A stretch of 64,000 nucleotides of DNA from Escherichia phage vB_EcoM_KAW1E185: the sequence record NC_054922.1. One strand, 5' to 3'. How positions within the stretch are numbered: the first letter of the stretch is position 1; each line of letters starts with the position of its first letter. The translations under genes were made by a program, and so were the position numbers. The notes under the pieces are model-generated. The model had not been told where the DNA came from. It did not search any database and saw only the letters and a program-made list of their open reading frames with translations. This document shows, one piece after another, positions 1 to 64,000 of the stretch.

Positions 1-1461
1 ACGCCAAGTAAATAAAAGAGCAATATCAATTCGTGCTTTTTCACCTTGACTGAATGAAGCATAACTAAAATCTTCACGACCACGGGATTTAATTGTCTCA
101 TTAAATTCTTCATCTAATGTAAACACATAATCCGCTTCCATTATTTTAAGATAATAGTTAATCTGCTTATTAAATAATGGAATGTACTTTTTAATAATAG
201 CACCTTTAATACCAGAATCTTTGAGCATATCAGTCAAAATTCCTCGGTGGTATTTTTCCATTACTAAATTAGTTTTTGTCTTAACAATTTTATCAAGTTC
301 TTCTTGAAGCAGTGCTATTTCATCAGCATGGTCAATAAACTCAGAAGATGCTTTTTCTATAGCCGCTTTAACTTTTTTAGCTTTATCTACCGTCGTGATT
401 AGAGATTGCTTTTTATTGCGAATATCATTTGCCAACGACTGCTGGGTTTTAATATTATCTCGGTATTCATCAACAAGAACTTTTAAATTATCACGATGTG
501 TTGAAAGCTGTTCAAACGAATGCGTGCATTCAGAAACTTTATCTTTAATTTTAGAAACAACTTTATCACCGGAACTTAATTGTGACAAACAGGTTGGACA
601 TAATCCACCTTCGTGATACATATTAATGACTTTATTATATGAGTCAATTTTTGATTTAATTAAAACTGCTTCTTGACCGATTTTATTAAATGCATCAGTC
701 GGGTCTTCATCCAAAACAATATTAACTAATCTTTCATTAGCTTCTTCTATTTCCGATTTTAGCGTTCTAGCTTCTTTTGCCAAATCATCGTACATATTTT
801 GCAGACGAGTAAGGTTGTCACCCGTTAATTTTTTCTGGCGTTCAACGTTATCATTATATATTTTAATTTGTTGGATAATACTATCTTTTTTAACATCAAG
901 CACTTGGTTCTGCGAATTTAATTCACGTATTAGTGCTTTATTAAGCTTATCCATTTCAGCTAATGTTCCTACCTCGAGCAGGTCTTCCACAAGCTTTCTT
1001 CGCGCAGGGGTCGACAAACCCATGAAAGGGGTATACCCTGCTGTACCAAGGACAACAATCTGCTTGAAACTGGCATATGACATTCCGATAAGCTGTTCAA
1101 ATTCTGCTTGGAAATCTTTACTGCTGGCAGATTCATTAAGACGTGTACCGTTAACGGTGATTTCGAAAACGTTTGGTTTTTGTCCTCTTTTGATATAGTA
1201 TTTTTTCTCATCATATTCCATCCACAGTTCAACTAAAAGTTCTTTCTTATTTGTGCTGTTTATTAATTGACCTTTCTTTACATCACGAAATGGCTTACCA
1301 AAAAGCCCAAATGTGATGGCTTCTAGCATAGTAGACTTACCACCGCCATTTCGGCCAGTAATAAGAGTTTTTTGAACCTTATCTAATTGAATGTCAATAG
1401 GATTTCCACCTACTGACATTATATTTTGATACCTAACTCGGTTTAGTTTAAAATTCTTCAC
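1..1461 (-). CDS. 46: Recombination endonuclease subunit gp46 (SbcC/Rad50-like ATPase), partial: N-terminal ~487 codons, C-terminus beyond window start
   Basis: Own reverse translation gives VKNFKLNRV...GRNGGGKST (Walker A); apparent GTG start at 1461 overlaps stop of upstream ORF (GTGA); ORF runs off window so absent from ORF track. Confidence 0.85.
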   Translation of the reverse strand, partial: MKNFKLNRVRYQNIMSVGGNPIDIQLDKVQKTLITGRNGGGKSTMLEAITFGLFGKPFRDVKKGQLINSTNKKELLVELWMEYDEKKYYIKRGQKPNVFEITVNGTRLNESASSKDFQAEFEQLIGMSYASFKQIVVLGTAGYTPFMGLSTPARRKLVEDLLEVGTLAEMDKLNKALIRELNSQNQVLDVKKDSIIQQIKIYNDNVERQKKLTGDNLTRLQNMYDDLAKEARTLKSEIEEANERLVNIVLDEDPTDAFNKIGQEAVLIKSKIDSYNKVINMYHEGGLCPTCLSQLSSGDKVVSKIKDKVSECTHSFEQLSTHRDNLKVLVDEYRDNIKTQQSLANDIRNKKQSLITTVDKAKKVKAAIEKASSEFIDHADEIALLQEELDKIVKTKTNLVMEKYHRGILTDMLKDSGIKGAIIKKYIPLFNKQINYYLKIMEADYVFTLDEEFNETIKSRGREDFSYASFSQGEKARIDIALLFTWR

Positions 1462-1721
1462 AAAAGATTCCTTTTAATGTATCTTTTAGACCATTCTATC
1501 ATATCATCATAATCTAAAAAGTATTCATCAAATTCAGCCATGCAAACAACACCTTGTGCTGTTTTTGATGTAATATAAATTATTCCAACATATCTAGAAT
1601 CTTCTTCGGTATAATCAATATTTGCTATGAATTCATCATTAATGTCAAATGTCGAAAACTTCACAGTATGCATCCTTAATACAAGATACAGCCATATCTC
1701 GCAATGATTTAGGTGTGTCAT
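1458..1721 (-). CDS. Hypothetical small protein (87 aa) between genes 47 and 46
   Basis: ORF track; stop overlaps gp46 GTG start; overlaps upstream ORF by 77 nt so true start may be internal. Confidence 0.4.
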   Translation of the reverse strand: MTHLNHCEIWLYLVLRMHTVKFSTFDINDEFIANIDYTEEDSRYVGIIYITSKTAQGVVCMAEFDEYFLDYDDMIEWSKRYIKRNLL

Positions 1722-1908
1722 TATCTAAAATGTTGAAGTTAAAAGATACAGCCCAGTCAGTGCAGACCGTAACCTTTTTAATACAATTATCTTCAACCTC
1801 TAGCGGTTCAAACCAGTATTCAATAATTTCTTTATGCCCAATATCATCTTTTACTTCGCATTCAAAATGCTGACTCATCATAACATTTTTAAATTCATCA
1901 AAAGTCAT
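1645..1908 (-). CDS. Hypothetical small protein (87 aa)
   Basis: ORF track; ATG overlaps gp47 stop (ATGA coupling). Confidence 0.45.
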   Translation of the reverse strand: MTFDEFKNVMMSQHFECEVKDDIGHKEIIEYWFEPLEVEDNCIKKVTVCTDWAVSFNFNILDNDTPKSLRDMAVSCIKDAYCEVFDI

Positions 1909-2924
1909 TGTGTTGCCTCTACATATAACTGATTTGCATATTGAATAAGTGCTTCACGGTCAGAATCAGTGATGTCTGGAATTGCATTAATATACTCTTC
2001 CATTAATGTCTGAAGCGATTGAACTTCAACTTCTTCACTGTCATCTGACTCGACAGAGTTATCAATCTTTGACACAACTCGTAATGAATGCACAACTTTT
2101 TCTAGTTCAGATTCGAACTTCGTTAGATTTTTATCTACTTCAGTTACTATAACACGTACTGATAGATTTGTAAAATCTTTATAGTCAATTTTTCCTTTAA
2201 ATGGATAATGAATTCTACGATGCCAGGTAGTATTGTTTGGAATAAATTCCATTCGTTCTGTTTCTGTATCAAACATCCAGAACCCACGAGGGTCATTCTC
2301 GTCACCTGCAGTTAGTGTCCATGGTGTCCCAATATATCTGACGTTAGCAGCCTCAGAGATAGTATGGAAGTGACCAGACCACACCTCTTTATAAGTCTTA
2401 AGGAAATCAGGTTCAAGACCGTGAGATTTCATTCCTTTATAAAAATAAAATCCATTCAGCTCCCAGTGACCAACACAAAAAGAAGCAGATGAAGTTTTGA
2501 TGTGTTCAAGAATTTCACCAGTATTTTCTTCACACATCCAAGGAATTAAATCAATCAAACATCCGTCAAAATCTACTGTAGTAGGCTTATCATATACTTT
2601 AACATTATGATATTTAGCCAAAAGCTCAGTAGAGGCATTTGGAGTTAAAGTATTTTTAAAGTGCATATCATGGTTTCCTACAACAGTATGTAGGGTAATA
2701 CCAGCATCATCAAGCATTTGAACTATTTCACGAGCGAACTCCATAGTTTTATGCGTGATTGCTTTTCGCACATCAAAAATATCGCCGTATTGAATCCATG
2801 TAGTAATTCCATTTTTCTTAGAATATTCTATTGCTTGTTTAATTCCATCCAACTGAATGGATTGAACCCACTCATCATCGGCTTTAACGCCTAAATGCCA
2901 ATCACCTAAATTTAAAATTTTCAT
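1905..2924 (-). CDS. 47: Recombination endonuclease subunit gp47 (Mre11/SbcD-like phosphoesterase)
   Basis: 339 aa; N-terminal LGDWHLG and GNHD metallophosphoesterase motifs; adjacent to gp46 and a-gt as in T4. Confidence 0.95.
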   Translation of the reverse strand: MKILNLGDWHLGVKADDEWVQSIQLDGIKQAIEYSKKNGITTWIQYGDIFDVRKAITHKTMEFAREIVQMLDDAGITLHTVVGNHDMHFKNTLTPNASTELLAKYHNVKVYDKPTTVDFDGCLIDLIPWMCEENTGEILEHIKTSSASFCVGHWELNGFYFYKGMKSHGLEPDFLKTYKEVWSGHFHTISEAANVRYIGTPWTLTAGDENDPRGFWMFDTETERMEFIPNNTTWHRRIHYPFKGKIDYKDFTNLSVRVIVTEVDKNLTKFESELEKVVHSLRVVSKIDNSVESDDSEEVEVQSLQTLMEEYINAIPDITDSDREALIQYANQLYVEATQ

Positions 2925-3084
2925 ATATCAAGAACCGTCATTGAAATGCAAAATAAAATTATTGAAATAAATCCATCTGGAGTGCTAAAGAACCCAATCC
3001 AACATGCTCTAGTGAATAGATAAAATGCAAGAAAAAGTATCACATATCCAAGAAATATCATTATATCAAACTCCGTATAAAGCT

Positions 3085-3103
3085 AAAGGGCCGAAGCCCT
3101 TTA
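3085..3103 (-). terminator. Stem-loop with UUCG tetraloop overlapping a-gt stop codon
   Basis: Minus strand AAAGGGC-UUCG-GCCCUUU; weak U-rich tail. Confidence 0.4.
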
Positions 3104-4303
3104 TTTTGTAATAATGTCAAACTGTTCTTTAAAGCAGAAGCTTGAATCTTGATGCTGATACAAAAATTCATATGCTTTTTCACGCTCACGGTCATAAAGA
3201 GCTCGGTCAGATGACAGTTCTTTAATACGTTCAAATGTTGATTCCATATCATTTTCATCAAACCAAATGATACCGCTATCATGCGAGGTCAAAGGAGTAT
3301 TATCAACACGGAATTTTAAATTTTCGCCAGTAGATTTCCAAAATACCGGAATTGTTCCACATGCACCAAGCTCGAGATGAGTATATTCTAAAGAGCGCTG
3401 TAGATATTTTTTATCCAACTTACTCAACTGATAACCAAATCCGGATTTACTCATACGTTCAAGCATTTCGTTATTTACATAACGATCGAGAATTTGCGTT
3501 GGTAAATTAGGAGCAATTTTAATTTGGTCTACTTGATGAAGACGATAATACTCGTATGGAATTCCTTTTTCTTTAATAGGAATGAACGCTGGAGAACGTT
3601 CCAGACCTTCCATAATAGTACTTAGTCCTGCAGGTTTAAGATGTTTTTCATGAAAATCAAACATCTGATAAAAACCTTTCCATGTAGTCGTACGACCAAT
3701 CCAACGGTTGATATTCATGTTAATTTCAGAAACATCTTTCCAGTAGGTTGACCGAACCTTCGCAATATCCATAGGAGGCTGAAAGTTATATACTGTCGGT
3801 GCTTCTTCAATATCATCAAACAGAGAAACTGTTTCAGGATACCATTCTTTCATCAGAACTTTATTAAAATCACCATTATCAGAATGGCTAAAAATAACAT
3901 CAGCTCGACGAACAGTTTCTTCTAATCCCAAATTTCGGCGCAAAGAAAGAGAAGAATGGTCATGTTGATAAACTACAACACGAACAGAAGGTTTAATGTT
4001 ATCAATAATTTTTTTATAGTTATTAATAGTGTCTTCTTCAACCGAAGTAGCAGGAACTGAATTGATAATTAGAATATCACAATCATTTACCAGCTTAAGT
4101 GTTTTATCGTATTCTTTTGCCAATAAAACCGGAATTGAAAATGATTTATAATCATGTGCACAGTTACGAGTAAATGATTTATCTTTAGCATAAACCAAAG
4201 TTACTTCATGACCATTTTTAATAAACCAATCACGTTGCTCGAGCGAGAATTTTGTTACACCACAACCTTCAAGACCTCGAGCCATAAAAATACATACTTT
4301 CAT
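3101..4303 (-). CDS. a-gt: DNA alpha-glucosyltransferase
   Basis: 400 aa, same length as T4 a-gt; position between 47 and 55. Confidence 0.85.
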   Translation of the reverse strand: MKVCIFMARGLEGCGVTKFSLEQRDWFIKNGHEVTLVYAKDKSFTRNCAHDYKSFSIPVLLAKEYDKTLKLVNDCDILIINSVPATSVEEDTINNYKKIIDNIKPSVRVVVYQHDHSSLSLRRNLGLEETVRRADVIFSHSDNGDFNKVLMKEWYPETVSLFDDIEEAPTVYNFQPPMDIAKVRSTYWKDVSEINMNINRWIGRTTTWKGFYQMFDFHEKHLKPAGLSTIMEGLERSPAFIPIKEKGIPYEYYRLHQVDQIKIAPNLPTQILDRYVNNEMLERMSKSGFGYQLSKLDKKYLQRSLEYTHLELGACGTIPVFWKSTGENLKFRVDNTPLTSHDSGIIWFDENDMESTFERIKELSSDRALYDREREKAYEFLYQHQDSSFCFKEQFDIITK

Positions 4304-4340
4304 TTAATATCCTCATTGTTTTGGTTTATTTTACCAAAAA

Positions 4341-4372
4341 TTTATAAAGCAATATAGGAGCCGAAGCTCCTA
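4341..4372 (-). terminator. Intrinsic terminator-like hairpin (UUCG loop) with U-rich tail
   Basis: Minus strand UAGGAGC-UUCG-GCUCCUA followed by UAUUGCUUUAUAAA. Confidence 0.5.
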
Positions 4373-4543
4373 TCCGCATAATACGCCATACAAAGGCTCG
4401 TTAGAACTTTTAAATTTTATGCGCTTATATTTTATAGTTCCTTCTGCTTTAGCTTTATCATGAGACGCTTTAAAGAGTCTCATCATTTCCTCTTTAGAGG
4501 AACGAATTTTATTATAATCTATTTCAGAAGTCTGGGTGTTCAT
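4370..4543 (-). CDS. Hypothetical small ORF (57 aa), below ORF-track size cutoff
   Basis: Own translation MNTQTSEIDYNK...; ends at the hairpin. Confidence 0.3.
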   Translation of the reverse strand: MNTQTSEIDYNKIRSSKEEMMRLFKASHDKAKAEGTIKYKRIKFKSSNEPLYGVLCG

Positions 4544-4546
4544 CTT

Positions 4547-4753
4547 TCATAACTGCCACCATTTTTTGACTTGATAAGAATCAACCCACACTTTCATATT
4601 AGGGTCTGCTCTTACAATAGGAGGATTAACTTCTTTAATTGAACTATCATGGTATTCTTTTTCAGAAATTTTCACACAAAGATGACCATTCAAAGATTCA
4701 GTAAATCCTGCATTAATTTTAAGACGCTTGAATTTTACGTGTGTAAGCATCAA
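4547..4753 (-). CDS. Hypothetical protein (68 aa)
   Basis: ORF track; same strand as flanking early genes. Confidence 0.4.
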   Translation of the reverse strand: MMLTHVKFKRLKINAGFTESLNGHLCVKISEKEYHDSSIKEVNPPIVRADPNMKVWVDSYQVKKWWQL

Positions 4754-5036
4754 TCATATCCTCAATCTGCGATCTAGTAGTCTTCCAAAGAATACTGATG
4801 AGTTCATCGTTATATGGCTGTTTTAGAATATCCCGACTTTTCTTGATAGCATATTCGTATTGAGCAAAATTATTATTTTCAGCTGCGATCTGAGCGTGCT
4901 TATAAAGACGATTCAGTTCGCGTTTATTTTTAGACAATAACTTATTTGCTTTTCTTTCTGCTTCAAGACGGTTCTTTTCTTCAATAGAAGAAATAAGCTT
5001 TTCCACTTCATCATTAATTTCGGGTTTATCAGTCAT
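4719..5036 (-). CDS. Hypothetical protein (105 aa)
   Basis: ORF track; co-oriented, tightly packed. Confidence 0.5.
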   Translation of the reverse strand: MTDKPEINDEVEKLISSIEEKNRLEAERKANKLLSKNKRELNRLYKHAQIAAENNNFAQYEYAIKKSRDILKQPYNDELISILWKTTRSQIEDMIDAYTRKIQAS

Positions 5037-5037
5037 A

Positions 5038-5256
5038 TTATTTCTCTAATATAAAATAAAAATCATCATCTGTTAAATGATACCTGTAATTTAATTCTAC
5101 ACCATTAGATTTAAAAGCGGTATCATACGGATTTTCTGGATCAATATCAATGTCAAGAGCTAAAACTTCCCTGAGATACATTTTAAGTAAATAGGGAATA
5201 GCTTCAACTTCAGGTATTTCTTCCAAGAATCCGGAGAGGTTAATCGTTAGCCTCAT
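5038..5256 (-). CDS. Hypothetical protein (72 aa)
   Basis: ORF track; start overlaps 3' end of gene 55. Confidence 0.45.
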
Positions 5257-5803
5257 ATAAAAAATCCAAACTAGGAGAATCGTCTACAACACTTTTCTTT
5301 TCAGCCCCCGGTGTTCTATAGGTTGATTCTTCGTAATGCGTCATTTTATCGTAGATGTCTTGAATAAAAGTTTCATCTACTAACGCAACCATATCGTCGT
5401 CACGACTGTCATAGACATTGTGAACGAAGTAACTATATTTCTTTGCAACTTCCTTACGTTCTTTTTTAATACGCTGGACGAATGCATTAAAACAAGCTTG
5501 AGTTATATACGCATGTGGGTTTTTATATTTCGTTTCATCAAAATTATGAAGCCCCTTAATAGAAGCTTCTATACCATCTGCAATCATTTCTTGTTTCCAA
5601 GACTGGGTGTATCCTGAAAAGTTGAAACGTTTAGATAAGCCTTCTGCAATAAGCATAATGGCTAATCCAATAGTATCATTTTGACGAACTACTTTATTTG
5701 GGTCTTTATTATTTGCTAATTCTGTTTTCCAATCAATAATAGCTTGTAAAAGCTCTTTATTGTTTACGTAATTATATTTAGGCTTAGTTTCTGACATTTT
5801 CAC
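5240..5803 (-). CDS. 55: Late-transcription sigma factor gp55
   Basis: 187 aa beginning [26 protein letters not shown]; recognised as T4 gp55 from memory. Confidence 0.9.
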
Positions 5804-5871
5804 CTCTTAGCTCAATTCATAGATCTATTATATCATAATATTTGAAGATCTATCTTAAAGCATAGAGGATA

Positions 5872-6144
5872 TCAGTTATCTAAGTAAACAGTATGCTTGG
5901 AATACTTTTCCATCATCTTTTTAAATTCATGAATATCTATATAATGACTAGTTAAATCAGCATGATATAAAAAGTCTAAAAACTTTTCATGTGTACTAAC
6001 ATATTCACTTTCATTTAATTCAGAAACATGACTTTCCCAATATCCAACACCAGTTTTATTTGGGAAAAATGAAATTTTCATGTATTGGTCAACATAGAAA
6101 ATGCCATAATTTTCAATAGTAATAGAAATATTAATAAATTTCAT
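5872..6144 (-). CDS. Hypothetical protein (90 aa)
   Basis: ORF track. Confidence 0.45.
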   Translation of the reverse strand: MKFINISITIENYGIFYVDQYMKISFFPNKTGVGYWESHVSELNESEYVSTHEKFLDFLYHADLTSHYIDIHEFKKMMEKYSKHTVYLDN

Positions 6145-6356
6145 ACATTCATCAACTTAGCCGCTTCAAGAGCTGCATCTAGTGAATCAAATTGGTCAAC
6201 ATATTCAATCAATTCGCCATAATTGGCATATAACCACCATTGGCTAAATTCATACTCAAGGATGAATCCATTTCCTTCAATTTGAGTTAAACCATTGCCG
6301 TTTGTATTTACTTCATATCCGGCAAGACGCAAATCGTTAATAAGAGCTTCGTTCAT
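6141..6356 (-). CDS. Hypothetical protein (71 aa)
   Basis: ORF track; 4-nt overlap with neighbour. Confidence 0.45.
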   Translation of the reverse strand: MNEALINDLRLAGYEVNTNGNGLTQIEGNGFILEYEFSQWWLYANYGELIEYVDQFDSLDAALEAAKLMNV

Positions 6357-6358
6357 AA

Positions 6359-6685
6359 TTATACCTTAGTAATTTTCAGGTCTGCAAATTTTTTCTTGCG
6401 TTGATTTTTCATGCGACGAATAGTTTTATCGGAAATTTCATGCTTTTGATAAGCTTTAGATTCTACACCAAAAGCTTTAACATCAAATTCTGACAAGATA
6501 TATTGAACCAACAATTCACGGACAGTATTGCGTCCAATCTTCTGATCATTCTGTTTCATCGTCTGATGAAGCTCTTTTTCCCATTTATCCAAAATTTGAG
6601 GAGTTACAATATCGCCTTTTTCTAGCAAAGAAACTACTTTATCATATGCGTAAGAATTAATGACGTTTTTAATTTGAATAGTCAT
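6359..6685 (-). CDS. Hypothetical protein (108 aa)
   Basis: ORF track. Confidence 0.5.
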   Translation of the reverse strand: MTIQIKNVINSYAYDKVVSLLEKGDIVTPQILDKWEKELHQTMKQNDQKIGRNTVRELLVQYILSEFDVKAFGVESKAYQKHEISDKTIRRMKNQRKKKFADLKITKV

Positions 6686-6716
6686 ACATTATCCTCAATT
6701 ACGTTAAAATTTTATT

Positions 6717-6738
6717 ATCCAAAAAGGGCCGAAGCCCT
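6717..6738 (-). terminator. Intrinsic terminator (UUCG-loop hairpin plus U-tract)
   Basis: Minus strand AAGGGC-UUCG-GCCCUU then UUUUGG. Confidence 0.55.
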
Positions 6739-6938
6739 TAGCTAAACTTTTTGGCACCCTTCCAGCCTTCATACATCATTGCGGCTGATATTAATATTGC
6801 TCCTGAGCAACTTGAATATTTGTGATTCCAAAACCAGTTTAGAAAAACTTCATCATCAATACCTTGGGCTATCATATTTTCAAAGAACTGACGACGAGAT
6901 TCGGCAATTCGTTGTGATAATTTAGATTCAGGATTCAT
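6738..6938 (-). CDS. Hypothetical protein (66 aa)
   Basis: ORF track. Confidence 0.4.
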   Translation of the reverse strand: MNPESKLSQRIAESRRQFFENMIAQGIDDEVFLNWFWNHKYSSCSGAILISAAMMYEGWKGAKKFS

Positions 6939-7070
6939 TTAAATTTTCCAGTTACCGTTTTCATCAATAAATTTAATCCAGTCATTTACTGACCACTTAG
7001 TTGTATCACCTTTTGGAGTAACATTTAAAGTGTATAACCCCTGCTTAAAAAGCATTCGTTTGATATTCAT
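6939..7070 (-). CDS. Hypothetical small protein (43 aa from internal ATG; ORF track gives 6939-7154)
   Basis: Strong SD GAGGAAA 5 nt upstream of ATG at 7070; longer ORF would overlap the next gene by 77 nt. Confidence 0.35.
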   Translation of the reverse strand: MNIKRMLFKQGLYTLNVTPKGDTTKWSVNDWIKFIDENGNWKI

Positions 7071-7077
7071 AATTTCC

Positions 7078-7371
7078 TCAGCTGTAACGATAACACTCGT
7101 TTGATTTACGTTTAGCAACTCGTTGAGAAGTATTATAATCAAAATCATCATCAATGTAAACAGATTTTTTCAACTTTCTTACTTCACCACGTAATTGACG
7201 ATTTAACTCATCTTTAACTTCTGAATCAATGCCTTTCATTCTACGCCATTTATCTGAGCGAAAAATGTTTTCAACCATATCTTTATGACTTACACCATCA
7301 GGAGCTTTACGCTTTCCAAAATAGTCATAATCACGAACTTTTAAGTCTTTACGACGATACGTTTTACCCAT
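7078..7371 (-). CDS. Hypothetical basic protein (97 aa; start MGKTYRRKDLK)
   Basis: SD AAGGAAA upstream of ATG at 7371; ORF track 7078-7416 begins at an unlikely upstream start. Confidence 0.5.
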   Translation of the reverse strand: MGKTYRRKDLKVRDYDYFGKRKAPDGVSHKDMVENIFRSDKWRRMKGIDSEVKDELNRQLRGEVRKLKKSVYIDDDFDYNTSQRVAKRKSNECYRYS

Positions 7372-7540
7372 GGAGTTTAATTTCCTTAGCAACTGAACTA
7401 AATACAGCACGATCACAAATCATACGTTTGTTCCATTTAATCACAGTATAATGAACATCTAGATCATCGACTGCTGTAACAATAACGATATGTCCGTTAA
7501 CACGATAATACTGGTCAATTTTAATCTCTTTATCAACCAT
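7364..7540 (-). CDS. Hypothetical small ORF (58 aa), below ORF-track cutoff
   Basis: Own translation MVDKEIKIDQYYRVNGH...; stop overlaps next start. Confidence 0.35.
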   Translation of the reverse strand: MVDKEIKIDQYYRVNGHIVIVTAVDDLDVHYTVIKWNKRMICDRAVFSSVAKEIKLHG

Positions 7541-7570
7541 ATCAATTCCTCAAAGGTAATTCATATGTTA

Positions 7571-7599
7571 ATAATACCATAGTTTGAACTTGTTGTAAA
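7571..7599 (-). promoter_or_regulatory. T4-type early promoter (sigma70-like)
   Basis: Minus strand GTTTACA - 17 nt - TATTAT. Confidence 0.6.
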
Positions 7600-7669
7600 C
7601 AACTTTGTGAAAAATATTTTAGGGAATGATAAGAAAGGAACGATAGCTTAGAATGGTAATATACAGAAT

Positions 7670-7695
7670 GTGAGAAAGAAAGGCCCAGAGGGCCC
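7670..7695 (-). terminator. Intrinsic terminator after nrdH-like gene
   Basis: Minus strand GGCCC-UCU-GGGCC followed by UUUCUUUCUC. Confidence 0.55.
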
Positions 7696-7698
7696 GTC

Positions 7699-8022
7699 TT
7701 AATCTTCTATGATATCTCTATCATATCCAAGTGAAATGAGAGTTTCTTTGAAGTGTTTAATGTTCTTTTGTCTAGAATCATTAATGAAAATGACTGGATA
7801 ACGAATGTTAAGAGATGTGAATCCAGCGCGTTTAGCAAGAGATACAATCAGCGGACGATCATACTCAATCTTACCATTATTTGTAAGAACTTTATAGAAA
7901 GTAAAAGGAGCATTGAGCTCCTTTAGAAGTTTTGTAACTGATTGACATCCAGGACAACGACCTACTTCATCTGGAATTCCATAGACTTCAATCTTATTCT
8001 TTAAGTTCGAGTTTTGTTCCAC
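7699..8022 (-). CDS. nrdH: Glutaredoxin-like NrdH-type redoxin (CPGC active site), probable GTG start
   Basis: EVYGIPDEVGRCPGCQ redoxin motif; SD AAGGAA upstream of GTG at 8022; ORF-track N-terminal extension overlaps the preceding gene. Confidence 0.6.
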   Translation of the reverse strand: MEQNSNLKNKIEVYGIPDEVGRCPGCQSVTKLLKELNAPFTFYKVLTNNGKIEYDRPLIVSLAKRAGFTSLNIRYPVIFINDSRQKNIKHFKETLISLGYDRDIIED

Positions 8023-8305
8023 GAGAAATAATTCCTTGGTAAGCCCAATAAGGAGGATTAACAGAATCCTCGCCAGAGTTTTCTTCAGGAAAATAAACCT
8101 GGATAACAAATCCAGATGCATCAAAGGTAAAATAAACCGTAGGCAGTTCACCTAACAATTCGGCACGAGCATTAATTTCTTCGAGATCTCGTTCACGTCC
8201 AGCCCAAAAACTAGGATTTAGACTACATTCGTAAAAATAATAGTCATTACCGAACATATCAAAACCCTTCCAACTCTCTACCACATACCGCTCAAAACTA
8301 ATCAT
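7994..8305 (-). CDS. Hypothetical protein (103 aa)
   Basis: ORF track. Confidence 0.45.
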   Translation of the reverse strand: MISFERYVVESWKGFDMFGNDYYFYECSLNPSFWAGRERDLEEINARAELLGELPTVYFTFDASGFVIQVYFPEENSGEDSVNPPYWAYQGIISRGTKLELKE

Positions 8306-8307
8306 AA

Positions 8308-8523
8308 TTAAGCCTTTTTATCAAGAACAGAATTCAGCTTGTTAGTAATTTTATCCAGACGCTCATTGAACTCACTAGAAGATAAGCCCTTTTCTGGAGA
8401 AATTAAACTAATCACGAAAAATACAACAATAAAAGGAATAAGAAAAATAGCTCCAACTGCCATAAACAGAAAGAACGTTACAGTTGTAAGAAAATCAGCT
8501 AAACCTTTACGAAATTTATACAT
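8308..8523 (-). CDS. Hypothetical small membrane protein (71 aa, one TM)
   Basis: Hydrophobic stretch TVTFFLFMAVGAIFLIPFIVVFFVISLI. Confidence 0.45.
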   Translation of the reverse strand: MYKFRKGLADFLTTVTFFLFMAVGAIFLIPFIVVFFVISLISPEKGLSSSEFNERLDKITNKLNSVLDKKA

Positions 8524-8638
8524 ATTTTACCCTTAATTGATTAACCAAGCATTGATAAGCACTAAACTATATTGCGAATAAAATTCTGGACCAAAATGAA
8601 AAATCATATCATTTATAGTGTCCATAATATAATTCAAT

Positions 8639-9109
8639 TTAATCATGTTTCCACACCCCATCGGTATTTGACCAAAGTCGCTGATTATCTGATCCTCGCC
8701 ACAGCTTTTTAGTCGGAAGATTTTTCTCATACTTCCCATCAATAATAACATCAACATATTTAAGCATTTCTAGTTGTTTAATATCTTCAAACTTATATCC
8801 TGTCCACAACCAAATGCTTTTATTGGGATAAAGATTTTTTACTGTTTGAACAATGCAATGAATAACATCTTGGTTATCAGGATAGAGAGGGTCACCTCCG
8901 GTTATAGTTAATCCTTCTATATAATCATTATTCAAACATTCAATTAATTGTTCTAGTGTTTCACCAGTGAATGGAATACCATTTCTAGCATTCCATGTTG
9001 ATTTATTATAACACCCTTCGCATTTATGCAAACAACCTGTAACGAAAAGAACGACCCTGCATCCAGGGCCATTCACAAAATCGCAAGGATAAAATCTATC
9101 ATAATTCAT
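8639..9109 (-). CDS. nrdG: Anaerobic ribonucleotide reductase activating protein (radical SAM)
   Basis: 156 aa; Cys cluster CLHKCEGCYN; upstream of nrdD. Confidence 0.9.
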   Translation of the reverse strand: MNYDRFYPCDFVNGPGCRVVLFVTGCLHKCEGCYNKSTWNARNGIPFTGETLEQLIECLNNDYIEGLTITGGDPLYPDNQDVIHCIVQTVKNLYPNKSIWLWTGYKFEDIKQLEMLKYVDVIIDGKYEKNLPTKKLWRGSDNQRLWSNTDGVWKHD

Positions 9110-10923
9110 TGGTGTTTAACCCTATGCATGATTTCTTTATTTTTACCGAGATTAAATCCGCGTTCGTTCGGATTTCCCAAATAACCACATGTTCTTCTTA
9201 TTGTGTTCATCTTTTTAGGGTCAGTTTCTCCACAAATAGAACAAACAAATCCGTTTTCAGTAGGAGTCATTTCATGGGTACTTCCACACGTAAAACATTT
9301 ATCTACTGGCATATTAACACCAAAATAATCTAAATGTTGTGCAGCATAATCCCATACGGCCTCAAGACCTTTTAAGTTATTTTTCATATCAGGAAGTTCA
9401 ACATAAGAAATGTGGCCGCCTGTCGCAATGAAATGATATGGTGCTTCGCGAGAAATCTTTTCAAACGGAGTAATATTTTCTTCTACTGAAACATGGAAAC
9501 TGTTAGTGTACCAACCTTTATCGGTAACATCCTTTACACTTCCATATTTTTCGGTATCGAGTTTACAGAAGCGATAACAAAGGTTTTCAGCAGGAGTAGA
9601 ATACAAGCTAAAAGCAAAACCGGTTATTTCAGTCCACTGTTTAAGATGAGCATTCATTTTAGTTAAAATTTCTCGTCCAATATCACGACCGACAAGAATA
9701 TTCAATTCGTGAATACCAATGTATCCCAAAGACACTGAACTTCTACCGTTTTTAAATAACTCAATTATGTCGTCATCAGGTTTAAGACGAACCCCGAATG
9801 CACCTTCTTGGTAAAGAATAGGAGCAACAGTAGCTTTAACTCCTTTTAAGGAACTAATTCTACACATCAAAGCTTCAAAACATAAATCCATTCGTTCATT
9901 GAATAATTCAACAAATTTCTGTTCATTGAATTGTGTTCCAATATAAGAATCTAACGCAATGCGAGGAAGATTCAGTGTTACAACACCAAGATTATTACGT
10001 CCATCAAGAATTTCATTACCAGTCGAATCTTTCCATACGCTCAAGAAGCTGCGGCAACCCATTGGAGAAACAGGAATAGATGAACCAGTGATAGCTTTAT
10101 TGTTCTTAGCTGAAATAATATCAGGATACATCCTTTTGCTTGCACACTCTAGAGCAAGCTGTTTAATATCATAGTTCGGATCGTCTTTATAAAGATTAAC
10201 ACCTTCTTCAACAAACATAACAAGCTTAGGGAAAATAGGAGTTATCCCATCACGACCAAGACCTTTAATACGATTTTTCAGAATTGCTTTCTGAATCATT
10301 CGTTCAGTCCAGTCAGTTCCCGTACCAAATGTAATTGTTACAAAAGGAGTCTGTCCGTTTGAACTAAAGAGAGTGTTTACTTCATATTCGTAAGCTTGAA
10401 ATGCATCGTATACGTCTTTTTCTGTTTTAGATTGAGCATAATTCAACGCATCAGCGATTTGCCATTTTTCTGCATCCTCAATATGTTTTGCATAGGTGCG
10501 TTTAACATAAGGAGAAAGTACTTTATCTACATTCGCAAAAGTCGTTCCGCCGTATTGGTGAGAAGCAACCTGTGCAGTAATTTGTGCCATAATTGCAGTA
10601 GCAACGCCAATTGATTTAGGAGTTTCAATCTGTGCATTACCAAGCTTAAATCCGTTCTCAAGCATTCCTTTTAAATCTACTAAACAACAATTAGTAAATG
10701 GAAGAGCAGGGGAATAATCAATATCGTGGAAATGGATAATTCCGCTTTCATGCGCTTTCATAATAAAAGACGGGACCATATTTTTGGCAATGTGTTTAGA
10801 CACAATACCAGCCATAAGGTCCCGTTGAGTTGGAAAAACACGAGAATCTTTATTAGCATTCTCGTTTAAAAGGTCTTTATTAGTTTTATGAATCAATCCT
10901 TCAATTTCTTTTTCAATTGTCAT
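9106..10923 (-). CDS. nrdD: Anaerobic ribonucleoside-triphosphate reductase (glycyl radical enzyme), uninterrupted
   Basis: 605 aa; C-terminal RRTCGYLG glycyl-radical motif and CxxC pairs. Confidence 0.95.
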   Translation of the reverse strand: MTIEKEIEGLIHKTNKDLLNENANKDSRVFPTQRDLMAGIVSKHIAKNMVPSFIMKAHESGIIHFHDIDYSPALPFTNCCLVDLKGMLENGFKLGNAQIETPKSIGVATAIMAQITAQVASHQYGGTTFANVDKVLSPYVKRTYAKHIEDAEKWQIADALNYAQSKTEKDVYDAFQAYEYEVNTLFSSNGQTPFVTITFGTGTDWTERMIQKAILKNRIKGLGRDGITPIFPKLVMFVEEGVNLYKDDPNYDIKQLALECASKRMYPDIISAKNNKAITGSSIPVSPMGCRSFLSVWKDSTGNEILDGRNNLGVVTLNLPRIALDSYIGTQFNEQKFVELFNERMDLCFEALMCRISSLKGVKATVAPILYQEGAFGVRLKPDDDIIELFKNGRSSVSLGYIGIHELNILVGRDIGREILTKMNAHLKQWTEITGFAFSLYSTPAENLCYRFCKLDTEKYGSVKDVTDKGWYTNSFHVSVEENITPFEKISREAPYHFIATGGHISYVELPDMKNNLKGLEAVWDYAAQHLDYFGVNMPVDKCFTCGSTHEMTPTENGFVCSICGETDPKKMNTIRRTCGYLGNPNERGFNLGKNKEIMHRVKHQ

Positions 10924-11393
10924 TTTAAACTCTTTCTAAGCTGCTTCTTAAATGAAGCTATTAACTGTGTTTTGGTGTCAGATTCATTATATTCAAATCC
11001 TCTTTGAAGCATCTCGGCCATCATTTCCTCTTTTCCTAAACGAGAAAATTCCTTTGATTTATCTCCAACAAAGTTAGGGTGAATATTATTTTGGGTGTAA
11101 TCGGATTTTAAATAAGTAAGTAAATTTTCTAACCATTCAAGATAATCAACACCTTGTCCCTTTAAGCCAGAACGATTAAATTTATGCTTCATTTGACCTT
11201 CTGCGGCATTACAGAGATTACAAAGCAATCCACGTACCTTTCCTGCTTTTGGTCCATTTAATTCATGGTCATGGTCGAGGTGATTAGCTTGAACATCAGG
11301 ATTTAGTTCTCGTTGGCAAATTAAGCATTTACCGTTTTGTGCATTATAAAATTTTTGTTTTTCTTCTTTGTATAATTTGCCAGTCAATAACAT
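10920..11393 (-). CDS. 49: Endonuclease VII (Holliday junction resolvase)
   Basis: 157 aa; CLICQRE...HLDHDHELNGPKAGKVRGLLCNLCN zinc/H-N-H-like core recognised as T4 gp49. Confidence 0.95.
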   Translation of the reverse strand: MLLTGKLYKEEKQKFYNAQNGKCLICQRELNPDVQANHLDHDHELNGPKAGKVRGLLCNLCNAAEGQMKHKFNRSGLKGQGVDYLEWLENLLTYLKSDYTQNNIHPNFVGDKSKEFSRLGKEEMMAEMLQRGFEYNESDTKTQLIASFKKQLRKSLK

Positions 11394-11441
11394 AATAAAC
11401 CCTTACCTTAAATAGATAAGGGTATTTATTATTTTCAAGTA

Positions 11442-11888
11442 TTAAAATGCTCGGTCAGAAAAAGAAATTTGAGTTTCAAGCCATTCAATATATTCTGCCG
11501 CAGCTTGCATCAAATTTCCTTCGTAATCATCAATATCTTTTTTCAACGCCGATTTAGCTAATGCGTATGAAATACGTTCACCTTGAAAACCGGCTTTAGG
11601 CTTCTGAACAACTTGATTAGTTCGCTCTACAACTTCTTCAATTTCGCCATTTTCGACTGATTCAGTATTCCACAAACACCAATACGTAATTGGCTTATCG
11701 TAGATGTTAATAATCTTTCCATCAGAAAGTTCAATTTCAATAATTCCAGTATCAGGTTCTATATCATCTTCACATTCTTTTGCAAGTTCACGAACTTTAA
11801 AGACAGTACCTGCACTAAGTTCCGGCCAGTAATTACACAGCCCTGTATCAGCACGATTAATTCTAAACCACTTATCTACTATAATCAT
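11442..11888 (-). CDS. Hypothetical protein (148 aa) in the position T4 places pin
   Basis: SD GGAG upstream of ATG at 11888; identity to pin not verifiable from memory. Confidence 0.45.
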   Translation of the reverse strand: MIIVDKWFRINRADTGLCNYWPELSAGTVFKVRELAKECEDDIEPDTGIIEIELSDGKIINIYDKPITYWCLWNTESVENGEIEEVVERTNQVVQKPKAGFQGERISYALAKSALKKDIDDYEGNLMQAAAEYIEWLETQISFSDRAF

Positions 11889-12011
11889 GTCCCATCTCCA
11901 TATCAATTAAGTCATTTATCGTTGGTTCATTATATACTGTTTCTTCATCAGTGTAAACCGGTTCTTCCGGCTCTGGCTCTACAGTTTCCCATCTAGCCGC
12001 CCACCAAGGTT

Positions 12012-12332
12012 TTATAGCGTAATCCATTCTCTTACTGTCTGAGTTACTACACGTTCTCGAAGCTCAACCAGTTCAACGGTAGGAACTGCATAATACCAGT
12101 CAGAATGGTAAGAACCTGAGCGAGATTCATTTACAGAAACATATACGTAGTGTTTTGGGCTAAAGTAAATTACTTGACGATATTGGCATTTGCCTTGTTG
12201 AGTCCATTCTTCGGATTCAATCGGAATAAGATAGTCGGAAAAATCGAAATCATAGTTTTCTGAAAATGCATCATGGTCTTCGATGATTTCACTCAGAACT
12301 GCATCAACATCTAATTTATTTTCAGTATTCAT
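12012..12332 (-). CDS. Hypothetical acidic protein (106 aa)
   Basis: ORF track. Confidence 0.45.
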   Translation of the reverse strand: MNTENKLDVDAVLSEIIEDHDAFSENYDFDFSDYLIPIESEEWTQQGKCQYRQVIYFSPKHYVYVSVNESRSGSYHSDWYYAVPTVELVELRERVVTQTVREWITL

Positions 12333-12343
12333 TTTTTCACCAA

Positions 12344-12553
12344 TTAGTTTCGCAATTTATTAAGTTCTTCATAATCAATCCAGGATTCTAGTCCTGATGG
12401 CAAATCAGATTCAATTTCCCAAAGAAGTTCTTCAATTTTATGAAGACGATCTAATTCTTCAGCTGGAATAGTAACCATTGATGGAGCTCTTGCTGCACTA
12501 ATATCGTAAATCATATTTACCCCAGTTTGACCATGCAATCGCCGTATTTCCAC
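12344..12553 (-). CDS. Hypothetical protein (69 aa)
   Basis: ORF track. Confidence 0.4.
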   Translation of the reverse strand: MEIRRLHGQTGVNMIYDISAARAPSMVTIPAEELDRLHKIEELLWEIESDLPSGLESWIDYEELNKLRN

Positions 12554-12732
12554 TTAGAAATAGACTTTTCACCATTAGAATAATAAACTTCGAGTTTAGC
12601 ACGATTATTTTTAATTTGAATAACCTTGGCTGTCATCAAAGTTCCATACCCATAATAAACTGCAACTTCATCACCTACATATACCGCGCTTCCGCGGTAG
12701 TCATGGATATAATCAGTTCCTTCGAGCATCAT
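12517..12732 (-). CDS. Hypothetical protein (71 aa)
   Basis: ORF track. Confidence 0.4.
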   Translation of the reverse strand: MMLEGTDYIHDYRGSAVYVGDEVAVYYGYGTLMTAKVIQIKNNRAKLEVYYSNGEKSISKWKYGDCMVKLG

Positions 12733-12992
12733 TTAAAGTATTCCCGCAATTGGTCAAATCCACCAATATGACTTCCATCAGGAGCAAATACCTGAGGCAT
12801 CGTCAGTCCAATTTGAGTATCACGACCTAGTTTCGTCAGAAGCTCAGCAATTTTCTCATCATCAAAAACACCTTTTTCCGGCATAATGTTGATAAATTCA
12901 AACGGCTGTTTCTTCACAGTCAAAAGACGTTTTGCATTATCGCAATACACACATTTATGGATGTTGCTATCATAACCATATACTTTAAACAT
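12729..12992 (-). CDS. nrdC: Thioredoxin/glutaredoxin NrdC
   Basis: 87 aa; CVYC active site; sequence recognised as T4 NrdC. Confidence 0.9.
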   Translation of the reverse strand: MFKVYGYDSNIHKCVYCDNAKRLLTVKKQPFEFINIMPEKGVFDDEKIAELLTKLGRDTQIGLTMPQVFAPDGSHIGGFDQLREYFK

Positions 12993-12993
12993 A

Positions 12994-13236
12994 TTATTCC
13001 TTAATTCCTAGTACTTGTTTAAAAGTCTCGTCGTAATCAAGACTTTGGCCCGTTTGTTCTTTATGTTTGTATATAATATCACTTACTTCTGATAGCATAT
13101 TTTTGTATGAACGAGTTACAGCAGATTTAAGCACGCTGTATCTATCAGGAAATTTACCATGTTCATTATAATAAGCTATTGCTAATTCACGGACTGCCTT
13201 TTCAGCAGTCTCCATATATTCTTTACGCTTGGTCAT
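12994..13236 (-). CDS. Hypothetical protein (80 aa)
   Basis: ORF track. Confidence 0.45.
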
Positions 13237-13238
13237 TT

Positions 13239-13628
13239 TTAATCCAAAATATTATTAGGCATTGGTTGAACACTCACAAGTTCTTTAAAGAACTCAGTAG
13301 AGTCAGGCAATTTAACCATTTCCGGAGCATGCTTATTAAATTTATGTTTACAATGACGGCATTTATATTCAAGCTCTGGTTTACGCCAGTTAATCAATTG
13401 AACTTGTTCAGTACCGCATTCAGGGCAATTAGGAACGTTTTTAGAAGCTCTTTCACGTCGTTCAACCATAGCCATAATAGCATCCCATGCTGGAGGTTTA
13501 AAATCTAAATCGTTGCAGCCGTGAATCTTTCCACGCATTTCCAGATCGTCTTCTTCACCAGCCATAATAATTTTAATTAGACTAGAATTACTTGAAGCTG
13601 CAATGTCTTCTAATAGACGCTTTTTCAT
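13239..13628 (-). CDS. Hypothetical zinc-ribbon protein (129 aa)
   Basis: CPECG...CRHCKH; ATG overlaps stop of upstream paralog P1. Confidence 0.5.
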
Positions 13629-14551
13629 TTCAATACCCCAATAGCATTACGTAAACCATTTGCTTTGGCGGTTAAAGCCTTAAGAACTTTAGTATGCTCT
13701 TCAATTTGTTTTTCAACTTCAATCAAACGAGCATTGAGATATTCGCGTTCTTCTTTCATAGTATCATTTCCATGATTGGATTTTGGTGTAGGTTTAAATT
13801 CACTAGGGTCCTTTAATTTAATAACAAATTTAGTTTCAAACAGTGAAAGACCATAATTCGTATTATCATCAAAGGATTTGACTACATCCATATCAGATAA
13901 TAACACGCGCAAATTATAAGCCAAAGAACTAATAGTTTCATTGTGTTTATTAGCTTCGCGTGGTTTCATATACGGAAGATTTTTATATATCTCATGCGGA
14001 GCGCAAACGATAATTGACAATTCAAATTGTCCATTCTGGGACGATGGAATGAATTTAGCCGTAACCCAGTCTTTTACATTCACATTAATAGTACGGTTAT
14101 CACCATGACAAAACAGTCTACGAGAATGCTTAAAAAGCATATTCACGTTATTATTGAATTCGTGTGAAAATTCACTAGCAAATTTTTCTTTACTATCTTT
14201 AGAAAACCATTCTTCTAAATAAGTTCTTTTCACGTCGTTAATAATATTAAATGTAACAACACTAGCATTTGATACATTAGTCTTAATGTAGCTTGGATAC
14301 ATAAATTTTTTAACATTATTAACAGCTATCACAGAAGATAATAATCGGGAACGTTTGAACCACTCGAGCAAAGAACCAAGAGAATGTGAATACGCATTTT
14401 GTGTATCTTTACAAATATGGTTTTCCCATCCAATATAGTCTAAAAAATCACGAAGAATATTATTGATTACTGCTCTGTGTCCTATCTGATAATTACGATG
14501 TTTAGTAATAAGACTGTCAAAATAATCAATATAATGTTTACGAGTTTTCAT
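13625..14551 (-). CDS. Paralog family member P1 (308 aa) with C-terminal coiled coil
   Basis: Shares internal LLEWF(K/R)..RLL motif and heptad-rich C-terminus with P2-P4. Confidence 0.6.
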   Translation of the reverse strand: MKTRKHYIDYFDSLITKHRNYQIGHRAVINNILRDFLDYIGWENHICKDTQNAYSHSLGSLLEWFKRSRLLSSVIAVNNVKKFMYPSYIKTNVSNASVVTFNIINDVKRTYLEEWFSKDSKEKFASEFSHEFNNNVNMLFKHSRRLFCHGDNRTINVNVKDWVTAKFIPSSQNGQFELSIIVCAPHEIYKNLPYMKPREANKHNETISSLAYNLRVLLSDMDVVKSFDDNTNYGLSLFETKFVIKLKDPSEFKPTPKSNHGNDTMKEEREYLNARLIEVEKQIEEHTKVLKALTAKANGLRNAIGVLK

Positions 14552-14605
14552 GTTCTTCTCACTTGGTTAATGATTTATACTCCGAGCCATCCTTGGCTTT
14601 AAATT

Positions 14606-15607
14606 TTACTTAATTAACTGTAAAGCCTGTTCTAAACGATCAAGACGATTAACAGATTCTTCCCAAATCCTTTTAGCCTGCTCATATTCTTTCTGCGCTT
14701 TATTAGAAATTTCTAGAACTTCTTTATAAGCTTTTTCTAATGCAATAACTTCTGGACGAATTTCTACCGGTTCAGGTGAATCATCAAGATTATCCATTAG
14801 TTCCTCAAGGGTAGTTTCTTCTTTAGGAGTATTCACAATTTCATCACATTTTTGTTGGTAAATTTCTTTATCAGTAGGTGAATAAGCACATTTCACTTCA
14901 CGAAGACTAACTACAATTTTATATCCTTCCCAACCGCATATATTTTTAAAAGGATATGTATGAATATTTTCTACTGTTTCCATACAAAGTAATGCGGTCT
15001 CTAATTGACGAGTTATAGTGCTAGCAATTGAGAAAAATTTATTAATATTCTTTTGGCTAGTTTCTGGTGTAAAAAATCCATAATTCACAAAAATAGCTAC
15101 TTTATTTTTATCAAGTTCATATTCTTTTATGATAATCATATCAGAAGCCAAAGGATGAATTTGACGATAATCGCCATAACATAATTTAGAAGCTGATTTT
15201 AAAATTTGCTTTTTGAAAAGTCTGAAATTACTGATCCAACGACGAGTAAAAATATTCTCAGGGTCTTCTTTATTATTAAGATGATAAGAATTAACATCAC
15301 CGAACCAATTATATCCTACTACATCTTTGGTTCGTTTAATTTCTTTCCCAAAATTACCAAGAATATCCCGATTAACCAAATATGAAAGAAGACGAGACTC
15401 TTTAAAGGTTTTCTTGATAACATCTTTATCTACACGGCTAGAAATTTTACGAATTTCATGAATAAATTTAGCAGAAGAAACAATACTTGCATCAACACTA
15501 TTGAGCCACTGATTGATAATAGAAAGAACGCTATTTTGGCCAAACATCGGTATAGCTTTATCATCAATAACTCTATTGAATGATTTGATATATTCGTTAC
15601 GAGTCAT
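14606..15607 (-). CDS. Paralog family member P2 (333 aa from MTRNEY) with C-terminal coiled coil
   Basis: RRWISNFRLFKKQILKSASKL motif; SD GAGGAG upstream of ATG 15607; ORF-track start at 15637 lies inside the promoter. Confidence 0.6.
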   Translation of the reverse strand: MTRNEYIKSFNRVIDDKAIPMFGQNSVLSIINQWLNSVDASIVSSAKFIHEIRKISSRVDKDVIKKTFKESRLLSYLVNRDILGNFGKEIKRTKDVVGYNWFGDVNSYHLNNKEDPENIFTRRWISNFRLFKKQILKSASKLCYGDYRQIHPLASDMIIIKEYELDKNKVAIFVNYGFFTPETSQKNINKFFSIASTITRQLETALLCMETVENIHTYPFKNICGWEGYKIVVSLREVKCAYSPTDKEIYQQKCDEIVNTPKEETTLEELMDNLDDSPEPVEIRPEVIALEKAYKEVLEISNKAQKEYEQAKRIWEESVNRLDRLEQALQLIK

Positions 15608-15635
15608 AATAATCTCCTCAGTAGAAAGTAAGAAC

Positions 15636-15670
15636 ATTATACCACATCCTTGTGGCGAAGTAAACTAGTT
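15636..15670 (-). promoter_or_regulatory. Early promoter upstream of P2
   Basis: Minus strand TTTACT - 17 nt - TATAAT. Confidence 0.6.
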
Positions 15671-16669
15671 TAGTGCATTTAGTGCGTTGTTCAATTTAGA
15701 ACGTTGCTTCGTGAGATTTTTTACTTTTTCTTGAGCTTTTTCTAGCATCTTTTCAGCTTCTAACACTTCATTAATTGCTTTAACGAGTTCATCATCTACT
15801 GCCTTGATAGACTTCTCAATCGCATCCGCGTGCCATTTTTCAACAGGTTTAAGACTCGGATTTTCAACAGGAAGAAAATTCACTTTATTGAATTTCCATG
15901 CATCATTATTACCTGAACTATACATCCAAAATTTAGGATCGTTTGATGAGTAATTAGTTTGGGGTTCAGGTTTTTTCTCTTGTGTAACTTCGTCCTTTCT
16001 CAAAAAATCATATTTAAATGAAACAATCATGTCAAGTTCATATGTTGTCGTATCTAATTTAAATCGTTCGAAATGCTGCGAAATCTTAGATTGAACAGCA
16101 GCAACAACATCCATATACTTAAATGCTTCTGTCAGCTGTGATTTAAGACATTCACAAATTGAAAGAGAATTTTTTGTATTAGGTTTAAAGCTAATTCGTG
16201 CAGTTCTATTATTTTCTTTTAATGGTCTTACTTCCATCTGAAGAGTATAACCATCAAATTTCAGATTCTTTAAGTTAATATCAGAGCCTTTTAATCGACT
16301 AGCAGTAGACAAAATTTGCTTTAATTGTTTACGAAATAGAGCAATAAATCTCCATTCAAGACGATAATGATTTGGATTAAAAAATCCTGTTGATAAATCA
16401 ACCTTACTCTGACCAACGCCTTGAACAAATAGAGGATTTTTATAATCAATAGTTTTACAGAAATCGGTGAGCTGCTCACGAGCAGTCATTTGTGTAATAT
16501 ATCCCGCTTTACTAAAATGACGTAACCATTCACTGCTATTCATATACTTAAAGTGAATGGAACTATTAACTCTATCAGGGTCTAAATTATTTTGGCACAA
16601 AAATGTCATAACATCACGAGTATAGCTGGCATTACGAACCATATCTTCAATTTGAGAACGAGTTTTCAT
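15665..16669 (-). CDS. Paralog family member P3 (334 aa) with C-terminal coiled coil
   Basis: RLEWRFIALFRKQLKQILSTASRL motif aligned with P2. Confidence 0.6.
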   Translation of the reverse strand: MKTRSQIEDMVRNASYTRDVMTFLCQNNLDPDRVNSSIHFKYMNSSEWLRHFSKAGYITQMTAREQLTDFCKTIDYKNPLFVQGVGQSKVDLSTGFFNPNHYRLEWRFIALFRKQLKQILSTASRLKGSDINLKNLKFDGYTLQMEVRPLKENNRTARISFKPNTKNSLSICECLKSQLTEAFKYMDVVAAVQSKISQHFERFKLDTTTYELDMIVSFKYDFLRKDEVTQEKKPEPQTNYSSNDPKFWMYSSGNNDAWKFNKVNFLPVENPSLKPVEKWHADAIEKSIKAVDDELVKAINEVLEAEKMLEKAQEKVKNLTKQRSKLNNALNALN

Positions 16670-16677
16670 GGTGTTCC

Positions 16678-17586
16678 TTAAGATTTAAGTAAATCAACAA
16701 TTTTAATTAACTTTTCACGCTCAGATTTAGCTTTACTACTCAATCCAGATAGTCTGAAAATTTCATCATCATATTGTTGAATAGAAATATTCAGCTCTTC
16801 AATTTGCTTATTAAAATAATCAATTTGCTCAGAATGTTTTTCGTTACTACGAACTGGTACAGGTTTTGTAGGCAATTTAGTTGAACTGGATTCATCCGGG
16901 CGATAAATTAAAATACAACTTGAACCAATTGGACATTTTGCACCAGATGAATATTCTAATGTTCCGGCTTCTTTTAAAACTTCAAAAGCTAAACAGAGAT
17001 GATGCCCCATATTAACATAATCTGTAGAGCGAGCTCTGATATAATAATCATCGCCCCGAATACTAAATTTAAAGCATTTAAGGTCTTCTGTATTATTGGT
17101 CTTAAAAATCATTTGTTTATCTAGACCTTTAGCTAATCGAGCGCCTAATGCTAATAATCGTCGTTGATTTTCCCACAAATCTGCGATCATTTGGTCAAAT
17201 GATAATTTCGGCATTAGTCGACCGTAAAGATCATAGCCTTTATTATAATTGCGAAGAATTTCACTTGCATTAATACGAGACAATGCTCCAATTTTATTAA
17301 GGGCTTTCATAATGCGATTAGATAAACCCATTCCAGACCCGTTTGTTCGCTGTAAATGTTTTTCTAATCCAAATCCAATATCAACTTTAAACTTATCTAA
17401 AATTTCTGCATGAACATCTCTGTCAATAACATTCAAATCCAAAGTTGGGTTAAATCTATGAAAAAATTTATCTGGCTCTCCACGACGAAGTACAGTCCAT
17501 TCATTCAATTTTTTATTAACTAAAGATTTAATTACTGCATTGACATTATTAATTACTACTGACATATTTTCCTCACTCAATTTCAA
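16678..17586 (-). CDS. Paralog family member P4 (302 aa) with C-terminal coiled coil
   Basis: DLWENQRRLLALGARLAKGL motif; heptad-rich C-terminus. Confidence 0.55.
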   Translation of the reverse strand: MKLSEENMSVVINNVNAVIKSLVNKKLNEWTVLRRGEPDKFFHRFNPTLDLNVIDRDVHAEILDKFKVDIGFGLEKHLQRTNGSGMGLSNRIMKALNKIGALSRINASEILRNYNKGYDLYGRLMPKLSFDQMIADLWENQRRLLALGARLAKGLDKQMIFKTNNTEDLKCFKFSIRGDDYYIRARSTDYVNMGHHLCLAFEVLKEAGTLEYSSGAKCPIGSSCILIYRPDESSSTKLPTKPVPVRSNEKHSEQIDYFNKQIEELNISIQQYDDEIFRLSGLSSKAKSEREKLIKIVDLLKS

Positions 17587-17980
17587 TTTTACTAAATACG
17601 CAGAATATGATGGAAAAGACTATATAAGCACCGCATACAGATTGAACTAATACCATTCCAAAGAACCAAACAATATTATCAAACAATGTCTGTTTTACGT
17701 CGAAAGGACGTAAACTTACAGTAATATTATCGCCTTTTTCTATTGATGAATACATCTCTGGGGAAATATATTCGCTAAATCTATAACCGTCTTTGAGTTC
17801 ATATACGGCAATAAACGATAAACTAGACCCCTTTCCTTGTGTTCCTGTAAAGGTATTAACTATAGTAACATCATAATCTTTATAATGCATATAATCATTA
17901 ATTGCGTAATAACCATATGCAATTACTATGCATAAACAACATATCAATAAATTCAATCTTTTAATTATCAACTGTTTCAT
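17573..17980 (-). CDS. Hypothetical membrane protein (135 aa; N- and C-terminal TM segments)
   Basis: Hydrophobic ends; 14-nt overlap with P4 start. Confidence 0.5.
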   Translation of the reverse strand: MKQLIIKRLNLLICCLCIVIAYGYYAINDYMHYKDYDVTIVNTFTGTQGKGSSLSFIAVYELKDGYRFSEYISPEMYSSIEKGDNITVSLRPFDVKQTLFDNIVWFFGMVLVQSVCGAYIVFSIIFCVFSKIEIE

Positions 17981-18035
17981 AATAATCTCAATTAAAAGGG
18001 CTTAGAACCATTATACCATCCTTGGTATAAAGCGG

Positions 18036-18563
18036 TTATGCGAGTACCGTCTTTAACCGTTCTTCAAATTTCCGAAGAGTGTTCTGGCGTTCAGCTCTTT
18101 GCTTTTTGTAAGTTTCAATACGCTCTGAAATGAGAGTGTATCGTTCATTTACTGATTCTTTCATAAAATCAGGAATTTCACGAGAAGCTTTAATCTCGTC
18201 AAATTTATCAATAACAGCTTGCTCTTCAGCAATTAAGTTATCATACATCAAAATATCTTTCTTGATGAACTCAATATCTTCTTGAGTTACACGAGATAAT
18301 TTAGATGCTTTATCCTTTTTGTACTGTTCGTTAGTATCACGAGACCAGTGTAATGTACGATTTTTATTCGTATTCTTGTAAATTTCTACAATACCAATCT
18401 CATCGATAATAACGATCCAATTCCAACGGGATTTGTAAATTTGTCCTCCATCAACCGTGATTTCACCACCGATTGAGACATCATTAAAGAACTTGCTTTG
18501 AGCTTCAGATTTAAATTTACCATCATTGTAGTTTACCAAGTTGAAAATATCTTTAGCATTCAT
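18036..18563 (-). CDS. Hypothetical protein (175 aa from MNAKDIF)
   Basis: SD GGAGGAA upstream of ATG 18563; ORF-track start 18623 lies in the promoter. Confidence 0.5.
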   Translation of the reverse strand: MNAKDIFNLVNYNDGKFKSEAQSKFFNDVSIGGEITVDGGQIYKSRWNWIVIIDEIGIVEIYKNTNKNRTLHWSRDTNEQYKKDKASKLSRVTQEDIEFIKKDILMYDNLIAEEQAVIDKFDEIKASREIPDFMKESVNERYTLISERIETYKKQRAERQNTLRKFEERLKTVLA

Positions 18564-18592
18564 TTTCTGTTCCTCCGTAGTTGATAGTTGTA

Positions 18593-18621
18593 TAATACCA
18601 CAGAGGAACAGTCTTGTAAAC
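18593..18621 (-). promoter_or_regulatory. Early promoter
   Basis: Minus strand GTTTACA - 17 nt - TATTAT then conserved ACAACTATC. Confidence 0.65.
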
Positions 18622-18623
18622 AA

Positions 18624-18938
18624 CTAAAAGAAACTTCTTTCACAATTTTTTCCACTGAACCAAGCGCTCACTGCTTTCTTAGTCTCAGGAGCAGTGTTAT
18701 CCATAAACCATTCAAAGGCAGCCTTTTTATGATTCTGGAGGGCTTCTCGGGCTTTAATCTGCTCACGGTCTATTAACACTAACATATGAGCCTTTCTTGT
18801 CACCAAGGGCTTCTTATGATTTTTTGAATACTCCCAATCATTTGTCCAACGCATTGTCGTTGCGAACTGAAATACTGCTTCTTTAATTTTAGTTTCGTAA
18901 ATTTCACGAGCCTTTGAGTATAACATCATTACCTCCAT
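18624..18938 (-). CDS. Hypothetical protein (104 aa)
   Basis: ORF track. Confidence 0.45.
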   Translation of the reverse strand: MEVMMLYSKAREIYETKIKEAVFQFATTMRWTNDWEYSKNHKKPLVTRKAHMLVLIDREQIKAREALQNHKKAAFEWFMDNTAPETKKAVSAWFSGKNCERSFF

Positions 18939-19027
18939 TTACCAGTTTAATTCTAGTCATCTTTTTGATGGCAGTCCATATAATCTATTTCTGAACTGCC
19001 TTTTTGTCATAGAAGGCCTCTTATGAA

Positions 19028-19996
19028 TTATTTCAGAAGAGTAACCTCAGCGATTTCTTCCCAACCATTTTTGTCGGTCATAATAAAGTCAGCAAGATAA
19101 AGAGCAGTACGCAGTGAAACATTGCGTAAACGATTAACATTGACTTTCATCCATGATAATGCTTTATAAGTTTCTTCATCAGAAAGACCGCGCTTTTGCA
19201 TCATGTCAGTTGAAAGAATAACATCTTCAACCCTGACCATAATTTCTTCATTAGTGTGAACACCCAAATCCAAATAAACTGAGCGGGACACTAATGCTTG
19301 TAAATGTGGAGCAAGTTTAGTACCACGGTCTAATTCGCGGTCAATGTCAACGTTTGTGATAAAAACAATCGTTCCTTTAAATTCAAACTCACGCTCAATG
19401 CCTTTTTCTTCCAAGTAAGAAGATGCAGTGCTCCAGCAGACTTTACGGGTCTCTCCGGTGTCCAGAGCAGCTTTCAGAAGATTAAGAATGTCCATATCAG
19501 AGAAAACATCCACATCATCAATCAAAAGGACAGAATTCTCTTCACGATTATTCCAAAGCTGTTCATAAAGACCGATACCGGAGATTTTACCGTTAATGCT
19601 TTTATATTCAATGTATCCAATATCATTTGCTTTATTTAAAGCTTTATCTAAAGAATACGTTTTACCAATACCCGCCGCACCAGAGATAATTAATGAACGA
19701 ATATTTCCATTAATAATACCATTCGTCATCATTCCCATAACATTAAATCTTTTATTAATGCGGGTTTTCATATCTTCATACGATTCTTTAACTTCTTCAA
19801 CTTTTACACCATCATATGAAATGTCTGATTTGTAAACCCAAACACCGCGACGTTTACCGTCAATTTCAACAAAAACTTTACCATCTCCTTGTGCATCTAC
19901 CGGAGCATTATCTGGGAACCATTCGCCTAAGAGCTCAAAAGTTCCAGAGATTTCTTTACCGAAGTAGATACCCTTATTGATAGTTACAGTTTTCAT
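19028..19996 (-). CDS. P-loop NTPase (AAA-like ATPase), 322 aa
   Basis: Walker A GAAGIGKT, Walker B VLLIDDVD, sensor-like FITN. Confidence 0.65.
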   Translation of the reverse strand: MKTVTINKGIYFGKEISGTFELLGEWFPDNAPVDAQGDGKVFVEIDGKRRGVWVYKSDISYDGVKVEEVKESYEDMKTRINKRFNVMGMMTNGIINGNIRSLIISGAAGIGKTYSLDKALNKANDIGYIEYKSINGKISGIGLYEQLWNNREENSVLLIDDVDVFSDMDILNLLKAALDTGETRKVCWSTASSYLEEKGIEREFEFKGTIVFITNVDIDRELDRGTKLAPHLQALVSRSVYLDLGVHTNEEIMVRVEDVILSTDMMQKRGLSDEETYKALSWMKVNVNRLRNVSLRTALYLADFIMTDKNGWEEIAEVTLLK

Positions 19997-20053
19997 TTTA
20001 TTCTCCTTTGATTTGATAGGACTACTATAACATAGTCCTATCAGTTTGTATAC

Positions 20054-20254
20054 TTATTTTGACATTTCTTCGATGTCACGACGATACCCGTCACGAACTT
20101 CACGAAGAGCTTCAAGGCCACACATAGGCTCGATACCAGTAATGTGAACTTGATTAATCTGATACTCTACATCTTCTAACTGAGCGAAAACATAACGACG
20201 TTCAGCTGCACACCCAGATTTAGCTTTACCGAAACGTTTATTCAAAGTAGTCAT
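20054..20254 (-). CDS. Hypothetical small protein (66 aa)
   Basis: ORF track; just downstream of early promoter. Confidence 0.45.
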   Translation of the reverse strand: MTTLNKRFGKAKSGCAAERRYVFAQLEDVEYQINQVHITGIEPMCGLEALREVRDGYRRDIEEMSK

Positions 20255-20292
20255 TTTGTATCTCCAATTTACTCATTTGTTTTGATAGTTGT

Positions 20293-20321
20293 ATAATACC
20301 ATAAAGCTTTATGCTTGTAAA
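20293..20321 (-). promoter_or_regulatory. Early promoter
   Basis: Minus strand TTTACA - 17 nt - TATTAT then ACAACTATC. Confidence 0.65.
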
Positions 20322-20344
20322 CAGTTTTGTGAAAAAATTTTTGA

Positions 20345-20371
20345 AATAAAAAAGGGAGCCCGAAGGCTCCC
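20345..20371 (-). terminator. Intrinsic terminator after nucleotidyltransferase gene
   Basis: Minus strand GGGAGCC-UUCG-GGCUCCC followed by UUUUUUAUUU. Confidence 0.65.
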
Positions 20372-20373
20372 TA

Positions 20374-21387
20374 TCATTTATAATAACTTCGGTGGTTTTC
20401 AAGATAGACCTTCTCAAGGAAGTCATCCCAGAAACTCATGTCTACTGTTTTAGGCATACCGTTCTTAGAAGCTTCAGTAGATGCTGCTTCTACTTGATCG
20501 ACCACATCTTCCAAAAACTCTTGAACCGTTTTAAATGGATGTTTACCCAACTTCACGTCGAGAATAAATGGAGCATCTTGGAGTGGATAAACCAAGTCAC
20601 CAGTTTTGTAAATTTCCAATAGTTGGAGTCCACCACGGCAAGCATGACTCAGAGCTTTCCAGTCAATACCTTCATTGGCTTCGGCCTTACGAGCACGTTC
20701 ACCATATTCAGCATCTAATTTGTTCAGTGACTGCTTAAGCTCAATAAGAGAAAGCGTTGTCTGATATTTACGACCCAACACAGTGTAGAACGTTTGTGGG
20801 CCTGTTTTCTCATGATTATGGAACACCCATTCACAGAATTCGTTTTCTGGAAGACGATGCTTAATATCTTCAACTTTAGTGCGACGCTGCTTAATAGAAC
20901 CATCTTCTTGGTAATCAATCCACTGCTCAGGGATTTGATTAACTACTTTCAATACATCACGTAATGCAGCCAAACGAGAACCCTTGACACCGTATTTAGA
21001 AGCTTGCTTGCGGACATATCCTAAATAGGATTTCATGTTAGTCGTATAAAAACGAGAACGGTTGTCTTGAATAAACTTCCACACATCAGGCAAATCAGAT
21101 TTAACCACTAGTTCAGGTGGAGTGTGAAGCATATCCAATGCTACAGTTTCACCATCTGTTGCTAATTTAAAGAAATATTTAAGACTGTATAGTTCATGGT
21201 CAATATCATCTTTAGTGTTTTTAGATGATGTGTTGTTAGTGTTTTTACTCATGTGCTCTTTGACATTTCCGATAAGAATATCACGAGCAGGAGGAACAAA
21301 AATTTCTTTAAAATCTACATCAGATTCTGGAGTAGAAGTTCCATAAAGATGACTACCAAAATAGCTTTTCATTACTGTTTTCATCAT
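20374..21387 (-). CDS. Predicted nucleotidyltransferase (pol-beta superfamily), 337 aa
   Basis: N-terminal YFGSHLYGTSTPESDVDF = G-S-x10-D-x-D signature; ATG overlaps stop of upstream membrane gene. Confidence 0.6.
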   Translation of the reverse strand: MMKTVMKSYFGSHLYGTSTPESDVDFKEIFVPPARDILIGNVKEHMSKNTNNTSSKNTKDDIDHELYSLKYFFKLATDGETVALDMLHTPPELVVKSDLPDVWKFIQDNRSRFYTTNMKSYLGYVRKQASKYGVKGSRLAALRDVLKVVNQIPEQWIDYQEDGSIKQRRTKVEDIKHRLPENEFCEWVFHNHEKTGPQTFYTVLGRKYQTTLSLIELKQSLNKLDAEYGERARKAEANEGIDWKALSHACRGGLQLLEIYKTGDLVYPLQDAPFILDVKLGKHPFKTVQEFLEDVVDQVEAASTEASKNGMPKTVDMSFWDDFLEKVYLENHRSYYK

Positions 21388-21845
21388 TCAGCCTTATATT
21401 CAATAACAGGACATACTTTAGCTTTACGAGCTTTTAAAAATTCAACGATAATCGATTTCTTGGGTTGAATAGGAGGTAAACCTTTATACGCCCTATCAAT
21501 ATTTTCTATGTGTAAAGCATAATCCTTTTTCCATTTATAATCTTTATATTTTTCATGCAAATGTGCAGGAATAACAAATGAACCGATAATAAGTAAAACA
21601 ACCAAAAGCGCAAGTATAAATGCTGATGGAAGAAGAGTCCATAAACTACCAAAAATAAGCCAACGTTGTAGGCTTTCTGCACAAATAATTGTTAGCCCTA
21701 CGAGTATAGCACATCCAAAAATAGAAACGAAAAATGTAGGAATGGCAATAGACCAAAAATATGCGCATAGTGTCTTAGGTCGTTGCCATTCATCGTTAAA
21801 CAATTTGAATAATTTATAGTGCCAAGAGTTTTCATTAATAATCAT
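21384..21845 (-). CDS. Hypothetical membrane protein (153 aa, ~3 TM)
   Basis: Three hydrophobic segments in the translation. Confidence 0.55.
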   Translation of the reverse strand: MIINENSWHYKLFKLFNDEWQRPKTLCAYFWSIAIPTFFVSIFGCAILVGLTIICAESLQRWLIFGSLWTLLPSAFILALLVVLLIIGSFVIPAHLHEKYKDYKWKKDYALHIENIDRAYKGLPPIQPKKSIIVEFLKARKAKVCPVIEYKAE

Positions 21846-21847
21846 AA

Positions 21848-22369
21848 TTATCCTTTCATTGAAGGCGTAACAGTTGTTAAATACTTAATCATAGCTTCAG
21901 CTTCTGATTTTGATAATGAAATTTCTCCATTGTTTTGACGAATAGAAATAAAATCCGGATGACGGTCACCACCAGCTTTTAAAACACACATATAAGTATC
22001 AACTTCATCTTCAATATTTGAAATGATTGAAGCAGTTCCACATGAATGCGGTTTTTGATAAATCAATGCAGCTTTTCTTCCGCCATTTGACTGTTCATAA
22101 ACTTTTAATACATCAAACAAATCACTTCTTTTATCAATAGCTAAAATGTTATTTTCATCTTCAATGTTAAATCCTTCGGATACTTCATAAAGTGTCACCC
22201 ATAAATCGCCAATATCAATAACAGCGTTCACTTTTCCATGACTTTCAAGAGCATGACAAATTTTCTTGATTTCGTCATAACTCATTTTAATAATATCATC
22301 TCCTTGAATAAGAAAGATGTCATTTTTAAATTCAACACGAATTAAACCACTTCCACTTGAAATAAACAT
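21848..22369 (-). CDS. Hypothetical protein (173 aa), paralog of 22376-22921
   Basis: Shared GFNIE(D/S)E and C-terminal YL..V.P.M with the neighbour. Confidence 0.5.
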   Translation of the reverse strand: MFISSGSGLIRVEFKNDIFLIQGDDIIKMSYDEIKKICHALESHGKVNAVIDIGDLWVTLYEVSEGFNIEDENNILAIDKRSDLFDVLKVYEQSNGGRKAALIYQKPHSCGTASIISNIEDEVDTYMCVLKAGGDRHPDFISIRQNNGEISLSKSEAEAMIKYLTTVTPSMKG

Positions 22370-22375
22370 ATTTCC

Positions 22376-22921
22376 TCACTTTGAAATCATAGTTGGAATA
22401 ACAGAATCAAGATAAGTCTTTAGTGCAATAGCTTCGTCTTTGGTAAATGTGACAATATGTGCTCGAAAATCATCAATTTGACGAATAGTTAAGACATCTC
22501 CATCTTCATAACATTTTGATACGTTTAAAACAGTTTCATCATTCTGATTGCAAGCGTTAGTAATAATAGCATTGCAATTTTTAAACCATTTTAAACTATG
22601 TTTTCTTTCATTAGAATAATAAAAATATTTAATCTTATCTATAAAACTATCCCAATGGATAACTGATAAGCATATTGACTCGCTTTCAATATTAAATCCT
22701 GGGCATGAAGAATAAAAATGAATTTTATGCTCATCATTAATGCTTACAATTTTATCAGTATAAGGATTTTCAATTTTGGTTAAATGAATGATTTCACTAG
22801 GCGTAAAATACAGCATATCGTCTTCTTGTGTCAAACGATACATATTATTTACTTTTTCTATAGCTAATTCACCAAAAAGTGAACTAACTTCTAATACTAA
22901 TCGTTTCGCCGCTACCGTCAT
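22376..22921 (-). CDS. Hypothetical protein (181 aa), paralog of 21848-22369
   Basis: See paralog; preceded by a 34-codon leader ORF and an early promoter. Confidence 0.5.
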   Translation of the reverse strand: MTVAAKRLVLEVSSLFGELAIEKVNNMYRLTQEDDMLYFTPSEIIHLTKIENPYTDKIVSINDEHKIHFYSSCPGFNIESESICLSVIHWDSFIDKIKYFYYSNERKHSLKWFKNCNAIITNACNQNDETVLNVSKCYEDGDVLTIRQIDDFRAHIVTFTKDEAIALKTYLDSVIPTMISK

Positions 22922-23053
22922 TACATACTCCTCTGAATCATATCAATAATGTTGTTCACCAGATTATAAGTAAACATTGGGTAATTATATTGAATCATTA
23001 CATACACAACAAACAAAACTTTCATTCTCTTCTCCTTGGCAGTTGACAAGATT

Positions 23054-23082
23054 ACTATACCATAACCTTGCCAACTTGTAAA
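23054..23082 (-). promoter_or_regulatory. Early promoter
   Basis: Minus strand TTTACA - 17 nt - TATAGT. Confidence 0.6.
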
Positions 23083-23248
23083 CCATTAAATGACGTTTTC
23101 AATAAAATTCTGAAGCTTTGTGTGAGCATCAACCATGATTTTCATTTCTTCTTTTGCGAAAGCTGTACCTCTTTCCCGAGCAGAATACTCATAGTCAGAA
23201 ACTGCATTAGCATATTCTTCAATTAGCTTCATTAAAAACATCTGCTTT

Positions 23249-23443
23249 TCAGTTTTCATTATTCCACCTAATCATTTCAAGATATTGAACTAACTTAGCT
23301 TTGGATTTATCCAAATCTCTTTTAGCTGCTTCTATACCGTCGTATGAATATCCTTCACAATGCTCAACTGCTAATTGATATGAATCTATTTCAATATCAC
23401 GTGCTAATTTAATGATTTTTTCAAACTGTTCACGTGTTAGCAT
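23249..23443 (-). CDS. Small helical protein (64 aa), family MxxxEQxxKI
   Basis: MLTREQFEKIIKL; one of four similar small proteins. Confidence 0.45.
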   Translation of the reverse strand: MLTREQFEKIIKLARDIEIDSYQLAVEHCEGYSYDGIEAAKRDLDKSKAKLVQYLEMIRWNNEN

Positions 23444-23445
23444 AA

Positions 23446-23649
23446 TTAAACTCTCGTATTATGATCGATAATTTCATCAAGAAACATATCTAACGCTTCT
23501 AAAGCATTATCAACTTTAGCTTCAAGTTCTTCAATACCTTTATTTGCAATGCCTGACGAAAACCAAGCAAAGTCACTAAATTCCTCATCTGCTTTACGAA
23601 TTAAAGCTACCAGTTCCTTAATTTTATCCGCTTGTTCGATACTAATCAT
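23446..23649 (-). CDS. Small helical protein (67 aa from MISIEQ), same family
   Basis: ATG overlaps stop of upstream ORF. Confidence 0.45.
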   Translation of the reverse strand: MISIEQADKIKELVALIRKADEEFSDFAWFSSGIANKGIEELEAKVDNALEALDMFLDEIIDHNTRV

Positions 23650-23837
23650 TATTCCACCACATATGAAAGAGAGAATATTGCACACGCCATGTGAGTTGCA
23701 ACTTCATCACACATATTATAACGTTTCTTAAGAAGTTCTACAAGTTCTTCACTAGTAACTTCATCCATGTCGACGAAAAAATCACCATTAATGATGACGT
23801 AGATATTTCCTTCTTGATTGAGTGCTTCAATTTTCAT
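23649..23837 (-). CDS. Hypothetical small protein (62 aa from MKIEALNQ)
   Basis: SD AGAGGAGAA upstream of ATG 23837; ORF-track start lies upstream of the promoter. Confidence 0.45.
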
Positions 23838-23865
23838 GATGTTCTCCTCTTTATCCGATAGTTGT

Positions 23866-23894
23866 ATAGTACCACAGCTCAAACGGAAAGTAAA
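23866..23894 (-). promoter_or_regulatory. Early promoter
   Basis: Minus strand TTTACT - 17 nt - TACTAT then ACAACTATC. Confidence 0.6.
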
Positions 23895-23900
23895 CCGGTA

Positions 23901-23927
23901 AAATGAAAAAAGTCTCCCGAAGGAGAC
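23901..23927 (-). terminator. Intrinsic terminator
   Basis: Minus strand GUCUCC-UUCG-GGAGAC followed by UUUUUUCAUUU. Confidence 0.6.
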
Positions 23928-23932
23928 TAATG

Positions 23933-24319
23933 TTATTCGAGGGAAAGAAGATACTTACTCTGGTAAAACATTCCAGTAATATCATCTATCGTACTTTGAA
24001 TGGCTGGAGGCATTTCTTTATAAATGCTGTTAGATTGGTCTAGTATGCGATCAATCATTTTAATTGTGTCGGTAGGAAGTTTACTGGCATCTGGAATTGA
24101 AGGTGTGTATTTTCTACCAGAATACCCCAAATATTGCTCACCAAATTTATCAATCAAATCTGGCAACTCGGAAAAAATAAAATCGTATGCTTTGTGTCTA
24201 GCATAACTTTTAGTTTCAAAATGTGCAGAATGAAAATAAGCTTGTGCAGCCATTAATAAACCTAAGTATTCATCTGCCTTTGAAGGTTTTCCACTTTGTG
24301 AAAAGTCGCTGAATTTCAT
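23933..24319 (-). CDS. Hypothetical protein (128 aa) immediately upstream of rI on the map
   Basis: ORF track. Confidence 0.5.
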
Positions 24320-24610
24320 TCAGTCTCCAATTTAATGTTCATAATTCTAGCGTATGAATGTGCCATCTCCGCGCCTCGTTCTATACATTCAAAATCAGAA
24401 GAGCACGGGTCATTTTTATAGGTCGTTCTCATAAAACTATAGAATTGTTCAGACGATTCTACGCTTTTATTTTCAAAAAGCATATAAACATGTCTAATAC
24501 CAGATTCCATAAATTTATCAAAATGAGGATCGACATTCGCTTCAATCGGTGGAGATAAAGCAAACGCTAATCCTAAGCATGGCAAATAGTGCCGTTGCTT
24601 TTAAGGCCAT
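24316..24610 (-). pseudogene. rI: Lysis-inhibition regulator rI, apparently disrupted by a +1 frameshift after codon 12
   Basis: ATG at 24610 with SD GGAGG encodes MALKATALFAML then stops after 22 codons; other frame continues GLAFALSPPIEANVDPHFDK...NIKLETE, matching T4 RI as recalled. Confidence 0.6.
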
Positions 24611-24622
24611 AAAGGCCTCCTA

Positions 24623-24835
24623 TCATTTTTGTCCTGTATTTACTTTATGCCGATGCACGGCCTTAACTTTATCAAGGTATTTTTCAAAATTTCGCAATCT
24701 AGTATAGTCTGCCGGAGATTGGTTGAGTGATACTTCTCGACGCAAAGCTGAAATGATATTTCCAACTTCCCTACGAATTTCATCTAATTGAAGAACAGTA
24801 AGATTGCGAAGTTGCTTTTCAGTTAATTGTAGCAT
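24623..24835 (-). CDS. Hypothetical protein (70 aa)
   Basis: ORF track. Confidence 0.45.
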
Positions 24836-24877
24836 ATATACCCCTTTAGTTAGATAAACCTATTTATAACTTTTGCA

Positions 24878-25459
24878 CTAACCGAGCTTTTTAGTTAATT
24901 CATTCCAATGTTTTCTGCACAAAGAAACATAAATTTCATCACCAATACAGATTTGATTACCTTCTTTAACTGGTGTTCCATCTTCCATTAATCGAGCTGT
25001 CATAATCGCTTTTTTACCACAATGACAAACTGCCTTTAGTTCAATAAGTTTATCTGCAATCGCTAAAAGTTCTTTAGAACCTTCAAATAATTTTCCAGCG
25101 AAATCAGTCCTTAATCCATAAGCCATAACAGGAACATTATATGTATCAACAATTCGACTCAATTGATGTACTTGTTCAGTTTTTAAAAACTGGGCTTCAT
25201 CTACAAATACGCAATGAATATCTTTTTGTGCTTCAGCCCATTTATAGAACTCGAAAATATCCATATCATCTGTAATAATATTCGCTTCCTGCTTAATTCC
25301 AATGCGAGAAACGACTTCACAGACAGAATCGCGAGTATCAATAGCAGGCTTAAGAACTAATACACTCATTCCACGTTCTTTATAATTATGCGCAGCAGTC
25401 AAAAGAGAAGCAGATTTTCCAGCATTCATTGCTGCATAAGTAAAAATTAAACTCGCCAT
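24878..25459 (-). CDS. tk: Thymidine kinase
   Basis: 193 aa; P-loop NAGKSASLL near N-terminus; C-terminal CxxC pairs. Confidence 0.9.
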   Translation of the reverse strand: MASLIFTYAAMNAGKSASLLTAAHNYKERGMSVLVLKPAIDTRDSVCEVVSRIGIKQEANIITDDMDIFEFYKWAEAQKDIHCVFVDEAQFLKTEQVHQLSRIVDTYNVPVMAYGLRTDFAGKLFEGSKELLAIADKLIELKAVCHCGKKAIMTARLMEDGTPVKEGNQICIGDEIYVSLCRKHWNELTKKLG

Positions 25460-25460
25460 C

Positions 25461-25649
25461 TTAGTCCTTAGTTAAATTTTCTAAATATGTTTCTAAATCA
25501 TTTTCAGCTTTATCGATAGATTTTACTAATTCGTAATATGTTTCGGCATCTCCATATTCAGAAGATATTTCAAAAGACAAATCCTTTTCTAAACTAATAA
25601 TTTCACCAACTAAAAATAATATTTCGTTCTTTTGTTCGCGAGTAATCAT
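25461..25649 (-). CDS. Small helical protein (62 aa), family MxxxEQxxKI
   Basis: MITREQKNEILFL. Confidence 0.45.
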   Translation of the reverse strand: MITREQKNEILFLVGEIISLEKDLSFEISSEYGDAETYYELVKSIDKAENDLETYLENLTKD

Positions 25650-25831
25650 AAGGAATTTATATAATTAATAAGTTCTTGTTCTTTATTATCGAATTCTTTA
25701 GAAAGTTCTTCGTACTCGTTTGCACTAAAAGGACCGCATTCATTACAAACTTTTTCCAATTCGCTATTTTTATCCATAACTTCGTGGATAAGAGAAAAGA
25801 GTTTGTCTTTTTGTTCTTTGCTTAGGCTCAT
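25646..25831 (-). CDS. Small helical protein (61 aa), same family
   Basis: MSLSKEQKDKLFSL. Confidence 0.45.
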   Translation of the reverse strand: MSLSKEQKDKLFSLIHEVMDKNSELEKVCNECGPFSANEYEELSKEFDNKEQELINYINSL

Positions 25832-26001
25832 ATATTAATTTCCAGAAGTTTTAAAATAATTCGCTTTTGCTTAAATATTTCCATAGTTAAATGATCAGTA
25901 TCTTTTTGACCAATTCCAATGGCAAAACCTTTATTAGCAGCGAGTTCAATTAAATTATCAAGTTCACGTAACACTTCGTACTGTAACTCAGAACTATTCA
26001 T
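25828..26001 (-). CDS. Hypothetical small ORF (57 aa), below ORF-track cutoff
   Basis: Own translation MNSSELQYEVLRELDNL...; ATGA overlaps at both ends. Confidence 0.4.
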   Translation of the reverse strand: MNSSELQYEVLRELDNLIELAANKGFAIGIGQKDTDHLTMEIFKQKRIILKLLEINI

Positions 26002-26210
26002 TTCGGTTTACCTTCTTTAACGAAATCTGGATAAGGATAAAATCCCGAATAAAATCCTTCACCTTTATGATTGACGCATCCTTTATTAGAACAATAGCAC
26101 CAATAATCGAAATCACAAGCCATTTCATCGTTGCATAAAGCAAAAACAACCGGCCACTTACACTTTTCACAATGGGCATTTTTAAGAATACTAGTTTGGC
26201 TCATAACCAT
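25998..26210 (-). CDS. Cys-rich small protein (70 aa)
   Basis: Eight Cys including CEKC and CYC. Confidence 0.45.
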   Translation of the reverse strand: MVMSQTSILKNAHCEKCKWPVVFALCNDEMACDFDYWCYCSNKGCVNHKGEGFYSGFYPYPDFVKEGKPK

Positions 26211-26428
26211 GTCACCTTTAAGCAGTATTCTTCTACATGCTGTTTACGACCTTTCTTATCAATAAAGGTATATTCAACGAATGTTCCAATGTAGTCTTTA
26301 TCTACATCATGTGGACTATTAATTGGACATTTAGTACGGCAAATGCGTTCCCATTGACGAATAATTACTGCCTTATTCTTTGGGTCATACGGATGTGGAT
26401 AATGTATATTCATAATAACGGTTCCCAA
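26201..26428 (-). CDS. Hypothetical protein (75 aa)
   Basis: ORF track. Confidence 0.4.
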   Translation of the reverse strand: MGTVIMNIHYPHPYDPKNKAVIIRQWERICRTKCPINSPHDVDKDYIGTFVEYTFIDKKGRKQHVEEYCLKVTWL

Positions 26429-26877
26429 TCAACAATCACAATTTCTAATTTAGAGGAATATGTATCTAAAATCCCCTCAATAATATCCCAGTTCCCTTTA
26501 CCTATGCCTGCACCAATCCTAGGCATATAGATTGTAGGTTTAATCAGTTTATTTTCACCAAACTCATTTAATTCTAACATACAATTCATTAAAGCGGAAT
26601 ACTCAAAATTTGGCCCCGGTTGAAATTGAGTATAAAGATTGAAGCAGTAAGCTTTATGAGTCCTAAAGTATTTTTCATAGACTGAGTAAGAACCGAGTTT
26701 AGTTACATCGCCCCATTCTGTCTGTAATTTATCAGCTTCCAAAATCTTAGGAAAAGCTTTAGCTAATTGACCAGCTACTCCTGATCCCATCGTGTGGAAA
26801 CAGTTACAGCCATGAGCGATATTTTTACCTTCAGCGAAAAGGGCGACAATATCGCCCTTGATATATTTTACAATCAT
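26410..26877 (-). CDS. Macro-domain-like protein (putative ADP-ribose binding/processing), 155 aa
   Basis: KGDIVALFAEGKNIAHGCNCFHTMGSGVAGQLAKAFP and PRIGAGIGKG resemble macro-domain motifs; not verified by profile search. Confidence 0.5.
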   Translation of the reverse strand: MIVKYIKGDIVALFAEGKNIAHGCNCFHTMGSGVAGQLAKAFPKILEADKLQTEWGDVTKLGSYSVYEKYFRTHKAYCFNLYTQFQPGPNFEYSALMNCMLELNEFGENKLIKPTIYMPRIGAGIGKGNWDIIEGILDTYSSKLEIVIVDWEPLL

Positions 26878-27221
26878 CTAGTACTCAATCCTCGATTATA
26901 AGAATCTACTAAACGGTCAACCATTGAATGACAAGCGGCTTTATCTTTCTCCTCCGCAACTGAACATTCTAAGGTATTCCACTTTTTAGCATATCGTTTT
27001 AATAATGTATCATTTTTGTATCTGCTTGATTTATCTCTTTCTCCGTCTTTATATGCATATATTAATTTCTGTGCAAATTCAGCTTGGCATGCTTTATTTT
27101 TCCCACAATAATCTGCCGCAGTGCGGTTTACATATTCTCTAATTTCAGTATATGATGTATCTGCTGATGCAGAAGCAGAAAATGAAATTAATCCTATACA
27201 TAAAACCAAAATTTTAGTCAT
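26874..27221 (-). CDS. Secreted small Cys-containing protein (115 aa) with signal peptide
   Basis: N-terminal MTKILVLCIGLISFSASASA. Confidence 0.5.
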   Translation of the reverse strand: MTKILVLCIGLISFSASASADTSYTEIREYVNRTAADYCGKNKACQAEFAQKLIYAYKDGERDKSSRYKNDTLLKRYAKKWNTLECSVAEEKDKAACHSMVDRLVDSYNRGLSTR

Positions 27222-27759
27222 TTACTATTTCCAAAAGTTTATTATTTTTAAGGTAATTAGCCTTTTCTAGGACTTCAGAAGCATATTTAGAACCAGCTTT
27301 AACATTCCATCCCGAATTATAAGAGGATATTGCTTTTCTTATATCGCCCTTATGTATATTTAACCAATAAGAAAGTTCAATGTACGCCCATGAAGCTGAA
27401 TTGGATCGTTTATTCAACATTCTTTTTATTTCAGCATCGGTCATATTATAACCAAGTTCCTTAACTCTTGCTCGCATAGTAGGCAAATAATTTTGGAACA
27501 TTCCATAGGCGTGATGCTTTGGTTTAGATTTTAAATTAACTCCGCCAGAGCTTTCTTGCCATAAAATGGCTGCCATTATATGACCTAATCCGCTCTTGTG
27601 GATATTTTTATGTGTTTTATATTTTCCATCCTTAGAAAATTGTTCCCCGAATTGATACGCGTAACGCATGTTATCGAGTTGGACATTACTGAAAGTATGC
27701 TCGGAGCTATGTGCCATCATTGAAATGGCCAATAGACCAGCGAGTAGTGCTTTTCTCAT
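27214..27759 (-). CDS. Secreted lytic-transglycosylase-like (SLT domain) protein, 181 aa
   Basis: Signal peptide MRKALLAGLLAISMMAHS; motifs WQESSGG, YGMFQ, SSYNSG. Confidence 0.55.
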   Translation of the reverse strand: MRKALLAGLLAISMMAHSSEHTFSNVQLDNMRYAYQFGEQFSKDGKYKTHKNIHKSGLGHIMAAILWQESSGGVNLKSKPKHHAYGMFQNYLPTMRARVKELGYNMTDAEIKRMLNKRSNSASWAYIELSYWLNIHKGDIRKAISSYNSGWNVKAGSKYASEVLEKANYLKNNKLLEIVND

Positions 27760-27766
27760 GCTTACC

Positions 27767-28228
27767 TCATTGAGTTTTAATTACTGCTTTAGAAGCCTTT
27801 CCTGGTAAACGACGACTGTTAATAATTGCCATCCTACATTGAAGTGACGGGTCTTTGAACTTCTCATTAGGTTTACAAACTGTAAATCCAAGCCAAAGAT
27901 TTCCATCTGTGATTTCTAAACGTCCAGGACGATATTCAACCCCATCAATAAAATCCTCGTCAATGTCAGGACGCGGAGGCATACTCAGGAATTCATTAAC
28001 TTCTAAAACATGGTCTTTTATTTTATGGAATAATTCAAAAACATATGTCTCATCAATCTCCCGCTGAATTGCGCGATCAAGAAGATGCTGAGAATATTTT
28101 AGATGAAACGATGAGACCCCTGCTGCTTTTGATGCCTCACGAATCTCATTGTTAATTTGACGAAACTCCGACTCAAAGTGACGACGAAGCTTATTTCGAC
28201 GGATAAAAACTTCTGTATTGATAGTCAT
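27767..28228 (-). CDS. regB: Endoribonuclease RegB
   Basis: 153 aa beginning MTINTEVFIRRNKLRRHFESEF; recognised as T4 RegB from memory. Confidence 0.8.
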   Translation of the reverse strand: MTINTEVFIRRNKLRRHFESEFRQINNEIREASKAAGVSSFHLKYSQHLLDRAIQREIDETYVFELFHKIKDHVLEVNEFLSMPPRPDIDEDFIDGVEYRPGRLEITDGNLWLGFTVCKPNEKFKDPSLQCRMAIINSRRLPGKASKAVIKTQ

Positions 28229-28255
28229 GTTGTTCTCCTCTTAACTGATAGAAAA

Positions 28256-28284
28256 ATTATACCACAGTCAAGAGGAAAAGTAAA
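28256..28284 (-). promoter_or_regulatory. Early promoter upstream of regB
   Basis: Minus strand TTTACT - 17 nt - TATAAT. Confidence 0.6.
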
Positions 28285-28287
28285 CAG

Positions 28288-28566
28288 TTATTCTTTAAAT
28301 CTAATCAATTTATTCATAGACTTTGAAACTTCTGCACGAACCTCATGTAGATTTTTGAGCTGTTCAAGACGCTGCGTATAGTAAGCAATTTCATCTTCTT
28401 CGAGACAGTCCTGCGAATCTTCTTTAAGATAACGTGCATAGTCCTGGAAAGCGTTACGGACTACTTCCTGGAAGTCATCAAGACTTTGAATTTTCTTAGG
28501 AGCAGCAGACACACGACGAGGGGCAGTATAATACTCATAACCAAACCCTGCGCTTAATTGAGCCAT
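28288..28566 (-). CDS. Hypothetical small acidic protein (92 aa from MAQLSAG)
   Basis: ATG overlaps stop of upstream ORF. Confidence 0.45.
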
Positions 28567-28832
28567 TAGTATTTTTCCTCTGGTTGGAACACAGCACGAC
28601 AAGCCCACATACTGGCTTCTTTGAGTTTCGTTTTAGCAATAGCTAACTGATCGAGGCTTTCAGCATAATTCTTCGCGAGTTCAAAGTCTTCGCAATCGTC
28701 CCACGCTTCCCAGAATTCATCGTATAAAGCGTCAAAGATAAGTCCTAAACGAACTTCAGCGTCTTTGATAGCATTCACTTTACCGATTTTCTCTTCAGTA
28801 TGTGGTTTATAACCCTTAATATCTTCAATCAT
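28566..28832 (-). CDS. Hypothetical small acidic protein (88 aa from MIEDIKG)
   Basis: SD GAGGAAG upstream of ATG 28832. Confidence 0.45.
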
Positions 28833-29046
28833 ATTTGACTTCCTCACCAGTACATAAATCATATTCAACTAAACGAATGGGTTCATGAATGCCATATCCC
28901 TGAACAGAAATTTCTGTCGTAGGATAAATTCCATCAATATCACCCATATTCCACGCTTCATTAAATTGCTGTTCACCTGAATTACTAAACCACTCGGCGA
29001 AAGCATTTAGCACATCTTTAGAACCTTCAATAATTATCTTTGCCAT
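28825..29046 (-). CDS. Hypothetical small protein (73 aa)
   Basis: ORF track. Confidence 0.45.
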   Translation of the reverse strand: MAKIIIEGSKDVLNAFAEWFSNSGEQQFNEAWNMGDIDGIYPTTEISVQGYGIHEPIRLVEYDLCTGEEVKYD

Positions 29047-29408
29047 TACAAACTCTCGGTGAAGGTACGAGCGATAACGTCGCGCTGCTGTTCCGGAGTC
29101 AGAGAGTTAAAGCGAACTGCATAACCGGATACACGGATGGTCAGCTGCGGATATTTTTCCGGATGCTTAACTGCATCTTCCAGAGTTTCACGACGCAAAA
29201 CGTTAACGTTCAGGTGTTGACCACCTTCAATTTTAACTGTAGGTTGTGGCTCAATTTCAATTTCACGGGCATGCAAACCATAGAAAATTTCTGGGTCTAC
29301 AAAAGAGTCCTCTTTAAAGGTTTTAGAGACAATAATTCGTGCTTGAATACCATCTTCAAAATAAATAGTACCTTTATGTGTGCCTTCAAGAATTTGATAT
29401 GCTTTCAT
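29046..29408 (-). CDS. Autonomous glycyl radical cofactor (GrcA/YfiD-like; T4 Y06I-type)
   Basis: C-terminal [29 protein letters not shown] glycyl-radical domain. Confidence 0.85.
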
Positions 29409-29415
29409 ATAAACC

Positions 29416-29796
29416 TCAATTAGAAAATAAATTTATCCAAGATTGTTCTTTAATTAAAAATGGCTCAGAATCATATGCCATTAAACTTTGCGTAATTAAT
29501 CCTTTAAAAGGTCCATCAATAAATTCCATGGTAAAATATGGAATTTTATTCATTAGCCGTGCATTAGGAGCAGTGCACAAAACTCTGCATCCTTTGAATA
29601 CGCCTTTTTGTAATTTGTATTGCTTAGGATAAAATTCACTTAAAATGTTATTTTTTGCCAAAATTTCAAAATGATTCACCAATTTATTTTTAATAGTTTT
29701 TGGTGAAAAATAAAGATATTCAAAAAGTTGCGCATCTGTCATCATTGCATTCCGATTACGAAAAACTGTGGACGAGTAATACCACCAATGCAACAT
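29416..29796 (-). CDS. Hypothetical protein (126 aa); possible 3' part of a split P-loop NTPase
   Basis: Overlaps upstream ORF by 55 nt in another frame; contains LCTAPN. Confidence 0.4.
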
Positions 29797-30281
29797 TTAC
29801 TATTACAGCAGTAGTGTACAGTGTCAATATGGACACTATAAATCTTATCCATATCAGGAGATTTGACAGGCTCATCAATTATATACAAAATTCGCGAAAG
29901 CGATAAACCTCTGAACTTGCTTCCTTTATTACCAATAAAACTGCGCACAGAATCAGTAAATAAACGAAAACGTATATCATCATTAGAATAACGCGAAAAT
30001 TCCTTTTTGATGTTATTTGCAGAAATTTTAGCGTAAGCTGAAGTATTAGAAAGAACAATAACTGTTCCGCCATCATACAACCAATTAGCAGCAAAGTTAG
30101 TCACAGCAATTGATTTACCAGATTGACGTCCACCGTCTAGTCGAAGTGTGCAGTACTGTTTAAGTAATTCTTCAAATGGCGGGATATATTCGTTTTTACA
30201 AATTTCTTCTACTCTAGCATCAGAATGGTGTGTAAAAGCATTCATCAGGGATAGATAAGGACCAGTTAAAAATGTTCTCAT
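29742..30281 (-). CDS. P-loop NTPase with terminase-like Walker A (179 aa)
   Basis: Walker A LDGGRQSGKS, Walker B ILYIIDEP. Confidence 0.5.
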   Translation of the reverse strand: MRTFLTGPYLSLMNAFTHHSDARVEEICKNEYIPPFEELLKQYCTLRLDGGRQSGKSIAVTNFAANWLYDGGTVIVLSNTSAYAKISANNIKKEFSRYSNDDIRFRLFTDSVRSFIGNKGSKFRGLSLSRILYIIDEPVKSPDMDKIYSVHIDTVHYCCNSKCCIGGITRPQFFVIGMQ

Positions 30282-30421
30282 TTCTTCTCTCTAAGTTTGG
30301 GCCATTCCATGGCGCATGAATTGTCCATTTCTGTATTTACCCATTACCGCACTTGGGCTCGACCTTATTACAGGTTGGCGGGAATCCCTCATAGAATCAT
30401 GAGGTCCAGGTTGTTCCCATG

Positions 30422-30895
30422 TTATTTGAACGATTTAACGTACTGAATAGAACCTTTACTATTCACAAAGGCAATTTTACCATTTTTGTTATACATGGTA
30501 GCAGTACGTTGATAGCCATAAGTTTGTTTACCAGATTGATAACCAACTAATGCGAAATTATCTTCACCCATTTTATTCTGCTTAGCACGAATGCGTTCAT
30601 GACCATGTGCCATAAGAACCTTAGCATCACCAGTTGCAATGGATCTACGAGTTTTTTCATCTTCAACTGTATTAACAAAGTCGTCAAATGAATCAAATTT
30701 AGCATGAGATTTATTATACAGTTTTCCATCTACTGCATAATTATATCCTTGTACATCCATCTCAACTTCTGTACCATCATCCAGTACAGCAGTGATTTTC
30801 TGTCCTTTTTTAAATTTCAAAAGATCAGTAAAAGATTCAGCAATAATTTGAGAATTAATAGCTGCTTCAGTAATAAATTCTTGATATGTTTTCAT
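30422..30895 (-). CDS. Internal-protein-like capsid-targeted protein (157 aa)
   Basis: N-terminal MKTYQEFITEA resembles the T4 internal-protein capsid targeting sequence. Confidence 0.6.
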   Translation of the reverse strand: MKTYQEFITEAAINSQIIAESFTDLLKFKKGQKITAVLDDGTEVEMDVQGYNYAVDGKLYNKSHAKFDSFDDFVNTVEDEKTRRSIATGDAKVLMAHGHERIRAKQNKMGEDNFALVGYQSGKQTYGYQRTATMYNKNGKIAFVNSKGSIQYVKSFK

Positions 30896-30954
30896 GTGTA
30901 TCCTTTAAATGTAAATATTTTAATTAATAATTTATCTCTTCAAGTAACTGTGAA

Positions 30955-30984
30955 TATACTATCACAATTCTAGGAGAAAGTAAA
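30955..30984 (-). promoter_or_regulatory. Early promoter
   Basis: Minus strand TTTACT - 17 nt - TAGTAT. Confidence 0.55.
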
Positions 30985-30989
30985 CAACT

Positions 30990-31520
<531 letters not shown>

Positions 31521-31961
31521 TTAAAAGAGGTTGTTCATTATTCGGTAAAGTGAAGGACCCATCACATATTGCCACTGAGTACGAGGAATAAGAGCAAAAG
31601 CGTCCATCTCTGGAATCATAACGCCATCTTTATTTTCAAAATAAGACTCGCAATGGCAATTTCTGAACATCTCATGCTCTACTGGAATCGTATAATAAAA
31701 TAACTGTAAGTCTTTATTACTAGAATATTTAAATACACCTAGGTCTTCTAGAAGGTCTGGATTATAATTGCTAAAACCGGTCTCTTCTAAACATTCTCTT
31801 CGTGCTGCATCTAATGCGCTCAAATCAGAACATTCTACACGACCTTTTGGAATATCCCAGCGATGTGCCATCATTCCAGGCTTACGAGAACCAGTAACTC
31901 GTCCCATAAATAAATCTTTATCTTCTGTCATAAAGATAATACCAGCTGATAATGTTTTCAT
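31521..31961 (-). CDS. nudE: Nudix hydrolase NudE (start taken at internal ATG; ORF track 31521-31976)
   Basis: Nudix box GRVECSDLSALDAARRECLEETGF; SD AGGAAA and ATGA overlap favour the ATG at 31961. Confidence 0.8.
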   Translation of the reverse strand: MKTLSAGIIFMTEDKDLFMGRVTGSRKPGMMAHRWDIPKGRVECSDLSALDAARRECLEETGFSNYNPDLLEDLGVFKYSSNKDLQLFYYTIPVEHEMFRNCHCESYFENKDGVMIPEMDAFALIPRTQWQYVMGPSLYRIMNNLF

Positions 31962-32446
31962 TTTAATTTCCTGCATTCAGTGATAAAGCTATTTAAATTT
32001 TGGGTATATTTCTTTTCATCAAAAATCTTTTGTTGTCTGCGTAAACGCCATGGCATTTCAATGAACGTGTACCATATCCCAGATAGTATTGCTGCTGTAA
32101 AAATATTAACAAGTATGGTTAAAATAATCCAATCTCCCGTTCTGTCTACTGGACTTTCTCCAAAGAAGCAAAATACAAATGATGTCACAGGAAAACTAAT
32201 AATGTACCACAGAATCATAATTTTATCTGTGAACCAATCAGCGTTCGTTAATTTAGCGCGACCATTATGAATACACACGAATTTATCATCTGTTGCAGTA
32301 GATGGCTTAGCTGCTTGATATCCCATTCTAAACTCCCTAATCAACAAATTTTTCATATCTTCGGAACAACCATTCCAGTCAACTCTATCAACTGAAATGC
32401 CATCATCCCCATCATCTAAATCATACCAGCGAGTTTTTAAAATCAT
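31958..32446 (-). CDS. Membrane protein paralog M1 (162 aa, 2 TM)
   Basis: Two hydrophobic segments then WRLRRQQK and C-terminal ECRKLK. Confidence 0.5.
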   Translation of the reverse strand: MILKTRWYDLDDGDDGISVDRVDWNGCSEDMKNLLIREFRMGYQAAKPSTATDDKFVCIHNGRAKLTNADWFTDKIMILWYIISFPVTSFVFCFFGESPVDRTGDWIILTILVNIFTAAILSGIWYTFIEMPWRLRRQQKIFDEKKYTQNLNSFITECRKLK

Positions 32447-32805
32447 TTAATTTTCCTACAATCACTCACAAACTCTTCCATTGATTCTTTTTCAATATAA
32501 GACATGTAGCTATTATATTCCTTTAATTGTATTTTGTAATCCTTTTTTCTTTGCCAATTTATTTTAAAATTATCATAATGAAAATATAACATTGTACCAA
32601 AGAATGAAAATAATGAAATAATTTTAGTATAGTGAAGTTCACTCCAAACTTCTATTATATTTACTGTGCCGTCAATGTTTAAAATAAGACAGTCAATTAA
32701 CAATCCAAAAAGACTACCCGCAAGAGCTGCAGCCAACGCCACAGCAAAAATTAAAAATGACTCAGGAAGCGAATATTTGACTTTATTTAGTTTTGGCTTT
32801 TGCAT
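32443..32805 (-). CDS. Membrane protein paralog M2 (120 aa, 2 TM)
   Basis: Two TM segments then WQRKKDYK and C-terminal DCRKIK. Confidence 0.5.
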   Translation of the reverse strand: MQKPKLNKVKYSLPESFLIFAVALAAALAGSLFGLLIDCLILNIDGTVNIIEVWSELHYTKIISLFSFFGTMLYFHYDNFKINWQRKKDYKIQLKEYNSYMSYIEKESMEEFVSDCRKIK

Positions 32806-33200
32806 CGTGATTCCTTAACAAATTTCATAATTTCATCAAATTCATACGCAGCAAGTTTAAGCTGATGTTCCTTTTTAATCTTTTTACACTGTGCTTTCCA
32901 ATCACGTACGCGTTTACGATAATGCCTTCCTTGATACCAGTATCCTACCCAATTTACAGGTATTAATAAAAATGGAACTATCATTGGAAGAATTAATGTT
33001 GACGCAAATATTATATTAGATTCAATATCAGTCATAACATCTATAACTATTCCAACCCCCAGTAGAATTACAAATGATACAGCTATTACAGGACCTATTA
33101 ATACATCAGTAGAAATTATCTGACGCTTTAATTCATACTTCAACGGTTTACTTGGAAGGTATAGTGATGGTTTTGACATATTCTCTACATTCCTTAACAA
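32787..33200 (-). CDS. Membrane protein paralog M3 (137 aa, 2 TM; start uncertain)
   Basis: Two TM segments then RHYRKRVRDWK and C-terminal ESRCK. Confidence 0.5.
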   Translation of the reverse strand: MLRNVENMSKPSLYLPSKPLKYELKRQIISTDVLIGPVIAVSFVILLGVGIVIDVMTDIESNIIFASTLILPMIVPFLLIPVNWVGYWYQGRHYRKRVRDWKAQCKKIKKEHQLKLAAYEFDEIMKFVKESRCKSQN

Positions 33201-33756
33201 ATTTTTCTAATAATAAATCGCTTTCAAAATTGGGATTTTCTACGAATTTATCAAAAAGATCATCAACAATAGTTAAGATATTCTTTTTACTAAGAATACG
33301 TTTATTTTCATGCTTCGTTTCAGAATCAACTATAAGAGTAAAGAAATATTTCTTGCCCTGAAATTTTACAGTAGTATCAATATAGAATAAATTTGACTTT
33401 TGTAAATTACGTTTAAACCATGCATCACTTAAACTATAAACGCCAAGATAATCATAATCGTCGTTTAAATAACATACTGTCCATTCAGGAGAAATGAAAT
33501 CAGTAAATTCAACATCAAAATCGCATGTTAATAAATGAATTGATTCAATACTGTTAATAAGTATTCCAGGACGTATTAAAGACTTTTTACCTCTAGAAAA
33601 TCTTCCAGAAAGGCTTTCATCAGTTTCATATGAAGAACCCCAATAATAATTACGTCCTTCTGCCATACGTTTAAGAGCATTTAATAATTGGTCTGGAACA
33701 TCAACTTGTCTTTGGAATTCTTCAAACATTGAATTGAAATCACTTTGCATTCTCAT
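33148..33756 (-). CDS. Hypothetical protein (202 aa)
   Basis: ORF track; C-terminus FVKECREYVK overlaps next gene start. Confidence 0.5.
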   Translation of the reverse strand: MRMQSDFNSMFEEFQRQVDVPDQLLNALKRMAEGRNYYWGSSYETDESLSGRFSRGKKSLIRPGILINSIESIHLLTCDFDVEFTDFISPEWTVCYLNDDYDYLGVYSLSDAWFKRNLQKSNLFYIDTTVKFQGKKYFFTLIVDSETKHENKRILSKKNILTIVDDLFDKFVENPNFESDLLLEKFVKECREYVKTITIPSK

Positions 33757-33797
33757 TCCTATTTACTCCAAGTAATAGGGGTCGAAGCCCCTTATCA

Positions 33798-34391
33798 TTA
33801 TTTCAGAGAATTAATATATTCCTGAACATCGGCAGAGGTGGTTTCAACCCCAGAAATATTACCGTTAAAGGTTTCAACTCGAGCAAGAGTATCTTCAATA
33901 TCAACCTTAGTCAGCGCTGCAATTTCAACTACATCATCGGCAGTACTAATTCCAAGGGCATTCGCTGCACGAGTTTCACGGATATATTCCAATTTAACTG
34001 CAAGTTCTTGGCGAGCATCATCTAACTCAACTACTTTCTTGGCGATTTCAATTCGCATTTCAGCATAACCATCAGCTTTAGTAGTCAACTGCTCAGCTGT
34101 TCGACGATATAGTAAACCAAGTTTAGCATGCATTGTTACATCTTGACCTTCAGAAAGAAGCTTGCGAATTTCACGCTCTTTTGATTCAGCCTGTTTATTC
34201 TTTTCAATAACAAGTTCACGAATACGTTTTTCTTCATTAATAGATTTAACAGAAGCAGTTTTTAGATCTTTAATTTTATCAAGCAATTTTGCTGCTGCGG
34301 CAGTATACTGCTCTTCAACAGATAGATTTTTAGCCATAGCAGAACCAAGTTTAGTGCGAATAAACTCAACAATTTTCTTCAGTGTGTTCAT
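33798..34391 (-). CDS. Coiled-coil protein (197 aa), PspA/IM30-like architecture (speculative)
   Basis: Long heptad-rich, Ala/Glu/Lys/Arg-rich helices throughout. Confidence 0.45.
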
Positions 34392-34679
34392 AGTATTTCC
34401 TTAGGTTAATTAAGATTTAAAATCCATGAGAGTATTATACTCCGGATAGTTTGTAAACTATTTCAACATCGCCTTTTGCTGCTTTATAACCTTCAGCCCA
34501 AGATATAACCGAGTTTTTATCTGAAGATTCAAATTCTGGCATTGGGCTTTCGCCAATGTTCACACAATATGTTTCTTCATTTTCGTCAAACCAAATAATT
34601 AAAGTAGTCATTTATTTCTCCGTTTCTGTATTTGTTTTGATAAGTCTATAATAACACCGTCCTTGGTGTTTGTACACAA

Positions 34680-34955
34680 TTATTTCATATTATTGAAATA
34701 TTCTTCTGCGATTTCATCGTTATCATGGTAAACTTTAGAAGACAGTTTAACATAACCTTCTGCCGTGAACATATTAATCACAACCTTTACAGTATACCAC
34801 TGACCATCTTCATTACCCATTACTGCGTAAGTTTCAAACATCGGATGATCAGGACCGATAACTTTAATATCATTCACTGTACGACCAAAATCTTCTGAAA
34901 CACATTTCATAAAGAAGTTGAACAGTTCGCCGTAATTATCCATTTCATTCTCCAA
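34680..34955 (-). CDS. Hypothetical acidic protein (91 aa)
   Basis: ORF track; downstream of early promoter. Confidence 0.5.
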   Translation of the reverse strand: MENEMDNYGELFNFFMKCVSEDFGRTVNDIKVIGPDHPMFETYAVMGNEDGQWYTVKVVINMFTAEGYVKLSSKVYHDNDEIAEEYFNNMK

Positions 34956-34986
34956 GTTGTTTTCTGTATCAGTAGTTGATAGTTGT

Positions 34987-35015
34987 ATAGTACCATGGAA
35001 GAACGGGGATGTAAA
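34987..35015 (-). promoter_or_regulatory. Early promoter
   Basis: Minus strand TTTACA - 17 nt - TACTAT then ACAACTATC. Confidence 0.6.
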
Positions 35016-35137
35016 CCGTTTTGTGAAAAAAATTTTAAAAATTTTTAGGGAATTCTAGGGCGGGGATGGAAAATTAAAAGATAGGATAATATATTATAAA
35101 GGGTAGAAACTAAATGATGCCTAGAGAGGCCCAGAAA

Positions 35138-35166
35138 GGCCTAGATACCAAAAAGCCCCAACCGAA
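35138..35166 (-). terminator. Intrinsic terminator downstream of internal-protein gene
   Basis: Minus strand GCCCCAACC-UUUC-GGUUGGGGC followed by UUUUUGG. Confidence 0.75.
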
Positions 35167-35184
35167 AGGTTGGGGCTAAGAATG

Positions 35185-35658
35185 TTATTTGATTTGTTTA
35201 GCAGACCAAATGCGGTCTTTGATAATTTTTTGGATGTCTTCAACATATTCAAGAGAGTGAACATGTGGGTTATCTTTGAAACTATAAGCACGAGCTAGCT
35301 TTTGGCCTTCAGTTTTGATTACTAAAAGCTCTTTAAGGATAGCTTCATATTTGGAGATAATTCCTTTAACGATATTTTTCTCTTGTGTGACTTTAGGATC
35401 TGCTTTAGGAGCAGGTTTACCCGAAGCCTTTGCAAAAGCAGCGCCAGTAGCAACTAAACTTTTCCAGGCCATACTAACTGCATTCCCTGTAAATCCTTCG
35501 GCTTTCATATCACGAGCAAATTGGAATCGTGATTCATCGGAAGCATCTTTATAGGAATATTTACCCGCGGCAATGGCTGCTTTTGCGACAGCTTGAATTT
35601 CGGTGCTAGATGCTTCATTTAACACCGCTTCATTTAAAAATTGAGCATATGATTTCAT
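35185..35658 (-). CDS. Internal protein III-like capsid-targeted protein (157 aa from MKSYAQF)
   Basis: SD AGGAAA before ATG 35658; N-terminus MKSYAQFLNEA resembles the capsid targeting sequence; ORF-track 216-aa form overruns terminator and late promoter. Confidence 0.6.
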   Translation of the reverse strand: MKSYAQFLNEAVLNEASSTEIQAVAKAAIAAGKYSYKDASDESRFQFARDMKAEGFTGNAVSMAWKSLVATGAAFAKASGKPAPKADPKVTQEKNIVKGIISKYEAILKELLVIKTEGQKLARAYSFKDNPHVHSLEYVEDIQKIIKDRIWSAKQIK

Positions 35659-35696
35659 CTTATTTCCTGTTTTAATTTGTAGATTTAATATACTAA

Positions 35697-35704
35697 TATT
35701 TATA
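35697..35704 (-). promoter_or_regulatory. T4 late promoter
   Basis: Plus tatttata = minus TATAAATA, ~40 nt upstream of ATG. Confidence 0.6.
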
Positions 35705-35733
35705 CCAAAAAGCCCCAACCTTTCGGTCGGGGC
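35705..35733 (-). terminator. Intrinsic terminator ending the tRNA/stable-RNA transcription unit
   Basis: Minus strand GCCCCGACC-GAAA-GGUUGGGGC followed by UUUUUGG. Confidence 0.75.
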
Positions 35734-35744
35734 TAAGCCTTGCG

Positions 35745-36040
35745 GCAACCTTGTCGGGGTTCCACCTGCTAAGGCAAGTGTTTGTACGAAACGCCGGGAT
35801 TCGAACCCGGTTATTAAGTAGTTGACGCTACTCAATATTTTTAAAAGGCCATATCTCGACCATATCCGAACGTTCCGTCAAAAACGCTACTCGGCTTACG
35901 GCAAAGATATTTCCTCGAATCGATAATTCGGTGCGCCGTTTCTGCTGTGATGTAAGAGGGCATCAATAAACGCAAAGATTATTAACGCAATTCCTTACTC
36001 AGGGAACATCAGTCCGACGACTTACCGGTAGCGACCCGGT
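35745..36040 (-). ncRNA. Putative stable structured RNA(s) downstream of tRNA cluster (possible analogue of T4 species 1/2 RNAs)
   Basis: No credible ORF; tRNA-like T-arm CCGGGUUCGAAUCCCGG near 35795-35811 and several further stems; boundaries approximate. Confidence 0.35.
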
Positions 36041-36043
36041 TTC

Positions 36044-36394
36044 TTAATATTCTTTTAAAGCATCAATCTGTTTACGGCGTTCACGCCATAAATCAATTGC
36101 TTCATACGCGGATTCAGCATTTCGAATTAGCCGGCATTTATGTAAAGACTTATGATTTTGATATTGTGTAGATAACGGAATTTTATCTAAAAGGTCTTTA
36201 CGTTCAAAGTATTCGTAACCATCTAAGCCAAATGAACGATTTTTGAGAAATTGCCAATGACCAAATTCGTTTTGAATATAAATATAATCCGCATGTTGAT
36301 AAAGTAAATTAATTTCACGAAATGAGATATGTTTTTCATATTCATTGAAGTAAAATGTTAAATCATGAACTACTAAATAAACATTACCTTTCAT
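36044..36394 (-). CDS. Hypothetical protein (116 aa) inside the RNA gene region
   Basis: SD GAGGAAAA 5 nt upstream of ATG 36394. Confidence 0.5.
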   Translation of the reverse strand: MKGNVYLVVHDLTFYFNEYEKHISFREINLLYQHADYIYIQNEFGHWQFLKNRSFGLDGYEYFERKDLLDKIPLSTQYQNHKSLHKCRLIRNAESAYEAIDLWRERRKQIDALKEY

Positions 36395-36412
36395 ATTTTC
36401 CTCACTTATAAT

Positions 36413-36488
36413 TGGTCGAGGCAGTAGGGATCGAACCTACGACCTAGGACTTAGAAGGTCCTTGCTCTTCCTTCTGAGCTATGCCCCG
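36413..36488 (-). tRNA. tRNA-Arg (anticodon UCU)
   Basis: Hand-folded cloverleaf, 76 nt, encoded CCA; anticodon loop CUUCUAA. Confidence 0.8.
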
Positions 36489-36492
36489 TAAT

Positions 36493-36568
36493 TGGGGTGA
36501 CCGATGGGAGTCGAACCCATGACTACGAGAATCACAATCTCGAGTTCTACCAACTGAACTACGGCCAC
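36493..36568 (-). tRNA. tRNA-His (anticodon GUG), tentative
   Basis: Hand-folded cloverleaf, discriminator C, encoded CCA; anticodon loop UUGUGAU; no encoded G-1. Confidence 0.55.
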
Positions 36569-36682
36569 ATTAATACCTACTCCAACAATCAAGATGTCTT
36601 CACACGAAATTAAGAGAAGAGTGATCAGTTCAACCCCTATAATCGCGTCAAGTAGATATTAATGTGACAGTTGTCACAAATT

Positions 36683-36757
36683 TGGCGGACGTGATAGGAT
36701 TCGAACCTATAACCAATCGCTTAACAGGCGATCGCTCTGCCATTGAGCTACACATCC
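36683..36757 (-). tRNA. tRNA-Asn (anticodon GUU)
   Basis: Hand-folded cloverleaf, 75 nt; anticodon loop CUGUUAA. Confidence 0.75.
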
Positions 36758-36761
36758 AAAT

Positions 36762-36848
36762 TGGTGGGGAGTGGTGGAGTCGAACCACCCGAGTCGCAAT
36801 GACAATGAATTTACAGTCCACACCGCTACCTCTACGGGATAACTCCCC
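36762..36848 (-). tRNA. tRNA-Tyr (anticodon GUA), long variable arm
   Basis: 87 nt; anticodon loop CUGUAAA; stem has two G-U pairs. Confidence 0.6.
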
Positions 36849-36857
36849 AAATTAATT

Positions 36858-36932
36858 TGGTGGCCCTGGGTGGAATTGAACCACCATCTGGCGATTATGA
36901 GTCGCTTGCTTGAACCTTCCAGCTACAGGGCC
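36858..36932 (-). tRNA. tRNA with anticodon CAU (elongator Met or Ile2-lysidine type)
   Basis: 75 nt; anticodon loop CUCAUAA; G1-C72 pair argues against initiator. Confidence 0.7.
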
Positions 36933-36933
36933 T

Positions 36934-37009
36934 TGGTGCTGATTGACGGAATCGAACCGCCGACCTTCTCATTACAAGTGAGTTGCTCTACCTACTAAGC
37001 TAAATCAGC
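36934..37009 (-). tRNA. tRNA-Thr (anticodon UGU)
   Basis: 76 nt; anticodon loop CUUGUAA. Confidence 0.75.
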
Positions 37010-37014
37010 AAAAC

Positions 37015-37104
37015 TGGCGGAGGCGATAGGATTTGAACCTATGAGTCGCCGGAGCGACTGCCGGTTTTCAAGACCGGTGCATTAAACCACTCTGCCACGC
37101 CTCC
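37015..37104 (-). tRNA. tRNA-Ser (anticodon UGA), long variable arm
   Basis: 90 nt; anticodon loop CUUGAAA. Confidence 0.8.
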
Positions 37105-37110
37105 AAATAT

Positions 37111-37761
37111 TTATATATTGTTAATTTGATTTAGAATTCTTTTTGCTTGAGTATGACTTACGCCAATATGCTTAGCATATTTAGACAATTCGCCACGTTT
37201 AGAAAAATCATATAATTTAGAAATTTCTATTCTTCTTTTTCTTTCATCCGCAGAAACTTTTGCTTCGTTTGCTTTTGCTATTTTACGTTTAGCTTCTTGA
37301 GAATGAGTTTTACCAGCAAAGCCATTCTTCATTAATCCATTTGAAGACCATCCTTTTAATTTTCCGTTAGAATGTGCCTTTTTAACACCCAATGAAATTA
37401 ATTCGCGTTGCTGATCTGTCATAGGATAATTATTTATATGGTCCCATCCACCTTCACCTCCAAGTTTTAAATTATACACATCTGGTCTATTTAAAAACTC
37501 TTCTGTGACAATATTTTTCTCGGCTTCAAGCATAGATTCTTTATCGTCAAAATACTCTAATATTTCTTTAGAAAAATTTTCTATACCATATTTATCTTGG
37601 GCTCTTTTTAATAATTTACCAGAACCCATATATCCATCATCTAAATTTTCGGTAGAATGCACACCAATATAAATTTTATTATTAATTTTATTTGTTATTT
37701 TATAAAGATAAAAATGCATATCAGTCCCTAATAAAGAACTGAGCGTCTCACGACGAGTCAT
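37111..37761 (-). CDS. segB: GIY-YIG homing endonuclease (SegB-like) inserted within the tRNA cluster
   Basis: 216 aa; FYLYKITN...KIYIGV GIY-YIG motif; basic C-terminal DNA-binding tail; flanked by tRNA genes. Confidence 0.8.
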   Translation of the reverse strand: MTRRETLSSLLGTDMHFYLYKITNKINNKIYIGVHSTENLDDGYMGSGKLLKRAQDKYGIENFSKEILEYFDDKESMLEAEKNIVTEEFLNRPDVYNLKLGGEGGWDHINNYPMTDQQRELISLGVKKAHSNGKLKGWSSNGLMKNGFAGKTHSQEAKRKIAKANEAKVSADERKRRIEISKLYDFSKRGELSKYAKHIGVSHTQAKRILNQINNI

Positions 37762-37765
37762 AAAT

Positions 37766-37839
<74 letters not shown>

Positions 37840-37844
37840 AAATT

Positions 37845-37931
37845 TGGTGCGAGAAGTGGGACTCGAACCCACAAGGAAATCATTCCGCAGCATTTTAAGT
37901 GCTGTGCCTTTACCAATTTGACCATTCTCGC
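37845..37931 (-). tRNA. tRNA-Leu (anticodon UAA), long variable arm
   Basis: 87 nt; anticodon loop CUUAAAA. Confidence 0.8.
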
Positions 37932-38005
37932 GCTGGGAATAAAGGACTCGAACCTTTGCATCTAGCAGTCAAAGTGCTATGCCTTACCAACTTGGCTAAT
38001 TCCCA
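37932..38005 (-). tRNA. tRNA-Gln (anticodon UUG), CCA not fully encoded
   Basis: Anticodon loop CUUUGAC; abuts tRNA-Leu. Confidence 0.75.
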
Positions 38006-38091
38006 ATTATTAACAAAGGCTCTCAAACAAGAACCCTTGATGATAGAGGGTATTAATCAGTGCGGTATGAGTTAATAATAACAAATAATTC

Positions 38092-38607
38092 TTAAAGCAA
38101 ATTAAACATTTTAACGGTCGGCAAAACAATTTCTTCTTCTATATAAGAGTATTTAACACTCTCAACTACACGCAAAAAATCATAATCATAATACTCAGAA
38201 GCATTACCTAAAATATTAATAAGTCCTTCAAGCACTTTATTACCATTCACAAAGAATAAGTCAAATACGCGTTCTTCGTCTTCTTCGGATTTATTACCAA
38301 GGTCAACTTCTATATCAAAGACCTTTTTAATGAATTCTGGATAAAGTTGTTCTGAGAACAGTCCTTCAACCAAGTATTCATAAATAAAAAGCGATTGCTC
38401 GCTGAACAAGCCATTACCACAATAACGTTCAGCTTTAGTACTAGAATGTCTACTTTTAAACTTCTTTAAAAGATATTGAAATTGTAAGATTTCATGCTCT
38501 TCTACGCCAAACAGTGTTTTAGTTTTATAGTTGTCACCATCATTTTCCCAGGTAGTGGCATCAATTACGTAACCCTGTGGAATTGTAGTACCTAAACAAA
38601 TATTCAT
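38092..38607 (-). CDS. Hypothetical acidic protein (171 aa)
   Basis: ORF track. Confidence 0.5.
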   Translation of the reverse strand: MNICLGTTIPQGYVIDATTWENDGDNYKTKTLFGVEEHEILQFQYLLKKFKSRHSSTKAERYCGNGLFSEQSLFIYEYLVEGLFSEQLYPEFIKKVFDIEVDLGNKSEEDEERVFDLFFVNGNKVLEGLINILGNASEYYDYDFLRVVESVKYSYIEEEIVLPTVKMFNLL

Positions 38608-38897
38608 TTGCTCACCATATTAATGTAAGTATATTCAATACATTCAAGACCCAAAGGATTCTTGAAAATATCATATTCAAGAGGACCTTTTTCCGTTTCA
38701 ATAAAGAAATCAAAATTTACTGTATTAAATTTACGGTCTTCCTTCACTAATTTAACCTGAGAAGATGAACGGTCAATGTAAACCTTTTCAACTTCAAAAC
38801 ATGTTAAAATGCCATAATCATCAATCAAGGCTTTAGCTGCTTCTTGATCATATTTATATCCATTTTCAATGGATGATACTTTAGCATAAAGAATCAT
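38604..38897 (-). CDS. Hypothetical protein (97 aa)
   Basis: ORF track; 4-nt overlap. Confidence 0.5.
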   Translation of the reverse strand: MILYAKVSSIENGYKYDQEAAKALIDDYGILTCFEVEKVYIDRSSSQVKLVKEDRKFNTVNFDFFIETEKGPLEYDIFKNPLGLECIEYTYINMVSK

Positions 38898-38899
38898 TA

Positions 38900-39310
38900 T
38901 CAGCCTCTATCAACGATAGCATGAGTATGGGCATTTACGATTTGCCACCAGTCGAAACGATTGGAACCATAATCTGGTTTATTTTCATTTTCTTTAATGA
39001 TATCACGCAGTTTATCTTCTGTTTCAGCATACGCAATTAAATCATCATATCCGCCACAAGGATAATAATTATCACCTGCGAATAAAAGAAAATTTACCTT
39101 AGATGGATTTACGTAATAATGGTCTTTAGGATATTTAGTTCCTCTCCAATCAGTTACTTCAACATAACGGTAAGAAAATCCATTTTTACTTTCAATCCAA
39201 CTCCACGCTTCAAAAGGAGTATTAAAAACTTTATCAGGTATTAAATTACCTTCAAAATGAGAAGGATTTGCATAATCCCCGGCATAAACATAATATTCGT
39301 TAATACTCAT
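38900..39310 (-). CDS. Hypothetical protein (136 aa)
   Basis: ORF track. Confidence 0.5.
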   Translation of the reverse strand: MSINEYYVYAGDYANPSHFEGNLIPDKVFNTPFEAWSWIESKNGFSYRYVEVTDWRGTKYPKDHYYVNPSKVNFLLFAGDNYYPCGGYDDLIAYAETEDKLRDIIKENENKPDYGSNRFDWWQIVNAHTHAIVDRG

Positions 39311-39496
39311 TTATTCACCTTTAGAAATTTTATCCATAACAATAGCAATTAAACCAATTAAAAATGCTACTACAAGTGAAAACACATTTTCTGCTGTAGT
39401 CAATAATCCACATATAAATCCAACAAACATTGAAAAACTAAAAGCGGAAGCAGAAATTGCAATAGCAACATTTCGAATTAATTCACAACGTTTCAT
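39311..39496 (-). CDS. Small membrane protein (61 aa, 2 TM)
   Basis: Hydrophobic VAIAISASAFSFSMFVGFICGLL and LVVAFLIGLIAIV. Confidence 0.45.
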   Translation of the reverse strand: MKRCELIRNVAIAISASAFSFSMFVGFICGLLTTAENVFSLVVAFLIGLIAIVMDKISKGE

Positions 39497-39524
39497 TTTA
39501 TTCTCCTCAGTAGTAGATAGGGTA

Positions 39525-39553
39525 ATAGTATCACTACCCTATCTAAAAGTAAA
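39525..39553 (-). promoter_or_regulatory. Early promoter with flanking inverted repeat
   Basis: Minus strand TTTACT - 17 nt - TACTAT; GATAGGG...CCCTATC brackets the -10. Confidence 0.6.
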
Positions 39554-39554
39554 C

Positions 39555-39788
39555 TTATTTTTTACGAAAAATTGATTTATATTTATCAGCCCATTTCTCG
39601 ATGACTTTTTCTGGTCCATAGATAACAAAATAATCACCAAACTCTTCACCACCGAGTTGACCGAAATTATCTAATGCATCACGAAGAACTCCATGAGGCA
39701 TTTCGCCCATTTTATCTTTCTTACCAATGTAAATAAACTCAACTTTTACATCAGCAGCTTCAGCAATAAATTCTTGATACGTTTTCAT
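39555..39788 (-). CDS. Internal-protein-like capsid-targeted small protein (77 aa from MKTYQEFIAEA)
   Basis: Capsid-targeting-like N-terminus; early promoter directly upstream. Confidence 0.6.
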   Translation of the reverse strand: MKTYQEFIAEAADVKVEFIYIGKKDKMGEMPHGVLRDALDNFGQLGGEEFGDYFVIYGPEKVIEKWADKYKSIFRKK

Positions 39789-39824
39789 TTTATTCTCCAA
39801 TTTCACATTTGTTTTGATAGGGCA

Positions 39825-39852
39825 ATAGTATCACTACTAAAACCCCGTGTAA
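39825..39852 (-). promoter_or_regulatory. Early promoter
   Basis: Minus strand TTTACA - 17 nt - TACTAT. Confidence 0.6.
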
Positions 39853-39873
39853 ACAACTTTGTGAAATTGTTTA

Positions 39874-40161
39874 TTACAAAAGATTTTTAGCAATAATCTT
39901 GAGATGTGCTGCAGAAATGTGTTTAGCTTTAAACAACGCAGTTTCTTCGGCAGGAGAGATAACGATTGTAGCACCATCCTTTTTAGCAGACCACCCATCA
40001 CCTAGGTAAACAGTACCTTTGATTTCTTCGCCATCAACCAGACTAATCATTGGTTTACCTTCTCGTCCTTTATTTGCTTTAATAACTTCAGAAGTAAGAG
40101 TAGCTTCGGTAATGGTAGAAACCGGGGTAGTTGTAGAAGTAAATTCTTTAAATGTTTTCAT
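39874..40161 (-). CDS. Internal protein I-like capsid-targeted protein (95 aa)
   Basis: N-terminus MKTFKEFTSTT; adjacent to 57B where T4 places ipI. Confidence 0.6.
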   Translation of the reverse strand: MKTFKEFTSTTTPVSTITEATLTSEVIKANKGREGKPMISLVDGEEIKGTVYLGDGWSAKKDGATIVISPAEETALFKAKHISAAHLKIIAKNLL

Positions 40162-40191
40162 TTTATTTTCCTAATTAATTTTGATGAGATA

Positions 40192-40220
40192 ATAGTATCA
40201 CTACCTCATCAGTATGTAAA
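40192..40220 (-). promoter_or_regulatory. Early promoter with flanking inverted repeat
   Basis: Minus strand TTTACA - 17 nt - TACTAT; GATGAG...CTCATC brackets the -10. Confidence 0.6.
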
Positions 40221-40233
40221 CAACTTTGTGAAA

Positions 40234-40930
<697 letters not shown>

Positions 40931-40931
<1 letters not shown>

Positions 40932-41656
40932 TATAGTACCTTTAGTGTATTTTTAATTTTAGAAAAAAGTTCTTCAAGAGAACCATCGTTTGTAATTACT
41001 AAATCGCCATCACGAATTGGCAATCCAGCTTCTGTAATATGCGTATCATTGGATTTTTGACCAGGACGAACTACATGAATTACTGTAGCACCCATCGCCC
41101 TAGCCGCATCCATTTCATGATCCTGACGGGTATCAGGAACGATATAATAATCATAACCTGAGTTAAATTTATCAAGATAATCTAAAGCAAATAATTTTAC
41201 CCAGTACATGCGGTCGAAGTTATTAACAATCAAATCCGTACCTAGGGCTTGCATCAGACGACGGACTGACCATTGATCTTCAATATTATTTATAACGTCA
41301 GTAATTTTGTTAAATGCTACGAAATTAACTGATTCTTTTCCTTCGTCATCAAAAACAAACACACCTTTAATTGGGCTTTTACCATTAAGATAGCAAAATG
41401 CTTGTTCCATAATCGTGATTACTTCTAATTTAGTCAGATTTAAATTAGTCTCACGATCATAGTCAATTCCTTCAAACTCTTTACGAGTTAAGCAAGGATA
41501 GTCGGTGTTTGCTGCAAATACTCCCCATGCATAAGCCAATGCATCCTTAATAGGACCAGCAAGTTGGTATTTAACTGCAGAATAATTGCTCATGATAAAA
41601 TCAGCAGTAGTATCTTTTCCACTACGCTTTACACCGCTTAAAAAGATTAGTTTCAT
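40931..41656 (-). CDS. 1: Deoxynucleoside monophosphate kinase gp1
   Basis: 241 aa from MKLIFLSGVKRSGKDT (P-loop). Confidence 0.9.
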
Positions 41657-41705
41657 GTGTTTCTCCTCAAATTTAATTAAGATTATAACACACAAAACTG
41701 AAGCA

Positions 41706-42236
41706 TTAAACTTCTGCTATAATTTTTCCATCTTTTTCTACTTGAAAATAGGTGTAAGGAATCGTTGCTGTACATACTAAAGCCGGGTCTGAATCTTCCG
41801 TGTAGCTAAATTCTACTTCAGACAGGTCAGAAACCCAAGGCTTATAAAAATTTATTGACATCACGATTTCAGTTTTGCTATTATCTAAGATGTAAAGCGT
41901 AATGTACTCAGGACCTGTTTTTTGTGCAGTATTTTCACCTGTAAGATAGTTGCTAGTTCCTAGCATCCATTCATACATTCCTATCCATGACTTAAGTTCT
42001 TCATCAACTATAAATCTCACGATGAGTGGATCATACTCGAATGTAACACCAGGACGTTGTGCTCGGCCCAGTCCAAACGGCCCAGTCACGGTATCAGTAA
42101 CAGGTATTCTAATTCCTGGAATAGGAACTGACTGAGCATTTAAAGTAAAAGCAGATGTAGTATTACTGTGCGGTATTGATACTACAAAGTTAGTTGTATT
42201 TGCTTGGTTAAAAATTTGTTGCAGAGCTTGCGACAT
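41706..42236 (-). CDS. 3: Tail tube/sheath terminator protein gp3
   Basis: 176 aa from MSQALQQ with SD GAGGA; position between 1 and 2. Confidence 0.8.
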   Translation of the reverse strand: MSQALQQIFNQANTTNFVVSIPHSNTTSAFTLNAQSVPIPGIRIPVTDTVTGPFGLGRAQRPGVTFEYDPLIVRFIVDEELKSWIGMYEWMLGTSNYLTGENTAQKTGPEYITLYILDNSKTEIVMSINFYKPWVSDLSEVEFSYTEDSDPALVCTATIPYTYFQVEKDGKIIAEV

Positions 42237-42342
42237 ATATTCCTCATAATGCTTTATAACTGTTGGTGGTATAATGGGTCTAAGTCCCTTCCATTCAATT
42301 CCATTTAGAACAAACAACAGAAAAGAATGGAAGATAATAGAA

Positions 42343-43167
42343 TTAGATATTTGACCAGACTTTGTTTGCAGAGAAACGTTTTCCTTTTGAAACGAACTGC
42401 TGAAGTGGCATCAACACAACGTTCGCCCAGTCTTTCGGGGCGATTTCAACAAGGCTACCCATAATATTACCAGGTATATATGCCTTAATCATTTGGTCTG
42501 CACCCCTAAATCCTTTCACTTGACTCCAATCAATTTTTAATTTCGTTTTATTAGTAATAGTAGGTGTATTTGCATATTGCTTTAAAAGCTCTTCTAGGAA
42601 TTGCTGACGAGCTTTAGGTGGAATATAGTGCAAGTTTAATCCGTACATTAAATTATGCTTACCTAAACCAAGGTAAATTATCAAAGGAAATTTATCCCAG
42701 TAAGGAAGAGTTTCCTTGTGTTTAGCATCATAAGCAAAAGCATATATTCGTCCCGGCTGCGGGCGAACAACTTTATGTCCTTTTACTTGCTTAATAGTTT
42801 CAGCAAACCACTTTCTGGTTTTATTATTAATTGCTGCACCTTCATTACGAATTTTATCACGCAATGTTTGTCTGAATGAATTTATCATAAGCAGTTGTCT
42901 TTCTTGCTTATTGAGTTTATTCATTGGTTTTGATTCAAGCTTTTGAATCTTTTCAGCCGTTTTAATTCCTGAAGCATATTTTGACATTGCTGAAGTAAAC
43001 GTAGAGTATTTGATTCCTCTTTCTTCAGCAAATTGCTTTCCTGTCATTCCTTTTGCTTTGGCCTTTTTATATTCAAGACCTATCTGAATCCATTTCTTTT
43101 CGTTTAATGATTGCTTAACCTTTGGAACTTGGGGAGTGCTTTCATTAATTATTTGAAAAATAGCCAT
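42343..43167 (-). CDS. 2: DNA end protector gp2
   Basis: 274 aa; length and position as T4 gp2. Confidence 0.85.
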
Positions 43168-43619
43168 TATGCCCCCTTAAAGCCAAGAGCTCGTAATCCA
43201 TCTTCTGTTAGAATTCTAAATTTTATTCCACGCTTTTCAGCTAAAGCTTGCGCTGCTTTCCATTTGTCGGTATTAACGGAATATGTATAAATTTCATTCA
43301 TAAATCTTTTCTTCGCTGCAGTTGTTAGATGTGCTGGTTTAACTGGTGGTTGTGTTTCTTTTTTAGGTTTTATTTCAATAAAAAATTCTTGTCCAGAAGA
43401 ATCTTTCATCCAAATATCCATGAAGTATCTACGTTTTTTCCCTTCTGCATTACAAAAATAAGGAATTACTGCTGTTTCACTACCCCATGCAATAATTTCT
43501 GGATTTTTATCTAACCATTCAAAAAAGAATTTTTCCCAATTTGATCTATACGTAATTTTTTTAGGGTCACCTCTATACTTTGATATATTTTTAGGAACCC
43601 ATTTTCCAGAATATGCCAT
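43167..43619 (-). CDS. 4: Head completion protein gp4
   Basis: 150 aa; length and position as T4 gp4. Confidence 0.85.
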
Positions 43620-43630
43620 TGGATTCTCCT

Positions 43631-43638
43631 TATAAATA
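43631..43638 (+). promoter_or_regulatory. T4 late promoter for gene 53
   Basis: TATAAATA 29 nt upstream of ATG; SD AGGAGGG. Confidence 0.7.
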
Positions 43639-43645
43639 GATAATA

Positions 43646-43653
43646 TATTTATA
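43646..43653 (-). promoter_or_regulatory. T4 late promoter for gene 4 (divergent from gene 53 promoter)
   Basis: Plus tatttata = minus TATAAATA. Confidence 0.65.
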
Positions 43654-43666
43654 AACAGGAGGGCCC

Positions 43667-44257
43667 ATGCTCTTTACATTTTTTGATCCGATTGAATATG
43701 CGGCCAAAACGGTGAATAAAAACGCGCCGACTATTCCTATGACAGATATTTTTAGAAACTATAAAGACTATTTTAAACGCGCTCTTGCGGGATACCGCTT
43801 ACGTACTTATTATATCAAAGGTTCACCACGCCCGGAAGAATTAGCAAATACTATATATGGAAATCCACAGTTGTATTGGGTTTTATTGATGTGTAATGAT
43901 AATTATGATCCGTATTATGGATGGATTACTTCACAAGAAGCTGCTTATCAAGCATCTATACAAAAATACAAAAATGTGGGTGGAGACCAGATAGTATATC
44001 ATGTGAATGAGAACGGTGAAAAATTTTATAATTTAATATCATACGATGATAATCCATATGTTTGGTATGACAAAGGTGATAAAGCTAGAAAATATCCTCA
44101 ATATGAAGGAGCACTTGCTGCGGTCGATACGTATGAAGCTGCTGTTCTTGAAAATGAAAAACTTCGTCAAATAAAAATAATAGCAAAATCCGACATTAAT
44201 TCATTTATGAACGACCTTATACGTATAATGGAGAAATCTTATGGAAATGATAAGTAA
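43667..44257 (+). CDS. 53: Baseplate wedge protein gp53
   Basis: 196 aa; length and position as T4 gp53. Confidence 0.9.
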   Translation: MLFTFFDPIEYAAKTVNKNAPTIPMTDIFRNYKDYFKRALAGYRLRTYYIKGSPRPEELANTIYGNPQLYWVLLMCNDNYDPYYGWITSQEAAYQASIQKYKNVGGDQIVYHVNENGEKFYNLISYDDNPYVWYDKGDKARKYPQYEGALAAVDTYEAAVLENEKLRQIKIIAKSDINSFMNDLIRIMEKSYGNDK

Positions 44258-45968
44258 TAACCTTAATTGGTTTGTTGGTGTTGTTGAAGATAGAATGGAC
44301 CCATTAAAATTAGGTCGTGTTCGTGTTCGTGTGGTTGGTTTGCATCCACCCCAAAGAGCACAAGGTGATGTAATGGGTATTCCAACTGAAAAATTACCAT
44401 GGATGTCAGTTATTCAACCTATAACTTCTGCAGCGATGTCAGGAATTGGAGGTTCTGTTACAGGGCCAGTAGAAGGAACTAGAGTTTATGGTCATTTTTT
44501 AGACAAATGGAAAACTAACGGAATTGTCCTTGGCACATATGGTGGAATAGTTCGCGAAAAACCGAATAGACTTGAAGGATTTTCTGACCCAACTGGGCAG
44601 TATCCTAGACGTTTAGGAAATGATACGAACGTATTAAACCAAGGCGGAGAAGTAGGATATGATTCGTCTTCTAACATTATCCAAGATAGTAACTTAGACA
44701 CCGCAATAAATCCCGATGATAGACCACTATCAGAGATTCCAACCGATGATAATCCAAATATGTCAATGGCTGAAATGCTTCGCCGTGATGAAGGATTAAG
44801 ATTAAAAGTTTATTGGGATACCGAAGGATATCCGACAATTGGTATTGGTCATCTTATCATGAAGCAGCCAGTTCGTGATATGGCTCAAATTAATAAAGTT
44901 TTATCAAAACAAGTTGGTCGTGAAATTACTGGAAACCCAGGTTCTATTACAATGGAAGAGGCGACAGCTTTATTTGAGCGTGATTTGGCTGATATGCAAC
45001 GGGACATTAAATCGCATTCTAAAGTTGGCCCAGTTTGGCAGGCAGTTAATCGTTCTCGTCAAATGGCGTTAGAAAATATGGCATTTCAGATGGGTGTTGG
45101 CGGTGTAGCTAAATTTAACACAATGTTAACTGCTATGTTAGCCGGAGATTGGGAAAAAGCATATAAAGCTGGTCGTGATTCATTGTGGTATCAACAAACA
45201 AAAGGCCGTGCATCCCGTGTTACCATGATTATTCTTACGGGAAATTTGGAATCATATGGTGTTGAAGTGAAAACCCCAGCTAGGTCTCTATCAGCAATGG
45301 CTGCTACTGTAGCTAAATCTTCTGACCCTGCTGATCCTCCTATTCCAAATGACTCGAGAATTTTATTCAAAGAACCAGTTTCTTCATATAAAGGTGAATA
45401 TCCTTATGTGCATACAATGGAAACTGAAAGTGGACATATCCAAGAATTTGATGATACCCCTGGGCAAGAACGATACAGATTAGTTCATCCAACTGGAACT
45501 TATGAAGAAGTATCACCGTCAGGAAGAAGAACAAGAAAAACTGTTGATAATTTGTATGATATAACCAACGCTGATGGTAATTTTTTGGTAGCCGGTGATA
45601 AAAAGACTAACGTCGGTGGTTCAGAAATTTATTATAACATGGATAATCGTCTTCACCAAATAGATGGAAGCAATACAATATTTGTACGTGGCGATGAAAC
45701 TAAGACGGTTGAAGGTAATGGAACTATCCTAGTCAAAGGTAATGTTACTATTGTAGTTGAAGGCAATGCTGACATTACAGTTAAAGGAGATGCTACCACT
45801 TTAGTTGAAGGTAATCAAACTAATACAGTAAATGGAAATCTTTCTTGGAAAGTTGCTGGGACAGTTGATTGGGACGTTGGCGGTGATTGGACAGAAAAAA
45901 TGGCATCTATGAGTTCTATTTCATCTGGTCAATACACAATTGATGGATCGAGGATTGACATTGGCTAA
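44241..45968 (+). CDS. 5: Baseplate hub / cell-puncturing protein with lysozyme domain, gp5
   Basis: 575 aa; internal lysozyme-like segment; C-terminal VxGxxxxx beta-helix repeats. Confidence 0.95.
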   Translation: MEMISNNLNWFVGVVEDRMDPLKLGRVRVRVVGLHPPQRAQGDVMGIPTEKLPWMSVIQPITSAAMSGIGGSVTGPVEGTRVYGHFLDKWKTNGIVLGTYGGIVREKPNRLEGFSDPTGQYPRRLGNDTNVLNQGGEVGYDSSSNIIQDSNLDTAINPDDRPLSEIPTDDNPNMSMAEMLRRDEGLRLKVYWDTEGYPTIGIGHLIMKQPVRDMAQINKVLSKQVGREITGNPGSITMEEATALFERDLADMQRDIKSHSKVGPVWQAVNRSRQMALENMAFQMGVGGVAKFNTMLTAMLAGDWEKAYKAGRDSLWYQQTKGRASRVTMIILTGNLESYGVEVKTPARSLSAMAATVAKSSDPADPPIPNDSRILFKEPVSSYKGEYPYVHTMETESGHIQEFDDTPGQERYRLVHPTGTYEEVSPSGRRTRKTVDNLYDITNADGNFLVAGDKKTNVGGSEIYYNMDNRLHQIDGSNTIFVRGDETKTVEGNGTILVKGNVTIVVEGNADITVKGDATTLVEGNQTNTVNGNLSWKVAGTVDWDVGGDWTEKMASMSSISSGQYTIDGSRIDIG

Positions 45969-45978
45969 TATACTTCCA

Positions 45979-46497
45979 ATGAGCGCTGATTTAGGAGAAT
46001 CCATGGAAGGTTCTTCTATCGACGTCACCTTTACCGCTCAATTAGAAACAGGTGAAACGTTAGTATCTATAAATATAACTAGTTACGAAGAAACTCCTGG
46101 AGTTTTAGTAGAAGAAAATCGCTTATATGGAACATATGAATCTGTATTTGGTTTCGGAAATGACGCGTTGAAATATCGTTTAGGCGATGAATTTAAAACT
46201 GCTGCTTCATGGGAAGAACTTCCTACTGATTCTGATACTCAGTTGTATTTGTGGAAAGCTCCTCAAAATCTCCAGAAGACATTCACTTACGAAGTAACAT
46301 TAATATATGACTACCAAGAACAAAGTGAATCTGGAGGTTCTGGCAGTAATTCTAGGTCATCTTCTGATACTACTGAACCGCCAGATCCTCCTGCTCCAGT
46401 AAGAAAAACTCTAGTTAAAAATTACACAAAAACTATAGTTGGAAATTGGAGTCGTTGGGCTAATAAATTGAGAAGCTATGTGTATGAGAGGCCATAA
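45979..46497 (+). CDS. Hypothetical protein in the position of T4 5.1 (172 aa from internal ATG)
   Basis: ORF track 45940-46497; internal start avoids overlap with gene 5. Confidence 0.55.
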
Positions 46498-46791
46498 ATG
46501 TCAGGATTAAGTTATGATAAGTGTGTTACTGCTGGCCATGAAGCATGGCCTCCAACAGTTGTGAATGCTACGCAAAGTAAAGTATTCACTGGAGGAATTG
46601 CTGTTCTCGTAGCAGGCGATCCAATTACAGAACATACAGAAATTAAAAAGCCGTATGAAACACATGGTGGAGTGACACAACCCAGAACTTCTAAGGTATA
46701 TGTCACTGGAAAGAAAGCTGTTCAAATGGCTGATCCAATATCATGCGGTGATACTGTGGCTCAGGCATCATCTAAAGTATTCATTAAATAG
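46498..46791 (+). CDS. 5.4: PAAR-repeat spike tip protein gp5.4
   Basis: 97 aa; sits directly before gene 6. Confidence 0.8.
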
Positions 46792-46799
46792 GATTTAAA

Positions 46800-48782
46800 A
46801 TGGCAAATACCCCTGTAAATTATCAATTAACAAGAACAGCAAATGCTATTCCCGAGATATTCGTCGGGGGTACGTTTGCTGAAATAAAACAAAACCTCAT
46901 TGAATGGCTTAATGGCCAAAATGAATTTTTGGATTATGATTTTGAAGGCTCAAGATTAAACGTTCTGTGTGACCTTTTAGCTTATAATACATTATACATT
47001 CAGCAGTTTGGTAATGCTGCTGTGTATGAAAGCTTTATGCGTACTGCTAACTTACGAAGTTCAGTTGTTCAAGCTGCACAAGATAACGGATATTTACCTA
47101 CTTCAAAATCCGCTGCGCAGACCGAAATTATGTTAACATGCACTGACGCATTGAATAGGAATTACATTACTATTCCTCGCGGAACTCGCTTTTTAGCATA
47201 TGCAAAAGATACTTCTGTTAATCCATATAACTTCGTTTCTACCGAAGACGTTATTGCTATTCGTGATAAAAATAACCAATATTTTCCGCGTTTAAAATTG
47301 GCCCAGGGACGTATAGTAAGAACTGAAATCATTTATGATAAATTAACACCTATTATCATTTATGATAAAAATATTGATAGAAACCAGGTTAAATTATATG
47401 TTGATGGAGCGGAATGGATTAACTGGACGAGAAAGTCAATGGTTCATGCTGGTTCAACATCAACGATTTACTATATGCGTGAAACTATTGATGGAAACAC
47501 TGAATTCTATTTTGGTGAAGGCGAAATTTCTGTTAATGCTTCTGAAGGAGCTTTGACCGCTAATTATATCGGAGGTCTTAAACCTACTCAGAACTCTACG
47601 ATTGTTATTGAGTACATCAGTACTAATGGCGCTGACGCGAACGGAGCAGTCGGATTTTCATACGCAGATACATTAACAAATATAACTGTCATCAATATTA
47701 ATGAAAATCCAAACGACGACCCAGATTTTGTCGGAGCAGATGGCGGTGGTGATCCAGAAGATATTGAACGTATTCGTGAATTGGGTACTATTAAGCGTGA
47801 AACTCAGCAGCGATGCGTAACTGCGACAGATTATGATACATTTGTCTCAGAAAGATTTGGTTCTATTATTCAAGCCGTTCAGACTTTCACTGATTCTACT
47901 AAACCTGGTTATGCATTTATTGCTGCTAAACCTAAATCAGGATTGTATTTAACTACTGTGCAGCGTGAAGATATTAAAAATTATCTCAAAGATTATAATT
48001 TAGCACCTATTACGCCATCAATTATTTCTCCTAATTATCTTTTCATTAAGACTAATTTAAAAGTCACATATGCTTTAAATAAGCTGCAAGAATCTGAACA
48101 GTGGCTTGAAGGTCAAATAATTGATAAAATTGACCGCTATTATACTGAAGATGTAGAAATTTTTAACTCGTCTTTTGCCAAGTCTAAGATGTTGACATAT
48201 GTAGATGATGCAGATCATTCTATCATTGGTTCATCAGCGACTATTCAAATGGTTCGTGAAGTACAAAACTTCTATAAAACGCCTGAAGCGGGTATTAAAT
48301 ACAATAATCAAATAAAAGATCGTTCTATGGAATCTAATACGTTTTCATTTAATTCTGGACGAAAGGTTGTAAATCCTGATACTGGTTTAGAAGAAGATGT
48401 ATTATATGACGTTCGTATAGTATCAACAGACCGAGATTCTAAAGGAATTGGTAAAGTTATTATTGGTCCATTTGCTTCTGGCGATGTTACAGAAAATGAA
48501 AACATTCAGCCGTATACAGGCAACGATTTTAACAAATTAGCAAATTCTGATGGACGCGACAAATATTATGCTATCGGTGAAATAAATTATCCAGCTGACA
48601 TGATTTATTGGAATATCGCTAAAATTAATTTAACATCTGAAAAATTTGAAGTTCAGACTATTGAATTATATTCTGACCCAACCGATGATGTTATCTTTAC
48701 TCGCGATGGTTCACTGATTGTATTTGAAAATGACTTACGTCCACAATACTTAACTATCGATTTGGAGCCTATATCACAATGA
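46800..48782 (+). CDS. 6: Baseplate wedge protein gp6
   Basis: 660 aa, same as T4 gp6. Confidence 0.95.
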   Translation: MANTPVNYQLTRTANAIPEIFVGGTFAEIKQNLIEWLNGQNEFLDYDFEGSRLNVLCDLLAYNTLYIQQFGNAAVYESFMRTANLRSSVVQAAQDNGYLPTSKSAAQTEIMLTCTDALNRNYITIPRGTRFLAYAKDTSVNPYNFVSTEDVIAIRDKNNQYFPRLKLAQGRIVRTEIIYDKLTPIIIYDKNIDRNQVKLYVDGAEWINWTRKSMVHAGSTSTIYYMRETIDGNTEFYFGEGEISVNASEGALTANYIGGLKPTQNSTIVIEYISTNGADANGAVGFSYADTLTNITVININENPNDDPDFVGADGGGDPEDIERIRELGTIKRETQQRCVTATDYDTFVSERFGSIIQAVQTFTDSTKPGYAFIAAKPKSGLYLTTVQREDIKNYLKDYNLAPITPSIISPNYLFIKTNLKVTYALNKLQESEQWLEGQIIDKIDRYYTEDVEIFNSSFAKSKMLTYVDDADHSIIGSSATIQMVREVQNFYKTPEAGIKYNNQIKDRSMESNTFSFNSGRKVVNPDTGLEEDVLYDVRIVSTDRDSKGIGKVIIGPFASGDVTENENIQPYTGNDFNKLANSDGRDKYYAIGEINYPADMIYWNIAKINLTSEKFEVQTIELYSDPTDDVIFTRDGSLIVFENDLRPQYLTIDLEPISQ

Positions 48783-51700
48783 CAGTAAAAGCACCTTCAG
48801 TCACTAGTCTCAGAATTTCCAAGTTATCCGCAAATCAGGTGCAAGTACGCTGGGATGACGTTGGTGCTAATTTCTACTATTTTGTAGAAATCGCTGAGAC
48901 AAAAACAGACTCGGGGGAAAAACTCCCGAGTAATCAATATCGTTGGATTAATTTAGGATATACTGCAAATAACAGCTTCTTTTTTGATGATGCTGATCCA
49001 TTAACAACATACATTATTAGAGTAGCCACAGCTGCGCAAGATTTTGAGCAGTCTGATTGGATTTATACCGAAGAGTTTGAAACTTTTGCTACAAATGCTT
49101 ATACATTTCAAAACATGATTGAAATGCAATTAGCCAATAAATTCATTCAGGAAAAATTTACTCTTAATAATTCTGATTATGTTAATTTTAATAATGACAC
49201 TATAATGGCTGCATTGATGAATGAATCGTTTCAATTCAGCCCATCATATGTTGATGTTTCATCAATAAGTAATTTTATTATTGGTGAAAATGAGTATCAT
49301 GAAATACAAGGTTCTATTCAGCAAGTATGTAAGGATATTAACCGCGTTTATTTGATGGAATCAGAAGGGATTCTATATCTTTTTGAGCGTTATCAACCTA
49401 TAGTTAAAGTATCTAATGATAAAGGACAAACCTGGAAAGCTGTGAAGCTCTTCAATGACCGTGTAGGATATCCTTTATCTAAGACAGTATATTACCAATC
49501 TGCGAACACTACATACGTTCTAGGATACGACAAGATTTTCTATGGCCGCAAATCTACTGATGTTAGATGGTCAGCTGATGATGTCAGATTTAGTTCTCAG
49601 GATATAACATTTGCTAAACTTGGCGACCAATTACATCTAGGATTTGATGTAGAAATTTTTGCCACTTACGCGACTTTGCCAGCGAATGTATACCGCATTG
49701 CAGAAGCTATTACTTGCACCGATGATTACATTTACGTTGTCGCCAGAGACAAAGTTAGATACATAAAAACGAGTAATGCACCTATAGATTCTGATCCATT
49801 ATCTCCAACATATTCGGAAAGACTTTTTGAACCTGATACCATGACTATAACCGGAAATCCTAAAGCAGTATGCTATAAAATGGATTCTATCGGTGATAAA
49901 GTTTTTGCTCTTATTATTGGTGAAGTTGAAACATTAAATGCTAATCCTAGAACATCAAAAATAATTGATTCCGCTGATAAAGGAATATATGTTTTAAATC
50001 ATGACGAAAAAACATGGAAAAGAGTTTTTGGTAATACTGAAGAAGAAAGAAGACGTATTCAACCCGGATATGCGAATATGTCAACTGACGGTAAATTAGT
50101 TTCTCTGTCTTCGAGTAATTTTAAATTTTTAAGTGATAATGTTGTTAATGACCCTGAAACTGTGGTGAAATATCAGTTAATCGGTGCTGTTAAATATGAA
50201 TTTCCTCGTGAATGGTTAGCTGATAAGCATTATCATATGATGGCATTTATAGCGGATGAAAAATCTGATTGGGAAACTTTTACGCCTCAGCCAATGAAAT
50301 ACTACGCAGAACCGTTCTTTAACTGGTCTAAAAAATCTAACACACGTTGTTGGATAAACAACTCTGATAGAGCTGTAGTAGTTTATGCTGATTTAAAATA
50401 CACCAAAGTTATAGAAAATATTCCGGAAACATCACCAGATAGATTAGTTCATGAATACTGGGATGATGGTGATTGCACTATAGTAATGCCAAATGTTAAA
50501 TTCACTGGATTTAAAAAATATGCGTCTGGGATGCTTTTCTATAAAGCCTCCGGCGAAATAATTTCTTACTATGATTTTAACTATCGTGTGAGAGATACAG
50601 TAGAAATTATTTGGAAGCCAACTGAAGTATTTTTAAAAGCATTTTTACAAAACCAAGAGCATGAGACTCCTTGGTCACCAGAAGAAGAGCGTGGATTAGC
50701 TGACCCTGATTTAAGACCATTAATTGGCACAATGATGCCTGATTCTTATTTGTTACAGGATTCGAATTTTGAAGCATTTTGCGAAGCATATATTCAATAT
50801 CTTTCTGATGGATACGGAACTCAGTATAACAATTTACGAAATTTAATTCGTAACCAATATCCACGAGAAGAGCATGCATGGGAATATTTGTGGTCAGAGA
50901 TATATAAAAGAAACATTTATTTAAATGCTGATAAACGTGATGCTGTTGCGAGATTCTTTGAATCGCGTAGCTATGATTTTTATTCTACTAAAGGAATTGA
51001 AGCATCATACAAGTTTCTTTTTAAAGTTCTTTATAATGAAGAAGTTGAAATTGAAATTGAATCTGGGGCTGGTACTGAATATGACATAATCGTTCAATCT
51101 GATTCTTTGACTGAAGATTTAGTAGGACAAACGATTTATACGGCAACAGGAAGATGTAATGTTACTTATATAGAAAGAAGCTATTCTAATGGTAAATTGC
51201 AATGGACCGTAACTATTCATAATCTTTTAGGACGATTAATTGCTGGTCAAGAAGTTAAAGCAGAAAGACTCCCTAGTTTTGAAGGCGAAATTATTCGTGG
51301 GGTTAAAGGAAAGGATTTGCTTCAAAACAATATAGACTATATTAATAGAAGTAGATCATACTATGTAATGAAAATTAAATCCAATTTACCTTCTTCTCGT
51401 TGGAAATCTGACGTTATTCGTTTTGTTCATCCAGTAGGATTTGGATTTATAGCAATTACTCTTTTAACTATGTTTATTAATGTTGGTTTAACTCTTAAAC
51501 ATACAGAGACTATAATTAATAAATACAAAAACTATAAATGGGATTCTGGATTGCCTACTGAATATGCTGATAGAGTAGCTAAATTGACTCCAACTGGTGA
51601 AATTGAGCATGATTCAGTAACAGGCGAAGCAATTTATGAGCCTGGCCCAATGGCTGGTGTAGAATACCCTCTTCCTGATGACTATAATGCTGAAAATAAC

Positions 51701-51877
51701 AATTCAATATTTCAAGGTCAATTGCCGTCTGAACGACGTAAATTAATGAGTCCTCTATTTGACGCATCTGGAACAACATTTGCGCAATTTAGAGATTTAG
51801 TTGATAAACGTCTAAAAGATAATATAGGAAATCCAAGAGACCCTGAAAATCCAACACAGGTTAAAATAGATGAATGA
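48779..51877 (+). CDS. 7: Baseplate wedge protein gp7
   Basis: 1032 aa, same as T4 gp7. Confidence 0.95.
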   Translation: MTVKAPSVTSLRISKLSANQVQVRWDDVGANFYYFVEIAETKTDSGEKLPSNQYRWINLGYTANNSFFFDDADPLTTYIIRVATAAQDFEQSDWIYTEEFETFATNAYTFQNMIEMQLANKFIQEKFTLNNSDYVNFNNDTIMAALMNESFQFSPSYVDVSSISNFIIGENEYHEIQGSIQQVCKDINRVYLMESEGILYLFERYQPIVKVSNDKGQTWKAVKLFNDRVGYPLSKTVYYQSANTTYVLGYDKIFYGRKSTDVRWSADDVRFSSQDITFAKLGDQLHLGFDVEIFATYATLPANVYRIAEAITCTDDYIYVVARDKVRYIKTSNAPIDSDPLSPTYSERLFEPDTMTITGNPKAVCYKMDSIGDKVFALIIGEVETLNANPRTSKIIDSADKGIYVLNHDEKTWKRVFGNTEEERRRIQPGYANMSTDGKLVSLSSSNFKFLSDNVVNDPETVVKYQLIGAVKYEFPREWLADKHYHMMAFIADEKSDWETFTPQPMKYYAEPFFNWSKKSNTRCWINNSDRAVVVYADLKYTKVIENIPETSPDRLVHEYWDDGDCTIVMPNVKFTGFKKYASGMLFYKASGEIISYYDFNYRVRDTVEIIWKPTEVFLKAFLQNQEHETPWSPEEERGLADPDLRPLIGTMMPDSYLLQDSNFEAFCEAYIQYLSDGYGTQYNNLRNLIRNQYPREEHAWEYLWSEIYKRNIYLNADKRDAVARFFESRSYDFYSTKGIEASYKFLFKVLYNEEVEIEIESGAGTEYDIIVQSDSLTEDLVGQTIYTATGRCNVTYIERSYSNGKLQWTVTIHNLLGRLIAGQEVKAERLPSFEGEIIRGVKGKDLLQNNIDYINRSRSYYVMKIKSNLPSSRWKSDVIRFVHPVGFGFIAITLLTMFINVGLTLKHTETIINKYKNYKWDSGLPTEYADRVAKLTPTGEIEHDSVTGEAIYEPGPMAGVEYPLPDDYNAENNNSIFQGQLPSERRKLMSPLFDASGTTFAQFRDLVDKRLKDNIGNPRDPENPTQVKIDE

Positions 51878-52874
51878 TTCAAGTGTTATCTATCGTGCGA
51901 TAGTTACTTCAAAATTTAGAACAGAAAAAATGTTGAATTTTTATAATTCAATTGGAAGTGGTCCGGATAAAAACACTATCTTTATCACATTTGGAAGATC
52001 AGAACCGTGGTCATCAAATGAAAATGAGGTGGGCTTTGCCCCACCTTATCCAACCGATTCTGTATTAGGCGTAACTGACATGTGGACGCATATGATGGGA
52101 ACAGTAAAGGTTCTTCCATCAATGCTTGATGCTGTTATTCCTCGCAGAGATTGGGGAGATACTAGATATCCGGATCCATACACATTTAGAATTAACGATA
52201 TTGTAGTGTGTAACTCAGCTCCTTACAATGCTACTGAATCAGGCGCAGGCTGGTTAGTATATCGTTGTTTAGATGTTCCTGATACTGGAATGTGTTCAAT
52301 AACATCTTTAACTGATAAGGATGAATGCCTCAAATTAGGTGGAAAATGGACTCCTTCTGCTAGGTCAATGACTCCGCCTGAAGGCCGAGGAGATGCTGAA
52401 GGAACAATTGAACCAGGAGACGGGTATGTGTGGGAATATCTATTTGAGATTCCGCCTGATGTATCTATAAATAGATGCACGAATGAATATATCGTGGTTC
52501 CTTGGCCTGAGGAATTAAAAGAAGACCCGACTAGATGGGGATATGAAGACAATCTCACTTGGCAACAAGATGATTTTGGATTAATTTACCGTGTTAAGGC
52601 AAATACTATTCGTTTTAAAGCATATTTAGATTCAGTTTATTTTCCTGAAGCTGCATTGCCAGGAAATAAAGGATTTAGACAAATATCAATAATCACGAAT
52701 CCTCTTGAAGCTAAAGCTCATCCAAATGACCCAAACGTTAAAGCTGAAAAGGATTATTATGATCCGGAAGATTTAATGAGGCATTCGGGCGAAATGATTT
52801 ATATGGAAAATAGGCCACCTATTATTATGGCAATGGATCAAACAGAAGAAATCAATATTCTGTTTACATTTTAA
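51870..52874 (+). CDS. 8: Baseplate wedge protein gp8
   Basis: 334 aa, same as T4 gp8. Confidence 0.95.
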   Translation: MNDSSVIYRAIVTSKFRTEKMLNFYNSIGSGPDKNTIFITFGRSEPWSSNENEVGFAPPYPTDSVLGVTDMWTHMMGTVKVLPSMLDAVIPRRDWGDTRYPDPYTFRINDIVVCNSAPYNATESGAGWLVYRCLDVPDTGMCSITSLTDKDECLKLGGKWTPSARSMTPPEGRGDAEGTIEPGDGYVWEYLFEIPPDVSINRCTNEYIVVPWPEELKEDPTRWGYEDNLTWQQDDFGLIYRVKANTIRFKAYLDSVYFPEAALPGNKGFRQISIITNPLEAKAHPNDPNVKAEKDYYDPEDLMRHSGEMIYMENRPPIIMAMDQTEEINILFTF

Positions 52875-52879
52875 ATTAA

Positions 52880-52905
52880 GGGAGCCCATGGGCTCCCTTT
52901 TTCTT
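52880..52905 (+). terminator. Intrinsic terminator after gene 8
   Basis: GGGAGCCC-AU-GGGCUCCC followed by UUUUUCUUU. Confidence 0.7.
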
Positions 52906-52913
52906 TATAAATA
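52906..52913 (+). promoter_or_regulatory. T4 late promoter for gene 9
   Basis: TATAAATA 24 nt upstream of ATG. Confidence 0.7.
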
Positions 52914-52937
52914 CTATAAACTCATAAGGAAACCGCT

Positions 52938-53804
52938 ATGTTCATTCAAGAACCAAAGAAATTGATTGATACCGGCGAAATTGGTAACGCTTCTACTGGT
53001 GATATCTTATTCGACGGTGGTAATAAAATTAATAGTGATTTTAACGCAATTTATAATGCGTTTGGCGATCAGCGTAAAATGGCAGTAGCAAATGGCACTG
53101 GAGCAGATGGTCAAATTATCCATGCTACTGGATATTATCAAAAACACTCTATTACAGAGTACGCAACTCCAGTGAAAGTTGGCACTAGACATGATATTGA
53201 TACCTCTACTGTAGGTGTTAAAGTTATCATTGAAAGAGGCGAACTCGGCGACTGTGTTGAATTTATTAACTCAAATGGATCAATATCAGTTACTAATCCT
53301 TTAACAATTCAAGCTATTGATTCAATTAAAGGTGTTTCGGGTAATTTAGTAGTAACTAGCCCATATAGTAAAGTTACTTTACGCTGTATTTCATCTGATA
53401 ATTCTACTTCGGTTTGGAATTATTCTATTGAAAGTATGTTTGGACAAAAGGAATCACCAGCTGAAGGTACATGGAATATTTCTACATCTGGATCAGTTGA
53501 CATTCCATTATTTCATCGCACTGAATACAATATGGCTAAATTGCTAGTTACGTGCCAATCGGTAGATGGAAGAAAAATTAAAACAGCAGAAATAAATATT
53601 CTTGTGGATACTGTTAATTCAGAGGTAATTTCTTCTGAATATGCTGTCATGCGAGTTGGGAATGAAACCGAAGAAGACGAAATCGCTAATATTGCATTTA
53701 GTATTAAAGAAAACTATGTAACGGCGACTATAAGTTCTTCAACTGTCGGTATGAGAGCAGCAGTTAAAGTTATCGCTACGCAGAAAATCGGGGTGGCTCA
53801 ATAA
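52938..53804 (+). CDS. 9: Baseplate protein gp9 (long tail fibre socket)
   Basis: 288 aa, same as T4 gp9. Confidence 0.95.
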   Translation: MFIQEPKKLIDTGEIGNASTGDILFDGGNKINSDFNAIYNAFGDQRKMAVANGTGADGQIIHATGYYQKHSITEYATPVKVGTRHDIDTSTVGVKVIIERGELGDCVEFINSNGSISVTNPLTIQAIDSIKGVSGNLVVTSPYSKVTLRCISSDNSTSVWNYSIESMFGQKESPAEGTWNISTSGSVDIPLFHRTEYNMAKLLVTCQSVDGRKIKTAEINILVDTVNSEVISSEYAVMRVGNETEEDEIANIAFSIKENYVTATISSSTVGMRAAVKVIATQKIGVAQ

Positions 53805-55612
53805 TGAAACAAAATATTAATATCGGTAATGTTGTAGATGATGGTACCGGTGACTACCTGCGTAAAGGTGGTATAAAAATAAATGAAAACTTTGATGAGC
53901 TTTATTATGAACTCGGTGATGGTGATGTTCCATATTCAGCCGGTGCCTGGAAAACTTATAATGCTTCATCAGGACAAACATTAACAGCAGAATGGGGAAA
54001 ATCATACGCTATTAATACATCTTCTGGAAGAGTGACTATAAATCTTCCAAAGGGTACAGTTAATGATTACAACAAGGTAATTAGAGCTAGAGACGTATTT
54101 GCTACATGGAACGTCAACCCAGTTACACTAGTAGCTGCTTCCGGCGATACGATTAAAGGGTCTGCAGTGCCAGTTGAAATTAATGTTCAATTCAGCGATT
54201 TAGAACTAGTGTATTGTGCCCCAGGACGTTGGGAATATGTCAAAAATAAACAAATCGACAAAATTACCAGTTCAGACATTAGTAATGTAGCTCGCAAAGA
54301 ATTTTTAGTTGAAGTTCAAGGACAAACGGACTTTTTAGATGTTTTCCGTGGAACTAGTTATAATGTAAATAACATCAGAGTAAAACATCGCGGTAACGAA
54401 TTGTATTACGGTGATGTGTTTAGCGAAAACAGTGATTTTGGCTCTCCGGGCGAAAATGAAGGAGAACTAGTTCCTCTTGATGGATTTAATATTCGATTAA
54501 GACAGCCTTGTAATATTGGTGACACTGTTCAAATTGAAACATTTATGGATGGTGTATCGCAGTGGAGAAGTTCATATACAAGACGTCAAATTAGATTGTT
54601 AGATTCAAAATTAACGTCAAAAACTTCTTTAGAAGGAAGTATTTACGTTACTGATTTATCAACAATGAAATCAATTCCATTTTCTGCTTTTGGATTAATT
54701 CCAGGAGAACCTATTAATCCTAACTCTCTTGAGGTTCGTTTTAATGGAATTTTACAAGAATTGGCTGGAACAGTTGGAATGCCATTATTTCACTGTGTTG
54801 GTGCCGATTCAGACGATGAAGTAGAATGCTCTGTTTTAGGTGGAACTTGGGAACAATCTCATACCGATTATTCAATTGAAACTGATGAAAACGGCATACC
54901 GGAAATTTTACATTTCGATAGAGTATTTGAGCATGGTGACATTATCAATATCACCTGGTTTAATAATGATTTAGGCACATTATTAACAAAAGACGAGATT
55001 ATTGATGAAACTGATAATCTTTATGTATCTCAAGGACCGGGAGTAGATATTTCTGGTGATGTAAATTTAACAGACTTCGATAAAATTGGTTGGCCAAATG
55101 TAGAAGCAGTTCAATCTTATCAACGCGAATTTAATGCTGTTTCAAATATCTTTGATACGATTTATCCTATTGGAACTATATATGAAAACGCTGTTAATCC
55201 AAACAACCCTGTTACATATATGGGATTCGGCTCATGGAAATTATTTGGGCAAGGAAAAGTTTTAGTTGGATGGAATGAAGATATTTCGGACCCTAACTTT
55301 GCTCTAAATAACAACGATTTAGATTCGGGTGGAAATCCTTCACATACTGCAGGTGGAACAGGTGGTTCTACTTCTGTTACATTGGAAAATGCTAATCTTC
55401 CTGCAACTGAAACAGATGAAGAAGTTCTAATAGTTGATGAAAATGGATCAGTCATTGTTGGTGGGTGTCAATACGATCCAGATGAATCCGGTCCAATTTA
55501 CACTAAATACCGTGAAGCTAAAGCATCTACTAACTCTACTCACACTCCGCCAACATCAATAACTAACATTCAACCATATATTACAGTTTATCGTTGGATA
55601 AGGATTGCATAA
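53804..55612 (+). CDS. 10: Baseplate wedge protein gp10
   Basis: 602 aa, same as T4 gp10. Confidence 0.95.
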
Positions 55613-56271
55613 TGAGTTTACTTAATAATAAAGCGGGAGTTATTTCCCGCTTAGCCGATTTTCTTGGTTTTAGACCTAAAGCTGGTAATATAGATGTAAT
55701 GAATCGTCAATCAGTTGGGTCAGTGACAATTTCTCAATTAGCGAAAGGATTTTATGAACCAAACGTAGAATCAGCTATTAATGATGTTCATAATTTTTCT
55801 ATAAAAGACGTTGGTACAATTATTACTAATAAAACTGGTGTTTCTCCTGAGGGTGTTTCTCAAACCGATTATTGGGCATTTTCTGGAACTGTAACAGACG
55901 ATTCTCTTCCTCCGGGTTCTCCTGTTACGGTATTAGTATTTGGTCTTCCAGTTTCAGCAACTACTGGAATGACGGCAATTGAGTTTGTTGCAAAAGTTCG
56001 TGTTGCCCTTCAAGAAGCTATTGCGTCATTTACTGCTATTAACTCATATAAAGACCATCCAACAGATGGTAGTAAATTAGAAGTTACTTATTTAGATAAT
56101 CAAAAACATGTATTAAGCACATATTCTACATATGGAATAACTATTTCACAGGAAATTATTTCTGAGTCTAAACCTGGCTACGGTACATGGAATTTATTAG
56201 GCGCACAAACTGTAACTTTAGATAATCAGCAGACTCCTACAGTATTTTATCATTTTGAGAGAACAGCATGA
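55612..56271 (+). CDS. 11: Baseplate wedge protein gp11 (short tail fibre connector)
   Basis: 219 aa from MSLLNNKAG; ATG overlaps gene 10 stop. Confidence 0.9.
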
Positions 56272-57851
56272 GTAATAATACATATCAACACGTTTCTAAT
56301 GAATCTCGTTATGTAAAATTTGATCCTACAGATACGAATTTTCCACCAGAGATTACTGATGTTCAGGCTGCTATAGCAGCCATTTCTCCTGCTGGCGTAA
56401 ATGGAGTTCCTGATGCATCGTCAACAACAAAGGGAATTTTATTTCTTGCCACTGAACAGGAAGTTATAGATGGAACTAATAATACCAAAGCAGTTACACC
56501 AGCAACGTTGGCAACAAGATTATCATATCCAAACGCAACTGAAACTGTTTACGGATTAACAAGATATTCAACCAATGATGAAGCCATTGCCGGAGTTAAT
56601 AATGAATCTTCTATAACTCCAGCTAAATTTACTGTTGCTCTTAATAATGCGTTTGAAACACGAGTTTCAACTGAATCCTCGAATGGTGTTATTAAAATTT
56701 CATCTCTACCGCAAGCATTAGCTGGTGCAGATGATACTACTGCAATGACTCCATTAAAAACACAGCAGTTAGCTATTAAATTAATTGCGCAAATTGCTCC
56801 TTCTGAAACCACAGCTACTGAATCGGACCAAGGTGTTGTTCAATTAGCAACAGTAGCGCAGGTTCGTCAGGGAACTTTGAGAGAAGGCTATGCAATTTCT
56901 CCTTATACGTTTATGAATTCATCTGCTACTGAAGAATATAAAGGCGTAATTAAATTAGGAACACAATCAGAAGTTAACTCGAATAATGCTTCTGTTGCGG
57001 TTACTGGCGCAACTCTTAATGGTCGTGGTTCTACAACGTCAATGAGAGGCGTAGTTAGATTAACAACAACGGCCGGTTCACAGAGTGGAGGAGATGCTTC
57101 ATCAGCCTTAGCTTGGAATGCTGACGTTATCCACCAAAGAGGCGGTCAAACTATCAATGGAACACTTCGCATTAATAACACGCTTACAATAGCTTCAGGT
57201 GGAGCAAATATTACCGGAACAGTTAACATGACCGGTGGTTATATTCAAGGTAAGCGTGTCGTAACACAAAATGAAATTGATAGAACTATTCCTGTCGGAG
57301 CTATTATGATGTGGGCCGCTGATAGTCTTCCTAGTGATGCTTGGCGTTTTTGCCACGGTGGAACTGTTTCAGCGTCAGATTGTCCATTATATGCTTCTAG
57401 AATTGGAACAAGATATGGCGGAAGCTCATCAAATCCTGGATTGCCTGACATGCGTGGTCTTTTTGTTCGTGGCTCTGGTCGTGGCTCTCACTTAACAAAT
57501 CCAAATGTTAATGGTAATGACCAATTTGGTAAACCTAGATTAGGTGTAGGTTGTACTGGTGGATATGTTGGTGAAGTACAGAAACAGCAGATGTCCTATC
57601 ATAAACATGCTGGTGGATTTGGTGAGCATGATGATTCTGGGGCATTCGGTAATACCCGTAGATCAAATTTTGTTGGTACACGTAAAGGACTTGACTGGGA
57701 TAACCGTTCATACTTCACCAATGATGGATATGAAATTGACCCGGCATCGCAGCGAAATTCCAAATATACGTTAAATCGCCCTGAATTAATTGGAAATGAA
57801 ACACGTCCATGGAACATTTCTTTAAACTACATAATTAAGGTAAAAGAATGA
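56268..57851 (+). CDS. 12: Short tail fibre protein gp12
   Basis: 527 aa, same as T4 gp12. Confidence 0.95.
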
Positions 57852-59311
57852 CAGATATTGTACTGAATGACTTACCATTCGTTGACGGCCCTCCTGCAGA
57901 GGGCCAGAGCCGCATTTCCTGGATTAAAAACGGCGAAGAAATATTAGGAGCTGACACACAGTATGGAAGCGAAGGTTCAATGAATAGACCTACAGTTTCT
58001 GTACTAAGAAATGTTGAAGTTCTTGATAAAAACATTGGAATACTTAAAACATCTTTAGAAACCGCAAATAGTGATATTAAAACAATTCAGGGCATCTTAG
58101 ATGTATCTGGTGATATTGAAGCTTTGGCCCAAATAAGTATCAATAAAAATGATATTTCTGACCTTAAAACGCTAACCAGTGAACATACAGAAATATTAAA
58201 TGGGACTAATAGTACAGTTGACAGCATTCTTGCTGATATTGGTCCATTTAACTCCGAGGCCAACTCTGTATACAGAACGATCAGAAATGATTTACTATGG
58301 ATAAAGCGTGAACTTGGACAATACACAGGTCAAGATATTAATGGTCTTCCTGTTGTAGGAAATCCTAGTAGTGGAATGAAGCATCGCATTATTAATAATA
58401 CTGATGTCATTACTTCACAGGGAATACGTTTAAGCGAATTAGAAACAAAATTTATTGAATCTGATGTAGGTTCTTTGACTATTGAAGTTGGTAATCTTCG
58501 CGAAGAGCTTGGACCAAAACCACCGTCATTTTCACAGAACGTTTACAGTCGTTTAAATGAAATTGACACTAAACAGACAACAGTTGAGTCTGACATTAGT
58601 GCTATTAAGACCTCAATAGGATATCCAGGAAATAATTCGATTATCACGAGTGTTAATACAAACACTGATAATATTGCATCTATTAATTTAGAGCTAAATC
58701 AAAGTGGAGGTATTAAACAGCGTTTAACCGTTATTGAAACTTCTATTGGATCAGACGATATTCCTTCAAGTATTAAAGGCCAAATCAAAGATAATACAAC
58801 TTCAATCGAATCTCTAAATGGAATCGTCGGTGAAAACACTTCATCTGGTTTAAGAGCGAATGTTTCATGGTTAAACCAAATTGTTGGAACTGATTCTAGC
58901 GGTGGACAACCTTCTCCTCCTGGGTCTCTTTTAAACCGAGTTTCTACAATTGAAACTTCTGTTTCAGGCTTGAATAACGATGTTCAAAACCTACAAGTAG
59001 AGATTGGTAATAACAGCACAGGAATTAAAGGACAAGTTGTAGCGTTAAATACTTTAGTAAATGGAACTAATCCAAACGGTTCAACTGTTGAAGAACGCGG
59101 ATTAACCAATTCAATAAAAGCTAACGAAACTAACATTGCATCAGTTACACAAGAAGTGAATACAGCTAAAGGCAATATATCTTCTTTACAAGACGATGTT
59201 CAAGCTCTCCAAGAAGCCAGTTATATTCCTGAAGCGCCAAGAGATGGGCAAGCTTACGTTCGTAAAGACGGCGAATGGGTATTGCTTTCTACCTTTTTAT
59301 CACCAGCATAA
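57848..59311 (+). CDS. wac: Fibritin (whisker) wac
   Basis: 487 aa; coiled-coil repeats; C-terminal foldon-like [27 protein letters not shown]. Confidence 0.95.
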
Positions 59312-59314
59312 CAT

Positions 59315-59330
59315 GGGGCCGCAAGGCCCC
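59315..59330 (+). terminator. Stem-loop (GCAA tetraloop) after wac; weak terminator candidate
   Basis: GGGGCC-GCAA-GGCCCC; no clear U-tract. Confidence 0.35.
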
Positions 59331-59342
59331 AAAGGATTTTAA

Positions 59343-61044
<1,702 letters not shown>

Positions 61045-61085
61045 TAAATATTATAAACTAATTAAAGCCCAGATTAGGAGAAATC

Positions 61086-64000
<2,915 letters not shown>

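Follow-up and report, generated by a model that had tools for sequence, protein, structure and literature searches.

Does a virulent phage of the T4 type encode its own protein of the PspA/IM30/Vipp1 family, and if so, what would such a protein do for the infecting phage? The question is raised by an open reading frame of Escherichia phage vB_EcoM_KAW1E185, which we analysed within a 64,000-nucleotide stretch of sequence record NC_054922.1 (called the window below). The window as a whole is a segment of a T4-type myovirus genome. An earlier reading, made from the sequence alone, had placed a 197-amino-acid protein at positions 33798–34391 and had tentatively likened it to PspA/IM30/Vipp1. The reading frame is exactly where it had been placed, on the minus strand and with an ATG start, and a ribosome-binding sequence precedes it:

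33798 to 34391, minus strand: coding sequence of gene e.6, 197 amino acids plus stop, for a putative PspA/IM30-like protein (from the ATG start, the list of open reading frames, and orthology to e.6 of phages RB14 and T4)
34398 to 34402, minus strand: Shine-Dalgarno sequence AAGGA, 6 nt 5' of the e.6 ATG (read from the sequence)

Over the 2 kb stretch around this gene 670 phage records give a match, and Escherichia phages PE37, RB3 and RB14 share 97% DNA identity with the window. The matching reading frame of RB14 is annotated as "e.6 hypothetical protein" and lies there in the gene order e.8, a small ORF, e.6, e.5, e.4, e.3, e.2, nudE and e (lysozyme); the window protein is 99% identical to the T4 e.6 protein (tblastn). 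This makes the reading frame the e.6 gene of a T4-type phage (Tequatrovirus), a genuine and conserved gene. By tblastn it is found in 1105 of 50,697 phage records, whose main hosts are Escherichia, Klebsiella, Shigella, Aeromonas, Enterobacter and Yersinia. The homologues fall into 49 clusters at 90% identity, and a profile search of 1.84 billion proteins yielded 45 representatives at 50% identity, the full-length ones being about 195–209 amino acids long; the family is small and uniform. The window protein matches PHROG 1203 (E 1e-87), whose annotation carries no function, and the labels given to e.6 in phage records are mostly "hypothetical protein" and in some cases "host specificity protein", the latter backed by none of the searches that we ran.

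Gene e.6 of T4 (T4 positions 69312–69905) has been classed as early by its RNA and as middle by its protein in a time-resolved omics study, and the protein has been detected by proteomics (PMC9697503, supplement). The T4 gene is dispensable in laboratory infections of standard hosts, as its knock-down by CRISPRi-ART was scored "Not Fit", that is, without fitness effect (PMC11879866, supplement), and HIDEN-SEQ hit 43 of 43 insertion sites in it and called it non-essential (bioRxiv 10.1101/2025.11.20.689424, supplement). Apart from a genome announcement and genome-wide screens of this kind, no functional work on e.6 was found in the literature. Directly 5' of e.6 in the window we found neither a late promoter (TATAAATA) nor a MotA-box middle promoter; weak, consensus-level matches to sigma-70-like promoters are present 5' of the gene at 34676–34648 and 35015–34987, and a strong terminator-like hairpin (35177–35154) lies upstream of both.

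The e.6 protein is made up of 11.7% glutamate, 11.7% alanine, 10.7% lysine, 10.2% leucine and 6.1% arginine; alanine, glutamate, lysine and arginine together account for 40% of its residues, which bears out its earlier description as rich in these four. It had also been called all-helical, and the AlphaFold2 model (mean pLDDT 74–75) indeed contains helices only, at residues 3–22, 25–80, 86–145, 151–160, 166–173 and 186–196. The protein had further been described as heptad-rich. Taken as a whole, it shows a 3.5-residue hydrophobic periodicity greater than that of all 2000 shuffles; that of residues 25–80 is equalled by 0.7% of shuffles, and residues 86–145 show no significant periodicity (10.8% of shuffles). 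No transmembrane (TM) segment is predicted in e.6, and no lipobox is evident at its N-terminus. The coding sequence can be divided as follows:

34326 to 34388, minus strand: e.6 codons 2–22, predicted cationic amphipathic N-terminal helix, the putative counterpart of PspA/Vipp1 alpha0 (AlphaFold2, muH, hhalign)
33957 to 34319, minus strand: e.6 codons 25–145, predicted long helical hairpin composed of helix 25–80, turn 81–85 and helix 86–145 (AlphaFold2)
33801 to 33956, minus strand: e.6 codons 146–197, short C-terminal helices predicted at low confidence and a conserved tail T-T-S-A-D-V-x-E-Y-L-x-S-L-K (AlphaFold2, alignment)

The muH of helix 2–22 is 0.45, against a mean of 0.26 for the protein (alpha0 of E. 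coli PspA has 0.42), and across 54 family members the N-terminal helix averages 0.40 compared with 0.25 for the rest of the protein. Its mean net charge in the same 54 members is +3.6, against −2 for the proteins taken whole. A helix that is both amphipathic and cationic is a signature of binding to anionic membranes, and we predict such binding for e.6. The codon 25–145 region is the predicted counterpart of the ESCRT-III/PspA alpha1-alpha2/3 hairpin and aligns in register with Vipp1 and PspA; its pLDDT, taken as means of 10-residue blocks, is about 74–98 in the single-sequence model and 68–95 in the model built with an alignment. The C-terminal helices (151–160, 166–173 and 186–196) have pLDDT values mostly below 55, and the tail residues Y192, S195, L196 and K197 are nearly invariant in the family.

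The relationship to PspA comes into view when the family, rather than the single protein, is compared. The window protein by itself has no match to PF04012 even at E ≤ 10, none in NCBIfam and none in the PDB (phmmer), and the T4-type members of the e.6 family all lie below every curated family threshold. A profile of 31 close homologues found Vipp1 in the PDB with a weak E value of 1.2, yet in register (residues 4–143 onto 4–145), and its hhalign probability to a combined PspA and Vipp1 profile was only 10%. A second alignment of 54 sequences also included divergent full-length relatives, down to 18% identity. With this profile Vipp1 and PspA chains made up eight of the nine top PDB matches, prefoldin being the exception, and the best match (E 8.9e-5) placed residues 1–146 onto 1–147. 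The hhalign comparison of this broader alignment with the PspA and Vipp1 profile gave 90.9% probability (E 1.1e-6, 168 columns), and 82.7% when the bridging members were left out. Its coverage stops at residue 176, and the identity to E. coli PspA is about 13%. The reference profile is shallow (Neff 1.8), and when the e.6 family was compared with one PspA sequence the probability was only 20%, so that profiles were needed on both sides.

Five of the 54 family members match PF04012 in a Pfam scan, and for two of these, P0187 (39.0 bits) and P0186 (35.1 bits), the score is above the gathering cutoff of 33.9, with residues 6–146 aligned to profile positions 2–143. P0187 aligns with the window protein along 194 residues at 25% identity (E 1e-13), and it is not a stray bacterial PspA, since it is encoded on a T4-like contig beside UvsX and the gp41 helicase. 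A Foldseek search of the PDB with the e.6 model ranked Vipp1 first to ninth, followed by CHMP1B. The PspA profile hit by which the sequence-only reading had proposed to check its suggestion is thus absent for the single sequence at E ≤ 10 and present for the family, in the PDB search with the broader alignment, in the members that match PF04012 and in hhalign.

A long helical protein could resemble PspA for a lesser reason, namely that e.6 is a generic coiled coil (a scaffold, a BAR-like curvature protein or a spanin-like lysis factor) whose PspA likeness is convergent and follows from heptad composition. Weak coiled-coil Pfam matches spread over many families, and a match to PHROG 1267, an Rz-like spanin, at E 0.22, are what such a protein might give. 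The alignment to PspA and Vipp1, however, does not float as expected from composition but runs end to end, in register from residue 1, and the two members that pass the curated PF04012 threshold also argue against convergence. The control comparisons scored far lower: reversal reduced the hhalign probability to 1.3%, and 60 heptad-block permutations gave a score of 15.8 ± 2.2 with a maximum of 25.7, versus 47.1 observed. (Circular shifts are no valid control here, as local alignment recovers the true segment from them; reversed and heptad-block-permuted controls were used in their place.) A spanin in particular would be hard to reconcile with a protein that has no TM segment and no evident lipobox, whose expression is early rather than late (early RNA, middle protein), and whose PHROG 1267 match reaches E 0.22 only. 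We consider the generic coiled coil very improbable.

By these profile comparisons the e.6 family and PspA/IM30 are very probably homologous from residue 1 onwards, for about 170 residues, and the tentative PspA/IM30/Vipp1 likeness of the earlier reading finds support, at the level of the family profile only. This assignment is not new. The product gp163 of Klebsiella phage Metamorpho has been stated to be a homologue of T4 e.6, and one sentence of the same 2021 genome note gives an HHpred probability of 99.9% to E. coli PspA (4WHE_A) and proposes no function (PMC7862958), so the likeness of e.6 to PspA has been in print, and known, since then. Along the full 197 residues, Metamorpho gp163 and the window protein share 59% identity. 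As the close homologues reach only 10% in hhalign, the PspA assignment rests on the divergent relatives and on this published HHpred result.

What, then, might a PspA-like protein do in the T4-infected cell? PspA, Vipp1 and ESCRT-III proteins insert alpha0 into membranes and form hairpin polymers that stabilise them. The T4-infected cell relies on the proton-motive force; when this collapses, the holin is triggered. [quoted passage not shown] Soon after infection e.6 would bind the inner membrane of the host from the cytoplasmic side, its alpha0 inserting in the cytoplasmic leaflet, and its hairpins would stack into carpets, rings or rods. Such a polymer could seal or stiffen a stressed membrane and limit proton leak, keeping up the proton-motive force for phage replication and for holin-triggered lysis at the correct time. 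Depolarisation might threaten from superinfecting phages as they inject, from the many small membrane proteins that the phage itself encodes and from abortive-infection systems that depolarise the membrane; a stabiliser that is made early might guard against premature depolarisation from any of them.

Early expression would also fit a host takeover function, in which e.6 acts as a molecular mimic of host PspA that binds PspF or PspB/PspC and silences or hijacks the phage-shock response, with no part in membrane repair. The homology spans the region of PspA residues 1–144, reportedly the PspF-binding fragment of E. coli PspA (the 4WHE work). Conservation of the PspF-binding surface is not evident at about 13% identity, however, and since T4 shuts off host transcription within minutes, there would be little obvious gain from repressing a sigma-54 regulon. 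The e.6 family is also present in phages of Aeromonas and other hosts, and its conserved cationic amphipathic alpha0 points to membrane binding. Mimicry of PspA therefore appears to us improbable, and stabilisation of the inner membrane is the reading that we carry forward.

The genes that follow e.6 bear on how such a protein might be brought to the membrane. According to the earlier reading, e.6 lies beside three membrane-protein paralogs. Membrane proteins e.4, e.3 and e.2 are in fact nearby, but the e.5 gene intervenes, and paralogy has no BLASTP support. The four genes are:

33148 to 33756, minus strand: e.5, 202 amino acids, no predicted TM segment, directly downstream of e.6; motif FVKECR at 33184–33201
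32787 to 33179, minus strand: e.4, 130 amino acids from the ATG at 33179, two predicted TM segments; motif FVKESR at 32805–32822
32443 to 32805, minus strand: e.3, 120 amino acids, one or two predicted TM segments; motif FVSDCR at 32455–32472
31958 to 32446, minus strand: e.2, 162 amino acids, two predicted TM segments; motif FITECR at 31970–31987

We rejected e.2, e.3 and e.4 as demonstrable paralogs after finding no BLASTP similarity among e.2 to e.5 at E ≤ 1e-3. Predicted membrane proteins adjoin e.6-like genes in four of the five contexts examined.

The four proteins share a short motif near their C-terminal ends, which read ..SFITECRKLK in e.2, ..EFVSDCRKIK in e.3, ..KFVKESRCKSQN in e.4 and ..KFVKECREYVKTITIPSK in e.5. 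The motif suggests a refinement of the membrane-stabilising reading, which we put forward as a tentative possibility and on the doubtful side: e.6 would be the effector of a Psp-like module, recruited or regulated through the C-terminal motif by e.5 to e.2 and, in other phages, by their counterparts, much as PspC or LiaI recruits PspA or LiaH in the systems that serve here as the analogous model. Several observations are in its favour. Across the whole 64-kb window no protein other than e.2, e.3 and e.5 shows the pattern F-[I/V]-x-x-C-R; e.4 carries it with serine in place of cysteine (FVKESR). Neighbours of e.6-like genes in distant phages read ..DSIIKHARSR.., ..EHIIEQARNR.., ..DSIIEHSKRN.. 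and ..QSIIHQARQR...; in the distant loci L002/L048, L004, L006 and L007 an I-I-x-x-A-R variant of the motif lies directly beside the e.6-like gene, in proteins that have no BLASTP similarity to e.2 to e.5. When the motif was counted in 16 non-redundant loci, by the expression [FIW][IV]..[CASV][RK] within the last 35 residues, it was found to be concentrated next to e.6: it is present in the first gene after e.6 at 12 of 16 loci, in the second at 8 of 16, in the third at 4 of 15 and in the fourth at 3 of 15, against 17 of 575 ORFs elsewhere in the same loci and 9 of 571 on the opposite strand. The enrichment has a Fisher p of 2.7e-19, and this value, which weighs the less for it, is post hoc, because some of the loci counted had also served to define the expression, and comes, uncorrected for phylogeny, from loci that are not independent, because of the synteny among T4-like phages.

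The motif consensus is two acidic residues followed by F-I-K-E-C-R, the cysteine being present in 24 and the arginine in 31 of 36 instances. Its carriers are soluble proteins encoded by the first gene after e.6 or membrane proteins in which it stands 18–82 residues after the last TM segment; in the carriers with TM segments, basic stretches follow the last of these, and the tails are accordingly predicted to be cytoplasmic. The codons of the motif vary synonymously (TGT and TGC for the cysteine; AGA, AGG, CGA, CGT, CGC and CGG for the arginine), so the motif is conserved at the protein level, which again favours the module. On the other side, motif positions 3–4 (K-E, AAG GAA) or 6–7 (R-K, AGG AAA) are often the Shine-Dalgarno sequence of the next, overlapping gene, and part of the motif may for this reason be imposed at the RNA level; a host factor, moreover, could equally be what reads it. 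We examined the motif as a mere DNA repeat, or as the ribosome-binding site of the next gene, and rejected this as the whole explanation in view of the synonymous changes and of Shine-Dalgarno sequences that fall on differing positions; the Shine-Dalgarno sequence probably does shape positions 3–4 or 6–7. No published description of the tail motif was found in the literature on e.6 and PspA.

If the module were extended to its full scope, T4-like phages would own a miniature phage-shock system, in which e.6 is recruited to the inner membrane, or controlled there, by otherwise unrelated motif-bearing proteins and guards the membrane potential against superinfection or abortive-infection defences that target the membrane, and whose linkage to e.6-like genes would have survived even a relocation of the gene to another region of the genome. 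This broader proposal, made by analogy, we hold to be unlikely, and somewhat more so than the module itself.

Between e.6 and e.5 the message can form a hairpin:

33777 to 33792, minus strand: intercistronic RNA hairpin AGGGG-CUUCGA-CCCCU between e.6 and e.5 (folding, 19 other loci)

A UUCG-type hairpin had been noted earlier at 33778–33791, which reads GGGGCUUCGACCCC on the minus strand. The hairpin exists, but it is not a canonical cUUCGg tetraloop, since the closing G is mutated to A in the window; a C.A mismatch stands where the closing pair of the UUCG would be, and the loop becomes the 6-nt CUUCGA. The stability of this copy is by itself unremarkable (z −1.5) and no U-run lies 3' of it, and for these two reasons we rejected it as an intrinsic terminator. 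A hairpin follows the e.6 stop codon in 19 further loci as well, whose e.6 proteins range from 99% to about 25% identity, and in Metamorpho. Most of these hairpins have a GC-rich stem with a UUCG or UCCG loop (mostly C(UUCG)G or C(UCCG)G) and lie 4–15 nt after the stop codon, just before the GGAG of the next gene. The stems vary by lineage (for example GGGGC/GCCCC, GGGAGAC/GTCTCCC, GGGCTC/GAGCCC and GGAGGAC/GTCCTCC), and compensatory changes are present in six of six consensus pairs of a 12-sequence alignment (RNAalifold). Since a U-run is absent from most copies, the hairpin is more likely to stabilise the mRNA or to act as an insulator than to terminate transcription, and its probable role is to protect the e.6 message or to insulate it. 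In 1988 Tuerk and colleagues reportedly described intercistronic C(UUCG)G hairpins in the mRNAs of phage T4, and we take the hairpin after e.6 to be one of this classical kind. It is like them in its GC stem, its UUCG or UCCG cap, its site between two early genes, its conserved position and its covariation; the window copy differs in having no closing G-C pair.

PspA owes the name "phage shock protein" to its induction by the secretin of filamentous phages. If the reading that we favour is correct, a virulent model phage encodes a PspA/ESCRT-III-type protein of its own, and makes it early, which suggests that T4 takes an active part in keeping the host inner membrane intact and energised. Lysis timing, lysis inhibition, superinfection exclusion and escape from membrane-depolarising defences all hinge on this membrane. 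In about 1100 phage genomes the gene is still labelled hypothetical or, wrongly, "host specificity protein". Its role can be tested directly, given the genetics available in T4, the clean non-essential phenotype and a candidate partner motif, and to the ESCRT-III field e.6 would offer a small (197 amino acids), naturally trimmed member.

Among known proteins e.6 is most usefully set beside E. coli PspA, which is of a similar length class (222 amino acids, against 197). The two align in register from Met1 to about residue 176. Within the alpha0 region (hhalign, residues 1–22) L4, I7, F10, I11, L15 and A18 of e.6 match F4, F7, I10, V11, I15 and L18 of PspA, and the turn of the hairpin is placed alike, at e.6 residues 81–85. 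The differences are that alpha0 of E. coli PspA is far less basic than that of e.6 (net charge about +4), that e.6 carries a family-specific 12-residue motif at the hairpin turn and the family-specific tail ..ADVxEYLxSLK, and that its region after the hairpin is about 25–45 residues shorter than alpha4-alpha5. Alpha4 and alpha5 of PspA and Vipp1 contribute to polymer contacts, and with a C-terminal third that is shortened and poorly predicted, polymerisation of e.6 cannot be assumed.

No Pfam families of the pspB, pspC, pspF or liaI/liaF type are present among the neighbours of e.6, which belong to phage-specific PHROGs without assigned function, some of them labelled membrane protein; what the neighbours carry instead is the F-[I/V]-x-x-C-R tail motif. 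No sequence-level signal to eukaryotic or archaeal ESCRT-III (CHMP1B, Snf7, CdvB) was found, and e.6 differs from ESCRT-III proteins in having no MIM-type tail for the Vps4 ATPase and no partner ATPase in the window. A close counterpart with a published likeness to PspA is Metamorpho gp163, which comes from another genus (Jiaodavirus) and whose GenBank label is still hypothetical protein. Its locus has the synteny of the window (e.6, an e.5-like gene, membrane proteins, NudE and lysozyme); its stop codon is likewise followed by a hairpin, of the C(UUCG)G type, and its neighbours share the tail motif. We note finally that the PspA/IM30 family is otherwise encoded by cells, whereas e.6, its putative divergent member, is encoded by a virulent phage.

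The four successive genes that lie 3' of e.6 in the window share a common C-terminal ending, F-[I/V]-x-x-C/S-R, and beyond this motif no similarity of e.2, e.3, e.4 and e.5 to one another was detected. The motif is located as follows:
31970-31987: motif in e.2
32455-32472: motif in e.3
32805-32822: motif in e.4
33184-33201: motif in e.5
In distant phages the immediate neighbours of e.6-like genes carry this motif or its variant I-I-x-x-A-R (L numbers denote related loci with an e.6-like gene in other phages):
L002, 7942-8124: motif or variant
L004, 541-819 and 1520-1723: motif or variant
L006, 4271-5933: motif or variant
L007, 6653-7754: motif or variant
L050, 3088-3678: motif or variant
Over 16 non-redundant loci the motif is present in 12/16 of the first and 8/16 of the second genes downstream of the e.6-like gene, versus 17/575 elsewhere. 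Codons within it vary synonymously among these neighbour genes, and some of its positions also serve as the Shine-Dalgarno sequence of the next gene.

The e.6 stop codon itself is followed by a hairpin:
33777-33792, (-) strand: hairpin 3' of the e.6 stop codon
This structure is kept across T4-like phages, with L007-L048 and L050 having it at the equivalent place, and there it has covarying stems, with compensatory changes at all six of its six pairs, and a loop that is mostly a UUCG or UCCG tetraloop. A G-to-A change in the window copy breaks the loop-closing pair.

Downstream of the e.6 cluster, several other T4-like phages have runs of three to four small ORFs (~65-160 aa), every one of which ends in ..W(V/L)SSS(x)(E)C (as in GGWVSSSMEC, SWVSSSYEC and IWYPSSC):
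L014, 11953-13112: small-ORF run
L023, 11710-13334: small-ORF run
L033, 11553-12576: small-ORF run
L007, 7944-8746: small-ORF run
L047, 5931-6538: small-ORF run
These ORFs form a family of small paralogous proteins whose C-terminal Cys is conserved; none was seen in the portion of the window inspected.

Three ORFs upstream of e.6 and their flanking features are as follows:
34435-34611, (-) strand: 58-aa ORF between e.6 and e.8, PHROG 5461
within 35185-35835, (-) strand: ORF flanked on both sides by terminator-like hairpins
35734-35711 and 35177-35154, (-) strand: the two strong terminator-like hairpins
35697-35704, (-) strand: late-promoter consensus TATAAATA, just upstream of the hairpin-flanked ORF
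37111-37761, (-) strand: 216-aa ORF; overlapping ORFs lie at 36648-36998 and 37758-38075
The 58-aa ORF, whose RB14 counterpart is labelled 'similar to RB69ORF145c', occupies the position of e.7 (336 bp) in T4; the region is variable, and this is a case of small gene replacement within it. The ORF within 35185-35835, when started from an internal Met, begins MKSYAQFLNEA, similar to how the Ip4-like ORF at 30422-30895 begins (MKTYQEFITEA). It probably encodes an internal head protein that carries a capsid-targeting sequence. Its two hairpins are nearly identical, AGCCCCGACC-GAAA-GGTTGGGGCT and AGCCCCAACC-TTTC-GGTTGGGGCT, and TTTTGG follows each. The 216-aa ORF contains YLYKITNKINNKIYIGV, by appearance a GIY-YIG motif; in RB14 and T4 its place is taken by a tRNA cluster and SegB, and the ORF presumably encodes a homing endonuclease of SegB type, set among tRNA genes.

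Across the whole window there are 13 copies of the MotA-box middle-promoter pattern TGCTTYA-N11-13-TANNNT against 2.2 expected, and the closest (-) strand copy upstream of e.6, at 38075-38099, precedes the tRNA region. The late-promoter consensus is also found near lysozyme gene e:
31498-31505 and 31511-31518: two copies just upstream of e

In many deposited genomes (MZ681930.1, OL741432.1 and ON210139.1, among others) the ortholog of e.6 goes under the name 'host specificity protein', and UniRef repeats this name for its homologs. We found no support for it in e.6 sequence, fold, expression time or context, and the label looks like a propagated misannotation. Foldseek searches of viral models (BFVD) found e.6-like folds in Klebsiella phage UPM 2146 (A0A5Q2F7S5) and Erwinia phage phiEa2809 (A0A0A0YS32), with E values of 1e-5 to 4e-5, and a match at E 0.3 to A0A172Q0S7 of Acinetobacter phage vB_AbaM_ME3, already named 'PspA/IM30 family protein'. 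A 2026 paper mentions a pspA-like gene adjoining terD in gut jumbo phages, and the spread of PspA-like genes among phages may extend beyond the T4 group.

Follow-up and report, generated by a model that had tools for sequence, protein, structure and literature searches.

In T4-type phages, small accessory ORFs can be flanked by two copies of a promoter-early stem-loop (PeSL), an intergenic element of about 100 nt that combines a terminator stem-loop and a sigma70-like early promoter (Arbiol et al., 2010, PMC2839356; Comeau, Arbiol and Krisch, 2014, PMC4122927). A close relative can carry one copy and no ORF, and close relatives differ by insertion, deletion or replacement of the flanked ORFs. 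It has been proposed that the ORF is lost or acquired by recombination between the copies, with transcription of the neighbours kept insulated. PeSLs are dispersed through hyperplastic regions, and mini-circles have been demonstrated in RB49/phi1 (PMC2839356). The polymorphic ipI locus of T-even phages (Repoila et al., 1994, EMBO J 13:4181) is described in PMC4122927 and PMC9026906; according to these accounts, unrelated small basic proteins with only the N-terminal capsid-targeting sequence (CTS) in common replace one another there between close phages, with the proposed role of fitting injected anti-defence proteins to the host. T-even internal proteins are injected as a first response against host defences: GmrSD is blocked by IPI, and on some E. 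coli strains the phage needs IPIII (PMC3012670, PMC9391042). Two further systems are relevant here: the Rho-independent terminator of the T4 tRNA-species II/I RNA unit (Broida and Abelson, 1985, as cited in PMC2330249) and the morons of lambdoid phages, which are promoter-gene-terminator units (PMC2839356, PMC1524935).

We analyzed a stretch of 64,000 nucleotides of Escherichia phage vB_EcoM_KAW1E185 (NC_054922.1), here called the window, in which two near-identical hairpins flank a single gene, termed gene A. All genes of the locus are located on the minus strand. In the order of transcription, its features are:

35738..36040, minus strand: block of the stable RNA genes rnaD and rnaC (species 2 and species 1), 98.7% identical to T4; rnaC at ~35783-35921 and rnaD at ~35928-36047 were transferred from the T4 annotation
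35702..35737, minus strand: upstream repeat copy with stem-loop 35711-35734, RNA AGCCCCGACC-GAAA-GGUUGGGGCU, then UUUUGGUAU
35697..35704, minus strand: T4-type late promoter core TATAAATA, predicted from sequence and motif scan
35185..35658, minus strand: gene A, 157 aa, phrog_2280, putative internal (packaged/injected) protein
35145..35180, minus strand: downstream repeat copy with stem-loop 35154-35177, RNA AGCCCCAACC-UUUC-GGUUGGGGCU, then UUUUGGUAU
35120..35144, minus strand: smaller conserved hairpin CUAGGCC-UUUCUG-GGCCUcuCUAG, directly downstream of the gene-A terminator
34987..35015, minus strand: early-promoter-like site TTTACA-17-TACTAT (with TG), upstream of e.8
34680..34943, minus strand: e.8 homologue, 87 aa, phrog_2678, a conserved anchor at the right-hand end of the variable locus

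We read the two hairpins as paralogues derived from one Rho-independent terminator, located on the minus strand of this Tequatrovirus. Our explanation of the locus as a whole, to which we give a probability of roughly three in four, is that this terminator pair doubles as a local recombination joint around the late gene A. The hairpins themselves do not challenge current understanding, and the shuffling seen here is of the PeSL or internal-protein-locus kind, a style already known. With PeSLs the locus shares the intergenic fusion of terminator stem-loop and promoter, the two copies around a small accessory ORF, the close relative with one copy and no ORF, the turnover of flanked ORFs between close relatives, and a proposed recombination between copies that would leave transcription of the neighbours insulated. 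It differs in having a gp55-type late motif instead of the early promoter, no -35/-10 pair being reported at the upstream hairpin, in being confined to one locus with one or two copies per genome, and in the shorter conserved unit of 36 nt. Terminator, promoter and packaging functions are predicted here by sequence rules. The ipI locus, as far as the two accounts describe it, occupies another place (57B-ipI-trna.4, here rnaC-e.8). The resemblance lies in the replacement between close phages of unrelated small basic proteins with a common CTS; here the joints are terminator hairpins, and the products of genes A, B and D (see below) are candidate virion proteins. The upstream hairpin is the orthologue of the T4 tRNA-unit terminator as cited in PMC2330249, located ~50 nt past rnaC with the same 24-nt sequence and flank, and to this arrangement the window adds a late promoter, an extra gene and a second hairpin copy. 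Like a moron, the gene A unit consists of a self-contained promoter, single ORF and terminator between conserved genes; unlike a moron, it shares orientation and composition of the surrounding genome, is predicted to be expressed late in lytic growth and not from a prophage, and is bounded by homologous repeats instead of illegitimate junctions.

A pattern scan with GCCCCAACCNNNNGGTTGGGGC (up to 3 mismatches) found only two sites in the 64-kb window, while 100 shuffles of the 64 kb gave an expectation of 0.00 matches; the twin hairpins are genuine and not a random occurrence. Both 22-nt hairpins are present precisely as quoted in an earlier note on this DNA. The note located the second one correctly at 35712-35733; the first, however, lies at 35155-35176 and not at 35145-35166, a shift of 10 nt, position 35145 being the first base of a larger repeat. 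This direct repeat comprises 36 nt, with copies at 35145-35180 and 35702-35737 that are 557 bp apart and 86% identical. The stem has 10 bp, giving stem-loops at 35154-35177 and 35711-35734; outside it, the repeat takes in flanks of 10 nt (ATACCAAAAA) and 4 nt (TAAG). The five differences between the copies are the 4-nt loop (GAAA versus TTTC, reverse-complemented) and one stem base. Identity reaches beyond the stem, into CTTA at its 5' end and GGTAT at its 3' end, which points to common descent of the hairpins.

Both stems contain seven G-C pairs and are closed by 4-nt loops, and UUUUUGGUAU follows directly 3' of both hairpins on the transcribed (minus) strand; past the hairpins on the plus strand, which reads ...GGGGCTAAG, there is no T-run. 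In a 12-kb scan the hairpins were the top two terminator-like sites, with folding energies of -19.7 and -21.5 kcal/mol (z = -4.5 and -3.8). Comparison of 13 distinct hairpin variants showed that 93% of the cells were paired and that three of the ten pairs had changed on both sides (C-G to G-C, C-G to U-A and A-U to G-C), and the covariation score exceeded all 500 of 500 shuffles as well as every slid register. Rfam contained no family for the hairpins and none for rnaC/rnaD. The upstream hairpin is identical to the single hairpin past rnaC in T4, where the tRNA-cluster transcript reportedly stops past the species I RNA gene (PMC2330249). That both hairpins act as terminators with U-tracts, as proposed earlier, is supported by sequence, structure, compensatory changes and the position at the T4 hairpin past rnaC. 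The upstream hairpin would terminate the tRNA/rnaD/rnaC transcription unit, and the downstream hairpin is predicted to terminate gene A, the sole gene between them. As a point against the recombination reading, selection for one efficient terminator may have added to the likeness of the two copies.

A perfect TATAAATA precedes the start codon of gene A by 38 nt and overlaps the repeat, whose final three bases (TAT) are the first three of the motif. Every A-bearing relative keeps this motif behind the upstream hairpin; we infer that it is active as a late promoter. On the other side of gene A, the early-promoter-like site lies ~135 nt downstream of the downstream hairpin (35154-35177) and fits the PST/T4 PeSL promoter consensus TTTACW-N17-TAYWAT (PMC4122927).

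The N-terminus of protein A, MKSYAQFLNE/A, is CTS-like (the T4/window counterpart reads MKTYQEFI[AT]E/A). Residues 4 and 7 of a CTS serve targeting and residues 8 and 10 ([IL]-x-E) cleavage by gp21 (PMC9026906); in gene A the corresponding Y4, F7, L8 and E10 are conserved. A motif scan found the CTS motif at the start of only three ORFs in the window. Because its first ten residues fit the T4 capsid-targeting sequence, protein A, which is basic (pI 9.5, 21 Lys), probably enters the head during packaging and is injected from there. The gene had been called IPIII-like, an identity that we rejected: its slot is rnaC-e.8 and not the ipIII locus, which in T4 lies beyond e, BLASTP against the window's ipIII-position protein gave E = 3.5, and the common ground with internal proteins is only the 10-residue CTS. 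T4 has no gene in the slot occupied by gene A. Searches of Pfam, NCBIfam and PDB sequences with protein A gave no match, PHROG 2280 has no assigned function, and its homologues are all annotated as hypothetical, with no proteomic record found. The AlphaFold model (mean pLDDT 72) is all-helical: four helices make up the N-terminal domain, and a disordered Lys/Pro linker connects it to a helical hairpin at the C-terminus; the model had no significant match in the PDB and matched only its own orthologues in BFVD.

In T4 the order is rnaC, one hairpin, e.8, and the single hairpin joins the two outer flanks of the window. The window and T4 thus differ by a 557-bp indel bounded by the repeat, and T4 alignments place the crossover within TTAGCCCC...GGGGCTTTTTGGTAT, inside the 36-nt repeat. 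The other joints examined, in A-less or A-bearing phages, each have one intact hairpin between the same flanks. When gene content between the hairpin pairs was compared across phages, all four combinations of A and a second CTS gene, B, were found: an empty site (T4, G2540-3), A only (the window, Sf21, a48, L006, L007), B only (RB14) and A+B (KK4, HMD-9, PhAPEC2, L008, L009, L015). Gene A is missing from T4, T6 and G2540-3. The hairpin occurs at five types of joint, rnaC-A, rnaC-B, rnaC-e.8, A-B and A-e.8, all past rnaC or A, and the B-e.8 joint has B's own, different terminator. Proteins A and B are both Lys-rich with a pI of ~9.5 and have only the CTS motif in common (8/11 residues). As gene B is bounded by a repeat of only ~12 nt (GGGCTTTTTRGT) and ends at a different terminator, an identical hairpin is not needed for cassette turnover. 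Replacement of gene A alleles need not use the hairpins either, since divergence begins inside the gene: the alleles show 77% nucleotide identity versus 93-98% in the flanks, with the CTS-coding 5' end and ~70 nt at the 3' end conserved. Further genes are D, which encodes a CTS, and C, which does not, and the order of the cassettes varies by genus (A-C in L012/L014, C-D in L011/L013).

Gene A was found in 510 GenBank records (about two thirds of the matching ones), B in 165 and the A-hairpin-B junction in 128; the junction BLAST joins pieces up to ~550-700 nt apart, and the reliable counts are those for A, B and the A-B junction. In all 510 records gene A has one syntenic place. It also follows the tRNA/rnaC block in Mosigvirus PhAPEC2, Dhakavirus ESCO10, Jiaodavirus vB_Kpn_AM_K5 and the distant L010/L012/L014. 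In some of these syntenic relatives the flanking terminators are not identical, and distant genera end gene A with a quite different hairpin. With gene A in synteny in four further genera, its absence from T4 is most likely a loss. The synteny of the gene family after the tRNA/rnaC block in Mosigvirus, Dhakavirus, Jiaodavirus and other Tevenvirinae also makes loss of a resident gene, and not import of a roaming cassette, the commonest event. Since gene A is found at one locus per record, loss alone is demonstrated, and re-insertion or transfer is unproven.

These data are consistent with the following course of events. The upstream copy would halt the tRNA-rnaD-rnaC transcript, its U-tract running into TATAAATA, which would drive a monocistronic late mRNA of gene A, and the downstream copy would end this mRNA ahead of the e.8 early promoter. 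The 36-nt direct repeat would at the same time be a substrate for the very active recombination and replication machinery of T4, a phage that readily deletes or amplifies between 6-10-bp microhomologies (PMC9391042). Recombination or slippage between the copies may then delete gene A precisely and leave one hairpin, the state of T4, T6 and RB14, and the reverse reaction could in principle re-insert the gene. The hairpin variants speak for exchange between the two copies: AGCCCCAGCC-gaaa is the downstream hairpin of Sf21 but the upstream one of L007 and T4_ev240, and the copies of one genome can change together, both being GCCCCTTCC in PhAPEC2 and both GGCCCTTCC in L012/L014. With the same hairpin serving as the joint to cassette B, the locus would amount to a few stacked plug-in cassettes, each with a late gene for a candidate injected protein.

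A far-reaching version of this idea, and in our view an improbable one, is that hairpin and promoter form a truly mobile PeSL-type cassette: a mini-circle with gene A and one chimeric hairpin would be cut out, packaged, and integrated at hairpins in other genomes or at different loci. If a circle with one hairpin integrated into a genome with one hairpin, the outcome would be exactly the direct repeat, with the T4-type empty site as its counterpart, and the mini-circles of RB49/phi1 offer a precedent. The varying order of cassettes fits as well, and so does the behaviour of the hairpin variants: as described above, the same variant is found upstream or downstream depending on the phage, and the two copies of a genome co-vary. 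However, the promoter is of the late type and not the sigma70-type early one, gene A keeps its one syntenic place in the 510 records and the four other genera, and in T4-like genomes the hairpin is found at this locus only. The window has two copies in 64 kb and none beyond the locus. In an IMG/VR scan, four T4-like contigs (two complete genomes, two partial) had exactly two matches each, ~535-560 nt apart; the remaining ~55 matches were in unrelated contigs with generic terminators. A dispersed repeat family was rejected on these grounds, the other BLAST places being partial generic matches such as the uvsW-region bidirectional terminators of Klebsiella phages (cf. PMC1524935). The footprint of cassette exchange that the earlier note suspected is supported locally, given the one-hairpin empty site of T4 and the four A/B combinations, but not as the import of a roaming cassette, and the hairpin, sought elsewhere in the window and in T4-like relatives, is not a dispersed recombination element.

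Even less probable is an ancestral T4-like empty site, with the rnaC terminator as the point where gene A was later inserted in the lineage of the window. The indel is exactly repeat-bounded, so the junction itself gives no direction, and T4, T6 and G2540-3 are all without A. Against this order of events, A homologues occupy the same slot, directly behind an RNA-cluster terminator and TATAAATA, in PhAPEC2, ESCO10, vB_Kpn_AM_K5 and L010/L012/L014; the simplest account of the different downstream terminators in some of them is that A is older than the Tequatrovirus radiation, and about two thirds of the matching records have it. It is similarly doubtful that the hairpins are alike by convergence or selection as optimised terminators without a role in recombination, with the indels arising from unrelated microhomology or from homing-endonuclease co-conversion out of the tRNA region. 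GCCCC...GGGGC stems with U-runs are indeed generic, as the ~55 unrelated viral contigs and the Klebsiella phage terminators show, ~12 nt of homology are enough for the turnover of cassette B, and T4 deletes between the microhomologies mentioned above. A GIY-YIG endonuclease gene lies 1.4 kb from the locus, and SegB drives preferential inheritance of the region (PMC2330249). This explanation is countered by the identity of the non-stem flanks, which indicates common descent, by the A indel breakpoint inside the 36-nt repeat and the single intact hairpin at the other joints, and by the distant genera that end A with a quite different hairpin, so that identity is not functionally required. The preferred reading remains a terminator pair that also serves as a local joint.

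More genes with a CTS, A in ~500 and B in ~165 sequenced phages, appear to lie at the T-even locus described here, and their annotation goes no further than hypothetical. These genes are acquired and lost as whole units; A and B are concrete candidates for new anti-defence proteins. The succession of terminator, late promoter, CTS-ORF and terminator is a natural design by which a cargo gene would be insulated in transcription and easily deleted. A bolder reading, which we regard as a long shot, takes the rnaC-e.8 interval as a second, unrecognised "internal-protein" dock of T-even phages with the terminator hairpin as an active, reversible recombination site. The hairpin would perhaps act via cruciform or hairpin processing by phage enzymes, e.g. 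endonuclease VII; the late-expressed anti-defence genes, the capsid-targeted A, B and D and the non-CTS gene C, may then circle out, flip, reorder and swap between co-infecting phages, with flips of the hairpin as a by-product.

Such flips were found among natural isolates, in which three sequence variants are each present in both orientations. The downstream hairpin of the window is the exact reverse complement of that of ESCO10; its exact variant was absent from the phage collection searched, where the best match was 97.5% (a48). The downstream hairpin has flipped its orientation repeatedly, which is a new detail. Quasipalindrome mutagenesis is said to have been first described by Ripley in 1982, in T4 rII. 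In hairpins, loops can be inverted by template switching or via an inverted-repeat spacer (Monttinen and Löytynoja, 2022, PMC8794818; PMC8604942). As in these loop inversions, the loop and the stem asymmetry are reverse-complemented in one step, and the stem is sometimes perfected thereby; here, by comparison, the flip is recurrent at a phage terminator. The palindromic stem would let the downstream hairpin invert, probably by template switching or by recombination between the arms, and the downstream hairpin of the window, which is in the flipped orientation, is such a copy, later repaired. The smaller hairpin next to it (35120..35144) is part of the e.8-side flank, and T4 has the same hairpin.

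The window is derived from a T4-like phage of the genus Tequatrovirus, with Shigella phage Sf21 as top match (96.7% over 2.1 kb); altogether, 778 phage records match this 2.1-kb stretch. Searching with the 22-nt hairpin and allowing up to three mismatches yielded two sites in 64 kb, where none is expected by chance. An earlier note had described these two hairpins as bracketing an internal-protein gene; their sequences and the position of the second (35712-35733) were confirmed, but the first is located ten bases further right, at 35155-35176. Both stems are actually 10 bp long, and the likeness outreaches them, since the hairpins are contained in a 36-nt direct repeat (35145-35180 and 35702-35737, 86% identity). 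The copies differ at one stem base and at the four loop bases (GAAA and TTTC, reverse complements of each other). Every gene of the neighbourhood is encoded on the minus strand, and by transfer of the T4 annotation transcription runs from the tRNA cluster through rnaD, rnaC, e.8, e.7 and e.6 onward. Since the rnaC block ends at the upstream hairpin and e.8 follows the downstream one, the bracketed gene (gene A) occupies the rnaC-e.8 interval, which contains no gene in T4.

35738-36040, minus strand: rnaD/rnaC block, 303 nt, 98.7% identity to T4, with the upstream hairpin at its end
35702-35737, minus strand: upstream element, minus-strand reading cuuAGCCCCGACCgaaaGGUUGGGGCUuuuugguauaaaua
35704-35697, minus strand: predicted T4 late-promoter core TATAAATA, directly past the upstream U-run
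35185-35658, minus strand: gene A coding sequence, 157 aa, PHROG 2280, without annotated function
35145-35180, minus strand: downstream element, minus-strand reading cuuAGCCCCAACCuuucGGUUGGGGCUuuuugguaucua
34680-34943, minus strand: e.8, after the downstream hairpin

The first three bases of the late-promoter core are part of the repeat. Directly past the gene A terminator, a small second hairpin (CTAGGCC-tttctg-GGCCTctCTAG on the minus strand, 35120-35144) is kept in T4 and all relatives as part of the upstream flank of e.8. rnaD and rnaC are homologues of the species 2 and 1 stable RNAs; an Rfam search with them gave no family match even at E<=1, thus these long-known phage RNAs are without a covariance model.

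The proposal that both hairpins are terminators is supported by U-runs, folding energy and stem covariation on the minus-strand RNA. The two hairpins rank top among terminator-like sites in a 12-kb scan, and they form the only same-sequence pair among the 13 terminator candidates of the whole window. Folding energies are -21.5 kcal/mol (z = -3.8) for the upstream and -19.7 kcal/mol (z = -4.5) for the downstream hairpin. On the plus strand neither hairpin is followed by a T-run, and the upstream element has a C-A mismatch there where the minus-strand RNA pairs G-U; both fit a function in the minus-strand transcript. Covariation was determined with 13 distinct hairpin variants drawn from 21 related loci: 93% of the stem cells are paired, both partners have changed in three of the ten pairs, and the score exceeds that of every shuffle and every slid register. 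The T4 tRNA-cluster transcript has been reported to read through the cluster and to end past the species I RNA gene (PMC2330249), and this is where the single hairpin copy of T4 is located.

This T4 copy is joined on its left to the e.8-side flank and on its right to the rnaC-side flank of the window, so that window and T4 differ by a 557-bp indel, the breakpoint of which can be placed at any point within TTAGCCCC...GGGGCTTTTTGGTAT. Across 24 loci taken from GenBank and IMG/VR, Tequatroviruses fall into four states: nothing (T4, G2540-3), A only (the window, Sf21, a48 and others), B only (RB14) and A followed by B (KK4, HMD-9, three IMG/VR genomes); Mosigvirus PhAPEC2 likewise has A then B. 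Gene B encodes 187 aa starting with MKTYAEFLTE|A, and its cassette ends with a different hairpin (CCCTATC-taaat-GATAGGG), with the 3' GGGCTTTTTGGTATCTAGG common to the others. The hairpin is found at five types of joint (rnaC-A, rnaC-B, rnaC-e.8, A-B and A-e.8). In the phage collection, 510 records have A and 165 have B, and 128 show a contiguous A-hairpin-B junction. Other genera carry gene C (184 aa, membrane-like, protein start MKLLKYLSW...) and gene D (205 aa), arranged as A-C or as C-D depending on the genome (L012 3326-3880, L014 3220-3879, L011/L013 2636-3190 and 3260-3877, all loci of other Tevenvirinae). D has the first 17 residues (MKTYNEFLNESVLNEAG) in common with A, the remainder being only 26-29% identical.

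Homologues of A occupy the same slot, right after the RNA-cluster terminator and TATAAATA, in Mosigvirus PhAPEC2, Dhakavirus ESCO10, Klebsiella Jiaodavirus and three more distant IMG/VR genomes. Several of these groups have a quite different downstream terminator (GCCCC-gtct-GGGGC or a longer hairpin); gene A has therefore long been resident here, and its expression does not need identical twin hairpins. Deletion between the direct repeats is the best reading for the lack of A in T4, T6 and RB14. T4 deletes and amplifies segments between microhomologies of 6-10 bp (PMC9391042), which makes a 36-nt repeat an ample substrate.

The earlier note had regarded the pair as a possible footprint of cassette exchange, against which it would count a hairpin restricted to this place and relatives carrying the gene without the repeats. 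Within the 64-kb window only the two sites exist, and in the T4-like genomes scanned the hairpin is confined to the rnaC-e.8 locus, with A in several groups next to the other terminators. Exchange is supported locally, in so far as the presence of A and B varies among Tequatroviruses, with the hairpin at five types of joint. It does not extend to the alleles of gene A, which differ by up to 23% of nucleotides versus 2-7% in the flanks: the divergent segment starts inside the gene, between a conserved start encoding the capsid-targeting sequence (CTS) and a conserved 70-nt end, so allele replacement need not use the hairpins. The two copies appear to exchange sequence with each other. Sf21 carries variant AGCCCCAGCC-gaaa-GGTTGGGGCT as its downstream copy, whereas T4_ev240 and the related locus L007 have it upstream; both copies of PhAPEC2 have the unusual arm GCCCCTTCC, and both copies in L012 and L014 are GGCCCTTCC...GGTTGGGCC, enclosing a two-gene block. 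Since the copies co-vary in L012 and L014 (GGCCC/GGGCC versus GCCCC/GGGGC in Tequatrovirus) and a variant can occur in either position, the sequences suggest concerted evolution of the terminator pair within genomes. A second copy of the own variant AGGCCCTTCCgaaaGGTTGGGCC is present about 115 nt upstream of e.8 in L010 (3885), L012 (3885) and L014 (3884); L010 has no ORF of the length of C, and its upstream copy is another variant (GCCCCTTCC).

The GAAA/TTTC loop difference seen by the earlier note proved to be one instance of a recurrent event, as three downstream-hairpin variants exist in both orientations.

Sf21, AGCCCCAGCCgaaaGGTTGGGGCT: exact reverse complement is the a48 copy
L006 (a relative's locus), AGCCCCGACCaaaaGGTTGGGGCT: exact reverse complement is the copy of ES12, BCH953P4 and T4_ev240
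ESCO10, AGCCCCAACCgaaaGGTTGGGGCT: exact reverse complement is the window copy

A flip leaves the RNA with an A-C mismatch in place of a G-U pair; the perfect stem of the window is a single base apart from the a48 state, the one that restores pairing. Only seven of 330 full-length matches are at least 95% identical to the 81-nt segment of the window. Flipping was confirmed by sequence for a48, ES12, one of two BCH953P4 records and also T4_ev240, and was inferred from identical scores for ES26 and the second BCH953P4 record, whereas ESCO10, also among the seven, is unflipped. Flipped records amount to about 6 of 330 (~2%), including the two assigned by score. The exact hairpin variant of the window is absent from the phage collection, and among the relatives compared the upstream copy was never found flipped. 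When template switching acts at inverted repeats, its known signature is a loop inverted in one step together with homogenised arms (PMC8794818, PMC8604942). The locus offers a clear natural case of a terminator hairpin that has inverted repeatedly.

Among described systems, the promoter-early stem-loop (PeSL) of T4-type phages comes closest. It combines a stem-loop terminator with a fused early promoter; its copies flank accessory ORFs, which are deleted or inserted by recombination between the copies, with formation of mini-circles (PMC2839356, PMC4122927). Judged by its sequence context, the window element shares indel association with PeSLs and would also share cassette insulation; it departs from them in two defining features, as it is not dispersed and has a predicted late instead of an early promoter. 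The locus also resembles the polymorphic ipI locus of T-even phages, where, according to papers citing Repoila (1994), unrelated CTS-bearing proteins substitute for each other.

The product of gene A has no match in Pfam, NCBIfam or PDB, and all its database homologues are named hypothetical. AlphaFold predicts a helical fold for it at moderate confidence, and comparison of this predicted structure gave no informative match. The N-terminus MKSYAQFLNE|A retains positions found by mutagenesis to be important in the IPIII CTS, in which residues 4 and 7 are needed for targeting and 8 and 10 for gp21 cleavage (PMC9026906). Together with the basic, lysine-rich composition this makes "putative internal protein" a reasonable designation. 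The label "IPIII-like" was not upheld: T4 ipIII lies 4 kb further along, past gene e, and no similarity past the CTS motif was found between protein A and the ipIII-position protein of the window. Only three ORFs of the window start with the CTS motif, the two besides gene A being at the classical ip loci. The ipIII/ipII-position protein (30422-30895, minus strand) is a DUF7412 member and not T4 IPIII, and the ipI locus (39555-39788 and 39874-40161, minus strand) encodes a T4-type IPI (PF11634) and a second CTS-bearing ORF of 77 aa. Counting gene A, three loci of the phage thus hold four or more CTS-type genes. A, B and D are unannotated candidate injected proteins at a second variable locus. 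In T4_ev240 a frameshift shortens gene A to 97 aa (L081 447-740, transcribed orientation), which suggests that some conditions of propagation do not require the gene.

The deposited annotation of ESCO10 (L083, OM386655.1) appears shifted or mis-transferred; for example, it calls the e.8 homologue "RNA ligase 2" and gives head, portal and tail protein names to small ORFs close to the tRNAs. Its product names are not trustworthy. Neighbouring slots vary as well. A GIY-YIG/NUMOD3 homing-endonuclease ORF (216 aa, 37111-37761, minus strand) between tRNA-Ser (37015-37104) and tRNA-Gly (37766-37839) occupies the tRNA-Pro position of T4 and Sf21; the window lacks tRNA-Pro, and it looks as if the insertion replaced this gene. 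The related segB of T4 has another position in the cluster, with tRNA-Arg and tRNA-Ile as its neighbours. A 116-aa ORF of no known function (phrog_3355, 36044-36394, minus strand) between tRNA-Arg and rnaD is present in Sf21, KK4 and PhAPEC2 and absent in T4, RB14, a48 and HMD-9, another presence/absence polymorphism within the stable-RNA transcription unit. The slot next to e.8 is likewise cassette-like: a 58-aa ORF (phrog_5461, 34435-34611, minus strand) is found at the place of T4 e.7 (111 aa), neither is present in KK4 or the loci L008 and L015, and L007 contains both.

Follow-up and report, generated by a model that had tools for sequence, protein, structure and literature searches.

Organisation of the locus

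The region considered here lies within a 64,000-nt stretch of the genome of Escherichia phage vB_EcoM_KAW1E185 (NC_054922.1), this stretch being referred to below as the window. The phage is a Tequatrovirus, and the window is 98–99% identical to RB18, AR1 and KIT03. Ten tRNA genes are located by ARAGORN on the minus strand at positions 36413–38005 and occur, in the order in which they are transcribed, as Gln–Leu–Gly–[GIY-YIG ORF]–Ser–Thr–Met(CAU)–Tyr–Asn–His–Arg. The gap between tRNA-Gly and tRNA-Ser is 661 nt long and holds a single long minus-strand ORF of 216 aa (37111–37761), the 1.9 kb around which is 98–99% identical to Tequatroviruses such as vB_Eco_QOTSP, KIT03, RB18 and AR1. The first ATG of this ORF is separated by 4 nt from the 3′ end of tRNA-Gly and its stop codon by 6 nt from the 5′ end of tRNA-Ser. 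A preliminary description of this DNA had placed a GIY-YIG endonuclease gene between these two tRNA genes, with its start 5 nt from the one and its stop 7 nt from the other; the ARAGORN and ORF coordinates agree with this placement, and the two distances are right as coordinate differences.

tRNA-Gly(UCC) (37766–37839, minus strand), which flanks the endonuclease cassette upstream, is found by both ARAGORN and the Rfam tRNA model, encodes its CCA followed by a further A (CCAA) and is 100% identical to the tRNA-Gly of T4. Downstream lies tRNA-Ser(UGA) (37015–37104, minus strand), found by the same two methods, which is of T2 type with an encoded CCA and is separated from the stop codon by the 6-nt spacer ATATTT (37105–37110, minus strand); processing of tRNA-Ser by RNase P would cut 6 nt past the stop codon, leaving a 6-nt 3′ tail. 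An Rfam search of positions 35000–39000 returned tRNAs only, the 114-nt gap between tRNA-His and tRNA-Asn being without any match, and a scan for sigma-70 promoters gave sites that were not in excess. The T4 late-promoter motif TATAAATA overlies the stop codon (37108–37115) and is taken as a chance occurrence, since its 14 copies in the window are near the 10.75 expected and it stands too near tRNA-Ser.

Domain architecture of the encoded protein

The identity of the product as a GIY-YIG homing endonuclease, already proposed in the preliminary description, is borne out by Pfam, by PHROG and by the predicted fold. In Pfam the GIY-YIG entry PF01541 scores 26.8 bits against a gathering threshold of 22.6 and PF19835 scores 25.8 against 25, while the PHROG 314 family ('homing endonuclease') is matched at 1.5e-55; NUMOD3 reaches 20.1 bits, just below its cutoff of 20.4, and HTH_10 has an E-value of 0.055. 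An AlphaFold2 model built from a 38-sequence alignment (mean pLDDT 86.5) is laid out as an N-terminal α/β domain, with pLDDT of about 89–97 over residues 1–90, a low-confidence linker and then a confident helical C-terminal part. The best PDB matches of the model in Foldseek are to the I-TevI catalytic domain (1MK0/1LN0; probability 1.0, target TM-score 0.61–0.64), and residues Y6, Y17, G19, E67 and N83 are invariant across the 38 homologues, the double substitution Y17A/G19A being known to inactivate T6 SegB (PMC13096335). Confident helices are modelled at residues 141–152, 157–167, 177–185 and 189–201, and the matches of this part to helix-turn-helix (HTH) folds are weak, with probability up to 0.54. 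A phmmer search against PDB sequences gave no match, and querying protein sequences with just the C-terminal half likewise found nothing, the full-length query being needed to find relatives.

Two parts can be delimited on the minus strand. The catalytic GIY-YIG module (37429–37707) corresponds to aa 5–97 of a 202-aa protein, and the putative DNA-binding half (37114–37428) comprises a linker, a NUMOD3-like helix (about 37276–37320) and a predicted C-terminal three-helix HTH (about 37117–37251). I-TevI, the endonuclease of the T4 td intron and the structural archetype of the family, has an N-terminal GIY-YIG domain joined by a flexible linker to a helix of NUMOD3 type and an HTH at the C-terminus, an arrangement that is predicted for the window protein; it is, however, intron-encoded where the window gene is free-standing, no zinc finger was detected in the window protein, and the sequence similarity is below what phmmer can pick up. 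The gene is a free-standing GIY-YIG homing-type endonuclease gene of the SegB branch, and its product is a domain-swapped sibling of T6 and T4 SegB.

Translation start and leader

The coordinates and flanking distances of the 216-aa ORF stand as first described, but its translation start probably does not. The real start is probably Met15 (37719), 46 nt after tRNA-Gly, which gives a likely coding sequence of 202 aa at 37111–37719 (minus strand) and leaves the first 14 codons of the longest ORF within the leader, where they are probably untranslated. Met1 of T4 SegB aligns with Met15 of the ORF, and T6 SegB begins with MHFYLYKITN, the sequence of the ORF from this residue. A Shine–Dalgarno sequence, AGGGA (37725–37729), stands 5 nt before the Met15 ATG and none is present ahead of the first ATG (37759–37761), which is itself not conserved as coding, the Jiaodavirus orthologues having a GTG and a 1-nt indel that lead out of frame and into a TGA. 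The GenBank records of RB51, slur07 and CM8 are annotated from Met15, in the 202-aa form. The SegB alignment, the Shine–Dalgarno sequence and the orthologues speak against a 216-aa product, which was dropped, and the gene proper would then not begin 4 nt from tRNA-Gly.

The 46-nt leader that this start implies (37720–37765, minus strand; putatively untranslated) consists of the spacer ATTTA followed by TGACTCG...CTGAT, and differs by 1 nt from the leader of T6 segB. Two hairpins can form in it, a small one of GNRA type and one of 9 bp at 37721–37742 that buries the AGGGA Shine–Dalgarno sequence and was also registered in the scan that covered sigma-70 promoters, with a folding energy of −14.5 kcal/mol that is weakly better than that of shuffled sequence (z about −1.7 to −2.0); the hairpin of the T4 segB leader is different and much stronger (−19.4 kcal/mol, z −6.2). 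The 9-bp hairpin is kept, via one-sided changes, in the leader of the orthologous gene of the Klebsiella phage Mineola, a Jiaodavirus (CPT_Mineola_142). Expression of the endonuclease is probably low, given that the gene appears to lack a dedicated promoter, lies within the tRNA precursor transcript and has a Shine–Dalgarno sequence that can be buried in the leader hairpin. The leader was also considered as the decayed 5′ half of a tRNA-Pro, a reading that was rejected: an initial p=0.0024 had included the shared spacer, and with the spacer removed the value was p=0.036, tRNA-Gln was equally good and the Mineola leader compared with its own tRNA-Pro gave p=0.44.

A mosaic of T6-type and Jiaodavirus-type modules

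Alignment with T4 SegB (NP_049745), which the preliminary description had suggested, matches the catalytic half of the protein and finds the DNA-binding half unrelated. In BLASTP, aa 15–131 of the ORF pair with aa 1–117 of SegB and the rest is unrelated (nucleotide identity 35–50%). The discontinuity becomes clearer when the gene is divided into segments and compared at the nucleotide level with T4 segB, with the genes on metagenomic, Jiaodavirus-like contigs (P0002) and with that of Mineola. The leader is unrelated to that of T4 (39% identity) and is 87% identical to those of both P0002 and Mineola; the catalytic module (aa 5–97) is 97.8% identical to T4 segB, as against 71% to P0002 and 72% to Mineola; and the remainder (aa 98–198) is again unrelated to T4 segB (46–50%), is 85–89% identical to P0002 and ranges by segment from 39 to 88% in Mineola, with 88% over aa 161–198. 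Synonymous divergence follows the same pattern, dS for the catalytic module being 0.039 against T4 segB and 1.84 against Mineola, while the comparison with P0002 gives 1.95 over the catalytic module and 0.455 over the C-terminal half.

The closest counterpart of the first part of the gene is found in T6, whose segB (AP018814 EcT6_00127) has the window-type leader and first codons and an essentially identical catalytic module, followed by a C-terminal half of T4 type. The breakpoints fall within sequences coding for the conserved motifs YKITNKIN and GGEGGWDH. In terms of these alignments, the window gene is a T6-type leader and catalytic cassette joined to a Jiaodavirus-type DNA-binding half, a mosaic without direction, as the data do not assign recombinant or parental status to the different module combinations. 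With a DNA-binding half unrelated to that of SegB and a different genomic position, the gene is not a SegB orthologue in the strict sense, and SegB paralogue or chimera is the best name for it.

The tRNA-Pro slot in Tequatrovirus

The position occupied by the endonuclease gene is one that holds tRNA-Pro in related phages. The T4 order is Gln–Leu–Gly–Pro–Ser–Thr–Ile–segB–Arg, in agreement with the preliminary description for the slot in question, and that of T2 is Gln–Leu–Gly–Pro–Ser–[ORF]–Met–Tyr–Asn–Arg. The flanking tRNA-Gly and tRNA-Ser sequences are identical between the window, T4 and T2; similarity between the window and T4 ends 5 nt past the CCA of tRNA-Gly and, as with T2, returns exactly at nt 1 of tRNA-Ser, with 81 nt between these points in T4 (spacer, tRNA-Pro and CT) against 657 nt in the window.

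The distribution of the two states was followed in a collection of 50,697 GenBank phage records. A comparison of the junction in phages that lack the endonuclease, which had been proposed at the outset, finds the contiguous Gly–Pro–Ser arrangement in 439 records, with a tRNA-Pro sequence that diverges down to 88%, and the C-terminal half of the endonuclease gene is present in about 55 records, the Tequatrovirus copies being 97.5–100% identical. Co-occurrence was assessed using a synthetic query made up of the 3′ end of the gene, tRNA-Pro and tRNA-Ser at a coverage threshold of 80% or more, and the endonuclease–Pro–Ser arrangement was present in none of the 623 matching records. Among the matches listed, 30 rows are endonuclease-positive and have a single matching place in which only the Pro segment is missing, no displaced copy of tRNA-Pro being found among them. 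Taken together, these junctions indicate a single Tequatrovirus slot with two alleles, one being the endonuclease gene and the other tRNA-Pro. The preliminary description had tied the insertion to the loss or displacement of a tRNA gene; the association with loss holds, and displacement falls away, because the endonuclease-positive matches listed show one place without the Pro segment. It had also named, as the observation that would speak against this association, relatives with the same tRNA order and neither the endonuclease nor tRNA-Pro. No direct Gly–Ser junction of this kind was found with a 64-nt query at E≤1e-9 (0 records), a control at E≤0.01 finding both halves in 507 records. Exact-pattern scans of IMG/VR for a direct Gly–Ser junction and for tRNA-Gly joined to the leader gave none, a result of little weight as the control pattern Gly–N70–100–Ser was found in only one contig.

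T6 has also lost tRNA-Pro and has no endonuclease at this slot, and there a hybrid gene joins the 5′ end of tRNA-Pro to tRNA-Thr within the D-arm, tRNA-Ser having been deleted too, a scar that marks the T6 loss as a separate, independent event. The T6 cluster shows that tRNA-Pro can be lost without a gene of the window type.

Insertion sites in Jiaodavirus and more distant relatives

Mineola and the P0002 contigs both have the gene placed between tRNA-Gly and tRNA-Pro, with nt 8–10 of tRNA-Pro serving as its stop codon. Empty sites in Jiaodavirus read Gly–CCA–AATTA–Pro in 121 records (e.g. KpV477 and JD18), as compared with about 17 occupied sites, and to judge from these sequences the Jiaodavirus cassette is a clean insertion into the 5-nt spacer between tRNA-Gly and tRNA-Pro. 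Like the window gene, these endonucleases directly follow the CCA of tRNA-Gly and are sporadic among close relatives, and their C-terminal HTH is 88–89% identical to that of the window at the nucleotide level. They differ in their catalytic module (about 71% nucleotide identity, dS about 1.9) and in keeping tRNA-Pro downstream with the stop codon inside it. The P0002 protein has the same length as the window protein, 202 aa, whereas the Mineola protein has about 20 extra aa in the linker. As the Jiaodavirus orthologue coexists with tRNA-Pro, insertion alone need not cost the phage the tRNA.

A trace of this arrangement may be retained in the window. The last 10 nt of the ORF, CAATATATAA (37111–37120, minus strand), are possibly what is left, in decayed form, of nt 1–10 of a tRNA-Pro, a gene that the orthologous ORFs extend into; compared with nt 1–10 of the P0002 tRNA-Pro, CAGTGCGTAG, they show five identities and five GC-to-AT transitions, and the stop position is shared. 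This is suggestive only, and would fit an origin of CAATATATAA from a Gly–endonuclease–Pro arrangement of which the rest of tRNA-Pro was later lost.

A wider sample of 13 full-length relatives with 43–78% identity and the same 'VSHTQ-RR' C-terminus was used to examine genomic context. The nearest tRNA neighbour is tRNA-Pro(UGG) in nine of the 13, in the arrangements Gly–endonuclease–Pro (two relatives), Pro–endonuclease–Gln (one), Pro–endonuclease–Ala (five) and Pro(UGG)–endonuclease–Pro(CGG) (one), and the other four lie beside Met, Ala or Trp, or antisense between Phe and Ser. This count may be inflated by common ancestry of gene order, as opposed to target choice, although the flanks on the other side vary.

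Comparison with characterised SegB enzymes

T4 SegB is a site-specific endonuclease that recognises the TψC-to-CCA part of tRNA genes and cuts just past CCAR; it prefers the tRNA-Asn of T2L, and it gives its own region near-100% inheritance with loss of the T2L tRNA markers (PMC2330249). T6 SegB requires Y17/G19 and cuts within tRNA genes, and homologues of SegB are generally linked to tRNA genes (PMC13096335). The segB of T6 occupies a Tyr–segB–Arg slot where T2 has Tyr–Asn–Arg, and this position, together with the published preference for tRNA-Asn, places the T4/T6-type enzyme in the position of its own preferred target gene.

The resemblance of the window gene to T4 and T6 segB is therefore one of organisation as well as of sequence, all three being free-standing, squeezed between tRNA genes right behind a CCA end and pointing the same way as the tRNA operon. 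In each case the carrier allele is without one tRNA of the endonuclease-less allele, Asn for T6 and T4 and Pro here. The C-terminal DNA-binding half of the T4 and T6 proteins (about 105 aa) is on the other hand unrelated to that of the window protein, and the position in the cluster differs, being Gly–Ser in the window, Tyr–Arg in T6 and Ile–Arg in T4, where segB lies upstream of tRNA-Arg. The T4 and T6 enzymes have moreover been studied experimentally, whereas the window protein is described here from its sequence and a predicted fold.

The gene is already annotated as 'SegB-like' in about 55 phage records, Tequatrovirus entries also naming it 'segB', 'truncated SegB-like' or, wrongly, 'segD', and a literature search on the name 'SegB-like' found no paper discussing it. 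The removal of tRNA genes by homing has itself been published (PMC2330249). To our knowledge, the replacement of tRNA-Pro by this variant, its modular tie to T6 segB and the Jiaodavirus Gly/Pro endonucleases, and the parallel between the Asn and Pro slots have not been described so far.

A proposed homing mechanism and its alternatives

We consider it likely that the gene encodes a homing endonuclease, a SegB sibling with a swapped DNA-binding half, that converts tRNA-Pro alleles to its own allele. In a mixed infection, the enzyme would cleave both strands of the endonuclease-less genome, its cut falling on or close to tRNA-Pro or the Gly–Pro junction, and recombinational repair off the endonuclease-carrying genome would then copy the gene in. 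With a donor that lacks tRNA-Pro, this repair would erase the tRNA-Pro of the recipient. The carrier genome itself would be immune, its target being absent or, as in Jiaodavirus, split. Cutting at or near tRNA-Pro is proposed on three grounds, namely the T6-like catalytic cassette with a different DNA-binding half, the location in the tRNA-Pro slot and the clustering of relatives at tRNA-Pro.

Where exactly the enzyme would cut is a narrower matter. That the target lies within tRNA-Pro itself has, in our estimation, a little under an even chance. The tRNA-Pro of Mineola is identical to that of its endonuclease-less relatives, and a target wholly inside this gene would therefore expose Mineola to self-cleavage. 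Another candidate target is found upstream, in the 3′ end of tRNA-Gly. Set against the published T4 SegB consensus GGTTCRANTCC...CCAR, its TψC...CCAA part is an exact match in Mineola and departs from it at two positions in the window, and the cassette begins at the cut position expected for SegB.

Two other accounts of the gene deserve consideration alongside homing. T6 SegB drives amplification of tRNA-Tyr together with segB to escape the Septu defence system, for which its nuclease activity is required (PMC13096335), and the leader and catalytic module of T6 segB recur in the window gene almost unchanged at the nucleotide level, so that the gene might mainly be a device of anti-defence amplification that breaks its own tRNA cluster and seeds tandem tRNA amplification under a tRNA-targeting defence. 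We hold this to be unlikely as the main role: the DNA-binding half is unlike that of T6 SegB, so site choice may differ, and sporadic presence and absence at one slot is the signature of homing, though both roles can coexist.

Somewhat more doubtful still is that the gene is a resident relic that no longer homes. In this view, the arrival of the cassette coincided with the loss of tRNA-Pro through an unrelated deletion or through illegitimate recombination, and the mutual exclusivity of the two would reflect the clonal descent of a single RB18/AR1-like lineage. The 97.5–100% identity of the Tequatrovirus carrier copies would fit such a single recent origin, the T6 cluster shows that tRNA genes can be deleted through recombination between tRNAs, and phages can do without their tRNA genes under laboratory conditions (PMC2330249). 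A relic is, however, hard to reconcile with an ORF that is intact in the carrier genomes examined (RB18, RB51, slur07 and CM8), with invariant catalytic residues or with purifying selection on the DNA-binding half (dN/dS 0.17 against P0002), and the carriers differ elsewhere in the cluster, where His, Tyr/Asn and Gln are variably present, which suggests that the cassette moves between backgrounds.

It is highly improbable that the endonuclease arrangement is ancestral and tRNA-Pro a later insertion in the T4 and T2 lineages, an order of events for which nothing specific speaks, distribution alone giving no formal proof of polarity, and against which tRNA-Pro is the majority state at the slot with a sequence diverging down to 88%, the gene family is a sporadic insertion in the 5-nt Gly/Pro spacer of another genus, and the orthologous ORFs end inside tRNA-Pro, at the end position shared by the window ORF with its possible 10-nt remnant.

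Significance

The gene is not a new kind of element and belongs to ordinary mobile-gene biology. The homing reading leads to the prediction that the 202-aa protein cuts T2 or T4 DNA in or beside tRNA-Pro and drives the replacement of tRNA-Pro in crosses, in parallel with T4 SegB and tRNA-Asn. As the window gene forms a natural domain swap with T6 SegB, a comparison of the two enzymes would reveal which half sets the specificity for a tRNA gene.

The finding also helps to explain why near-identical T-even phages have differing tRNA sets, and phage tRNAs are known to counter host defences that cleave tRNA (PMC13096335). A broader generalisation, which we offer tentatively and as rather less than probable, is that SegB-type enzymes form a modular kit, in which a common leader and catalytic cassette is combined with interchangeable DNA-binding halves matched to tRNA genes, each enzyme homing into the slot of its target and thereby erasing it (Asn in T4 and T6, Pro here). 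If this were true, the tRNA repertoire of T-even phages would be continually rewritten by competing nuclease gene drives and would not be the outcome of translational selection alone.

Genes occupying tRNA positions

The SegB-like gene is not the only reading frame that stands where a tRNA gene is found in related phages. Shigella phage CM8, which also carries the SegB-like gene, has a 202-aa ORF (1974-2582 of its locus, L010) that is annotated as an HNH endonuclease and matches the Pfam HNH model with an E-value of 0.005, below the cutoff. This ORF comes after tRNA-Leu, the position held by tRNA-Gln in the window and in T4, and ARAGORN finds no tRNA-Gln in the CM8 locus; the ORF looks like a second instance of an endonuclease gene occupying a tRNA slot. 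A further gene-for-tRNA substitution within the same cluster is the 133-aa ORF of T2 (L005, 1401-1802), which lies between tRNA-Ser and tRNA-Met at the position of tRNA-Thr in the window and T4, and for which no Pfam match was found. In T6 the order is tRNA-Tyr, segB, tRNA-Arg (L025, 957-1668), placing segB exactly at the position of T2 tRNA-Asn (L005, 1142-1307); the preferred cleavage target of T4 SegB is tRNA-Asn (PMC2330249).

Rearrangements within the tRNA cluster

The annotated tRNA-Thr of T6 (AP018814; L006, 643-728, minus strand) is a Pro/Thr hybrid, with a 5' end from tRNA-Pro (CTCCGTGTAGCTCAGT), a join in the D-arm and the remainder from tRNA-Thr, the 3' part of tRNA-Pro, tRNA-Ser and the 5' part of tRNA-Thr having been deleted. 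It is probably a pseudo-tRNA, as ARAGORN gives no tRNA call for it.

The window tRNA-Ser, like that of T2L, has an encoded CCA (37015-37017; …CTCCGCCAG), whereas the T4 tRNA-Ser 3' end (L001; …CTCCGTAA) does not. The stop codon of the endonuclease gene falls within an exact match to the T4 late-promoter motif, TATAAATA (37108-37115, minus strand), 3 nt ahead of tRNA-Ser. The match is probably a chance occurrence, since the window shows no enrichment of this motif (14 copies against 10.75 expected).

Between tRNA-His and tRNA-Asn is a 114-nt stretch (36569-36682) with no ORF, tRNA or Rfam match. RB18 has both tRNA-His and this stretch; RB51 and slur07 have neither, and there tRNA-Asn directly adjoins tRNA-Arg.

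Endonuclease gene boundaries

The T4 segB leader (L001, 3420-3460) is unrelated to the leader common to T6 segB and the window (37720-37765, minus strand), although the coding sequence is nearly identical from codon 5 on. Its hairpin, covering the Shine–Dalgarno sequence and AUG (-19.4 kcal/mol, z -6.2), is far stronger than in T6 and the window.

In some relatives the ends of the endonuclease ORF run into tRNA-Pro. The longest ORF in Erwinia phage FBB1-like contigs (start regions of L019, L024 and L021) begins at the ATG of the tRNA-Pro 3' acceptor strand (ATGGAGACCA), and in L021 the GGAG of this strand lies at Shine–Dalgarno distance from the called TTG start. In the Jiaodavirus-type copies of Mineola (L007, 2491-2500) and the metagenomic P0002 (L014, 2600-2609) the endonuclease stop codon lies within tRNA-Pro, at nt 8-10, and RNase P processing would therefore remove the stop.

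What the first reader, a model, noticed from the sequence alone, without database searches (positions are those of the whole stretch)
39555..39806. Second small capsid-targeted protein (77 aa) immediately upstream of the IPI-like gene
The N-terminus MKTYQEFIAEA matches the capsid targeting sequence more closely than the adjacent IPI-like ORF (MKTFKEFTSTT). The gene has its own early promoter (39825-39852), flanked by the inverted repeat GATAGGG...CCCTATC. A small, separately promoted, capsid-targeted protein is a good candidate for an injected inhibitor of a host defence.
Basis: partly seen in the sequence, partly recalled or inferred. Interest (0 to 1): 0.5.

Follow-up and report, generated by a model that had tools for sequence, protein, structure and literature searches.

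The report
Known T-even internal protein Ip6 cassette
The 77-residue gene is the already named, functionally untested internal protein Ip6 of T4-like phages: a small protein carrying the standard head-packaging tag, in a promoter-bounded cassette that relatives gain and lose, so the finding is real but ordinary.

Summary
On the minus strand, 39555-39788 encodes 77 aa. Its first 11 residues (MKTYQEFIAEA) are identical to T4 IPII and IPIII. A T4-type early promoter lies at 39825-39854. The window is a Tequatrovirus, and the neighbouring "IPI-like" gene encodes a protein identical to T4 IPI.

The ORF is the orthologue of phage T6 Ip6 (79% identity; phrog_8111, E=2e-50). GenBank records already annotate it as ip6 or internal head protein. 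The polymorphic Ip loci were described by Repoila et al. 1994.

The gene sits in a 300-bp cassette between two copies of an early-promoter/stem-loop element (PeSL). T4 has a single chimeric copy there and no gene.

Between 57B and trna.4, different phages carry one to at least four such cassettes. Ip6 relatives occur in 249 of about 789 phage records that have the locus.

The protein is an orphan, with only 4 clusters among 1.84 billion representatives. It is under purifying selection, near-neutral in charge, and predicted with good confidence to have a generic ferredoxin-like fold unlike IPI*.

Most likely mechanism, inferred and not shown: packaging through the tag, cleavage after Glu10, injection with the DNA, and inhibition of a specific host nuclease. 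A GmrSD-type type IV restriction enzyme is the probable target, as for Ip1-3. Novelty: already known. Interest is low.

The parts
39555..39788 (-). ip6 coding sequence: 77 aa plus stop, ATG at 39788-39786, TAA at 39557-39555
   Evidence: phrog_8111 'internal virion protein' E=1.8e-50 over the full length. 79% identical to T6 Ip6. dN/dS is 0.1-0.5 between alleles.
39759..39788 (-). Codons 1-10, MKTYQEFIAE: capsid targeting sequence, with the predicted gp21 cleavage site after Glu10 (I-A-E|A)
   Evidence: Identical to the first 10-11 residues of T4 IPII and IPIII. The role of this 10-residue leader in targeting and processing is described in PMC9026906.
39795..39798 (-). Shine-Dalgarno GGAG, 6 nt before the ATG
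   Evidence: Read from the sequence. The same leader layout is found at ipI and trna.4.
39825..39854 (-). Early promoter of ip6: GTTTAC(A) -35 at 39854-39848, extended -10 TGATACTAT ending at 39825
   Evidence: 12 matches in the window, all on the minus strand, against 0.07 expected.
39819..39873 (-). Two predicted stem-loops around the ip6 promoter. An A/U-rich hairpin at 39873-39850 ends in the -35. A weaker hairpin at 39846-39819 spans the -10. Together with the promoter they form a PeSL-type element.
   Evidence: -18.2 kcal/mol, z = -3.7. PeSL definition in PMC2839356 and PMC4122927.
39514..39554 (-). Second PeSL copy: the trna.4 early promoter (39525-39554) with a perfect 11-bp palindrome (39545-39535 / 39524-39514) straddling the -10. 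It starts directly after the ip6 stop codon and is a possible attenuator of ip6 transcripts.
   Evidence: (D1, I8), (-18.5 kcal/mol, z = -3.5). The equivalent T4 site is annotated PE1 and 'pot. IpI terminator' in X03016.
39514..39813 (-). 300-nt unit absent from T4: ip6 leader, ip6 ORF and one promoter copy. The boundary can slide within the shared repeat GTGATACTATT[A/G]CCCTATC.
   Evidence: Alignments with T4 and teqdroes. Repeat spacing of 300. T4 goes directly from ipI to trna.4.
39874..40161 (-). ipI (95 aa), protein identical to T4 IPI; the preceding cassette
   Evidence: Pfam IPI_T4 E=7.3e-54; identical translation in T4.
40192..40221 (-). ipI early promoter, the third PeSL copy, with a palindrome at 40211-40182
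   Evidence: D1, D2, I23; z = -4.5. Equals PE2 of X03016.
39311..39496 (-). trna.4 homologue (61-aa predicted membrane protein), the conserved downstream anchor of the Ip locus
   Evidence: Present in 789 phage records.
40234..40689 (-). Gene 57B, the conserved upstream anchor of the Ip locus
41287..41294 (-). Late-promoter motif TATAAATA inside gene 1. It is the nearest upstream late-promoter match and a candidate source of the late read-through transcripts needed for packaging.
   Evidence: It lies at the position of PL1 annotated in T4 record X03016. Use at late times is inferred.

Best explanation
Identity. The ORF at 39555-39788 (minus strand) is this phage's allele of ip6, one of the polymorphic 'internal protein' genes of T-even phages.

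Cassette. It is a self-contained unit made of a sigma-70-type early promoter embedded in stem-loops (a PeSL), a GGAG ribosome site and a 77-codon ORF. It sits between ipI and trna.4. Homologous recombination between the near-identical promoter copies on either side inserts or deletes the unit. T4 shows the deleted state, with a single chimeric promoter.

Proposed mechanism, inferred from T4 IPII/IPIII and Ip1-3:
1. The gene is transcribed early from its own promoter and late by read-through from the late promoter in gene 1.
2. At late times the N-terminal decapeptide MKTYQEFIAE docks the protein onto the prohead scaffolding core.
3. The prohead protease gp21 cuts after Glu10, leaving a 67-residue, near-neutral (pI about 6.8) ferredoxin-like protein free inside the head.
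4. This protein is ejected with the DNA at the next infection.
5. It then binds and blocks one specific first-response host nuclease before any phage gene is expressed. [quoted passage not shown]

Shown here: the ORF, leader identity, orthology, promoter and stem-loop repeats, presence/absence polymorphism, purifying selection and predicted fold.
Inferred: late expression, packaging, cleavage, injection and the target.
For: Leader identical in 11 of 11 residues to T4 IPII and IPIII. That 10-residue leader is sufficient for head targeting and processing (PMC9026906).

Orthology to T6 Ip6 and VR7 ip6. phrog_8111 E=1.8e-50.

Only three CTS-bearing ORFs occur in 64 kb, all in the two Ip loci.

Promoter pattern: 12 matches against 0.07 expected, all on the early strand. 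Three copies lie at 300- and 367-nt spacing, each with stem-loops at z = -3.5 to -4.5.

T4 lacks exactly one 300-nt unit. Its single promoter is ip6-type on the left and trna.4-type on the right.

One to at least four CTS cassettes occupy the same slot in other phages.

dN/dS is 0.1-0.5.

A late-promoter motif upstream corresponds to T4 PL1.

Ip1, Ip2 and Ip3 each inhibit a different GmrSD enzyme, and the authors expect the other Ip-locus proteins to do likewise (PMC12373910; PMC3012670).
Against: - I found no direct evidence that Ip6 is in virions. Two literature searches and one paper on phages that carry the gene turned up no virion proteomics for it.
- No target is known.
- Mature Ip6 is near-neutral, whereas mature IPI, IPII and IPIII are basic, pI 9.0-9.7.
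- No signal of positive selection was seen in crude pairwise dN/dS.
- The own promoter is early, while packaging needs late protein. Late read-through past two stem-loop elements is assumed, not shown.
Confidence: 0.6

Rival explanations
1. Ip6 is packaged and injected as above, but its target is not a GmrSD-type enzyme. It could instead be another first-response defence, such as a hydroxymethylcytosine/glucosyl-hmC DNA glycosylase or another nuclease. It could also be a host function unrelated to restriction.
For: Ip6 differs from Ip1-3 in charge: pI 6.8 against 9.0-9.7. It has an unrelated, generic ferredoxin-like fold. Other defences aimed at T-even modified DNA exist, for example the Brig glycosylases (PMC13160076).
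Against: All three Ips with known targets hit GmrSD variants although they are unrelated in sequence, so dissimilarity does not argue against the same target class (PMC12373910).
Confidence: 0.25
2. Ip6 is a dispensable prohead-core or DNA-associated 'filler' protein with no target after injection.
For: Internal proteins were historically viewed as DNA-associated head components. Lysines of internal proteins contact DNA phosphates in T4 heads (PMC3012670).
Against: Mature Ip6 has no net positive charge: 12 K+R against 12 D+E. The gene is kept under purifying selection yet is freely gained and lost between close relatives. That is the pattern of an accessory host-range gene rather than a structural one.
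Confidence: 0.1
3. Ip6 acts only as an early cytoplasmic protein. The CTS-like leader is a passenger of recombination among cassette leaders and does not lead to meaningful packaging.
For: The gene's own promoter is an early one. Leaders do recombine between cassettes: one allele (L011) carries the IPI/Ip5-type MKTFKEF leader.
Against: The leader is conserved even in homologues at 35-50% identity in other genera (Gaprivervirus, Karamvirus). T4 ipI has the same early-promoter layout and is packaged. The 10-residue leader alone suffices to package foreign proteins (PMC9026906).
Confidence: 0.04
4. The 7-bp inverted repeat GATAGGG/CCCTATC marks the ends of a small transposon-like mobile element carrying the gene.
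For: The motif does occur in inverted orientation on both sides of the ORF.
Against: The motif is part of three direct copies of the promoter element (D1). The downstream copy holds both arms of its own local palindrome (I8). The ipI promoter has an analogous palindrome with a different sequence (I23). There is no transposase and no target-site duplication. The T4 junction is a simple homologous crossover within the repeated promoter.
Confidence: 0.01

Closest known systems
Ip6 of phage T6, and 'ip6' of vB_EcoM_VR7, VR25 and fFiEco06 (phrog_8111). As I recall, the ORFs of the polymorphic Ip loci were first described by Repoila et al. 1994, EMBO J 13:4181. That paper is not held in the library, so this attribution rests on my own knowledge and on citations in PMC12373910 and PMC9026906.
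   Same: Same length (77 aa), same leader and same position directly before trna.4, with the same promoter elements. Identity is 79% to T6 and 84% to VR7.
   Different: The window allele is a mosaic. Codons 1-45 are T6-like (dS 0.17). Codons 46-75 are closer to the Gaprivervirus VR7 type (dS 0.56, against 1.13 to T6). Here Ip6 is paired with IPI rather than with Ip5 as in T6. Only 19 phage records cover at least 80% of the 1-kb ipI+ip6 query.
T4 IPII and IPIII (injected inhibitors of GmrSD-ECOR21 and GmrSD-ECOR17)
   Same: Identical first 11 residues, including the I-A-E cleavage site. They are small accessory proteins of a polymorphic Ip locus.
   Different: No similarity beyond the leader. 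IPII and IPIII are basic (pI 9.6, 9.7) while Ip6 is neutral. They lie in a different locus, between denV and e. Their targets are known and the target of Ip6 is not.
T4 IPI / IPI* (Pfam PF11634, inhibitor of GmrS/GmrD of E. coli CT596)
   Same: Adjacent cassette in the same locus, with the same promoter/stem-loop/SD layout. Similar mature size: 76 against 67 residues.
   Different: BLASTP similarity is confined to residues 1-16. Ip6 gives no Pfam hit. The IPI leader is 19 residues long. The IPI* fold, two beta-sheets flanked by terminal helices (PMC3012670), is not the predicted beta-alpha-beta-beta-alpha-beta fold of Ip6. No IPI* structure appears among the listed fold matches.
PeSL (promoter-early stem-loop) cassettes of T4-type phages (Arbiol et al. 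2010, PMC2839356; Comeau et al. 2014, PMC4122927)
   Same: An early promoter matching the PST/T4-type consensus TTTACW-N17-TAYWAT, a stem-loop overlapping the -10, and an SD plus ATG at the 3' end. The elements flank an accessory ORF that a close relative replaces with a single chimeric element.
   Different: No structural difference was seen. Terminator or attenuator activity and mini-circle formation were not tested here.

Membership tests
T-even internal proteins (Ip class) | N-terminal capsid targeting sequence of about 10 residues, MKT(Y/F)(Q/K)EF... | tested here: met
   MKTYQEFIAE is identical to T4 IPII and IPIII. Only 3 such ORFs occur in the window.
T-even internal proteins (Ip class) | Prohead-protease (gp21) cleavage site C-terminal to Glu at the end of the leader | tested here: met
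   The sequence I-A-E|A at residues 8-11 is the same as in IPII and IPIII. gp21 cleaves after Glu (PMC5694885; PMC9026906). Met by sequence only; cleavage itself was not observed.
T-even internal proteins (Ip class) | Encoded in one of the two polymorphic Ip loci (57B-trna.4, or denV-e) | tested here: met
   The gene lies between ipI and trna.4, downstream of 57B.
T-even internal proteins (Ip class) | Physically present in the mature head and injected with the DNA | not testable with these tools
   I found no virion proteomics for Ip6 in the searchable literature.
T-even internal proteins (Ip class) | Protein available at late times, during prohead assembly | tested here: inconclusive
   A late-promoter motif TATAAATA lies at 41287-41294 (minus strand), at the position of T4 PL1. 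Read-through to ip6 is assumed.
Ip6 family (phrog_8111) | Full-length sequence homology to T6 or VR7 Ip6 | tested here: met
   phrog_8111 E=1.8e-50, residues 1-77 aligned to 1-77 of the 77-position profile. 79% identity to T6 Ip6. BFVD structural match to VR7 Ip6 with TM 0.95.
IPI* nuclease inhibitor (Pfam PF11634) | Match to the IPI_T4 profile or fold | tested here: not met
   No Pfam hit for Ip6, while the neighbouring ORF scores E=7e-54. BLASTP similarity covers the leader only. The predicted topology differs.
PeSL regulatory cassette | Sigma-70-like early promoter, a stem-loop between or over the promoter boxes, and SD/ATG at the 3' end, on both sides of an accessory ORF | tested here: met
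   Definition in PMC2839356 and PMC4122927.
PeSL regulatory cassette | The ORF is present in one phage and replaced by a single chimeric PeSL in a close relative | tested here: met
   T4 lacks the 300-nt unit, and its PE1 promoter is a hybrid of the two flanking copies.
PeSL regulatory cassette | The stem-loop terminates or attenuates upstream transcription | not testable with these tools
   Only predicted folding energies are available. The simple intrinsic-terminator scan found none.
Injected GmrSD (type IV restriction) inhibitors | Restores plating of glucosyl-hmC phage on cells carrying a specific GmrSD variant | not testable with these tools
   This is a functional assay, shown for Ip1-3 only (PMC12373910).

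The most novel reading that the evidence does not exclude
Ip6 is an injected inhibitor of a first-response defence outside the GmrSD type IV family, for example an hmC or glucosyl-hmC DNA glycosylase or another nuclease. Allelic variation in residues 46-70 (strands 2-3 and helix 2) would set which variant of that defence is blocked. This would extend the head-delivered anti-defence repertoire of T-even phages beyond type IV restriction.
Probability: 0.2. Interest if true: 0.55.

Novelty: already known. Interest (0 to 1): 0.15.

Why it matters
As a discovery it matters little. The gene family is named, annotated in GenBank and PHROGs, and its cassette-style shuffling is a published paradigm.

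Its residual value is practical. Ip6 occurs in about a third of the phage records that have this locus. It has no reported target, although all three T4 Ips tested so far block a distinct GmrSD restriction enzyme. A confident small-fold model and two clearly different natural alleles make it a ready candidate for a target screen. Such a screen would add to host-range prediction for therapeutic T4-like phages.

Tried and rejected
No remote homology or informative fold match was found.
- Pfam gave no significant hit for Ip6.
- A PDB sequence search gave nothing below E=0.03; the top hits were weak matches to DyP peroxidases.
- A search of 1.84 billion representative proteins found only 4 clusters, all phage Ip6-like.
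- Foldseek against PDB gave no hit with E at or below 0.001.
- Foldseek against BFVD found only Ip6 itself and one 31%-identical relative.
- The afdb50 library was unavailable.
- IMG/VR yielded only 5 loci, all complete T4-like genomes.

Literature limits.
- Repoila 1994, Bair 2007 and Rifat 2008 are not held in the library.
- A search on 'Ip6' was swamped by inositol hexakisphosphate papers.
- No virion proteomics mentioning this protein was found.

Readings rejected.
- The GTG start at 39806: it has no SD and is too close to the transcript start.
- The flanking 7-bp inverted repeat as a mobile-element terminus: it is part of the direct promoter repeats.
- A basic DNA-condensing role: the mature protein has zero net charge.
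- Positive selection as the cause of the variable C-terminal half: dN/dS is below 1, and the pattern fits intragenic recombination.

Full report
**What is in the sequence**

All genes in this part of the window are on the minus strand. The order is gene 1 (dNMP kinase, 40931-41695), 57A (40689-40931), 57B (40234-40689), a 95-aa ORF (39874-40161), the ORF of the finding (39555-39788), a 61-aa membrane-protein ORF (39311-39496), then trna.3 and trna.2 homologues and a tRNA cluster.

A 1-kb query around the finding is 99.8-99.9% identical to Escherichia phages 303Ecol101PP and vB_EcoM_R5505. It is about 97.6% identical to T4 over 72% of its length, in two pieces. The window is therefore a Tequatrovirus. 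The 95-aa ORF matches Pfam IPI_T4 at E=7e-54, and its translation is identical to T4 IPI. It is ipI itself, not merely IPI-like.

**Check of the observation**

- The 77-aa protein starts at the ATG at 39788. A GGAG lies six bases upstream of it.
- The reported end, 39806, is the GTG of the longest ORF. That GTG has no ribosome-binding site.
- The first 11 residues, MKTYQEFIAEA, are identical to those of T4 IPII and IPIII, translated from the T4 record.
- A relaxed CTS pattern finds only three ORFs in all six frames of the window: this one, ipI, and a 157-aa ORF at 30422-30895 in the other Ip locus.
- The promoter GTTTAC-N18-TACTAT at 39825-39854 is one of 12 matches in the window. All 12 are on the minus strand, against 0.07 expected from shuffles.
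- The 7-bp inverted repeat exists. It belongs, however, to three direct copies of a roughly 39-nt promoter element at 39516-39554, 39816-39854 and 40183-40221, spaced 300 and 367 nt apart.

**What it is**

PHROGs places the protein in phrog_8111 'internal virion protein' at E=1.8e-50, full length to full length. tblastn finds it in 249 phage records. Several annotate it 'ip6', and the VR7 record says 'similar to bacteriophage T6 Ip6'.

In T6 the order is 57B, Ip5, Ip6. T6 Ip6 has 77 residues and is 79% identical to the window protein. The ORF is thus the orthologue of a named internal protein.

To my knowledge the name goes back to Repoila et al. 1994, which is not held in the library. Later papers cite it for about ten Ip-like ORFs that share a leader and conserved promoter blocks (PMC12373910; PMC9026906; PMC3012670).

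**Cassette anatomy and how it moves**

T4 goes directly from ipI to trna.4. Aligned to the window, it lacks exactly 300 nt, at 39514-39813.

The single T4 promoter (PE1 of record X03016) is a hybrid. Through CCCTATCAA it matches the ip6-type promoter. From CTACTGAGGAG onward it matches the trna.4 leader. This is the product expected from homologous recombination within the shared GTGATACTATT[A/G]CCCTATC.

Each of the three promoters is predicted to sit in stem-loops, with z-scores of -3.5 to -4.5 against shuffles. One A/U-rich hairpin ends in the -35. A second spans the -10.

This matches the published definition of PeSLs:
- an early promoter;
- a stem-loop between or over the promoter boxes;
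- an SD and ATG at the 3' end;
- flanking accessory ORFs that a close relative replaces with a single chimeric element (PMC2839356; PMC4122927, which gives the PST/T4 consensus TTTACW-N17-TAYWAT).

Other phages fill the 57B-trna.4 slot differently.

| Phage | CTS cassettes between 57B and trna.4 |
|---|---|
| T4 | ipI |
| T6 | ip5, ip6 |
| Window, teqdroes, KMB40 | ipI, ip6 |
| UFV-AREG1 | ipI plus three other CTS ORFs, no ip6 |
| VR7 | ip9, other ORFs, then ip6 |

When an Ip6 relative is present it is always the cassette next to trna.4. This holds in Gaprivervirus (VR7, ECML-359) and in Karamvirus (ZX13, 35% identity). That pattern suggests, by inference, that its absence from T4 is a loss.

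Counts in the phage collection are as follows.

| Feature | Phage records |
|---|---|
| trna.4 homologue | 789 |
| Ip6 family | 249 |
| IPI* | 290 |
| At least 80% of the 1-kb ipI+ip6 query | 19 |

**The protein**

The family is tiny. There are 11 clusters at 90% identity. Only 4 representatives turn up among 1.84 billion proteins, all phage Ip6-like.

After removal of the leader the protein has 67 residues, 7.7 kDa and pI 6.8. Mature IPI, IPII and IPIII have pI 9.0-9.7.

Pairwise dN/dS between alleles is 0.1-0.5, so this is a real gene under purifying selection.

Fourteen of the 16 differences from T6 Ip6 fall in residues 46-70. Synonymous divergence shows this is a mosaic. Codons 1-45 are T6-like (dS 0.17). 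Codons 46-75 are nearer the VR7 type (dS 0.56, against 1.13 to T6). One metagenomic allele carries the IPI/Ip5-type leader MKTFKEF, so leaders recombine too.

**Mechanism**

Established knowledge of T4 sets the frame.
- The 10-residue IPIII leader alone directs proteins into the prohead core, and it is removed by gp21, which cuts after Glu (PMC9026906; PMC5694885).
- Internal proteins leave the head with the DNA.
- Ip1, Ip2 and Ip3 each inhibit one GmrSD type IV restriction enzyme, with no cross-protection. The authors expect the remaining Ip-locus proteins to target further GmrSD variants (PMC12373910).

Ip6 has the identical leader and cleavage site and sits in the same locus. I therefore infer that it is packaged, cleaved after Glu10, injected, and blocks one specific host nuclease, most likely a GmrSD variant.

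Late expression would come from the TATAAATA at 41287-41294 in gene 1, which corresponds to T4 PL1. None of these steps was observed for Ip6.

**Rivals**

- A target outside the GmrSD family is quite possible, given the different charge and fold.
- A purely structural role is unlikely for a neutral, freely gained-and-lost protein.
- A cytoplasm-only role is unlikely because the leader is conserved even in distant homologues.
- A transposon-like reading of the inverted repeat is rejected.

**Verdict**

The object is an already named and annotated gene in an already described kind of shuffling cassette. The only open question is the target of Ip6, which needs experiments.

Noticed in passing
window 30422-30895 (-): A third CTS-bearing ORF (157 aa, MKTYQEFITEA...), phrog_3155 'internal virion protein' at E=6e-102. 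It lies where T4 has ipII and ipIII. It is the only CTS ORF found in that locus, so this phage carries a different Ip set there.
   Followed up: partly
window 38092-38607 (-): A 171-aa ORF of unknown function (phrog_2290) between the trna.2 homologue and tRNA-Gln. No ORF is annotated at that place in T4 or teqdroes, but IMG/VR locus L011 has it. It looks like another variable accessory gene.
   Followed up: no
window 36413-38005 (-): The tRNA cluster holds 10 genes (Gln, Leu, Gly, then Ser, Thr, Met, Tyr, Asn, His, Arg). It is split by a 216-aa homing-endonuclease ORF at 37111-37761 (phrog_314). The tRNA set and the endonuclease position differ from T4, which has Gln, Leu, Gly, Pro, Ser, Thr, Ile, then segB, then Arg.
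   Followed up: partly
L011 2501-2734 (IMGVR_UViG_3300010279_000005): An Ip6 allele whose leader is MKTFKEFIAE, the IPI/Ip5-type start, instead of MKTYQEFIAE. This suggests recombination inside the conserved leader itself.
   Followed up: no
L001 3247-3312 (Escherichia phage teqdroes): In teqdroes the 5' leader of trna.4 repeats the ip6-type leader (AAAACAAATGTGAAATTGGAG) after the promoter, instead of the CTACTGAGGAG leader seen in the window and T4. This is a second recombination variant of the same junction.
   Followed up: no
window 39795-39798 and 39503-39506 versus 40168-40171 (-): The Shine-Dalgarno of ip6 and of trna.4 is GGAG, the motif cut by the T4 RegB endoribonuclease in early mRNAs. 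The ipI site is GGAA. Differential early shut-off is possible but was not examined.
   Followed up: no
window 39555-39689 (-), codons 46-75 of ip6: The window allele is an intragenic mosaic. Its C-terminal half is closer at synonymous sites to Gaprivervirus VR7 than to T6, while its N-terminal half is T6-like.
   Followed up: partly
proteins P0001, P0006, P0007: Database versions of Ip6 with likely annotation or sequence artefacts. One is an 83-aa form that starts at the upstream GTG. Two are 98-aa forms that read through the stop codon into the promoter element.
   Followed up: no
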